Source: Harriotta raleighana (taxonomy: Eukaryota). Taken from it: DNA of 64,000 bases. Under the pieces are notes generated by a model that saw only the letters and a program-made list of their open reading frames with translations, was not told the origin of the DNA and searched no databases. The first letter of the stretch is position 1; every line of letters begins with the position of its first letter. The DNA is taken from contig JBNZDD010013679.1 in the NCBI GenBank assembly GCA_050575255.1, positions 2,717,367 through 2,781,366 of the forward strand, given 5' to 3'. The position numbers and the translations under genes are program-made. Positions 1 to 64,000 of this stretch are shown piece after piece.

Positions 1-282
1 TTACTATTGTGTCACTGCTACATTTGTCTATTTGAAATATTGCGACAGTGCTGAAATACGTTTCTGAATTTCATGCTATTTGTATCCAATTCAAATTGTT
101 TCTTGGAAAAGGAAACTCATTCACTTACAAAAGAGCTCATTAGGAAATAACCTTTGGGGGGATTCTTCCAAATGGACTTTGTGTTCTGTTGTCCTCATAA
201 CAATCTGGGATTAGAATTAAAACAAGACGTCTAGAAGACATGAAAAGAGCTTCATCAAATGGAAAGATTATTATTATTGTTA

Positions 283-746
283 CAGTAAAAGCCCGTTTAT
301 CCAGCACCCGCGGGATCTGGCCAATGCCGGTCAAACGGCATTTTAACCAACGCCAAAAAGCCAACACAAAAAAAAACTTATTTTAACACGTACCATATTA
401 ATAATAGAATTAATAATAACAGATAATAACAGACCTTTGTTATTCACCTAAAAATCACCTTTGCTGGTAGGTGCCTGGTTTGAAGCCATGATGCTGGGGT
501 ACAGGTGTACAGTCTATCGATAACTTCTGCAACGGCAGACGCCACACGAGGGAAAAAAACAGCAGCACAACTTTAAGGCTCTACTAGTGGCAAGCCGAAA
601 TACCTGTACAGTACTCTCGCATGACAATCGATTCATTAAATGTGCCACTGCTGTTGTGCCGGATAACATCCGGTTAATCGGATGGGGACTTTTTTTTTGA
701 CGTACCGGTTATATGGAAGTTCTGGTTGATGAACGGGCTTTTACTG
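283..746. mobile_element. Tc1/mariner (Tigger/pogo-like) non-autonomous DNA transposon, MITE family T1
   Basis: TIRs CAGTAAAAGCCCGTTTATC (283) and GATGAACGGGCTTTTACTG (ends 746), with TA on both sides. One end is shared with the copies at 12161, 41571 and 45723. Confidence 0.85.
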
Positions 747-984
747 TACTTGTATTTGAGAGATAGGGCACTTCTTCAACAGTAGGGCAAGGAATATTCC
801 TCATGCTGCCAAGAGCCATAATATTATTGTACCCTATAGCACACTTCAACAAGTTACTCCACCTAATGGCAAGAGGACACTTTCACCTTAATCTCCATGG
901 TGGAGAAGAAATAACTAAACTACACATAAAGTCATTACACTGTTGTCAAATAGTGCTCTTACACAAGCAAAACCATGCCATGAT

Positions 985-1400
985 TAACAGGTGGATCCCC
1001 AGTGTTAGAGCAATGACATATGAACCACAATTAGATAAGCTAGGGTTCTTCAGTCTTGGGAAAAGATGACTCAGAGGGACTTTATGGAGGTGGATAAACG
1101 AATAAAATTTTAAATGGAATTGAAAAAGTAAAAATCAAAACAATATTTTCAGATGCGCCGAGTCAGTAAAACAAGAGATCATAAGTTGATAGTTGCAAAG
1201 GGCAATTCCAGGATAGATGCTAGGAAGCTATTCTTTACTTAGAGGGTAATTAACAACCAGGATAGTTTGCTAGTTTAAGTGCTGTATGACACTATCTTGT
1301 ATGAGAGGCGCTATTTAAATGCAAGGTGTTATTGATAAGCAGGATGGTTGAGTCGAGGACTGGAATAATTTAACTAAAAGCTTGATGCAGTGTTGGAGCA
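985..1400 (+). mobile_element. CR1 LINE 3' fragment, with a short L2 tail inserted at about 1275-1335
   Basis: Decayed RT C-terminus (..YEPQLDKLGFFSLGKR..), followed by the typical CR1 'agggcaattccaggatagatgctaggaagctattctttacttagagggt' segment. Confidence 0.7.
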
Positions 1401-3121
1401 CTGCAATTGTACTTCATTCACATTGTACTTAAAAATAAGAGCAGTGACAATTACTGCTCTATTTATTAACAAAACTTTGTACAGTTTTGTGTTTATAATT
1501 ACGTTTGAAGTGCTTTTGAGATTGCCTCCTGAAGTGAAAGATACTATGTAAATTGTTGTTGGTGTTAAATTTCCCCTAATGCAATGCCAAGATCTCTTTA
1601 TCTATAATAAACAGAGATTCCCGACCAAAATGTGAATCTTTGAAATTTTCCAATACCATTCACTGAGTTGAATTTGAGATTGGCAAAGCAAAAAGCTTCC
1701 GTTTAATGGATTCACTGAGCACAAGACATATGGCCTTGCAATATAAAATAACCAATTGTAAAATCACATTCTAAGTTTAATAAATTAATAAAAAACATAT
1801 GCTTTCCTCTTGAAAGGTAATGCTGCCTTCTCAAAAAGATTCGAGTTTTCTCTTTTTCTTATTCCCTCTTTTAGGTTGTAAAAAAAGTAATTGTGATTTG
1901 ATTCATAGTTGAAATATTTCAAACCTGATTTACAATTTTTTATTGTATTAGTATAATGTAATTTGGTCCATTTTCATCCTTTTTAAAAAATGGATTGCTG
2001 AAGTCTTTCCTCATTACAAGTAACATGATAAAAAGCTTCTTTAGAGCAGAGACACAGACAATCAATTACTGATATTCCCTTCACTTCCAAAGGCTCCTCT
2101 TTTATTAAATTTCAGTCAGAAAGGAATGAATTGTCTTTCCGCAACTTCAAATATATCTTGCAGAGAATGAGAGATTGGGACAAAACAAAGTGGAGTTTTC
2201 AATTTGTTCCTAAGACAGATCTTTCCATCAATGCATGGCTTGTCAGAGAAGAGTGTGAAACTGAAAACTGATGCAATGATATGTAAAGCTTGGGAATTAT
2301 AGCTATCCGTTGCTAGAGCGCATCTTATTGTAATGACATGTTATACTGTTTCAATGCCTAATAGGACTCAACATTAAACTCTAATTATATGGTTTACGCA
2401 GCAATTTTTCTGGAATGTAACAATTTTGTTGCAGAATTTGCAACCAAAGGTGATAATTTCAACTAAATGTGCAGTGGCTTAAACTGCAGGCTTGGTAGGT
2501 TTTTAATGTTTGATTAAATAGGTTAATATTTCATTCATTCAACCTTAAGTTAAAAATCTGAAATGACATATGTTGGAGACATTTTTCCATTCCTACATAA
2601 TGTTATAATGTAAAATAATGAACATTTCAATAAGACCGGATTTTATTTGTCAGTAGACCACATAATAGGCTGTCCATTCAATGTTTCTGAATACAGTAGT
2701 TAGGTTCTGTGTAGGTTCAGAAGGGAACTTGTGAAACAGCAGTTAACAGAATCATTTGAATTAATGTTAGTGAACTTCTGCTCTCATTCAATTAGATTCA
2801 GAACAGAATTTACCCTTAATGTTTTGAATAAGGTATCTAATCTGAAGGTCCAAAAAGCGCATTGTTTAATCGTAAAGATCTAATAATCATACCCATGTTG
2901 TTAAATCTTTTGAAACTTGCTCCATGTCTCCAAGTTAATGGTGATGAGCGCTCAACTACAAACTCCAGATTTATACTGAAATGTAAAGAAAAGTTTTTTT
3001 AAATTGTTGTTGTTTAATCAAATTAGGCCTATTGAGGATCAGTTAAAAAGACACAAAGTGATTCAATGCTCAAAATGTTCCTTATAATAATAACCCTTGT
3101 ATTTTATATGGTGCCTATCGT

Positions 3122-3815
3122 TCATAGAATTATAGAAGGTTACAGTACAGAAGGAGGCCATTCAGCCCATCATGCCTATTTCAGATCTTTGGAAAAGCTA
3201 CCCAATCAGTCCCATTCCCCAACTCTTTCCCCATATCTTTGCAAATTTTTCCTTTTTGAAGTACCTATCTAATTCCCTTTAGCAAGTTATTATTAAATCT
3301 GTTTCCACCACAATTTCAGGCAGTGTATACCAGACCATAATAACTCTCTGAGTAAAAAAAATTATCTTCAGCTCCCCTCTGATTCTTTTGCCAATTACTG
3401 TATCTTAAATCTATGTCCCTGGTTACTGATCCACCTGCCAGTGGAAACAGTTTCCCCCTATCTACTCTATTAGAATTTAAACACCTCTATTAAATCTCCC
3501 CTTAACCACCTCTGCTCTCAGGAGAACAATCCCATCTTCTCTAATCTCTCCACATAACTAAAGCCCCTCATCCTTGGTAATTTGGGTAAATTTCCTTTGC
3601 ATCTTCGCTAAAGCCTTGATATCCTTCCTAAAGTGTGGTGCCCAGAATTGGACAGAATACTCCAGCTGAGGCCTAATCAGTGACATAAAGTTTCAACAGA
3701 ACTGCCTTGCTCATGTATTCTATGGCTCTCTTTTTATAAAGCCATGGATCCTATATGATTCTTTTACAACTCTATCCACCTGTCCTGCCACCTTCAAAGA
3801 CCTGTCTATGTTGAG
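3122..3815 (-). mobile_element. CR1 LINE 3' fragment
   Basis: CR1 tail 'catagaattatagaaggttacagtacagaaggaggccattcagccc'. The body is the reverse complement of the CR1 RT C-terminal region seen at 32680-33562. Confidence 0.8.
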
Positions 3816-3856
3816 CCTAGATCCAATAATTGCATAAATGTTATTATTGTGCATCT

Positions 3857-5177
3857 ACAACAACAACAACTTTGATTTATATAGCGCCCTCCATGCCGGA
3901 CGCCATCTCAGAGCGCTTCACAATAGCAGATCCTGGGACTGAGCTAGGGGCAGGGGTAGAAAGGTGACCAAAGGCACGGTCAAAGAGAAAGGTCTTCAGC
4001 TGGGACCTGAAACTGAGAAAAGAGGGTCTATGCAAAGGGAATGAGGAAGGGAGTTCCAAATCCTTGGGCGTAGTGGCTGAAGGCAAGGCTGCCGAGGGTG
4101 GAGAGGAGGATTCGGGGAACATGGAGGAGGCCAGACCCGTTGGAGCGAAGGCACCTGGTTTGAGGAGAGAGGAGGTCAGAGAGGTAGGGAAGGGCAGAGG
4201 AGTGGAGAAATTTGAAGACAAGGATGAGGATCTTGAAATCGATCCTCTCGGGGACAGGGAGCCAGTGGAGGCTGGCAAGGTCTGGGGTAATGGGGAAGTG
4301 AAGTTTAGTGCAGGTAAGAATGTGGGGGGCAGAGTTCTGAATCAGCTGGACTCTGTGGATTGTGGAGGAGGGGAGATTGGTGAGGAGGACATTGGAATAG
4401 TCCAGCCGAGAGGTGACAAAGGCATTGACCAGGGTTTCAGCAGCTTTTGGGGTGGGGTATTGCCGGAGACGGGCGATCCATCAGAGGTGGAAGAAGACGG
4501 TGCTGGTGAGGGACCAGATGTGGAGGAGGAAGGACAGTTGGAGGTCGAACCTGATGCCTAGGTTGCACACAGTTTCGGAGAGTTTTAGGGGCAGACCGGG
4601 AAGGTGGAGGAGGTGAGAACCATGCGAATGGAGACGTTGACGAGAGTCAAAGAGTATGGCCTCCTTCTTGTAAACATTCAACTGCAAGAATTTTATGCTC
4701 ATCCAGCTCCTGATGTCTAACAGGCAGGCTGACAGAAGATGAGGGGATTGGGGGTCGCAAAGTGAAGTGGAGAAATAGGGCTGGGTGTCATCCACATACA
4801 TATGGAAGCGTGCCCGATGTCTGCGGTTGACATCCTCAAGAGGGAGCGTATAGATGAGGAAGAGGAGGGGGCCAAGAAGGGATTGCTGGGGTACCCCACA
4901 GATAATAGGGTGAGAGCGAGTGGAAAAACCGTTTGTGGCAATGTACTACTTGCGGTTTGTGAGGTAGGACTCTAACCAGGTGAGTGCGGTCCCACTGAGG
5001 TGGATGACGGAGAACAGTTGGTGGAGGAGGATGGCGTGGTTGACTGTGTCGAACGCAGCAACAGGTCCAGTAGAACAAGAAGGCAGAGGGAGCCCTGGTC
5101 ACAGATAGAGAGGACGTTGTCACAAGGCGCAGTCTCTGTACTGTGGGCAGAGCGGAAACCAGACTGGAGGGGTTCGA
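3857..5177 (-). mobile_element. L2 LINE, 5'-truncated RT pseudogene, tail type B
   Basis: Minus-strand frameshifted RT motifs FEPLQSGFRSAHSTET, GVPQQSLLGPLLFLIY and YVDDTQ..WMSIKFLQLN; (GTT)n tail at 3857. Confidence 0.9.
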
Positions 5178-5562
5178 AGATGCCTTTATCACTTCTCGAC
5201 TTGAGTACTCTAACGTCCTCCTCACCGGTCTCCCCATCTCCACCATTCACATTCATACAAAACACTGCGGCCCACATTCTCACCTGCACCAAACTTTGTA
5301 CCTCAATTACCCAAAAAATCTGCAAACAACTGCACTGGCTCCCTATCATAGAGTGGATCGACTCTATCTGTCTAACCACCTCTTTCCTCAGAGCAATACC
5401 CACTTCTCCTTTCAGTCACTCCTCCCCGAAACATTGGAACTCCACTGAACACCTTTCTCTTCGACCACACTTACGGTCACCTTCCCCATGACTGAACCAT
5501 GGGCTCTGCCATTGTGAAGCACTCTTATTGCAGCCCGGTGTGGAGGACACTATATAAATGCA
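5178..5562 (+). mobile_element. L2 LINE 3' fragment (tail B), head-to-head with the previous copy
   Basis: AFITSRLEYSNVLLTGLP / IQNTAAHILT / LHWLP motifs; tail ends in 'ggaggacactatataaatgcaa'. Confidence 0.75.
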
Positions 5563-5624
5563 ACAACAACAACAACCACAAAATTACGTTTGTAGAGTGA
5601 CTTTCATGTCGGGAGGACGTCCCA
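5563..5624 (-). mobile_element. Ultra-short L2 tail (type A) inserted into the (GTT)n tail of another L2
   Basis: 'caacaac..aattacgtttgtagagtgactttcatgtcgggaggacgtcccaa' interrupts 'tataaatgcaa|gttgttgttg'. Confidence 0.7.
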
Positions 5625-5644
5625 AGTTGTTGTTGTATGAATCC

Positions 5645-6148
5645 ACAGGTCTCTCACGCACCAAGCCCCACGACCACATCACTCTCACCCTTGCTCGGCT
5701 CCGTTGGCTCCCAATCCCACAGAGAATCGAATTCAAGATCCTCATCCTCACTTTCAAGGCCATTCATGGCCTTGCCCCCCATCACCTCTCTGACCTACTG
5801 TCCCCCTACGAACCTCCTCACTCCCTCCGTTCATTGGACTCCAGCCAGCTCTATGGCCCCAGCCCAACCGCCCTACCATAAATGGCCGGGTTTTCAGCCT
5901 CTCTGTCTCCACACACTGGAACTTCATCCCACAGTCCCTTCGCCTCATTCCCTCCCTCGCCTTCTTCAAGGCCAGTCTCAAGACCCTCCTCTTCAACCAT
6001 GCCTTCTGCTGCCTTCCCAACTTTCTCCTGCCACTGCCCCCTAACCTGCCCCTCTCCCTTGCTTGGGTCCCCACCTGACTGTTCAGTGCCTTGGGATCTC
6101 CTCCCGATGTGGAAGGCGCTCTCAAAATGTAAATTTTTTGTTGTTGTC
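5645..6148 (+). mobile_element. L2 LINE 3' fragment, tail type A
   Basis: ORF 5558..5881 contains HITLTLARLRWLPIPQRIEFKILILTFKAIHGLAP; tail 'gtgccttgggatctcctcccgatgtggaaggcgct..gttgttg'. Confidence 0.85.
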
Positions 6149-6239
6149 TCTATTCCTAAACCCCTTTAAAACTGTGACATCCCTTATTTATTTCAAATGT
6201 GCCACACAGAAAGCATGCCTGATCCAAGCCTTTCATTAG

Positions 6240-6640
6240 GGCTTGATTCAGTGGTGGTACTCTTACCTCTGAGTCAGAAGATTCTGAGTTCTTAGACTCA
6301 CAAGGGAATTGGACTCACATAGTCTAAGATGACACACCAATACAGTGCAGGGGGTGCTATTAAACTAAATTTCTGTTTTAGGTGGATATTAACAATCCCA
6401 TGCACAGTTCAAAAATAGAAGGGAGCTTTTCTCAGTGTATTGGCCAACAATTTCCCAAATAAAATTGATCACTCACTCCATGGCTGGTTTTGGGGCATTG
6501 CTGTGTGTGACCAACCACAGCTTTTCACCCACAAAATACACAGTCAATCCACGTTACAGTATATCCTGTGAAATACTTTGAGACATCTTGACGATGTGAT
6601 TAGGTGCGATATCAAGTGCAAGGATTATCATTATTATTAG
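6240..6640 (+). mobile_element. Old tRNA-derived Deu-domain SINE (SacSINE1-like; family S-old)
   Basis: Head 'tcagtggtggtactcttacctctgagtcagaag', Deu-like core 'aggtggatattaacaatcccatg', and L2-like tail ending in (ATT)n. Confidence 0.75.
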
Positions 6641-7514
6641 AAATAAATAAATCACAAAGCGTCAGCAAATACATTGACATATTGAAGAAACTTCACTTTA
6701 ACACAACATTTTTGTGCATGAACGATTGACGTGTCGCAACACTAGAAGGGTTCGTTTTTAGTACTTGTTCTATTGGGTCATAAGTTATTGAGCCCAATAT
6801 GCTGCCTGCTGGTTCTTCAGCTGGTGTTAAAAATCCGACTGGCACCAATGAAAAAAGAACAAAGTTAGTCCTGGCCAGCAATCTACGAGATTAATTGGTT
6901 ACTCACCTCATAGCTGCTATTTGTGCCTCCAAAAACAATCAATTGTCCGTGAAATGCTTTGAGATGTCTTGACATGACAATGTATTATACAAATGCAAGT
7001 TCACAATGAACAACACTTTCTAGGAAGAAAAATCTAAATAGCTACAACCATGTTTTTTTCATAAAGTAATATTTTAGATGTTCACACGGATGGATTACAG
7101 TTAAATATACAGACCCCTAATTGAATGTTGTGTTATCTCAAATGTTCAGGCATAATTATTTCATGGTCTGAGACCCCATAGAAAATGGTCCATTTGGAAT
7201 ATTTGCATTTCAACTTATTTAATTATTGATTTGGAAAAGTATCTAAAATGATAACACAAAATGCTATGCTTCCTCTTATGCTTCAGTTCACATTGGCAAA
7301 CCCAAACTAAACTATTCAGACCCACAGATTTATGGTTCAATCCCTGAACTATGCTGACTTGTTTTGATCATAATAGTAGAAGGTGGCCATAAAGCTCTTG
7401 GGATAGAAACCGTTAAAATCAGCCAGAGTTTTGCCAGGGTTTGACTGGTCTACAGCATGTCCCTCTGACTCCAACATAATGGCTTGGCCTAAAAACTCCA
7501 ATACCATGCATTGT

Positions 7515-7833
7515 AGAGCTCCTGTAGCTCAGTGGTTAGAGCACTCACCTTACAAGCGAGAGACTTGTGTTCGAATCCAGGCAGATCAGGACAAAACATT
7601 GGGCAAGTTTCCTTACTCCACACGCCTAATAATAATCCGGCCTCCAAAAAACACTAAGAAAAATTGGTCATTTCAATCCACAACTGTTTGTGGACACTGC
7701 TGTGCGCAATTGGCTGCCGCATTTCAACCACAAATATACAGTTCACTTTACAGTACATTCTGTGAAGCACTTTGAGATATCGAAAAGATGTGAAAAGCGC
7801 TATATCAAATGCAAGGATTATTATTATTATTAT
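7515..7833 (+). mobile_element. Younger tRNA-derived SINE (family S-young), full length
   Basis: A box TAGCTCAGTGG, B box GTTCGAATCC, CORE-like 'ttgggcaagtttccttactcc', tail stem-loop plus (ATT)n, and a possible TSD attgta. Confidence 0.85.
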
Positions 7834-8894
7834 TGTACTTCTGGTTAGTGGAATGGTTTATCTTTCACTCTAGATAAAAATGAATTAATTTTGTGACAAA
7901 GTTAGAGTGAGTGAATAAGGGAAACTGTCAGACTGGTCAATGATTCAGTGTCTTCTGGTTATTGACCATCTTTATTTTCACCTGATATGCTAATTAAGAT
8001 ATCACCGTTCACAATTTCCACTTCATTGACACTTATTGCTTAGCAATTCACTCTTGGTTACCCTTGGTAAACTTACAGTCATTAATTTTTCAGTTTGAAC
8101 TACATTGAGCTTCATCAATATTCCCGGGCAGACACTGGGATGTGATCTATGCTTGCTCAAAAAATAGTATTTCATAGCGCAAACAAGAATTCCGCTATTT
8201 AATGTGTGCCCTTCTTACTCATTGGTAAAAAAAAGCATTGCAATGGATGACAATAGAGCTTGGATCAGATATCCATTCAGTTACAGTTGATTATCTTCCA
8301 GAGAAATCTGCAATACCTTTTATAATCCTAAATACACTATCTAACTGTAGTGTGCTATGGGAAAATGTAGCAGTGTAGTGATGAGAAGCCAATAACACTG
8401 TTTGAACTTCTTCTCTTGGGCTTTTCACTGACAGTGACAGATGGTTCTTCTTTTATTGAAAATAATTTCAAATCATTAAAGTATGAAGAACTAGGAGACA
8501 TTATGTGTACATGTATTTACACAAAAGAAGGTTTGAATCATTTATTGACTTAAATGATATGCCTATCAAAGATCTTTAAAGAGATTTCAATACCAAGCAA
8601 TAAAAACAAAACTGAAGGATTTGTTCTGGTGCAGGGAAGTAAAGTCATTTGCAATGATCTAATACTGTTCATATATAAGTTGTACAGTGACTGATAAATG
8701 GCAATATCCACTAAAGATTAAACATTGCTGTTGTTCAGTTTTGGTGCTAAGCATTCTGAATCATATTTTAACCCTTTAATAAAGCATAGATTTTTTTAAA
8801 GTATGTGTGCTGAAAGACATGTTTCATTGGTACGAAATTTTTGTTACAAAAAAGTACACCTGCATGGTTATGAGGCTCGGTATTGGCTTGTATC

Positions 8895-9200
8895 CCTCTG
8901 GCTCAGTTGGTCGGCCCCTCACCTCGGCATTATTGGTTGATTGGTTCTGAGCCCATGGTCTAGACTGAATCCTCCATTGTGGGAAGTTCCATCCTTCTGA
9001 TCAGATGTTAAACCTAGATCCCACCTGCTGCTAGAGGACGTTAAAGATCTCCAGTGGGTAAAACCATCTTCCATTCTCTATCACCAGCATCCCAAATGTT
9101 AGTCTTGGTCAAATCTTAGTCTCAGTCATTACACTGAGTAATATGCTGTGACATGCTCGTCTTGATAGCATGATAAGGCGCTATATCAGAGGCAAGAATA
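8895..9200 (+). mobile_element. S-old SINE, degraded
   Basis: 'ctggctcagttggt', 'gatgttaaacc..ggacgttaaagatc', tail 'gataaggcgctatatc'. Confidence 0.6.
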
Positions 9201-9249
9201 CTATATATTGAGTTCAGAGAGTGACTATGAACAGATCATCTTGAAGATC

Positions 9250-9560
9250 TAGGGGTGACCAATGGCACGGTCAAGGAAGAATGTCTTGAGGTGCAATTTG
9301 AAGAAGGCTAGGGAGGGGGCGAGGCGGAGAGACAACGGGATGGAATTCCAAAGAATCGGAGCAGAGTGGATGAAGGGTTGCCTGCCAATGGTGGGCTGGG
9401 TGGGTCAGGTGTCAGGCCAGAGCCCATTGAGAGAAGGGAGCAGACAAGTTGGTTAGGTGGTCACAGAGGTAGGGTGGGGCAAGACCATGGAGTGCTTTAA
9501 AGGTGAGGACCAGGATCTTCAATTGAATCCTCTGAATGCTGGGGAACCGATGGAGTCTGG
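9250..9560 (-). mobile_element. L2 LINE 3' fragment
   Basis: Reverse complement of the L2 region at 5690-6010. Confidence 0.75.
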
Positions 9561-10423
9561 TATATGAATATCTCACGCGTTAACTCCTTTAAAATGAGGG
9601 TCAAAGATATTGTTATAAAAATAATAATCCTTGCCTAAGAGATCATAAGATAAGTGTATGTAAAGATGAACCAGGTCAGAACATATGAGAATTTAGTTAC
9701 TGTACACAGTAATGTCAGCTATGAGCGGCAACAAACCTTACACTGTGGTAGCCACAGGCTCATATGTTCTAACCATGGGAAAGTCAAATATGAGCTGCAA
9801 CAAGCTGAGATTGAATAATTTTAGACTGATATCCCGCAGATTTCCACTTGACCACTTTTGAAAGCAAAGGAAATTGAACAGTTTCTCTTCCTGAAAGTTT
9901 CACTAACATTTTTTGAATCCTTGAAAAGATTGAAGAAGTTGAGCCGAGTTCTAGACCATGAAATTGGCCATTAGAAGGATTAATGTCAAAGGGCTGAACG
10001 CCCATTTAGATTGGCTCCTTTTTATACTATCGGTAAAAAGATTGTATTTTTTGTTTGAAGTTCAAATTCTTCCCTAAAAGTTGTAAAATCCAATGTTTTT
10101 GAAGATAATTCAAATCATATATGTTCCAACAATGATTTATATAATTATTATTTTTCTTTATTTTTACAAATACTTTTTTGAAAAAAAAGCTTCTTGCAAT
10201 TCTAAACCTTTTACTAAAATTCGCCCACACAATTCCTCATTATTACATATTAACACTTAAATTACATGTTACTTAAATTCTACTACACAGTTTTGCCTAC
10301 AAAATATACAGCCAATTCACTTTATAGTATATTAAGCGCTTTGAAATGTCTTGAAGTTTGAAAAAGTGTTCAAAATGATCAAATGTTTAGCTTTGTGATT
10401 TCCCCAGATCCTATTAATTGCGT

Positions 10424-10800
10424 CAGACTGGCTCAGTTGGTAGCACCCTTGCCTCTGAGTCAGTGCTTTGGGACGTCCTCCCGACGTGAAAGGCACTGTA
10501 CAAGTGTAATTTTTTTGTTGTTGTTGAGTCAGAAGGTATGTGGAATCAACCCCCAGGTTGAGAGTTTGAACTCATGTAGGTTAAACTGATTAAGGTGATG
10601 GCCCCAATGCTGAGCTGGGGGTGTATAGCATTGTTAGAGGTGCTATACTTCGAATGAGAACTAAGGTCCCGTCTGCTTGTTCACATGGACGTTAAAGATC
10701 CCATGGTACAATTCGAAAAGAAATGGGAGTTTCTCCCAGTGTCCTGGCCAACACTCCCCCAGATAAGATTGGTCACTCACCCCATGAATGTTTGTAAGAT
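10424..10800 (+). mobile_element. S-old SINE interrupted by a short L2 tail
   Basis: 'ctggctcagttggtagcacccttgcctctgagtcag' head; Deu core 'ggacgttaaagatcccatgg..gtgtcctggccaaca'. Confidence 0.75.
10464..10524 (+). mobile_element. Ultra-short L2 type-A tail insertion
   Basis: Flanked by the direct repeat TGAGTCAG (10456-10463 and 10525-10532), i.e. a TSD. Confidence 0.8.
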
Positions 10801-10839
10801 GATCTCACAGATGATCTCATAATCTAGCAACTCCAGCAA

Positions 10840-11210
10840 TATTCCAATGCAGTGCTGGGATTATAGTGCATTGTTGAAGATGGTAATTTTTCTGATGAGA
10901 TGTTGAACAAAAGTCTCACCTGCATGTTCAGGTGAAGATTAAATACTTTATGGCATTATTCGAAGAGAGAACAGAGTTTCTCCCATGTTCCAACCAAGAA
11001 CGCCCCCCCAACCCTCCCACCACCCTAGGTGAAATTAGTCATTCTAATCATTGCTGTTTGTTGGACCTCTGCTGAGTGCAAATTGCTGACTACATTCAAA
11101 CACAAAATTACAAAATATAGTCACAACACATTACAGAAAATTCTGAGTAGAATTTTAAGATGTCCTCCTGATGTGAAAGGCGCTATATTAAGTGTAAGGA
11201 TTATTATTTA
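10840..11210 (+). mobile_element. S-old SINE lacking its head
   Basis: 'gatgagatgttgaac..ttcaggtgaagattaaa..ttgctgtttgttggacctctgctgagtgcaaattg' plus tail. Confidence 0.7.
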
Positions 11211-12087
11211 TTTTAAGAAGCTAATAGTCCTAATAACAAATTCAGATTCCTTTATATTGGAATTTTTAAAAAATCTTTGTAATTCCTTATGTTTGATATT
11301 TGATATTTTTACAGGTTACCTTAGGCAGACAATTTCTTTTAATCAGTGCAGAGAAAAATGATGGCCATGAAAATATTACTTCAAATCTCCTGGGGCAAAC
11401 ATTCTCAGAACCAGGAAGCCTTCTTCTCTGTGTACTATTTCTAAACATCTATTAATTGCACTTTACAGAAACAGGACAATATTGAATAATTCATATCACT
11501 ATTTCAATTCTCTTAAGTGGACCTTTTATGCATCCATATTATCCCAGATTAAAACGTTTCCCTCTATGAATTGAAAAAATACCCACTCTGCTGTGAGTGT
11601 ATGATTAGCACTCTTTGCTGCCACTTGAAGTGTCTATTTCCCCACCATCTCTCAACTCTGCCGCTTGTTGCTTTGTGACGACAATAGCAGAAAATAATGG
11701 GAAAAAAACTTAAGCGTCCTTTACTGGAGACATGCAAGTAAGAGGAACTGAAACTGGAAGATGGCATTGCATTAGGTGAGACTGATGATCCTTATTATTT
11801 GCGTCAGATTTGAACTGACAACCAACCTGATGTCCCTGAAAAGATTGAATTGGAAATAGTAAATGGTTGGATGAAATGCTGTGGTGATTTCTCTTATTGA
11901 TGGTTCTTATAACTGACTCCATCTCTGTGAAGATCAAAAGCATCCATTCAATCCTTGCTCATGAAACACACGTGCTCCTGTTTTGAACAGAATTCTATCC
12001 TATTTTGCTTTGCAGAAAGGTAGACTGTTGCCATTTATTCCACATTCTGGTGCCGATCTTATTACAGGTACTTATCTTGAATCTGAA

Positions 12088-12640
12088 CAATAATAAATCT
12101 TGCATTTGATGTAGAGCTTTTCATGTCTTCTAAACGTCTCAAAGCGCTTCACAGAATATAGTCTGACCAGTGCCGATTAATCAAATATGCCGGATATTCG
12201 AGCGGCAAATTGACGAAAATCCTACACAAAAAATTTACTTATTTTAAAACATACCATATTAATAATAGACTAAATAATAACAGAATATTGTATGGATACT
12301 TATCAATAAAGCATTCCAGCACATGGTAAAATGATTGGTAAAAAAGCATTCCAGGGTTCGGTAAGTTTAATAAGTGCGCATGTGCCCAGATGGTTACGGT
12401 ATGAGATTCGGTTGCTGGAATGGTATTGGGAGATACCGGTTGGTTGAGCGTTCCGGTTGGTTGGGTATATTGTAAAGCGAAACGCGGCAGCCAATTGCAT
12501 ACAGCAGTGTCCCACAAACAGTCGTGGATTGAGTGATCATTTTATTATTGAGTTTTTTAGAGGGATTATTATTAGGCATGTGGCGTAAGGAAACTTGCCC
12601 GAAATTTCATCCTGCTGACAATCTTGATCTGAATCTTGTG
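12088..12640 (-). mobile_element. S-young SINE split by a MITE
   Basis: Tail at 12088-12160 and body at 12467-12640 both match the reverse complement of 7515-7833. Confidence 0.8.
12161..12466. mobile_element. T1 MITE copy lacking both TIRs
   Basis: Colinear with the reverse complement of the interior of 45723-46124. Confidence 0.8.
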
Positions 12641-12744
12641 TTTCACTCAATATGTTGATATATTTTGCTCTTTATTGGAAATGGTATTTTAACTAAATTA
12701 AGAGTCCTCAGTCCACCCACAACAACTTCAACAACTATATGATC

Positions 12745-13510
12745 ACTCTTTGTGATGCCAGTCCCAGATATGGAGTGGACTACAATATGTACATGGATGA
12801 AACCCAACTGTATCTCTGTACCTTCACCCTTGATTCCATGACCATTGCTGTCTTGACAGAATGTCTGTCAGACATCAAGTCCTGGGTGAGAGCTAACTTT
12901 CTTCAATTGAACATCAACAAGACCGAGGACCTCCTGATTGCCTCCCATCAGCACCTCCACACCTCAGATGCTGGCAGCATCATCATCCATGGATGCACAT
13001 CCCTACTCACTAAACCAGTCCGGAACTTTGGTATCTTGGTCTATCCTTTCTACCCTTCATCCCTGCCATGACCTGCTCAATCTTCCCACAACTCCGCTAC
13101 ATTGCCCGACTCTGCCACTAACTCACACTACAGATCGCAGAAACTCACATATATGCTTTCATAACATCCAGGTTTGACTATACAATCCCATTGTTTTGTA
13201 GGGCTCTGCAACTCCCTCCACAGACAGCAGATTATCCAGAACTCTGAAGCCCATGTCCTCTCCCACGCTAGGCTCCGTGACCAAATCATGCCCACCTTCG
13301 CCTGACTCCACTGCCTTACTATCACACAGAGGATACAGATCAAGATCCTGGTCCTTACCTTCAAAGTTCCCCATGGCCTCGCTCCCCCCTACTTCTGTAA
13401 TCTCCTAAACCCCTACCAAACTGCCTGCTCCCTCCATTCGGCGGAGCAGCACTTTTGGCCATCCTCCCAATGTGAAAGGTGCTATGCAAACTTAAATTGT
13501 TCTTGTTACT
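12745..13510 (+). mobile_element. L2 LINE RT fragment
   Basis: ORF 12739..13071 YMDETQLYL..CLSDIKSWVRANFLQLNINKTE; decayed tail at about 13450-13510. Confidence 0.85.
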
Positions 13511-14339
13511 GATAAACATGTAAGACAAATCACAAATTAGCAAATTTGATCATGGTAGAGATTGCACTCAGTGAAAATTAGCACATTGGATGTTTAAAGA
13601 ATTGCAACTTTACCCCTAACGTGAACTAAAGAATAAAACACATGCACGAAAGGAAACTGTTTGGAATTTTTTGTTCTCAAATTGGGTAAAATGTGAGTCA
13701 TTTACAGAAATGGGAATCGGTGGACTAAAAGAGATTAAATGAGTCATGAAACTCATTTCGGAAAGTACAGCGAGTGACCTACAACGTAATGATTCATTAG
13801 GTCCAACCGGAGTTCAGCAGCTAATGAAATCAAGTAGGAAATTCTACTCCAAAATGACATGACAACAAGCCAACAACTTAAAGTGGTATTTAAACGTAAT
13901 TAAATGGTGAATTCAGCTGAAGGGAATTTGTCAAAGTGCATCGTACCTGGGAAGGAAATCTAGATTGCCGGCTGCACAATCACAACCCAGTAAATGGAAA
14001 TATTTACTTTATTATTTTTTGATTACTTTTTTTAAATTTATATTTAGATAGTCAGTCAGTCAGTTAGTTTTTCGGTGTCAAAATTTGGTCAAATTGTGGA
14101 ATACTGTCCTACCTTTGAAACTGTTTTTCTGTTAGTTTTGAAAAAACTTCCAGGAAAAATGTTCTCAAAATTCAGTCTGTTAATGAACTTCATGAAATGA
14201 GAAGATTGATCTGGATGAAGAAGGCCTTTTAACCCATCCTATTTCATCTATCTAGAACACTCACCCTACCATTTTGTCATCATCAAATGTGCCAATTTCT
14301 GGATGATTTGAAAGACTAAGTAAATAGAAAAAATCTAGA

Positions 14340-14571
14340 CAAAACACAAAATACTGCAGATCCTGGAAGTCGAAAACCAAAATATAAATTACTGGGAGCA
14401 CTCAGCAGGTCATGCAGCATCTATGGAGAAAGGAAAGTGAGTCAACGTTTCGCGTCCACTACCAAAGGGTTCTGACGAAGGGCCATGAACCCGAAACGTT
14501 GACTTACTTTCCTTTCTACATAGATGCTGCCTGATCTGTTGAGTTTTCCCAACAATTTCTGTTTTTGTTTC
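14340..14571 (+). mobile_element. Penelope-like (pLTR-derived) fold-back element
   Basis: About 85-bp imperfect inverted arms (14372-14456 and 14489-14571) around a hammerhead core; 14-bp TSD AGAAAAAATCTAGA (14326) / AGAGAAAATCTAGA (14572). Confidence 0.75.
14467..14505 (+). ncRNA. Minimal type I hammerhead ribozyme motif
   Basis: GGGTT-CTGACGA-A-GGG(ccatgaa)CCC-GAAA-CG-TT-GACTT: core boxes, stem II, stem I GGGUU/GACUU, and palindromic ACGU in place of helix III. Confidence 0.6.
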
Positions 14572-15059
14572 AGAGAAAATCTAGATTTGGGTGGAATTTG
14601 AAAACATGAATTTTTTTATTTCAAAATAAATTGTAGCCATTTAATCACCAGCCTGACATCTGTCAAATGCCCTGGGTAGTGATTTGTATGTTTAGTTTAT
14701 TAACCATTCATCTAAAATCTACAGAAAAGTTATATTTCAACATTTGAAAGGACAGCATTGTTTAGATTAATAACTAAGTGCAGCATATAGGTTTCATGTT
14801 ACAAATGTGTTCGCAGAAATGCTGCCTAATAACAGGTTCTCCCCATGGGGTGTTTTAGTTCTGTATCCATATCTTCTCTTGTCCATCCTTGCATCTTCTT
14901 CAAAATTCTGCATCCAGCTCTTATGGAACTCTTTCTTTCCTCCTCCATCCCTACCTTTAAAGCCCACTTTTCTTTCAATCACACTTCAGGTGCCCTCGCT
15001 TGCAGCTGAGGTTCCCAGTTAGTTCTGTGAGGCTTCCTCAAACATACAACAACAGGCTA

Positions 15060-15660
15060 TCCTTCTTGTGGGGATGTTATCAGAGTCTTCTTGGAGCTCG
15101 TTTGATTCCAAGGTGACATGCCTGGCAAGGAAATGTTAGAATCAAGCCAGTCCTCATTGGTGGTCTCACTGGTCCAGTTCCTGAGCAGGTTGGGTCCACA
15201 GCATTCCAGCTGATGACAGCACAGCCAGCCTGGCTCATCATCAGGATCTGGACGAGCAGACAAGTCACTGGGAGCAGGGAGTTATCCTACTCAGTTCCTG
15301 TTTACTCTGTAAGCCAAAGCCCTAATGGGTGGGGTGGTCCTAGCTGAATAGACAGTGGGAAAACTTGCTGGATAGCAATAACTAATGGCAAGCTAATGTT
15401 TTAGCTGGTTAGACTCCAGCAGCAGCCCTTCTGGCGTCCAGGTGTCCCAGAAATACTTTCCTGAATCAGATATACAGGATGTGACCCTCCAGGAAAAGAC
15501 TGTGCATTCCATTGAATCAATCTATTTCTGGAATTTTCATGTGTAGGTGGGATGCATGGAAATCTCAACTTGTTTTGGAAAATATTAAGCACGGTGATAG
15601 GGTTCCACATGTGTCAGACACCCAGCTGAACCCCCATCCCCCACCCACCCCAACTACAAA
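15060..15660 (+). repeat. Unclassified ancient interspersed repeat (family U), longest copy
   Basis: Aligns by eye over about 560 bp with the reverse complement of 24425-24980, and partly with five other loci. Confidence 0.7.
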
Positions 15661-16504
15661 CTACCCCCATGTAAGCATGTACTCCACTCTACCTGTTGGC
15701 CAATAGGTCATGTGAATCCCCTTGTAAAATAGCCTTTAGAATTTTTATGCCAAAACGTTTCTACTTTCTATACCAGTTGTAAATTAGTACAAAATGATAT
15801 GATTATAAATTACAAACCAACAGCTGCAGTTAATGAGGGATAATTTAGTTTTTTAAGTTTCTTTGCAGCACAAGAAAGGCCTGCAGAATTTCACTGCAGA
15901 TTATGCAGCCTCAAATTTACCCCAAATGAGTGGATATAAATTTGAGAAACGTTGGCCACACATTAAGTGGGAGTAGCAAACTGGAACGCGGAAATGATTT
16001 GACTTGAAGCTGCTTCATCAGGTTTGCATGTAGAGTAACTACTCACTGGAAAACTTCTGATGTACTAGAAATTCTAGTACAATATACATTGCTAAACATT
16101 AATGCACACACCATTTGCACAATCCATCTGTAAAAAAACATCTCCCACTGTACTGTACTGCATACAATGGCCCTAAAGGCACTGCCATTCAGAAGCTCCC
16201 CAGTGCTTGGAATCACCTTTGTGTGTTACAGAATGCATTGTTATTTAGTCCTCAGTATTGTACAGGTAAATTGGATGAACCATTTATTATGTCATCTCGT
16301 TATAGGTTGTATAATATACGTCTGAATCGTACATGCATTGTCACGGTATTCATACCCAAGTCCCATTTATTTTTCTACTAAAAATAACTTTCATTTATTT
16401 GCACTGGTTGGTGTTGAAAGTTGAATAAATGGCTCAAATAATGTAAATCCTAATTCAAATAATTTCCTAACTTGTATCACTAGAAACACATCTACTAGAT
16501 AATA

Positions 16505-16690
16505 ATATAAGAACAATCCTTGCATTTGATATAGCACTTTTCACTTCTTCTAGACATCTCAAAGCGCTTCATAGAATATACTGTAAAGTGAATTGATTGC
16601 ATATTTGTGGGAAAAACGCAGCGGCCAATTGCGCAAAGATGTGTCCCACAACAGTGATGGATAGAAATGACCAATTTTAATATTGTGTTA
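16505..16690 (-). mobile_element. S-young SINE 3' half
   Basis: 'aatccttgcatttgatatagcacttttcacttcttctagacatctcaaagcgcttc'. Confidence 0.8.
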
Positions 16691-17579
16691 TTTTATTATA
16701 TGCATTTTAACAATACAGATACTGTATACCTGTACTCAACACAAATCAAAAGTTACAGTAAAATGAAAGCTCATTAGAAAACAGTGAAGATTATTACCAT
16801 AACATGTAATTAAATCCCCTGTAACTTTGGTGAAATCGGTGTTTTTCACCTCTCCAACATATAGTATAACACAAAATTACTCACTTATTGATGATATATA
16901 TACTACTGCATTATATTGACGAAGTACTGGATACATTTGAAACACTGCTGCATGCTAAATTTCAATACTTTAAATGATTCAGTTACAGTGTTAATCGTTT
17001 ATTGTAAGAGTTCATGCCATTCATTGTACATGTTTTCTGCACATGAGAACATGTATATTGTACAAATGTATTTGGTGTGCATTAGTCATATAAAATGATA
17101 CTTGACTCATACTTTGTGTAAGTCGCATTAAATATTATGATCCTAACTAATACACCGTATACGAGTTTACAGGTGTACAGTAAATTCTGATATCTCATTG
17201 TTCCAAGGGAAAAGGGCTCATTGACAAGTTGGCGAGTTTGGCAAATGTTTGGCAAATATAAATACATAAATAATTGCAGCTGGGATATTGACAGCACGAT
17301 GACTTAAGTTGGAGAAACCAGTTAAGTTATCAGGAGTTTACTCAATTGCTCACCTGGATGTCACACAACCCATTTGCCTGTAAAACACATGGTACTTCAC
17401 TTAAGTCCTGAAGCGCTTTGGAATGCCCTCCCAATATGAAAGGAGTTATACCAAATGTAAACATTATTACAGTATTATGATGGCCACTTGGATACAATCG
17501 GTCAGGATACCAAGAAGCTTATGGTTGTCTGCATAGAGAGGCGGATGTGTAAAAATATTGATGAACAACAACAACCTTT

Positions 17580-17780
17580 GCCCTCTCCCACACTAGGCTC
17601 CGTGATCATATCACCCCCACCCTCACCTGACTCCACTGGCATCCCATCACACAGAGGATACAGTTCAAGACCCTGGTCCTCACCTTCAAAGCCCTCTGTG
17701 GCCTTGCTCCCCCACTACCTCTGCAACTTCCTAACCCTCTACCAACTTGCTCGCTCCCTCCACTCAGCTGCCTCCGCCTG
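17580..17780 (+). mobile_element. L2 LINE fragment
   Basis: 'gactccactggcatcccatcacacagaggatacagttcaagaccctggtcctcaccttcaaagcc' (LHWLP..FK region). Confidence 0.75.
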
Positions 17781-18089
17781 TTTCAAGCCCCAACAACAAC
17801 AACTTGCATTCAAATAGTGACCTTAATGCAGAAAAGCATCTTGGAGTGCTGAATGTTTTATCAGTTCATGCATTACTGTTAAGCAGTAGGGAAGACACAG
17901 AATTAATGGGGCCCTTATAGAATCATCATCAACAATTGCAACTTGTATTTATGTATTTATATTCCCAAAGTGAGAAATTCTGTTTGAATTCCCACCAATT
18001 TGTGGGGATTACCATGGATTTTGTTAGAGTGGAGGTCAGAGTGACATACTCTGGTTACTGTAAGGATGGAGGGTGGAGGGAATTATGAT

Positions 18090-18600
18090 TCTCCTATTAG
18101 CCCTGCAAGTTGAAGCCCTAGCAATTAGAATGGTCTTCGCTAGATGAATAGCTAGAAACTTGTTGGACATTGCTCTCAGGTTACTCCACCAGTACACAAC
18201 ACACGCTCTGGGGTCCTCAAACTTGGCTTTTGCCAACCTGTGAATTCTTCAAAGGAAAGTGTGTGCATTCTATTTCAAACAAAGGTGAATTTCCATGTAA
18301 ATGTAGGATGTGTTTTCATCATTCTCAGTCCCTTCACCTTGCTTTCTCCCTTTCCTCCTTCAAGGCCGGACTTAAGAACTTCCTCTTTGACCATGCCTTC
18401 TGCTGCTCTAGCTCTCTCCCCTTTCCTACTCTCCATCCCCCTGTCCCTACCCCAACCCTTCCCCCCCCTGCTCGGGTCCCGACCCAACTGTTCAGCGCCT
18501 TGGGACGTCCTCCTGATGTGAAAGGCGCTCTATAAATGTAATCTTGTTGCTGTTGTTGGATACTCTTAATGAGTTTCCATGTCGGTCAGATACCCAGCTA
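18090..18600 (+). repeat. Family U copy interrupted by an L2 3' end (about 18325-18557)
   Basis: 'gctctggggtcctcaaacttggcttttgccaacctg..tgtgcattctatt'; the repeat resumes after the L2 tail as 'ggatactcttaa..gtcagatacc'. Confidence 0.6.
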
Positions 18601-19224
18601 ACAGAACACCTACCAAAAGATGTCCCCAATTGTATGCGATTCAGATTCCTTTTAAGGGAATTTCATGAAGAAATATTGCAAATTCATCCATACAAATGAA
18701 ATTTCTGCATGTTGATTTGTCTTCTATCAACTGGGCAATATTTCCATTCAGCCAAGTTGATATAAACCTACAATTACAAGATTTGGAAGAATGGATAAAT
18801 TAAAAATTAATTCAGAAATGTGTAGTGAATTGTAATTCATTCATATCAGCTTCTGACCTTTCTCTTCTGTCAAAACAAAGTCTATGAGTTTTACTAATTT
18901 TATATGATTACATGATTATGGGACAGCCTCTTCCAGACCATGAATAAATCCATATCTTCACTTCACGTAAAGCACGGGCAACATTAATTTAAGAAAGTGC
19001 AAGATGAGTAAAGGTAATTTGGCCCATCGAGTCCTTAGCTTCACATAGAATTTGTGCAACATTTGACTGTGCGTGACCTTGCCAGATGATTTAATCTCCT
19101 GAGGTAGATGAATTACAAGTAATTATGCTGGATTACAAGAGCTCAGGCTATTTATCCAATACATTGCTGAGCCAAACATAGAAGTGCCAGATTCAATCTA
19201 CAGTCCATGCTGAACATAACACCT

Positions 19225-19525
19225 CTCATGTCGAGAGGATTGTCTCAAAGTGCTTCACAGGATTTACTGTGAAGTGACGTGACTGGATATTATTGTGGGT
19301 GAACCTGGCATCCAATTTCAGTACAGCAATGTCACACAAACAATTGTGAAGTGAGTGACTAGTGTTATTTGGGGAATCATGATCAAAGACACGGGGAGAA
19401 ACTCCCATAGCTTTTTAAATAGGATCTATAACATCTACTTGAAAAGACAGGTGGGAGATAGGTTTAACGCTTTATCTGAAGGATAGGAATGCAGCACTCC
19501 ACCAGCACTACACTGGAGTGTCAGC
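19225..19525 (-). mobile_element. S-old SINE
   Basis: Reverse complement of the Deu-type body ('ggtttaacgctttatctgaagg..gcactacactggagtgtcagc'). Confidence 0.65.
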
Positions 19526-19529
19526 ATAA

Positions 19530-19795
19530 TGATACAAGGAAGCAAAGTCAAAGAGGAATACATTTAGGTGGGAATTGAAAGTGGGGGGGAGGGGGGCAAG
19601 GCAGAGGGATTGAGGGAGAGTGTTCCAGAGTTTGGGGTCAAAATGGCTGCAAGTACAACCTCCAATGGTGGAGTTGAGAGTGCGAGGGACAAGCAGGAGG
19701 CTGGTGCCAGTCAAGCGCTGGTGCGGGGTGGCGGATTGGGGAGTGAGGACGTTGCAGATATAGGGAGGTGCCAGGGATTTCAACATGAATGTGAA
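19530..19795 (-). mobile_element. L2 LINE 3' fragment
   Basis: ORF 19508..19855 LAPPYICNVL..GGCTCSHFDPKLWNTLPQSL. Confidence 0.75.
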
Positions 19796-21729
19796 CATGG
19801 GCTGATAAACACATGAATCACCTGATGTTATCTTGAGGACGAGAGGGATTTGCATTTGGTTTCAGAACAACAATATTACATTTGTAGAGAGCCTTTCACA
19901 TCGGGAGGGTGTCCCACGACACTGAACAGGAGTCAGGACCAAGGTTCAAGGTCAGAGAAGAGGAAATGGAAATCCACCATGTTTCGTTTTCCTTAATGCT
20001 ATATAGAATTGGATTAAACTACGATGTCCCCAGTCACCCGCTAACACACACTCACAAGGCTCTATTGAATCATAGCTATTTGGGTGAGATCCTAGAGAGC
20101 ATTCAGCATCTATAGAACCATGCGATGAGAAGGAGTCAAATGCATTCACAAGAGGAGGAGAACATTTGTGAGTTTGTCGGGTTTTTTTGGTCTGACACTT
20201 GCTGAAACCAATCATCATGATTAAGAGTATCCAAACCAAACAACATTCAAATTATACATTCAAATTCCCAAGTCTGGAAAGAAATATGTACTCTGTCTCT
20301 GGAGGTTTTGCAAGCTGTGAAGCCTTGCATTTTTAGACAAGACTTGCTAAACTAGACTTCTAAGAAGTTTAAGGACCATGACATAACAATAAACGAATGC
20401 ATAGGATATGAATAATAGAAAAATATCTGGGTAGGGAGCCAGTGATTAGAGGCAAATCTTAATTACCCTGTTGTTTTTAAATACTATGGGGAAGGGTATA
20501 TCTTGTACTAATATAACATTTGTAGATTTAATGAAAAGGTTAGAATAATTGTTTTACATAGAGGGCTATCAGAATATGAATGCTTTACTGCCAGCAGGGG
20601 TCCAAGCTATGAACAAACAGATAATTTAAATGGTCTTCTATATGTGAAAGGTGCTGTACAAATATAATTTGTTGTTGTATGGTTAATTTCCTTCCTCCCT
20701 ATTATGACAACTCTATTATAATGCATGTTTCAGGTCTATAAACCCCAAAATAGTATTATAATGGGATACAAAGCCAAAGCAGGCATGGTATCACCTCCTG
20801 TATGCGTGTGTTTCCAGTTTACCAACATCATCATTTCCTGCATAGAAGTGACAACTGCAGTTACCTGGAAGTTGGCCACTTTTAACCAGCAAGGGAGCTT
20901 TAGTATGTGATTCTAATACATAATAATATAATTCTAATAGTACTATATATATAGTCAGAAAGGATTGATGCTCATAGCAATAATCAAATATTGTGTAGAA
21001 CATTTGCAAACCCATGGGACTCGGAAATGTCATGCTAAGGCAGGCAGCTGGTCCAGGATGAATAATGTAAAATGTAAAGACGATTATTATTCTGAATCTT
21101 ATTTAGTTTGGATTAACTTTGGGGGGAAAGTCTGCAGTACAAGCTTAGGTTGGGCAGCCATGGTCTGTGGAAGAGTTGGGTTTGATTTTTTTTCAGTCTC
21201 TGCTGTGCGTTCCATTCAACCATACACAGCTCACTGCTACAAAGCAATCTGTGAGTACTTTAATTATCTTGTGGTTATGTTTGAATCATAAAGCTAAAAA
21301 TGTTGCAGCAAATCAAAGAGACAAACCCACACATTTTAAAATTCAACCTCATAAATGCTAGTCCCGAGCTCTTGAGGGACGATAGGTATCTGGAACCTCA
21401 CAGTGTACCGTTCACACGTATCTGGATGATATTAAAGAACTGAGAATGGAGCTTCATCCCAATGAATTGACTGAAATTTTACCTGATAATTTACAAGAAT
21501 TTACAGAACTACCATTATTTTTGCAGTGTCCAATGAGTTAATGTCCGTAAACTACAACAACAAATTACACTTGAATAGCGCCTTTCACATTAGAAAGACG
21601 TCCCAGGGCACAACATCATATTCAGGTTCCTTGAATGTGTTGATGAAAATACCATTGTTTGGAGAACTCAGAGATGCACCAGTATTAGTTTGGGAGAAAG
21701 GAAATAGTCTGACAGCCATAGTATAACTA

Positions 21730-22484
21730 CAGGCAGTCCTCTAGTTACGACGTTTCGAGGTACGACAATTCGAAGTTACGACACTTAAAATCAGTAAAAT
21801 TACTTCCGAGTTACATCCAAGTTCTCGAAGTTACGACACTACTATGTAAATATTTTAGTTCCCCCACACGCGATAGAAAACTGGAGTCGCCGCTCTCAAC
21901 ACTTACGGGACCACGATATGCGTTACAGGAACAGGATGGAGGCAAGACGCGAGTGTGTACTGTACAGGTACTGTGTGAGTCTGTGAGCTCGGCGGGACAG
22001 TACTCTCCAGCCTTTAGACTGTGCTACGTCACGCGTGATCTGCGTTGCTCTACGTCACATGTGATCTCCTGCGTTGCGCTATGTCACATGTGATCTGCGT
22101 TGCGCTACATCACGGGTGATCTCCTGTGTTGCGCTACGTCGAGTGTGATCTCCTGCGTTGCGCTACATCGCGTGTGATCTCCTGTGTTGCGCTACGTCGC
22201 GTGTGATCTCCTGTGTTGTGCTACATCGCGTGTGATCTCCTGCGTTGCGCTACATCGAGTGCCAGACTCACAATGAAGCCATGTAAGTATAGTAATATTT
22301 TATTTTATTTACAGTACTGTACATATTAGGAGGGGGGCAGGGGAGAGAGGGCAGCTCACTATACACTACAACCAATCACTGTATGTTACTGTAAGCATTA
22401 TAGGGGGGTGACTCGACTTATATACAAATTCGACTTACACCACATCTTAGGAACCTAACCCTGACGTAACTTGAGGACTGCCTG
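21730..22484. mobile_element. Tigger/pogo-like non-autonomous DNA transposon (family T2), 755 bp
   Basis: TIRs CAGGCAGTCCTCTAGTTACG / CGTAACTTGAGGACTGCCTG (19/20 match), TA TSD at 21728-29 and 22485-86, and subterminal GTTACGAC repeats. Confidence 0.9.
22021..22261. repeat. 26/29-bp CpG-rich minisatellite, about 8.5 units
   Basis: Consensus GCGCTACRTCRCGTGTGATCT(CCT)GYGTT, head-to-tail with no spacers. Confidence 0.95.
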
Positions 22485-22547
22485 TACATAGAATTAGAGC
22501 AAAATTAGGCTAGTCGGCCCAACTTGTCTATGCCGGCGTTTATGTTG

Positions 22548-22722
22548 GCTTCACAGAATATACTGTAAAGTGAATTGACTATATATATATATGTGGGTAA
22601 AATGCAGCAGCCAATTGCACACAGCAGTGTCCCACAAACAGTCATGGATTGAAGTGACCAAATTATTATTATTTATTGAGGGATTATTATGAGAGGTGTG
22701 CAGTAAGGAAACTTGCCCAAGA
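22548..22722 (-). mobile_element. S-young SINE internal fragment
   Basis: 'cttcacagaatatactgtaaagtgaattgac..gcagccaattgcacacagcagtgtcccacaaacag..taaggaaacttgcccaag'. Confidence 0.8.
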
Positions 22723-22724
22723 TC

Positions 22725-23252
22725 ATCCACCTCAACCTCCTCTCACATCCACTTCTGTGGCAACATGTTTTCCAGGTTCGAATCTTACTTCACCATCACT
22801 TCCCATCACCACCAGCTTTTTCCAAATGTTCTTTTCCTCCAGTCTCCGCATGATCGCTTGCGGCATACCCACGAGGCTCTATCTTTGGTCCCCTCCTTTT
22901 TTTCATTTATTTGCTCACTCTCGGCAATGGCATCTGCAGACATGGGGTTAACTTCCACATATATGTGGATGACACACAAATGTATTTCTCCTCCTCCAGC
23001 TGTGATCCTAGGTACACTTGCTTGTCATATATCAAGCACCAACTTTCTGCAGCTGAATCTTTACCATGGTAGTCTATCTTAATGCCTTTACTTTTCTTCC
23101 TCTTTCCTCCTCTCCAAATTAAACCTGAGGACTTTCCTTTTTGGCCGTCAGCTCTCCTCTTCTCTGCTCAGTCAAACTCCGCCGCTATTAAGTACTATGA
23201 AACACGACCTCGTATGAAGGGTACTATATAAATGCAAGTTATTGTTGTTGCT
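22725..23252 (+). mobile_element. Degraded L2 RT fragments with type-B tail
   Basis: 'acttccacatatatgtggatgacacacaa' (FHIYVDDTQ), 'aactttctgcagctgaat', tail 'ctatataaatgcaagttattgttg'. Confidence 0.65.
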
Positions 23253-24424
23253 GTAGGATGAACACAACTAAGTTTAGGCCCAAGTGTAGTTTCTCAGCCC
23301 TAACAATTTTTAAAAATGGGATGTAAGCATTTAATTATTGGATAAACTCCCAGTATCAGGAGTTGGCACTTTTAGAAACTTATCCATTCATACGAGTTGC
23401 AACCCCCAAATGTATCGAGACCCATTTCTCTTCTGGAATAAAGACACTAACATTGCTTTCCACGTCCCTCAGAGCACAGATGTTTCACAAATGTATTGGC
23501 ACTGGCAGCAATTTAACCCGAGCCATCTGGCTAGGTATATAGGGACAGCCTTCTACAGAGGCTGTAAATTCCACTGCCATATTTCTTGAGGGACTGCCAC
23601 AGCCACATTATCAAAGCAAAACAGCCAATGATACCTGCAGCACATTTGGGGAGAAATTCAATATAATTTATTTTCTGCCTCAATTTATCAGTGCAAGGTG
23701 CTGCGTGATAAATGCAGCTGTCTGTTTTCCATTATGGAAACAAACAAAAACAAAAGATTAATGGTGGCATTTACAACAAAGCAGGTTGTTTGTCCAAGAA
23801 TCGTATTGCTCTTCAGAACAGTAGCACCAAGTGTAAAACAATATTTTATGTCTTTGGTTGTCAGCCCAGCTCTTTTCAGTGGCCTATAACAGAAAGACAA
23901 GGTAACAATTCTCCACACACGAATGCACACACAGTGTGGAAAGCAAACTCAGCTAACAAACGGATGTTCACAGGTTATTGTATTGTTAATCCTCATCTTT
24001 CTGTGACATTAACTTCCTTCTTATTGCAAATCTCCTCTATGTTATTTACCAGGTGGTAAGTGAAGGAAAGAGAGGGTATCGCCAGCTTTAAATTCCACAA
24101 CAGGTTTAGCTGTCCTTGAAAGTGCCTACCATAAATCTTGGATGAAGTAGAAGACGATTCAGATCTCTGATTCATTCCTTTCCATCCTTCAAAGGTAAAT
24201 GATCCTGATGGAATTAGAGCTGAACAAAATTACTTTTGTCTGTGATCTGCATATACAATAGTCCACAAATCCATCATAAGAGTAGTTAAGTCCTTTGGAG
24301 CATTCATCCTTGGATTGGAAGAACTTTTCAATAAAAGAAACTTTCTATTGAAGTTCAGGAAGGTTTTTCTCTCTATTTAATCCCCACTCCCTCCTCGGCG
24401 AATCGATCTGTTTTTGATCAATCA

Positions 24425-24980
24425 AGTATCTGAACCATGTGGAACCCCCACCATGCTTAGGTATATCACAACCACATGAAAAGGTACTATATCATATGCA
24501 GGGATGTTTTTATTTTTATAGAGCAGACTGGGAGTTTCACATTAGTATGCCAACGATATATTCTATTGCAGACAAATTACCTGTGTCTAGAATGGAATAT
24601 GTTCTCATTCCATAAAGAGATGCACCCTGTTTACTTAATCTTGAGGAACAGGTTGGCTAGAGCCAAGGCTTGTGAATCCCAGAGTGGATATTGGGCTACT
24701 GCTGGAATCCATTTCACTAAAACTATCTAGATGAATGGCAAGTTTCCCGCTACTTATCCAGCTATGACCAGCTATGACTATTAGTGCCGTAGCTTCCTGG
24801 GAGGTGAGTTGGAATAATCCCTATCCAAGTGACACGTCTGCCAGGCTGGCTGGTTTGTTATCAGCAGTGCCTGACATTGCTATGCACCTGCCTGGCTCAG
24901 AAGCCACACTTACAAAATCCTCTGTTGGCAAGTCATCTCCGATACAACTCAGCTCCAAGTAGATTCCACTTACTCCCCCC
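24425..24980 (-). repeat. Family U copy
   Basis: Shared blocks with the reverse complement of 15060-15625: 'catgtggaaccc', 'ggctactgctggaatcc', 'gccaggctggctg', 'agctccaag'. Confidence 0.7.
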
Positions 24981-27494
24981 CCAAATGAGGATAGCCTGTC
25001 TTTATTATGTACAAAGTCTGCACTGTAAAAATCACTACTCTAAAATGCACTAAGGAAACTCAATGAATACTATGTAAGTATTACCCACAACATTCATGAT
25101 AATAATTTAGCACAGTATAATTCACAGAGCTATTACGTGCTGGCAAATGATTGCTGCAAGCTCTATTTGGTGCTTTGAGCTAATCGTATCACTCCTAACG
25201 CCTTTCAATTCTGCTTTCTTTGATTTAAAAGTAGAATTTGTATCACCATTTAAAAATAAAGTTCACAATCTACATTTTACTGAATGCTCTGACACAGGAG
25301 TAATTATCATTGATTATTATTAGTGATTAGCAGGAATAATTAACAGGAGTAATTATCCACACCTACTTTATAAAGCAAAATTCATATTTCACTCCTGGAA
25401 CAATTTTGGATGCAACAATATGGGTTTAGCGTTCCAAAGGGCAATTTCAGGACAGATATCAGGACATATTGTTATACCCAGAGGGTAATTAACAACTGGA
25501 ACAGCTTCCTCAGAGTGGTGGTTGAGGTCAGACTCTAAACAAACTGCTTGATGGTTTTGGGGGGGAATGGTAGGCTGGGTGTTCAGGACAGATGAGATCA
25601 GATGGACCGTTGGGTTTTACCAATATTGTGATTCTAACCAAATGAGAAATAAAATGCCTGTTTCAGCCTGAATTTGAGATATTGTGTCTTTGGCAGCTTG
25701 AATGCGGAAACAGTAGACTCCAAAATAGAGTCCTCCATGTCCATTTCTAAGGTTTGACTGGCATTAGAACTGAGCTTCTCTCATTTGACTAGAATTTGCC
25801 AGGTTTCTAGGTAGACCAGTGGATTTGAGCCTCATATCAAACAATACTGGCGATTTCTATAGAGGCCTGTGATGAAAACTGTGGCAGCAAAAGATAATCA
25901 AGAGGTAAACATGTTGGGATTATAATGGTTCAATGTGATTAGTGTTGCCAGTGATGTTTAGAATCTGTGTTCATTCAAAGAAGACAGTTTCTCTCTGTGT
26001 CCTAGCCATCAAGCCCCCTAGATAAAATCAGTCATTCACTTCATGGCTGTTTAGGTACTTGCGTACTTGCGGACATTGTGTACAAAGTAACTGTTGAGTT
26101 TCACCTACAAATAGTCCTTCCACTTTACAGTAAATTCTGAAGCGCTTGAAATGTCCTCCTACTGTTAATAATAATCTGTGCATTTGATATAGAAGCCTTA
26201 TCATGTTGTTGAGATTTCTCAAAAGTACCTCACAGAATATACTCTAAAATGAATTAACTGTATTTCATGGGTGAATTATTAGATCCAGTGTAAGAATTAT
26301 CATGATCATTATTATTAAACACTAAGAAACAACTTGGGGGCAGAAAAGCCCTCCAAATTCTAGGAAATTGTTTTCCTCCCAGTTTGTTTTCAGCTCAGTA
26401 TTGATTAATAAAAAGACATTCCAAAATTTCAATGTGAAATTCTAGCCACGGGGGCAGTTGTCAACTTTTTTTAAAAAAAATTGGGAACTATTTTTCAGCC
26501 ATCAGCAGCTAAAGAAATACGAAATACGAAATCCGCACTGTTGCCAGCCCCAAAACACAATTAACCCATAAAGCCATGTGGTACAAATCACATCATTTGC
26601 AGAGTTACAAACCCTGAAAATGTAAATGTACCACTCACCCATCCACCCACGTACACATACACAAACACCACCACCACCACCATTATCTGAAAAAGAGAAA
26701 AGAAACAAGACAAAATATTTATAAATTGCAGTGACCCCTTATAACATTGCATTCAGTGAAGATCAGAATAATCCCTGTGGAGTATTCTCTGCCAGTGTTT
26801 ACACCCATCATTGCCTTGGGTCACTTCATGTGCTGAACGTTCAACATTGCTAAATTGCCAGCTCAAAGCGTGGGCTGTATTTTTCTTCACTGCAGTAAAC
26901 ACCAGGAAATTCATGTTAGGCCATTTACTCTGTGCACTGATGCACAGCAGCTTTCAAATTGCACATTTTTGTTTGCTAGTGCTTGTCAACTAGTGCTAGA
27001 GTAAGTTACTGCACCATGCGCACTATGGATTTCATAAAAGTTAACAGCAGATTTTTCACCAAAACATGCTTTTGTATTGTATCAGTGGCTGCTTGAAAAA
27101 AAAAATTCTGGAATCTTACAGACTGTATAAACAACAACACCAAATTAGATTTATATAGCGCCTTTCACCTCGGCAGAACATCCAAATGATAAAGTCCAAA
27201 AATCTAATTTGGTAAAGTTAAATAAAATAAACCCGGCTTCTTATTCAGGGCACAATCTCAGCACACAGCAACTCTTAGCCTGTCAGTGTCACCCAAGTGT
27301 GGTTATCTAGTGCATCTGAATGAAAGAAACTGGACGTTTCATTAGAATTTACAAGAGGCAAGGGCATTGTGAGCATTTGTTAATCAATAATAGTTCCAAA
27401 GTTTACAGTCAAACATGTAGAGGCAAATATGGCTTATGGGAATAAACATATGGTAAATACTACAATTCAACAGGACAATGATTCACATGAACGA

Positions 27495-27910
27495 ATAATA
27501 ATAATTTTTGCATATCAAATCGTGCCTTGTCATGACAATGAAATATTTCAAATTGCTCCACTGGATTTACTGTGAAATGCAGTGACTATTTTCCTAGGTG
27601 AACTTGGCAGTTACTTGCAATCACAGCAGTGTCACAGAAAATGCTATGAAATGAATGACCAATTTTATCCAGAGGTTGTCAGCCAGAACACTGAGGGAAA
27701 TGAGAAAAGAGAAACTCCCTTCTTTTTTCAAGCAATGCCACGGCATCTTTAGCTTCCACACAAACGGACAGATCGGATGTAAGTTCAATCATCTCAGCTG
27801 ATGGAGAACCCCCTCAGCATTGCCTAGACTTGTGAAATCAAAGTCGTGATGTGCCCTAACCTTCTGACTCAAAGGCAACAGTGCAAACAACTGAGCCAGG
27901 CTGACACACA
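27495..27910 (-). mobile_element. S-old SINE
   Basis: Head in reverse complement: 'aaccttctgactcaaaggcaacagtgcaaacaactgagccaggctgaca'; tail near 27500. Confidence 0.7.
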
Positions 27911-27952
27911 TTTTGCAAGGTCATGAAAGAGTTAAAAACTAAAGGAGCCTGT

Positions 27953-28335
27953 TGTCAGCCTGGTTCAGTTGGTAGCACTGAGTATTGTTTGTAGGTTCAA
28001 GCCTCTTATCAGGACCTTGAGCCCACTGTCTAGGCTGACACTCCAGTGCAGAGCTGGGGAAGCACTGCATCATCAGAGATGCCATCTTTTGGAATAGACG
28101 TTAAACCAACCGATGTCTATAGATGTGCAGTTCAAAAAAAGCACTGCTCAAAAACAGAAGGTGATATCCTAGCCACCAATTCGCAAATTCACTATTAACT
28201 TCATGGCTGTATGTAAATGAGCTGCAGTTCATCTACAAAATACAGTCACTACACATCGCAGTAAAATCATGGAAGCATTTTGAGATACCTCGACAGCGTG
28301 ATAAGGCATAATATCAAATGCAAGGATTATTTATT
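27953..28335 (+). mobile_element. S-old SINE
   Basis: 'tgtcagcctggttcagttggtagcac..ggctgacactccagtgcag..agacgttaaacc..atcaaatgcaaggattatt'. Confidence 0.75.
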
Positions 28336-28969
28336 TATGAAATGGAATGTAAATTATACAGCAGACCAGATATTCTTACAAGTCTTGGTAATGGAAGTAA
28401 CTTTGTTCCAATTGAATGCTATTGCTTGAAGGCACCAGAGCGTTTACTGGCATGATGGCAAATGGAAAGATTCTGCAGAGGACGGTAGGAATTTCTAATC
28501 TTAGGCTCTCATCACATCTCTACAGTATAATCAAAGAGTGCTTGTTTAATTTAACAGTTTAGAAAGAGGGAAGCTTTCCCGTTCCCAGATGGATCCCACA
28601 CACCTTGTTGAGGCTATAAAATTTTGACACTCTGACATCAGGCCAGGCACTACAACACATCTGTGGTTTTCATTCTCTGGTGTCCTTCAACCACGGCATT
28701 TAATTACAACCATCATCACCAGCTGCTCCTCTGTGAAGTTGGTTTGTTGCAATACTTTCATCCGATGCAGCATCAGGTAAAGCCAGCAGATGTTGGTGAA
28801 ATATTCTGAGTGCCGTGAGAACAAATATATCATATGAAATGTGTGAAGGGGAGAAATTTCACAGTTTGGGGATTCTTGTAGGACCTTAGGAGTTGACACC
28901 AGATTCTGTACCATACACTCCATCCTGAAACTACTGTGGGTGCATCCCTTTCTAACCCAGTGTAAAAAG

Positions 28970-29290
28970 AATTGGTATAGTGCCTTTTCGTGTCAGAAGA
29001 ACCTCTCAAACCACTTCACAAGATGTACTATAAAGTGGGTTAACTGTGTTTTTATAGGCAAACGTGGCAGAACAATGGCAATGTGCCACAAACATGCATG
29101 GAGCAAGTGACCAATTTTTGGGAGTGATTGTTGGCCAGGACACCTGGATCAAGTCCCTTCACTTTTTGAACAGGAATATTGCGGAATAGGGGAGGTATAG
29201 CAATACTCTTCAGCGAACCACTTTAATTTGCCTTGTTAAGTCTAATCTTAACATTCTATGAGAGCCAACACTAACCAAGAGTTAAGACAC
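28970..29290 (-). mobile_element. S-old SINE, degraded
   Basis: Reverse-complement tail 'tatagtgccttttcgtgtcagaagaacctctcaaaccacttcac' and 'gttggccaggacacc'. Confidence 0.55.
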
Positions 29291-29299
29291 TGCCAACAA

Positions 29300-29374
29300 T
29301 GGTGAAGTGAAGAGCGCTCTGAGACGCCGTCCGGCGTGGAGGGCGCTATCTAAATCGAAGTTGTTATTGTTGTT
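29300..29374 (+). mobile_element. Ultra-short L2 type-B tail with an intact stem-loop
   Basis: AGCGCTCT-GAG-ACGCC-GTCC-GGCGT-GG-AGGGCGCT-atctaaatcgaagttgttattgttg. Confidence 0.8.
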
Positions 29375-29399
29375 GAGAAAGGTCAAGCAAGAGGCTAGA

Positions 29400-29815
29400 G
29401 CTGGGCTAGTGAATGCAGCAGAGAGTGGAGTGAGAAGAAAGCAGGTCAGAATAGGTAGTGGGGTGGTATGGAGTGAACTGATTTGTAGACAAGTGGGTGG
29501 ACATTGAAGAAGATTTGTTCTGTGATAGGGAACCAGTGGAGTTTGATGAAAACTGATGTGATGGAGATGTGGAGTTCAGAGCAGGTGAGTATATAGGCGG
29601 AAGAGTTTTTTAATTAGTTCTGTTCGATTTTGTGAACAGTGCAACTGAGGAGACAATGGCAAGGAGGGCAATGGAATAATCAATGTGAGAGGTAATTAAA
29701 ACATTGATAAGGGTTTTGGCTTCTTGGGTGAGAGGTACGGTCGGAGGTGTGCAATGTGACAAAGATGGAGAAAAGCAGTCCTGGTCAAGGACTGGATGTG
29801 GAGATGGAATGGACA
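29400..29815 (-). mobile_element. L2 LINE fragment
   Basis: ORF 29610..29816 LTQEAKTLINVLITSHIDYSIALLA. Confidence 0.7.
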
Positions 29816-31974
29816 CCTGGGGATGTAGAACAAACCTATCAAAAATATTTGGCCTAAGTCCAACATGAATTATAGAAACTTACAGCGCAGAAGGAAGCCA
29901 TTCAGACCATCGAGTATGCACCAACTCTCGGAGCAATCTATACTTTCAATCCCACTGCCCTGCCCTATTGCAAAACTAATACAGTACAAACCTCTAACTT
30001 TCACATGCCCATCTACATCACTAGTGAAACCAACATGGACTTTGCCTGTACCATTTCACATGGCAAGGTGTTCCACATCCCAATAACAGTTTCTTTTTGA
30101 GAACAATTTTTTTTAACAAAACAAAATTCGCCATAATTCTTAACGATCTTACCTGTTAATGATCTTACATGTATATTTTCATTCAGAAATATCCAATCAA
30201 TTCACTTTACAGTAAATTCTGTGAGGAACTTTGAGACAGTTAGAAGATGTGAAAATGCGCTATATCAAATGCAAGGAGTATTATTATGATTAAGACAAAA
30301 TATTCCTACATATTCATATGTTTTTGGAATAGCAACTCTGGTCACCTACTGCCAGGTCCTATTTGTTACTGGAACCTAAATGGGAGACCTGTTCTGTAGG
30401 ATAGTCGAAACCAGCGTGTAATAAAAGGTTGCATAAGTCGTAGGCTTATTGTCACAGAGGAAATGTGGTGATTCATGGGCAGGATGTCATGTTACAAATA
30501 TTAATGCAAGAGGAGGATAGCTCCAGTGGCACTGATGCACAAAATAATAGATAAGAGATTGTTGTATAAATAGTTTGCCACAATTGAGGTTAGCTTCGCT
30601 GGAACATGCTGACACAGAGGCACTGAGAGGTTTGAGGGCTTCCCAAATGGATACTCACACAGCTGCTCTCTTTCAATGGATACCAGTCTTCAAGGAGCCA
30701 TCACTGCTGGTTGGAAAATCTTGGCAATAGGTTGAAACTGACCAGAGGGATGGCTTGAGGACCTCCTGGATCCACAATAAAATGCCCTCGAGCAGGGTAC
30801 ATCAAATAATCTGCTGTTGATTTAGGAAGAGTGTTCACTGCTGGTGTTTTATGAAGGCGGATTTGAAAAAATGTTCAGCAATAATTGAATATATTATTAC
30901 TATTTTACATTTATACAGCACCTTTCACATCCAACACGCTTAAACATCCTGGCTTGGCACCCAAGCTGGAAGTTGGAGTTGAGGGGAAAGATAAGACCCA
31001 AAACACCGTTGAACAGGTACATCTTGAGACAGACCTTGAAAATGAGGTGATGGGGGGTGGAGGAGGGGGCAAGTCAGAAGGATATTAATCACAATACAAC
31101 ATTTAATTTATGTTATGGAGATTTTCCATATGATTAATCTGTTTTTAGGTCTGACACACATCGAAACCCATCAGGATGCTTTAGACTAGAGTCTCTCGTC
31201 CAGACTGAGAGTTTCACATTAGTAGCCATTTTCATCAGTTCTTAAAAAGAAACACCTAAAATGTAGAAGGTAGGAAGCTGAGCCTTGACTCACAGAACAT
31301 TAGCCTTCACAACTCAGTATTATGAGTTGTGCATGACATTTTGTCTCTTTTGTGTGGAAATGGGCTGCCGTGTTCACCTACAAAATGCATAGTCATATTT
31401 TATAGTAAATCCTATGCTTTGAAATGTCCTCCTGATGTAAAAGGCACTATCAAAATGTAAGGAACATAATTAATTGGACAGCCATTTCATGTTGAACCCT
31501 ATCCATCTCTGCCTGTCCAATGTCTTCAACATGAAGCATGTGAAGAGGAAAAGTAGTAGCCCAACAAAGTCCTATCTATTTGAACACCTGAGAAAGATCA
31601 TCAATATAATAAAAATCCTTTGATTTTGTATAGTGCCTTTCAGGGGATATCTTAAACCACATCACAGGATTTACTACAGTGACTCTGTTTTGTGGGCGAA
31701 TTTTGCACATTTCATTTAAAGATTGGTGAGAGATTATGAAGGAGAGATTCCCCAATGTGAAAGATACATTCAAATGTAAGGATGGTTAAGAACTCCAATT
31801 TAGGATTAAATGATGATTTTCCTACAACTTACACAAAGGCTTCATTTGCAATATTCATAACTTGGATTTTGTTTTGATGTCAGCCACTCTCCTAGGACAG
31901 TGTCGGCCTCCCCAATTCCTCCCTCCATAGGCTGCAGGTAATTCAGAATTCCACAGCCTGTCCCGCACCAGGTT

Positions 31975-32512
31975 CTGCGACCCTGTCACTCCCAACTCCC
32001 ATCACTCAAAGGATTCAATTAAAGATCATGGTCCTCACCTTCAAAGCCCTCCATTGCCTTGCCCCACCCTACCTCTGTGACCTCCTGACCCCTACCAACC
32101 TGTCCACTTCCTCCACTTAGCGGGCTCTATCCTGCTCCATGTCTCCTGAACCACCCACCCTACCGTCGGCAGGTGATCCTTCAGCCACTCTGCCCCCAAC
32201 CTTTCGAATTCCATCCCACAATCCCTCCGCCTTGCCCCCTCCCTAGCCTCAAGGTCTGCCTCAAGACTCTCCTCTTCACTGTGCCATTGGGCTACCCGAT
32301 CCCAACCCAGTTCANTTCGAATTCCATCCCACAATCCCTCCGCCTTGCCCCCTCCCTAGCCTCAAAGTCTGCCTCAAGACTCTCCTCTTCACTGTGCCAT
32401 TGAGCTACCCGATCCCAACCCAGCTCGNGAATGAAACACTGATTGTCGTGAACCTTGGGACACCCTTCCGACATGAAAGGTGCTATACAATGTATTTTTG
32501 TTGATGTTGTTG
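31975..32512 (+). mobile_element. L2 3' fragment (tail A) containing an N-flanked 112-bp duplication
   Basis: Same region as 5690-6148; 32203-32314 is repeated at 32316-32427. Confidence 0.8.
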
Positions 32513-32679
32513 TCTGACAAGAACTCAACAACTATGACTTGAGTAGTAGAGGGCAAGATTAATTGTATCACTACCTATTGATAGGAGAGATGGAAAACGT
32601 TATTTGCAAACAGATTTGCCTTTCATTGATTCAATAACTGTGCTAAGTACAACCAATTATTGCATTTTTTAACCTTTAG

Positions 32680-33562
32680 TTTAATGTGGATAAATGTGAA
32701 CTGATGCATTTTGGGAGGAAGAATGAGGTGAGGCAGTATCAGCTAGATGGTAGAATTTTACAGGGGAATGAAAACAGAGAGAACTGGGGGTTCATATAAG
32801 TACATTTTTGAAGGTGGCAGGAAACAGGTAAATAAAGTTGTTAAAAAATCATACGGGATACTAGCCTTTATAAATAGGGGCATAGAGTACAAAAGTTAGA
32901 AAGTTATGATGAGCCTTTATAAAACACTGGTTAAGCCTCATTTCTGGGCTCCACATGGTAGGAAGGATGTCAAGGTATTGGAGAGAGTGCAAAGGAGATT
33001 TATCAGGATGGTACCAGGAATAAGGGACTTCAGTTATCAGGAGAGGCTAGAAAAGCTAGGATTACTCTTCTTGGAGCAGAGAAGGTTAAGACGAGACTTA
33101 ACAGAAGGTTTTCATTATGAGGGGATTCGATAAGGTAAACAAGGAGAAACTATTTCCACCGGCGCGAGGGTCAGTAACCCGAAGACACTGATTTAACATC
33201 GTTGTTAAAAGAAGCAGATGGGAGATGAGAAGAAATGTTTTCATACAGTGAGCTGTTCGAATCTGGAATGCATTGGCTGAGAGAGTGGTGGAAGCCGATT
33301 TAATAACTACTTTTTAACACACCAACAAAATTACATTTGTAAAGCACTTTTCATGTCGGGAGGATGTCCCAATATGCTGAGAGAGAAGTAGATTAAGAGA
33401 GAAGAGAGAAGTAAATAGTTATTTGAAGGAGGAAAGTTTTGCAGGGCTATGGGAAAAATTTGCAGGAGTGGGATTGCCTTTGGATAGCTCTTTTCAAAGA
33501 GCCGGCATAGACACGATGGTTCGAATGGTCTCCTTCTGTACTGTACAATTCTATGTTTCTAA
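32680..33562 (+). mobile_element. CR1 LINE 3' region, with a short L2 tail inserted at about 33317-33373
   Basis: ORF 32906..33133 LYKTLVKPH..WAPHGRKDVKVLERVQRRFIRMVPGIRDFSYQERLEKLGL; tail 'ttctatgtttcta'. Confidence 0.9.
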
Positions 33563-34704
33563 GAAAGTCAAACTTAAAAAAAAAATTGTAGACTACATGG
33601 CCCCTTTCTTCTTTTTAAACAACACTGACTTTATCGGGTAACTTTTCTTCTGTACATTGTATGAAGAAATTACAATACTTTGTGGACCCAATCATGATGT
33701 GAATATTGCAAATTGGACGGCTTTCGCCGGTGGCAATCAGGATTCTCAATTAACACATTGAATGCTGTTGGCAAATGAGAGTCTAGGATCACACCACACC
33801 GAGAAATGCTTTTCTGAATCCTAATTCAGACTCCAAATCCCTGGAACGACGCCAAGATTCAGATATTCAACTGTCGCAGTTGTGCAGATAATTTCCCACT
33901 TGGCTTAATATCTAGAATTGCTTCTCACAATAAAGGAACAAACCAATCGAAAGGAAACGATGAGCGCGTTTTTTTTCTGCTATTGAGCAGCAGCACTGAC
34001 CCGGACTGATCACCTAATTCTTCCTGTTTAACAAAGCTTTTACAATATGCAATTGGTTCAGTATTCTTAAGGCGCTGCAGTCATCAATTTGTTTCAGGAG
34101 GTATCCTTGATTAGAATTTCAGAAGTTAATAAATGAAGAATATAAATCTTGCAGACCGAGTAATCAATCTGAGCCACCTTTTTTCTTCAGCCTTTCCCAA
34201 ACTAAGGAAGCGTTAAGATAGAAATCTAACAGGAGGAGGACATTGCATTTTGAAGGAGTATTGTACAATTAAAAAAACATCTGTTAAACTGAAGTTTTCA
34301 TAAGATTCAATGACAGATGATTGATTTTTCTCTTTCTGTTTAATCTCAACACACATGTCCAATGTTATTATGTCTCACATTCTCACTGGCAAAGAAGAAA
34401 GCTTCACAATCCCTCACCAATCTTTAAATGAAATGTGCATAGATCTCTGGCAAACAATTAGTCATAAGGAAGTAGTCCAGTAATTTAAATAGTTATCTAT
34501 GGGCATATATATTACTTTCTAATGCTTCATTAATCTTTGTGCTTAAGGAGATAGAATGCAGAAGTTTTTCAATTGGGGCTCTTTTGACCCTCAAGTTGCA
34601 TCCTCCTCCTCCTGTTTCAATCTCTGAATTCAAATGAAATGGTGATATTGGTGTTTTTATCTGAAATGCTTTGTGCTTTCAGAACTGGTTGTTCCATAAG
34701 ATAA

Positions 34705-35140
34705 TAACATTAACAATAAGCATTGCATTTTATATAGGACCTGTCATGTTGGGATGACATCTCAAAGCACTTTGCAGGATATACTGTAAAGTGGGGAGAT
34801 GGTGTGTTTTGTGTGTGAACACAGCACCAATTTACACACAGCAATGTCCCATAAACAGCCAAGACATGAATAATCTTTTTTTCTGGGGGATTGTTGCCAT
34901 GACACCAGGAGAAATTCCCTCCTCTTTTCAAATAGGGCTATTGGATCTTTAATGTCCATCTAAACAGGCAGATGGCCTCTTAATTTAACATCTCATCTGA
35001 AGGGCACATGTCCAACCAAGTAGCAAACCCGTATTATTAAACTGAGGTATTGGCCTGAACAAGTCATTGTCACAGGGCTTGAACCTACAAACCTTCTGAC
35101 TCAAAAGTGAGAGGGCAACTAACTAAGTCAGGCTGACATA
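34705..35140 (-). mobile_element. S-old SINE, full length
   Basis: Reverse-complement tail at 34705, Deu core 'ggatctttaatgtccatctaaacaggcaga..ttaacatctcatc', head 'aaccttctgactcaaaag'. Confidence 0.75.
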
Positions 35141-35274
35141 CAAATATGAAGCTCATGAGAAAAGTATGGATGTCTTTGGGAGTCATTGATAACTCAGTGA
35201 GTGTATAATAAGTTTATTATTACCAAAGTAAAATGTTCCATTTGATTAACATTCAGTCCTACATCTTAGAAGAT

Positions 35275-35660
35275 CCCCAAATAGATCAGAAGAAGAAGGC
35301 CCTTCTGGCCAATCCAATCTTGTCTCTCCAGAAGACCCACTCTACAATTATCCCATCACAGTATCAAGTTTATTTTTAAATGAGTCCAGTGTCCTGGCCT
35401 CAATTACCTTTCATGATAACCTGTTCTAGTCATTCATCACTTTCTGAATAAGGATAAACTTCCTGGTTCCTGGTTCTGAGGAAGGGTTGTGGACCCGAAA
35501 CGTTGACTCACTTCTCCATGGATGCTGCCTGACCTGCTGAGACTTCTGTTTTTGTTTTAAACTTCATGGTCCTGAAATTGCTCTTTACAACACTAAACGC
35601 ATGTCCTCTTGTTTTACTACCTTGTTGCCTTGTAAAGTGTGATCTGGGTTTCACATCTTG
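35275..35660 (-). mobile_element. Old CR1 3' fragment hosting a Penelope-like insert
   Basis: 'agaagaaggcccttctggccaatc..gcctcaattacctt..ctgttctagtcattcatcactttctg..gcatgtcctcttgttttac'. Confidence 0.55.
35472..35557 (+). mobile_element. Penelope-like half element with hammerhead core
   Basis: GGTT-CTGAGGA-A-GGGT(tgtgg)ACCC-GAAA-CGTTGAC followed by the right arm of the 14340 element; flanks taaacttcctggttcctg / taaacttcatggtcctg resemble a TSD. Confidence 0.7.
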
Positions 35661-36187
35661 GAAAAGTAAAGCAGTGACATATCTCCGTACATTTCAGGTC
35701 TGTCCCATGAGCTGCAACACAGGAGCCCTAAACTCTCAACAACTCACAGATGTAACTTCAAAGTCTACACTCTACCGATCAACACTCTTGGGACTGAGTT
35801 TGTCCGTCTAAGTCTATCTCGTGGCTCAAACTTCCACCTAATCTTAGCCGGGAACACCATTTTGTGTTAAAATTTAAGACTGAATTAATACAAATTACAG
35901 TTGTATGGCACCTTTTACATTGGGAGGACTGAGGTGGGAGTGCATAGAATTGTGGGAAAACTTGGAAGCTGGTTCCATTCTGCAGAAACTCAGCTTTCAA
36001 GCAAAAAAATGCATTTAATAAATTTTTATGCATGTTAATGACGTTAACATTCAAGACAATATAGTCTTGCAGGCTTTGATTAATGGGATTTCAAGTTTTT
36101 TGTGCATTGCAGGTGGGGCCATATGTTCAAGATTTGAATGGAACAGGAAGAAGCAACATGAGGGGCAGATCCTATTCAGAAATTAAG

Positions 36188-36336
36188 GAGAGAGAGAGAG
36201 AGACCCACACAGACACATTCAGAGATGCAGAGAGAAAGAGACAGACACACAAACAGAGATAGTTAGCGAGGCAGAGATAGGGGGGGGAAACACACACACA
36301 CACACACACACAGTCATCAAGGTAGAGAGAGAGACA
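36188..36336. repeat. Compound (GA)n/(CA)n microsatellite
   Basis: Directly visible. Confidence 0.85.
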
Positions 36337-37502
36337 ACACCTTATTGCACCTTAAATTCTTCCTTTTCAACCATGCTACAATCACCTTCACTCTTTTCCT
36401 AATTTGGCATCCACCACTTTTAAGTGCGCTCAGATGCTACTTTGCGTATAGGGCACGAGATAAATCCAAGTTGTTGTTGTAGCTAACCTCTTGATCCCAA
36501 GTAACACAAGTAAAGGGTTATTAAACATTGCAAATTTCAATAAAACTGGTCAATGCTCAAGAACTTGACATTGATGGATGGTCAGTTGTTCGACTTGGAC
36601 CAATTTCACTTAACAAGCAGTCGTGTGGCCACACCCACGCTCTGCGAACAGCCTGGATCATCACAGAGCTTTGATCCTAATGCAATCAGCCTCGGGTATA
36701 TGTATTCTCGTCCCAGCATAAATTCCAATGTACTGAAGCACTCCAAGTTCAATCTAATTGCACAGAGTTAGATTGTTGAACCAAGTGTCGTACATAGCAC
36801 AATGATTCAATTTATTTTCTCAATGCTTCAACACACTAAAATAATAATCCTTACACTGTGCAATTTCACCTAGAGACAGCAGCAGGCTTCCTGAAAATCT
36901 GAATTCTTTGGGTAAAATTGTTGGTAAAATTGTTCAGTGTGTGTTTTTCTCCGCTTTCTCTGGGCTTCCGATTGCCAAATAAAAACATTAAATGGGCCGT
37001 GGCACACAGATTTGCGAAATATTTTATCCACAGGTTATAGGAATTTCAGATTTAAACGTTAATACATTTTTCGGCGAATTACTCGCACATTCATCACGAT
37101 TCCACCCTTCAACATGTTCCATAAATGTGCCGTTAATGTGGAGTGACGCTTCAGAAAAGGAGAAAAAAAAATTGTTGTTCAATCTGAACCAAAGTATTCA
37201 CAAACTATCAGAGCAAAACAACATTTTGCATGTATAAAGTGCGATATAGTTTTAACAGTTAAGACAATTTTGAATGTGCAGATATAATCATGTGGAATGA
37301 TGTCTAGATTAATCTTTATCGCTCAAACAAGTAAATGTTTTTGTTGAACTACATCTTTACGGGGGATATAAAGCAAGGCATTTGGGGATTGTGAATCCAG
37401 TCATCGATATTAAGTACTGTATCAGCATCTGCTCAGTTGCTGGAAGCTTCAATTCTGACCTTCTCAAATCCCCACATCACACTCTCTTCAAATTCCACCT
37501 TA

Positions 37503-37705
37503 AAACAACAACAACTTCTTGCATTTATATAGTGTCCTTCACCTGGGGCAGTGTGTCGGAGCACTTAATAGTGGAGGAATGCAACACCAAGCTGAGGGAA
37601 TGTAGGAGGTGACCATCAGCTTTGTCGAAGAGGGAGGTCTTCAGTTGTGATCTAAAAGTGGGGAAGGAGGCAGCAAAACAGAGGAATTGAGAGAGAGAGT
37701 TCCAA
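37503..37705 (-). mobile_element. L2 3' end (tail B)
   Basis: 'aacaacaacaacttcttgcatttatatagtgtccttc..ggtcttcagttgtga..gagttccaa'. Confidence 0.7.
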
Positions 37706-37707
37706 CA

Positions 37708-38133
37708 TTAATCACATCCAACCTCGCCCGGCTCCATTGGCTCCACATACCATAGAGGATCAAAATTCTCGTCCATCCATAGCTTTGCCTCCTGGTACCT
37801 TATCAATCTGTCCACTCCCTGCACTAAGCAAACCCCAGCCTGCCCCACTGTCAGTCGGATCCTCAGCCTCTCTGCCCCCACCCTCTGCAACTCCATCTCA
37901 CATTCCCTTCATCTTGCTGCCTCCCTTGCCTTCTTCAAAGCACACCTCAAGATCCTGCTCTTTGATCTTGATTTGGCCACACTCCTACACCCACCCTCCC
38001 CGCCCTCCACCCTCCCTGAAGCCAACACCCCTGCTCCCCTCCACTGCCAGCTCGAGTCGTACTCCCTGACTGTTTAGAGCCTTGGAACATCCTCCCAACG
38101 TGAAAGGCGCTTTACATATGTAATTTTGTATTG
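37708..38133 (+). mobile_element. L2 3' fragment (tail A)
   Basis: 'cggctccattggctccacataccatagaggatcaaaattc'; tail 'gccttggaacatcctcccaacgtgaaaggcgct'. Confidence 0.75.
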
Positions 38134-39366
38134 TATCTCTTGAACTGCGCCTACAGTTAATTCCCCATTATCCCCTGCTCAACTTCAAATTCCGCTATGT
38201 GTAGTGGTCTGAGACTTTATTCGAAATGAAGTGTGCCATATAAATACAAGTTATTGTTGTTTAATGGGAATAAGTGTGGGTGGGTGTGTTGAGGTACTGC
38301 TGGTTTAACTCGCTAAAAAAAAGCATAGTATACTATCCAGAGCACTATTGTGCCTGGCAACGTTCCCAGCCCTGCTGTTTGTCCAGCTTGGACTACCCTA
38401 TCTTTTAAGGCTTTTGCTGCAGGGCTGACAAGGAGGTAAGTGGAAAGAATCCCTACTCCAGTGTTTAACAGCAATGAAAACAGTGATTCGCAAACTTCAA
38501 TCACTGTGAAGCTTTAAAGATAAACTTGCCTAAAAAGCAACAAAAACAGGAAGCATAGGTGAAGGGAGCGGAGCAATTGAGACAAAATAAGAAGGTTTGA
38601 TAGACAGGAAGGTTTTCACCAAAGCCCTCCTATGTGTTCACGTATTCAAAAGAGGCTTCATTTGAGGCCCAGACACAACCATGTTCTTAAGTGTAAACTG
38701 CCTGACCGGAACGTGTAACACCAAGCACATTGGTTTCAGTCCTCACAGCAAATGGCTTCTGTTCATGTCAAACTCATGAATGAAACAGGCTTCCCTTCCT
38801 TGTAGAGTATTCAGATCAGCAGGTTAGCTGTTACAGCTGCTGTTAACGGCTTATCTTTCACCTTCAGGTCATTTTCTTTTTAAAAAACGCGATTGTTGCC
38901 AGCGCTGTGTATATCCTAAAGCAACTTGCGGAAATGTGTGATAGTCTCCGGCTCCGGTGATAACACTGAATAGATGATGTCTGGGAGGACCACCAGATGT
39001 TTAGCAAACAAGCAGCTTTCAAGACGTTTCCGTAATTATTCATAAGAATGGTGTCATTCCTATCCAGGAAAGATACATCCCAGAAAGGTGAAGCAGCTGT
39101 TAGAAACAACGTGGGCTGCTTCTGTTCGAGCAATGTACGTTCATTATTCTTTGCAAATTCTCTCTTGCATTTTCAGTCATCGAAGGAGCCAGATTGCTCA
39201 GTCACATACTGCCAAGGTTAAGGACAGAATTGCTGCTGAAATGTAGATCGTCTCAATCAGATAATCTCTGCAGTCGTGCAATCTTTCGATATCTGGATTT
39301 AAATTTGGCACAGGGCTTCGCTCAGCACTTTTTGTAAGAAAAAAAGATCAATTCTTATCAACAAAT

Positions 39367-40054
39367 GAGCCTTATAGCTCAATGGTTAGAGCACTCGCCT
39401 CATAAGCAAGAGACCTGGGTTAAATTCCTGGCAGGCCGAAATCTCAGGCAAGTTTGCTTACTCCCTGATAATCATCCCTCAAGATGAAAAACAACAACAA
39501 CAACTTGCATTTATATCCTCCAGGTGGGTCAGTGTCTCAAACCGCTTCACAATGGCAATGGCCAAGACTGAGCCAGGGGATGGGGGAGGGGAAAGCTGTG
39601 GTCGAAAAGAAAGGTCTTCAGCCGCAACCTGAAGTTGGGAAGGGAGGGGGCAAAACAACAATAAAATTACGGTACATTTATAGCGCGGCTTTCACATCAG
39701 GAGGATGTCCCAAGGCACTGGGGTTGAGGGAGGGAGTTTCAAAGTTTCAGGGCATAGTGGCTGAAAGCACGGTTGCCGATGATGGAGGGGAGGATTTGGG
39801 TAACAAGTAGGAGGCCGGACTCAGTAGAGAGGAGGCAGCGGATACTGCTGTGAGGAAAGAGGAGATTGGAAAAGTAGGGGATCACTCAATCCATGACTGT
39901 TTCTGGGACACTGCTGTGCGCAATTGGCTTCTGTGGTTCACTCACAAATATACAGTCAATTCAATTCACAGTATATTCTGTGAAGCGTTTTGAGACATCT
40001 TGAAGTCATGAAAAGCACTGTATCGAATGCAAGGATTATTATTAGTATTATTAT
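39367..40054 (+). mobile_element. S-young SINE split by nested L2 pieces (39487-39880, minus strand)
   Basis: Head at 39367-39470, tail at 39882-40054. The inner type-B L2 is itself interrupted by a type-A tail at 39654-39720. Confidence 0.8.
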
Positions 40055-40854
40055 GAGTGTATTTGGATGTGAAGAGGGAAGACTAATCTCTGAGCATAAA
40101 TATATTTAAAGTCAGCCTTGGTTTAGATTCAGAACCATAACTGATTCTGATTCCACCATTCTCTCTCCTTTCTCACCATGAAGGAAATAGTCCTCTTGTT
40201 ACCAGCAAATTGCAATTCTGGTTGCTAAGATGTGAAAAGCGCTATATCAAATGCAAGGATTCTTATTATTATTGCAGACATGGGATGTGAACAGCAGTGG
40301 TAAGAAGGCATTTTCAGCCTCATGACAGAGAAGGACTAATCCTGAAATAGTCATGCAAAGTGAATGTCCTTCAAAAGGACAATGAAGTGTGGGAGGATTC
40401 AGAGGGGAGAGGTTGGGATATTTCTCGGAACTAAGACTCGAAGCAACGAAGAGAGATTGGCTAAGATGAAAAAGCAGGAAAAAGAATGTATGGGGGCTGT
40501 GATCCAAAGTTTCAAAATGTTGAAAGGTATAGAAGATCTCAGAAGCAAGCAGATTATTTGCCTTAGGTTGCAAGCAGCAGAGAGCTAGATGATATTGATT
40601 TAACATTAATTTAAATGAGGATAGAGATTAGTGTTTTTTTTCTGGGAGTGAATACAGACTGGAAAGGACTGCTGTGCCAATTAACTGGACGTGGGTTTGG
40701 TTGAGAACAGAATTGGACGGCGAAGGGATATGTGCAGCCTGAGATGAGCAAGTACTCCTTAGGTCATTAATAACAGGAGCGTCTGTACTGATGGGCCTGG
40801 AAGAATCATACAAGTGGTACGCAGAGAGGCAAAGGCCAAGACTGAGTAATGCAG

Positions 40855-41172
40855 ATAATAAAAATAATAATCCTTGCATTTGATACAGCGCTTTTCATGT
40901 ATTCTAGACGTCTCAAAGCACTTAACAGAATATGCTGTAAAGTGAATTGACTGTATGTTTGTGGATGAAACGCAGCAGCCCACAGCAGTGTCCCACAAAT
41001 AGTCGTGGATTGAAATGACCAATTTTTTATTATTGTGTTTTTTCGAAGGGATTATTATTATAGATGTATGGAGTAAGGAAACTTGCCCAAGGTTTCACCC
41101 TGATCTGCCTGGATTTGAACACAGGTCTCATTCTTGTAAGGCGAGTGCTCTAACCACTGAGCTACAGGACTC
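40855..41172 (-). mobile_element. S-young SINE, full length
   Basis: Reverse complement begins GGAGTCCTGTAGCTCAGTGGTTAGAGCACTCGCCTTACAAG and ends in the (ATT)n tail. Confidence 0.9.
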
Positions 41173-41570
41173 CATCACAGATATGTAATGCCTTGATAAT
41201 ATGATTTTAGTCCTTTTATTACGTTTTATGAGAGGAGAGTTTGTGTGCATAAAATTCCTCCAGAAGCAGAGTGAGTATCCATGATAGTGTATATTATGAG
41301 TGGGGTGTGGAAGGAACTGGTCTGATGGGACAAATGACATTTCACCTTCTTTGTTTCCTTACATTATCAGAATGGGTTGGGGAGAAATTTCACCAATGTC
41401 TAGACTCACGTTTGCATGCAGCATTACAGACTGTCCTGAATTTGACAAATTACAAAACACAGCCTTAATTTTGAAGCAGGTTTTCTGTCAGTTTTTTTAA
41501 GGACTACAGGAAACCGACTTCAAAGTTAAGATCAAATATAACAAAATTGCCAAATTCTGGAGGCGATATA

Positions 41571-41925
41571 CAGTAAAACCTTATTTATCCGTGACCTGAT
41601 CAACTGGATTGCTCGACCCTCTCCCAGGGCAATTCCCCATTTCAGGAATCGCGAGTATGCTCACGTTGTGCGTACGTGCAATGCCTGCGCATGCGCACTT
41701 ATTAAACTTATGCACCTGGGTTTTTTACCGATCTTTTTACCGGAATGCTTTATTGGTAAGTATCCATACAATATTCTGTTACTATTCAGTCTGTTATTAA
41801 CATTGTATGTTTTAAAATAAGTAATTTTTTTATGTTGGGTTTTCGGCAACTTGTCCCCCGTTTATCCGGCAGTCAATTAGTCGACCCCCTCCCCCCGAGC
41901 ATGCTGAATAAACAGGGTTTTATTG
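41571..41925. mobile_element. T1-related MITE
   Basis: TIRs CAGTAAAACCTTATTTATCC / GAATAAACAGGGTTTTATTG, TA flanks; interior matches the 45723 copy. Confidence 0.85.
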
Positions 41926-43969
41926 TAAATAGAATAAATCTTGGAATTTTTCACCAGGAAGGATCAGCTATTTTTCACTCTTAATCTCTGATTTTAGTTT
42001 TGCCTTCTTTCACTCTCTCTCTCTCCATCAACTAAGTCATAGCTAAGAGTTTCTCTTTATGTGATACCATGATGGAAAGTCATCTAATAGGTAAATATCC
42101 CCCTTGTGGGACCAAAAGAGAAACCTTAACATTTTTTTTAATTATGAAAGCAACACCTGAGAGAAATAGACAATAACATGAGAGGAGGTCCCCTTTCAAA
42201 ATTGAACATTAATTATACTGTACAAAGTTTTTTTGGAGGTGGGTGTGGAATCAGACTGGTGTCTCATACATGCAGAAACCCATCACTGTGCTTACGAGCA
42301 TTCAAACCAGACTGAGAGTTCCACAAATGCAGATAAGTGTGATATATTTCCCTCTTGCTGGTATGAAATGCTCACTCTCTCCCCTGAGGAACCCCCTCTG
42401 CTTACCTCATCCCAGGGAGGTTGAGTGCAAGTTCAAAAGTGTATGGATTCTGGATTGTGCATTGGAATAATACTAAAGTTTTAGCAGCTAAAACCAATAT
42501 AAGCACTGACTGAGAAACCAAGAAATTATAATGGGGGTGGGGGAGGGACTGTGCTTAAGATTAACTCATGGAGAATGGGTGAGTTTGTAAATATCACATT
42601 AGTGCTTATGATTATTGGACTATTCTGCCACAAATGTGATAGTGTATTCCTTAACACAATACTAATGGAGATCATACATTAGATCCCTCCCAAGCCAATG
42701 TATGATTTTGCTTATTTCTTTCCCACCTAAAGAGTATGCCTGATCTTCTCTCCTGAAGGCACTGATACACGCCAGCACACACTGGCACATTAGTGCCTCT
42801 AGCTTTGTGTTACATTACCTGAATAGCTTTCCTACATGGGTGAATTGGGATGGTTGGTCAGTCTCTCGGCCATAAGGGGAAAGATATTCAAATCCAATCC
42901 TGCCCTCATCCATTTCTACATTCCAACAGGGAGTATTGTACAGCGTTCAGTGATGGATGAGAACATTATACAGTGTGTATAAACAATGGGAACATTGCAC
43001 AGCATTTAGGAGCAGATTGTTCCCCAAGAGGGTCCTGAGGCCTGCTGTCCAACCCCATTTCCACACAGGCTGACATCAGCTATTTCAGCAGAGTCTTTTG
43101 AACGGATGTAAAGACATTGTTCCTCTATTTCCTTGGGGTGTCACGTTCATATTTACCATTATTTCAGAATTGCATTACTCATTTCTTGAGAGCTATTCAT
43201 TTGACAAATTGATTAGCTTGGAAGAAGCGCTCTGAGACGCTGCCTCGGGTGAAGGGCGCTATATAAAAATAAATTGTTATTGTTGTAATAACGCCTCACG
43301 CCCTCTGAACATGCTAAGTTAGGAATTCTTCCAAGTTAATCATTTTTTGTCAAGTGAATAACCAGCAAGAAATGAATAATGTCACTGTGGAATAATAGTA
43401 AATATGAATATGGCTCCCTGAGGAAATAGCAGTACATAATCTGGTATATGCTTGTGTTTGGAGAAGGACATTTCTGCTTCAAAACTAATGTGAGGAGCAC
43501 CTTCATCTGTCAATCAAGCCAATGTCTGAATCCATCTTGTGCCAGTTTTGTTGCTGAGCCACAATAGATGTACACAGTGGATGTATAGTGCAGATGTGCA
43601 CCATAGATGTACTCTGAGGATGTATGTCTGCCAAGGAAAATCAATCATCATCCTTTTGAAATTTCCAGAATTTCCACCTCTTTGGATGGGAATATATGCT
43701 CAGATTTTGGCTTTGTTCATACAAGATGAGGTTAATAATTTAGAGAATAAAGGATAGCTGAGAGGAGCCTATGTAAATATATTGATGAAGATGGTGTTAT
43801 CTCTCACTGCCTGACACAGATTCTCCTCTGTTTTAGACTATGCTGGCCTCTGCTGTTCATTAATTGCAACAAAACGGATGTGTTTTTAACCTTGGGGATT
43901 TCCAGTAGCTTACTTAGCAATGGTACAATAAGCTATTTTGTTTGAAATTGAGGGGAAGTATTGTTGAAA

Positions 43970-44570
43970 CTACTGACTGTCTGCTTGTCTGACGTCAAAG
44001 CCTGGATGAGCCCAACTTTCTGCAGCTGAAAATGGGCAAGACGGAAGCTATTCTCTTTGGATCCTGTATTCTACCTGTAATTCTGAAGTCTTTAACCTCT
44101 CCGGCCTATCTCTCAATCTCACCAAATCTGTACACAACCTTGGCAACAAGATTCAAACCCTAGATATCTTTCCTGAGCCACTGACCAGCACTGCCTTCCT
44201 CCACCTCCACCACTTAATCTGCCTTCACCACTATTTTACGACGTCCTCCTGACGTGAAACGCGCTCTATAAATGTAATTTTGTTGTTGTTGTTGTTCATT
44301 CATGCTTCCGTCACCTCCTACCTAGAGATTTCCAATGCACTTCCTCTCCAGTCTCCACAGCTCCACTATATACAACATCGAAATGATGCAAAATCCATCA
44401 CCTCAGTAATTGCCAGGCTCCACTGTCTTCCTGTTGCGGAAAGGATAGTTTTCAAAATCCTCTCTCTTACTTTCAAATCAGTAGGTCCCCGATCTGCTCA
44501 CATCTGGTCAGCTGGCTCAGCCTTCTGCAGGCTCCTCACATCACCATTGGCAGTTGTGCCTTCAGCTACT
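43970..44570 (+). mobile_element. L2 RT fragment with a short type-A tail inserted at about 44238-44295
   Basis: 'tgcttgtctgacgtcaaagcctggatgagcccaactttctgcagctgaa' (CLSDVKAWM..NFLQL); LHCLPVAERIVFKIL. Confidence 0.8.
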
Positions 44571-44811
44571 AAATGAAAACAAATGAATCTTACTTCATTA
44601 GGTTTGGTTGTGGTTACCAAGTGTAGTTCAACCTCAGGGAGTGACGATCCTCAGAAAACAGCTTGAACGTTTCAGAAATCTCAACAGAACCCTGAGATTG
44701 AATTATACTTTAACTCTCTTGCACCATCTATTATTTGTGAAATTGTACATTCTGGATTCTAATTTGTAAGCTTTCCAGGTGGATTTATGTCCAGATTTGT
44801 TGTGGCTGATG

Positions 44812-44953
44812 CTCTGGATATACACAGCTCTATCTGGATGCACACAGCTCTATCTGGATGTACACAGCATTCTCTGGATGTATACAACACTCTTGGGATG
44901 CGCACAACACTCTGGATATACACAACATTCTCCGGATATCCACAGCATTCTCT
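44812..44953. repeat. About 20-bp minisatellite, about 7 units
   Basis: Unit approximately CTCTGGATRYACACAGCATT. Confidence 0.85.
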
Positions 44954-45722
44954 AAAGCCTCACAGTCCCAGACATTGCAAAATATTTAACTCATCTAACT
45001 TTTCATCTATGTGTCTTTTGGGGAAATCGGGGAATATTTTTTGCAAAATCTTTTCTCCAGAAATTGAGATGTTTGAAGTGCTGATAGATGAAGAGTTCCG
45101 GAACTGATAGGCCAAACAACATTTATTTCTTCTGTGCACTGTTTTTTCTCTCCTGGTTGAAGTCCTACTTGACTCACTGCCACCATTTCAACTCCTCTAA
45201 TGGTTTTTCTTCCTGCCCCATACAGTAACCTGGGGTGTATTCCAAGGCTCTATTCTTCGAGACATTATACAGCAGAGAAAGAGCCCAATTGGTCAATCAT
45301 GTCTGTGCCGACTCTTCGAAAAGAGCTGTACAGATCAAATCACTCTCTCGTCATAGACCTGCGAACTTGTCCTACCCAAATAAATATCTACTTCTCTCTT
45401 AAAAGTTGTTTTAAAAGTCTTAAAACCTGCATCTAAATATAAGTTGATTTTATCATTCCCTGCTATTTGGTTTGGAGGTTGACTTTCATCCTCAGAGGAA
45501 GGAATTGTCATGGATGGGAAACAAACCACTTTATTTTCCAGCCACACACCCAATGTCCTCCCTCATGTCAGTATCAAGCACTTACACTTCAGATAAAGAC
45601 CAGACCGGAGACTGAACACTTTTCTCATTGATTGTGCCTACGGCTATGGCCTCTCCTCAGGTCTGTGTAAAGTTCTGCCACTGATAAGTGCTCCGAGATG
45701 TTACCCTGCATGAAGGGCACTA

Positions 45723-46124
45723 CAGTAAAAGCTTGTTTATCCAGCACCCAACTAACCGGAACGCTCAACCAACCAGTATCTCCCAATACAATTCACCATT
45801 CTAGCAACTAGATCTCATACTGGAGCCATCTGGGACACTCGTGAATCTTCTCACTTTGCGCATACATGCAATGTGTGCACATGCACACTTATTAAATTTA
45901 ACGAACGCTAGAATTTTTATTTTACCGATCATTTTACCGAGTGTACCGGAATGCTTTATTGGTAAGTACCCATACAATATTCTGTTATTATTAATATGGT
46001 ATGTTTTAAAATAAGTTAATTTTTTGTGTAGGATTTTTGGCAACTTGCCGCTCAAATATCCGGCATATTTAATTAAACGGCATCAGTCAGGTCCCGAGGA
46101 TGGCGGATAACCAAGCTTTTACTG
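45723..46124. mobile_element. T1 MITE, complete, inserted into an L2 type-B tail
   Basis: TIRs CAGTAAAAGCTTGTTTATCC / GGATAACCAAGCTTTTACTG with TA TSD; it splits 'gaagggcacta|tataaataaaagtt'. Confidence 0.9.
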
Positions 46125-48849
46125 TATATAAATAAAAGTTATTGGTGTTGTTGATGTGAAGCTATATTCATGTTCAAAATTTGTTTTACCAAAAAATAGG
46201 GAACAAAGTTCATTCATAGATTTTTTTCAATCAAAACTCAAAAGTTTTGCTTTTCCTAAAATGCTATTAGCATTTTCATTAGTGTCAACATAAAAATTAG
46301 AAGCCAATGATAATCTGTTTCCAGCAGGAAATATTCAGCAGTTTCAAAGTAAATAGCTTTGACATAAAAACTTCAAAATATTATATATGGTATACTATCT
46401 CCCAAGGATTAATGTTTCATTGTTCTTACTACAGTGGATATGTCTCTCTCTCTTTTTCTCCATTGCTATTAATTATCTTTTAATTTTTTGTCGCTTTGTC
46501 CTGCTGTCATATTCGCAGCAGGATGAGCTATTCATGTTAAAGAAATATTGACCAAAATCTCTAGAACAAGAGCCCCTTTGAGATTAGTGTTACAAATTGC
46601 TCCCTGAACACGCTCCATCACACTAATCATTCAGCCAAACCAGCTAGGGACAAAAGTACAAGAAGAGAGAATTTGTTTTGTGGGATTTTATATGTGACAC
46701 AAAGAATAATGAATATCTATGAGTGAAATTTAAAGTGATATTCTCATCGAGGGTTTCATGTGGCTTCCATTTAAAGTAGGAACATGTTAATTATTGTTTT
46801 AAATCAAAGACTGGCTTGCTAAACCAAACACATAAGAAGAGTAAATGAAACTATTTTTTAATATGGATTGGAGAGCATTACTTATTATTTCACTAAACCA
46901 ACCTGGCCACTCCCATTAATCAACGGACACTGGCCTGCTTCACGTCCTCTAATGTATCTAGCCTACCAACAGCAGATAGGTTTTTTGATACAATAAAAAT
47001 ATAATCCTCTCATTTGATATAACGCTTCATCAAGTCTATGAGTCGACTGAAAACCCTTCATAGAATATGCTGTAATGTGAATTGATTTTATATTTTGTGA
47101 AGATAAGCAGCAGCACAATTGCACACACAAGTGTACCACACACGGATGCTCTGGTTCTGCCTTAACTCTCTGCAACTCCATTGCAAAGTGGTACCAATTT
47201 CCCCCTTCTGCTTGTTCAAGCTTGTCTCACAATGTTGTCCACTCGTTTGGTCAACTCCACCACAATCAGGTTCCCCCCCTGAGTTGTCCAACTAGCATGT
47301 CAAGCACTTTCAGACATCCACCGACCTGAAAGGCAAATATATACTGTCATTGCAAATTGTATTGTATGTATTGGTTCTGTTTTTTGCTGGAGGAGGGGAG
47401 AGGTTTGAGTATCGTGTAAAGGAGAAACTGCCATTGAAAAGACATTAGTGAGTATCAGTGAGTAATAATGTGAGATTTAAATCAAGTGTTAATAACTCTC
47501 AGTTTCCTCTCAATCGCATCCATCCCACACCTATCCACGACCATACCTATCACCCCTGCAGCCATCCAAACATACATACGCACACACACACACACACACA
47601 GTGGGGTATGAATCAATTAATAATCTGTTGTATTAGATGTAATTGATCGCTAAAGTAATTTTGTAATTCAATGTGATATCACATTTTGCATGTGACCGAG
47701 ACTTTTGATGGGTTGCTTTGTGACGCTCTTACTGAGCCATTCTGGCAGCAGTTGTTCATTAATTCCCAGGCCAAATCAGCAATGGCCACACAGGTAGATA
47801 GAATTAACAATACAGGATGGGACAGTCCACATTTCTTGACGATGACCTTTAAGTTACATCTCTAATATTAATGATGTGGGGTAAATGATAATGCTGCTCA
47901 AGAAAATAGGACAAGTAATTCAGAGATAAGGATGGCGCCTGTGAAGTTGATGGATGTAACTTGGTTCCAGGCATTACATAGCAATACAATAAATTGCTCA
48001 CACAGCCGGTTGCATGCATCATTGAAAATCTCAGAGTCTCCATGGTCTTTGTGGCTGTATAAACCTTGACACAGCTATTCTATCAGGAAGAATAGTTTTG
48101 ATAAACTGGAAATTTGATCAAATGTAACACATTTGTTCGAAACTCTTTTAAATGCCCTCTATCTTCCCAATGGCCATTTTAGTTTGTTAAAGTCACTAAT
48201 TTTACCATTTGGAAGGACCAGGACATATTTGTATCATTCAACAGGCATTTAATGAGGGACGAGCCACTCCATTAAAGAGGCTGTAAAAACATTATTGCAT
48301 TGGAAAGTAGATTTGGGGACATGTGCAGGACCTAGAACAGGCCAGTCTCAAAGTTATGCTCTGATGCCACAATAACTGACTACATCAGTATGCTCACTTT
48401 GCACTTTGATTTTGTGGAGGCAGCATATACCCATTCCTGTCTGGAACAACGAAGATCACTTCAATAGTAGCTCTAGCTCAATAACATCCTTTTAAAATCC
48501 CAATAGTGCCCGCTGAACTTACCAGCAAGTGTCATTGTGGTATCAATAAGCATTGAAGCATTTCATGATAGACTCCACCATCACTTGCCTTGTTGATGTA
48601 AAATGGATGACATGTGGACATTGTCAGATTTTCCGATAGGGTGGAGGAGAGTTTTGAATATCATGTCAGGAAGAAACAATAATAATAATCATAATAATAC
48701 GAAGAAGAAGAAACTGCCACTGAATGACAAAGAGTGTTAGAAAGCAATAATGTAACATTTGAATCAAGTGATGATACCCCTAGTCTCCACCCACCCTCAA
48801 ATATCACACCTGGATCACACCTAAAATACTTTTCACCACTCTTGATGAG

Positions 48850-49230
48850 ATTTCACCTTCAAAGTCCTACACTGCCTTGCCTCACCCTACCTTTGTGAAC
48901 TCCTAACTCCTTTTGCTCAGCGGACCCCGGCCTGCTCCATGTCTCATGACCCACTCATCCCACCATCGGCGGGCAAGCCTTCAGTCACTCTGCCCCCAAC
49001 CTCTGGAATTCCATCCCATAGTTACTCAGCCTCACGCCCTCCCTATCCTCCTTCAAGCCCTGCATCAAGACCCTCCTTTTCAACGGTCCCATCAATCACC
49101 CCAAATCCCCAACTTTCCCTCCACCCTCCCCAACCCGAACTCGGGTCTGAAACATTGACTGTCCAGCGTCTTGGAACATCCTCCTGACGTGAAAAGTGCT
49201 ATACAACTGTCATTTTATTGTTGTTGTTAT
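48850..49230 (+). mobile_element. L2 3' fragment (tail A)
   Basis: 'tcggcgggcaagccttcagtcactctgcccccaacctctggaattcc'; tail at 49165-49230. Confidence 0.8.
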
Positions 49231-49249
49231 TCTGCTTCTTTATCACATT

Positions 49250-49700
49250 TACAACAACAATAACTTGCATTTATATAGCGCCCTACATGCTGGGCAGTGT
49301 ATCAGAGCACTTAACAATTTTGCAGCCTGAGGCTGCCAGGAGGAGGGGAAAGATGACTGTAAGCGTGGTCAAATAGAAAGGTCGTCAGACATAATCTGAA
49401 GATGGGGAAGGAGGGGGGTAAGACAAAGGGGTTGAGGGGGGAAATTCCAAAGTTTTGAGATGTAATGGCTGAAAGCACGGTCGCCGATAGTGGAACAGAA
49501 CTTTTGGGGGATATGGATGAGGCTAGACCAAGTAGAGAGGAGGCGGTAGGTACTGCCATGAGGAGAGAATAGGTTAGAGAGATAGGGGAGTGCCGAGGAG
49601 TGGAGGGATTTAAACAATAGAGCGAGTATCTTGAATCAATCCGCTCTGTGATAGGAAGCCAGTGCAGTTTTGCAAGGACTGGGGTGATCGGAGTGTAAGA
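49250..49700 (-). mobile_element. L2 3' fragment (tail B), tail-to-tail with the previous copy
   Basis: ORF 49369..49617 FKSLHSSALPYLS..IGDRAFSHYISKLWN. Confidence 0.85.
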
Positions 49701-50399
49701 TATTGTAATGAATGTGTTAAATAATATCTCAAATTATATTAGTGATACAGTAAATATGTATATATATTGCAATATATGATCAATCACATATGATGGGAAT
49801 TGGTTGTGACTAGCTTCGCAGAAGAAACAAAAGACTGTTTATAAACAACAAACTGCTTGCAGTCCTTATCAGTAATTTTCTCGTGGTAAAATGGTCTGTA
49901 GGTTGGATAGAGAGCTGTGTTGCATTTGTTTTTTTTTAAAAAAAGGATCTATCTTGCAAAAAATAATGGGTGAAAGGTCACTTAATGGTCTGTATAAACA
50001 GAGATCAATTCAGAAGAGAGAATTGAAGAAGAAAGAATTGATACCTGAAAGAAAGAATTGAAAACGAGGGATCAAATTCAACATACCATAATAGAATTTG
50101 AACGTGACATGATGCAGTACCTGGATACTTTGGGAGCTGTGGCTTTCAAGTGAGTGATTTCATATTGGCTTTCATATCAGCTGCAAAAATGAACTAGATG
50201 AATACCTGAAAATAAGTAAATGATAGGCATATGAAGAAATGCATTGAAAGTATTGTCAGCCAGTTGTGCTTCCTTTGTGCTGTGATTTTGTATGATTCTA
50301 AATGATTAATAGAGGTCAATTTTTCTGCAAATGTCCAAAAGAAACTTTTAACTTATTTTATTCTTCCGTAGTATAGGACAATAATCACTGTAACACGTG

Positions 50400-51205
50400 C
50401 ACGATCTAAAGATGGGAAAGGAGGGAGTGAGGCGAAGGGGTTGAGGAGGTAAGTTCCAAAGTTGTAAGGCATAGCGACTCAAAGCATGGCAGCTGATGGT
50501 GGAGCGGAGGATTCAGGGAACAAGGAGGAGGTCGGATCCAGTAGAGCGGAGGCAGTGGGTGTTGCTGTGAGGAGAGAGGAGGTCAGAGAGATAGGGGGGT
50601 GCCGAGGAGTGGAGGGATTTAAACATTAGATTGAGGATCTTGAAGTCAAATTTTGTGAATGGGGGAGAAGGTAAGACTGGCAAGGAGGGCGTAAGAATAG
50701 TCCAGCCAAGAGATGTCAAAGGCATGGAGCAGTTTCGGCAGCTTTTGGAGTGAGCTGTTGATGGAGACAGGCAATGTGGCGGAGATGGAAGAAAGCGATG
50801 CTGGTTAGGGACCTGATGTGGGGGAGGAAGGATAACAGGGGTTTGAGCTTGAAGCTTAAGTTGCGCACAGGTTCAGACAGTTTTAAGAACAAGTGGAGTA
50901 GGGTGAGGAGGTCGGAACCGTGGGACAAATGTCAACGGGAACTAAAAAGTTTGGCTTCCACCTTGTTGATGTTTAACTGCAGGAAATTTGCACTCATCCA
51001 GCTCTCGATTTCCAACAGACAAACTGACAGAACATTAGGAGACTGGGGATCGCAGCTGGAGGTAGAGAAGTAGAGTTGGGTGTCATCCTCATACACGTGG
51101 AAGTTAACATCACCGAGAAGTGACATCACCTAGAGGAAGCATGTAGATGAGTAAGAGAAGGGGGGGTCAAGGATGGATCCTTGGGCTACCCCACGGTTGA
51201 CCGGG
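50400..51205 (-). mobile_element. L2 RT fragment
   Basis: ORF 50932..51129 FHVYEDDTQLYF..WMSANFLQLNINKVE; GVAQGSIL motif near 51180. Confidence 0.9.

Positions 51206-64000: not shown

What the first reader, a model, noticed from the sequence alone, without database searches (positions are those of the whole stretch)
14340..14571. TSD-flanked 232-bp fold-back retroelement carrying a minimal hammerhead ribozyme next to its own antisense arm
Seen: hammerhead core CTGACGA (14472-78) and GAAA (14493-96), stem II GGG/CCC, stem I GGGUU/GACUU, and palindromic ACGU where helix III should be. The predicted cut is after GUU at 14500, and there is an extra A after A9. The motif sits at the apex of an ~85-bp inverted repeat, and the whole unit has a 14-bp TSD (13/14 match), so it inserted as a discrete non-coding unit. 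Established: Penelope-like elements carry minimal hammerheads lacking a stable helix III that are proposed to cleave as dimers, and an extra A after A9 occurs in natural hammerheads. Inference: this is a non-autonomous, retrozyme-like Penelope derivative. Its left arm pairs with GAAACGTTGAC and would lock the ribozyme off in a read-through transcript, which could make intronic copies tolerable and yield a long hairpin for Dicer or ADAR.
Basis: partly seen in the sequence, partly recalled or inferred. Interest (0 to 1): 0.75.

Follow-up and report, generated by a model that had tools for sequence, protein, structure and literature searches.

The report
Decayed mirror-image Penelope retrotransposon stub
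This hairpin-shaped insertion is real, but it is an old, mutated copy of a repeat found in thousands of copies, most likely two back-to-back end stubs of a known kind of jumping gene (Penelope-like), and its small self-cutting RNA motif is probably silent.

Summary
In detail: minimal hammerhead core, long inverted repeat and flanking duplication are where reported and beyond chance. The unit is better read as two 5'-truncated copies of one repeat end, joined head to head by a 5-nt filler: a minus-strand copy (14340-14463) with a 30-nt tail and a plus-strand copy (14469-14574) without it. Genomic reads show thousands of family copies, and other copies run on past this apex. Inverted copy, one-sided tail and short duplication are the published insertion signature of Penelope-like elements (PLEs), whose ends carry such hammerheads. 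This copy is old (right junction shared with two species 7-9% diverged) and has lost 2 of 5 family stem II pairs. The antisense 'lock' is real in folding models (25 kcal/mol), but follows from the geometry; the arm-less motif also misfolds, and nothing shows selection or transcription. It is not a retrozyme: no tandem units, and all three window arms run through the cut site. No PLE coding sequence could be linked here. The scan noted this before: 8 findings in this genome, 48 in at least 12 genomes. Verdict: new member of a known kind, low interest.

The parts
14330..14339 (+). Left copy of the target duplication, exact 10-bp core (extends to 14326 with one mismatch)
14340..14369 (-). 30-nt tail, present on this arm only; 28 of 30 letters equal the continuation that family reads show behind 14574
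   Evidence: (table 7, 2,558 reads in X11)
14370..14463 (-). 5'-truncated copy of the repeat end; starts inside stem II, so it lacks the CUGANGA box but runs through the cut site; forms the antisense arm
   Evidence: 75 of 94 columns identical to the plus-strand copy
14464..14468 (.). 5-nt filler at the head-to-head junction, not matching the family continuation of either arm
   Evidence: loose ends behind 14463 and before 14469
14469..14574 (+). 5'-truncated, tail-less copy of the repeat end; starts 3 nt before the hammerhead core
14472..14503 (+). Minimal type I hammerhead motif: core 14472-78, extra A 14479, stem II reduced to 3 pairs, GAAA 14493-96, palindromic CG, predicted cut after 14500
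   Evidence: (published consensus)
14576..14585 (+). Right copy of the target duplication, exact 10-bp core (14572-85 if the 3 shared bases and one mismatch are counted)
35473..35557 (+). Second, single-arm family copy with a 5-pair stem II (one G-U), starting at the same family position as 14469; flanked by its own 17-18 bp duplication (35455-72 / 35558-74)
   Evidence: 14 of 20,000 random flank pairs reach the score

Best explanation
This is an old, mutated copy of a high-copy repeat, most likely a minimal insertion of an endonuclease-bearing Penelope-like retrotransposon: two shortened copies of the element's ribozyme-bearing end joined head to head, probably each primed from one side of a staggered cut, with a hammerhead motif that is predicted to be inactive here. 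Steps. (1) Shown: two 5'-truncated copies in opposite orientation, 5-nt filler, tail on one arm only, flanking duplication. (2) From the literature: PLE protein nicks and extends both target strands and starts reverse transcription at two sites, the stretch between them being the tail. (3) Inferred: the top-strand end primed at the outer start site (tailed arm), the bottom-strand end at the inner site (tail-less arm), perhaps helped by the 3 bases shared by target and element; the two cDNAs stopped at or in the uncleaved hammerhead and were end-joined. (4) Shown: later decay broke 2 of 5 stem II pairs. (5) Predicted: any read-through RNA folds into a long hairpin that hides the motif; this follows from the geometry and needs no selection.
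For: Anatomy equals the published signature: inverted 5'-truncated copy, 30-40 bp tail at one end, 8-10 bp duplications, head-to-head most frequent (PMC3846280; PMC8557442). Motif fits the published consensus (PMC4209133 supplement Fig. S3), and opposite-strand pairs of such motifs 100-700 bp apart are reported there. Read depth 5,800-10,700 on the element against a mean of 2.3 over 14 chosen flank bins: about 2,500 to 4,700 times per bin. Family reads continue past both sides of the apex (1,842 and 2,223 loose ends) and the 12 filler rows shown for X5 (145 more rows not shown) differ from each other. A single-arm copy with its own duplication lies in the window. Family stem II reads GGGUC/GACCC, a second group AGGUC/GACCU (read from loose-end consensus lines). 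3 of 3 window arms span the cut site. Right junction is bridged by contigs of organisms B and C, 7.4% and 8.8% diverged; arms differ at 19 of 94 columns. Both-strand nicking and extension, two start sites, ribozyme dispensable for insertion in vitro: PMC11167929.
Against: No PLE reverse transcriptase or GIY-YIG sequence was linked to this repeat: none in the window and no whole genome is held, so the PLE assignment rests on the motif and the anatomy. One contig of organism C from another locus (record 19) and one short contig (record 18) span the apex in one piece with 1-2 gaps, so an apex of about this length recurs. All three window arms have G after the cut site; with the U before the core (seen in both sense copies) this gives a U-G closing pair, whereas 56 of 56 published motifs close with a Watson-Crick pair (my count by eye). 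PMC3846280 explains inverted junctions by self-priming on an antisense template, not by two-sided priming. Depth ratios are rough (flank bins range 0-6.5).
Confidence: 0.83

Rival explanations
1. The whole fold-back unit is a non-autonomous element that was transcribed and reinserted as one piece by PLE enzymes, with the antisense arm silencing its ribozyme.
For: One duplication flanks the whole unit. The left arm raises the cost of the active fold to 25.5 kcal/mol. Two contigs of organism C span an apex of similar length at about 81-82% identity (records 18 and 19).
Against: Family reads run on past both sides of the apex and fillers vary. A single-arm copy inserted on its own. The arm-less motif is already 5-8 kcal/mol from the active fold, and single minimal motifs showed no cleavage in vitro (PMC4209133), so there is little to lock. 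Of 19 arm differences 5 stay as G-U in a plus transcript, 6 in a minus transcript, 8 in neither: no bias towards kept pairing. None of the 13 differences polarised with the second copy is A-to-G on the plus strand; two are T-to-C, one of them in an uncertain end column.
Confidence: 0.09
2. A single cDNA folded back or switched template (self-priming) and made the inverted arm; same PLE origin, other route to the hairpin.
For: PMC3846280 proposes self-priming from palindromes at inverted junctions. The apex holds a 6-bp self-complementary match (14467-72 with 14487-92).
Against: The arms end at different 3' positions (tailed and tail-less), which two start sites on two target strands explain directly; that 6-bp match depends on changes particular to this copy. 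This rival shares the identity with the best explanation and differs only in step 3 (I put two-sided priming at about 0.5, self-priming at about 0.3 within it).
Confidence: 0.25
3. A non-LTR retrozyme monomer that spreads through self-cleaved circular RNA.
For: Non-coding (all three frames close within each arm), short, hammerhead-bearing; such elements are reported in one chondrichthyan genome and proposed to derive from PLE ends (bioRxiv 10.64898/2026.07.22.740005).
Against: Retrozymes are direct tandem repeats, mostly with canonical type I motifs (PMC7229834); here the copies are inverted or single and the motif is minimal. No arm begins at the cut site.
Confidence: 0.04
4. A miniature inverted-repeat DNA transposon with a chance hammerhead-like loop.
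For: Size, hairpin shape and high copy number.
Against: The inverted repeats do not reach both ends (30-nt one-sided tail), single arms insert alone, 5' ends are truncated, and the motif recurs with a compensatory stem II change.
Confidence: 0.02

Closest known systems
Insertion units of endonuclease-bearing Penelope-like elements with inverted pseudo-LTR and tail (Adineta Pen2a and others, PMC3846280, passages; PMC8557442, passages)
   Same: Head-to-head inverted 5'-truncated copy, tail of about 30 nt on one end only, short target duplication.
   Different: Here both copies are cut down to about 100-125 nt and no coding sequence is left; the duplication is 10-14 bp against 8-10 bp in Adineta.
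Minimal type I hammerheads (min-HHR) of metazoan PLE ends (PMC4209133; parts 1-2 of 4 and parts 1-2 of 3 of supplement file 2 read; file 1 not searchable)
   Same: Core box, extra base after A9, G-C at the base of stem II, GAAA, palindromic CG in place of helix III, short helix I; most copies dispersed; some opposite-strand pairs.
   Different: No cartilaginous fish among the 56 listed motifs; U-G closing pair of helix I; this copy has only 3 stem II pairs.
PAc (Poseidon of Anolis carolinensis; PMC11167929, parts 1-2 of 4 read)
   Same: Hammerhead upstream of two 3' end positions separated by a tail; A+T-rich target; copies not cut at the ribozyme site.
   Different: In PAc the coding frame starts in stem II and runs through the tail; here all three frames close within the arm.
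Non-LTR retrozymes (PMC7229834, passages; bioRxiv 10.64898/2026.07.22.740005, part 1 of 5 and passages)
   Same: Short, non-coding, type I hammerhead, likely PLE ancestry.
   Different: Defined by direct tandem units and circular RNA; neither is seen here.

Membership tests
min-HHR of metazoan PLEs | CUGANGA box, one extra base, GAAA, palindromic 15.2/16.2, UH | tested here: met
   consensus line of Fig. S3
min-HHR of metazoan PLEs | Stem II starting with G10.1-C11.1, with covariation in the family | tested here: met
   3 pairs here, 5 in the second copy and in the read consensus; a second read group has A-U at the first pair. Read from consensus lines, not from an alignment of copies.
min-HHR of metazoan PLEs | Short helix I closing on the cut site | tested here: inconclusive
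   3-4 family pairs with a U-G closing pair; 56 of 56 published motifs close Watson-Crick (by eye); pair probability at most 0.05 in the isolated motif
min-HHR of metazoan PLEs | Self-cleavage as a dimer or with PLE protein | not testable with these tools
   needs a bench assay
Endonuclease-bearing PLE insertion unit | 5'-truncated copy with adjacent inverted copy, head to head | tested here: met
Endonuclease-bearing PLE insertion unit | 30-40 bp tail at one end only | tested here: met
   30 nt at 14340-69; the family shows the same continuation
Endonuclease-bearing PLE insertion unit | Short target duplication | tested here: met
   10-14 bp here, 17-18 bp at the second copy; no empty site seen
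Endonuclease-bearing PLE insertion unit | The same end attached to an ORF with telomerase-like RT and GIY-YIG nuclease | not testable with these tools
   no whole genome held; no such ORF in the window; no family copy in the collections scanned
Non-LTR retrozyme | Direct tandem units, each with a hammerhead | tested here: not met
   2 motifs in 64 kb, 21 kb apart; arms inverted. Arrays elsewhere in the genome are not excluded.
Non-LTR retrozyme | Unit ends set by the cut site; circular RNA | tested here: not met
   3 of 3 arms span the cut site; circular RNA itself not testable
Rfam hammerhead families | Match to a covariance model | tested here: not met
   no hammerhead family at E up to 10 or at gathering score; the intact-looking second copy also scores nothing, so this says little about the motif
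MITE | Terminal inverted repeats at both ends | tested here: not met
   one-sided tail; single-arm insertion

The most novel reading that the evidence does not exclude
These stubs record the PLE integration reaction: a dimeric enzyme primes from both 3' overhangs of a staggered cut, uses the outer start site on one strand and the inner site on the other, and stops at the front edge of the uncleaved hammerhead. The ribozyme fold would then act as a 5' boundary for reverse transcription, not as a nuclease. Both sense copies in the window start at the same base, 3 nt before the core. My searches (by listing) showed no paper stating two-sided priming for PLEs; earlier scan notes raised the fixed start.
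Probability: 0.3. Interest if true: 0.45.

Novelty: new member of a known kind. Interest (0 to 1): 0.16.

Why it matters
As one locus it matters little: a decayed copy of a class whose motif (2014) and insertion shape (2013, 2021) are in print. As a family it offers thousands of tiny records of how PLEs insert, which is still open; their end positions could test two-sided priming and whether the ribozyme sets the 5' boundary. Self-contained hairpins of this size could also be common ADAR targets where they lie in transcripts: PMC5625713 (passages) reports this for a palindromic frog repeat and heavy editing of lizard Penelope repeats, but nothing here shows it for this locus.

Tried and rejected
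No whole genome is held, so no genome-wide alignment of copies. Pattern scans for family copies: viral contigs 0; metagenomes 0, then 8 loci that match over 21-25 bases only and were dropped as chance. Rfam: no hammerhead hit; a hairpin miRNA family matched at 33.8 bits against a cut-off of 195 and was rejected. Host gene: Pfam on 266 of 364 stop-to-stop frames of 55 aa or more and 34 of 124 shorter non-repeat frames gave 3 weak reverse-transcriptase hits and 1 weak unrelated hit, all below curated cut-offs; no exon found, so 'intronic' is neither shown nor excluded. Sequencing runs: no RNA holder listed. Empty site: organisms B and C already carry the right junction; the left junction in C has only 26 element letters and does not count as bridged. 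ADAR footprint between the arms: not found. A splice-acceptor-like end at 14573 ranks only in the top 6% of 3,815 YAG sites by a crude pyrimidine count: not pursued. Two copies of the arm-less motif did not fold into the dimeric hammerhead in a cofold model. A covariance model was not built from only three arms. Read depth exactly at the apex filler was not measured, so whether this junction is single-copy stays open. Paper searches showed no description of this family in a cartilaginous fish by listing; Repbase and Dfam could not be searched, supplement file 1 of PMC4209133 and the preprint's supplements were not seen and may bear on that.

Full report
Observation. The inverted repeat is 85 nt at 84% complementarity and the unit folds at -110.7 kcal/mol, better than 200 of 200 shuffles. 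A minimal hammerhead descriptor finds 2 sites in the window, both in this repeat family; 7 of 300 shuffled windows gave one site and none gave two. The flanking duplication has an exact 10-bp core, reached by 4 of 20,000 random flank pairs, and scores 13 of 14 when extended, reached by 22 of 20,000. No Rfam hammerhead model matches this site or the second one.

Setting. The window is about 40% G+C, CpG-poor and about 29% self-repeated, with LINE-like reverse transcriptase remnants and tRNA-headed short repeats. No host exon was found in 300 frames scanned (266 of 364 long frames, 34 of 124 short ones). Earlier scan notes call the genome a chimaera; I did not test that. The flank depth implies a genome near 0.8 Gb, a rough figure.

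The family. Raw genomic reads of organism A (run X11, about 2 in 100 of the run read), which agree with the unique flank at the listed sites where B and C differ (depth only 1-4), pile up at 5,800-10,700-fold on the element against a mean of 2.3 over 14 flank bins that I chose as unique. That is thousands of copies at 80% identity or more. The loose ends of these reads show what the family looks like. Behind 14574, 2,558 reads continue with 30 letters that equal the antisense of window 14340-14369 at 28 positions. So the left arm is a longer 3' end with a tail, the right arm a shorter one without, and the three bases at 14572-74 belong to target and element alike. Behind 14463, 1,842 reads continue with the antisense of the hammerhead core, and before 14469, 2,223 reads have other sequence with low agreement (0.50; 0.36-0.45 in the three contig sets). 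The 5 bases between the arms match neither continuation. The family stem II has 5 pairs, and a second read group has A-U in place of the first G-C pair, a compensatory change. These readings come from consensus lines of the best-supported rows (24 shown, 3,309 not shown), not from an alignment of single copies.

The second copy. At 35473-35557 the window holds a single arm with a 5-pair stem II. It starts at the same family base as the right arm, 3 nt before the core, and has its own 17-18 bp duplication (14 of 20,000 random pairs). Single arms therefore insert without a mirror partner. All three arms run through the predicted cut site, so the RNA that was copied had not been cleaved there.

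Age and state. Contigs of organisms B and C bridge the right junction with 55 and 39 element letters and differ from the window by 7.4% and 8.8%. The arms differ at 19 of 94 columns. Three changes in the right arm break 2 of the 5 stem II pairs. The differences show no preference for kept pairing on either strand (5, 6 and 8 of 19) and no A-to-G run.

The lock. Forcing the hammerhead fold costs 25.5 kcal/mol in the full unit, 7.8 without the left arm and 5.1 in the bare motif, where another hairpin forms. PMC4209133 found no cleavage for a single minimal motif and low cleavage for dimers; PMC11167929 found cleavage only with PLE protein, no need for it in insertion in vitro, and no RNA reads ending at the cut site. 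Any inverted copy that reaches into the motif must pair with it, so the lock needs no selection.

Mechanism. PMC3846280 and PMC8557442 (passages) describe PLE insertions as 5'-truncated copies, often with an adjacent inverted copy head to head, a 30-40 bp tail at one end and a short duplication. PMC11167929 (parts 1-2 of 4) shows nicking and extension of both target strands and two start sites for reverse transcription that bracket the tail. I infer that here each overhang of a staggered cut primed one short cDNA, one from each start site, and that the two were joined through a filler. Self-priming, proposed in PMC3846280, is the main alternative. Identity as a PLE stub I put at 0.83; the two-sided route at about even odds within that.

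Against this reading. No coding sequence ties the repeat to a PLE in my data. Two contigs of organism C span an apex of nearly this length in one piece at about 81-82% identity, one of them at another locus, which a mobile fold-back unit or a recurring stop point would both give; depth at the filler itself was not measured. The U-G pair closing helix I departs from 56 of 56 published motifs (my count by eye).

Membership and novelty. It meets the sequence features of PLE minimal hammerheads and three of four features of PLE insertion units; the fourth could not be tested. It fails the tandem and cut-site features of retrozymes (PMC7229834 passages; preprint 10.64898/2026.07.22.740005 part 1 and passages) and the terminal-repeat feature of MITEs. 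Six paper searches (listings only, apart from the papers named) showed no account of this family in cartilaginous fish; repeat databases were out of reach. The scan has 8 similar findings in this genome and 48 in at least 12 genomes; they are unchecked notes and not support. My reading was fixed before I saw them. Verdict: real, a new member of a known kind, interest 0.16.

Noticed in passing
window 35455-35574: Single-arm family copy with a better stem II and its own 17-18 bp duplication, starting at the same family base as the right arm of the finding.
   Followed up: yes
window 14552-14574 (+): The tail-less arm ends in a pyrimidine tract and CAG, like a splice acceptor, one base before the tail boundary; PLE ends are known to hold introns. 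Only top 6% of YAG sites by a crude count.
   Followed up: partly
window 14501 and homologous places: G after the cut site in all three arms, giving a U-G closing pair of helix I, unlike the published motifs.
   Followed up: partly
window 7518-7837, 39368-39503, 40855-41169, 55626-55949: Family of about 320-bp repeats, 81-85% alike; three copies start with an Rfam tRNA match: likely a tRNA-derived SINE.
   Followed up: no
window 3880-5490, 12697-13068, 22854-23069, 49246-51194: Broken LINE-like remnants; three frames give weak reverse-transcriptase hits.
   Followed up: no
window 13400-13547 and 15100-15600: Other high-copy repeats by read depth, 280-2,500-fold; not identified.
   Followed up: no
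X6 records 18 and 19: Contigs of organism C that span an apex of nearly the same length as this one, at least one at another locus.
   Followed up: no
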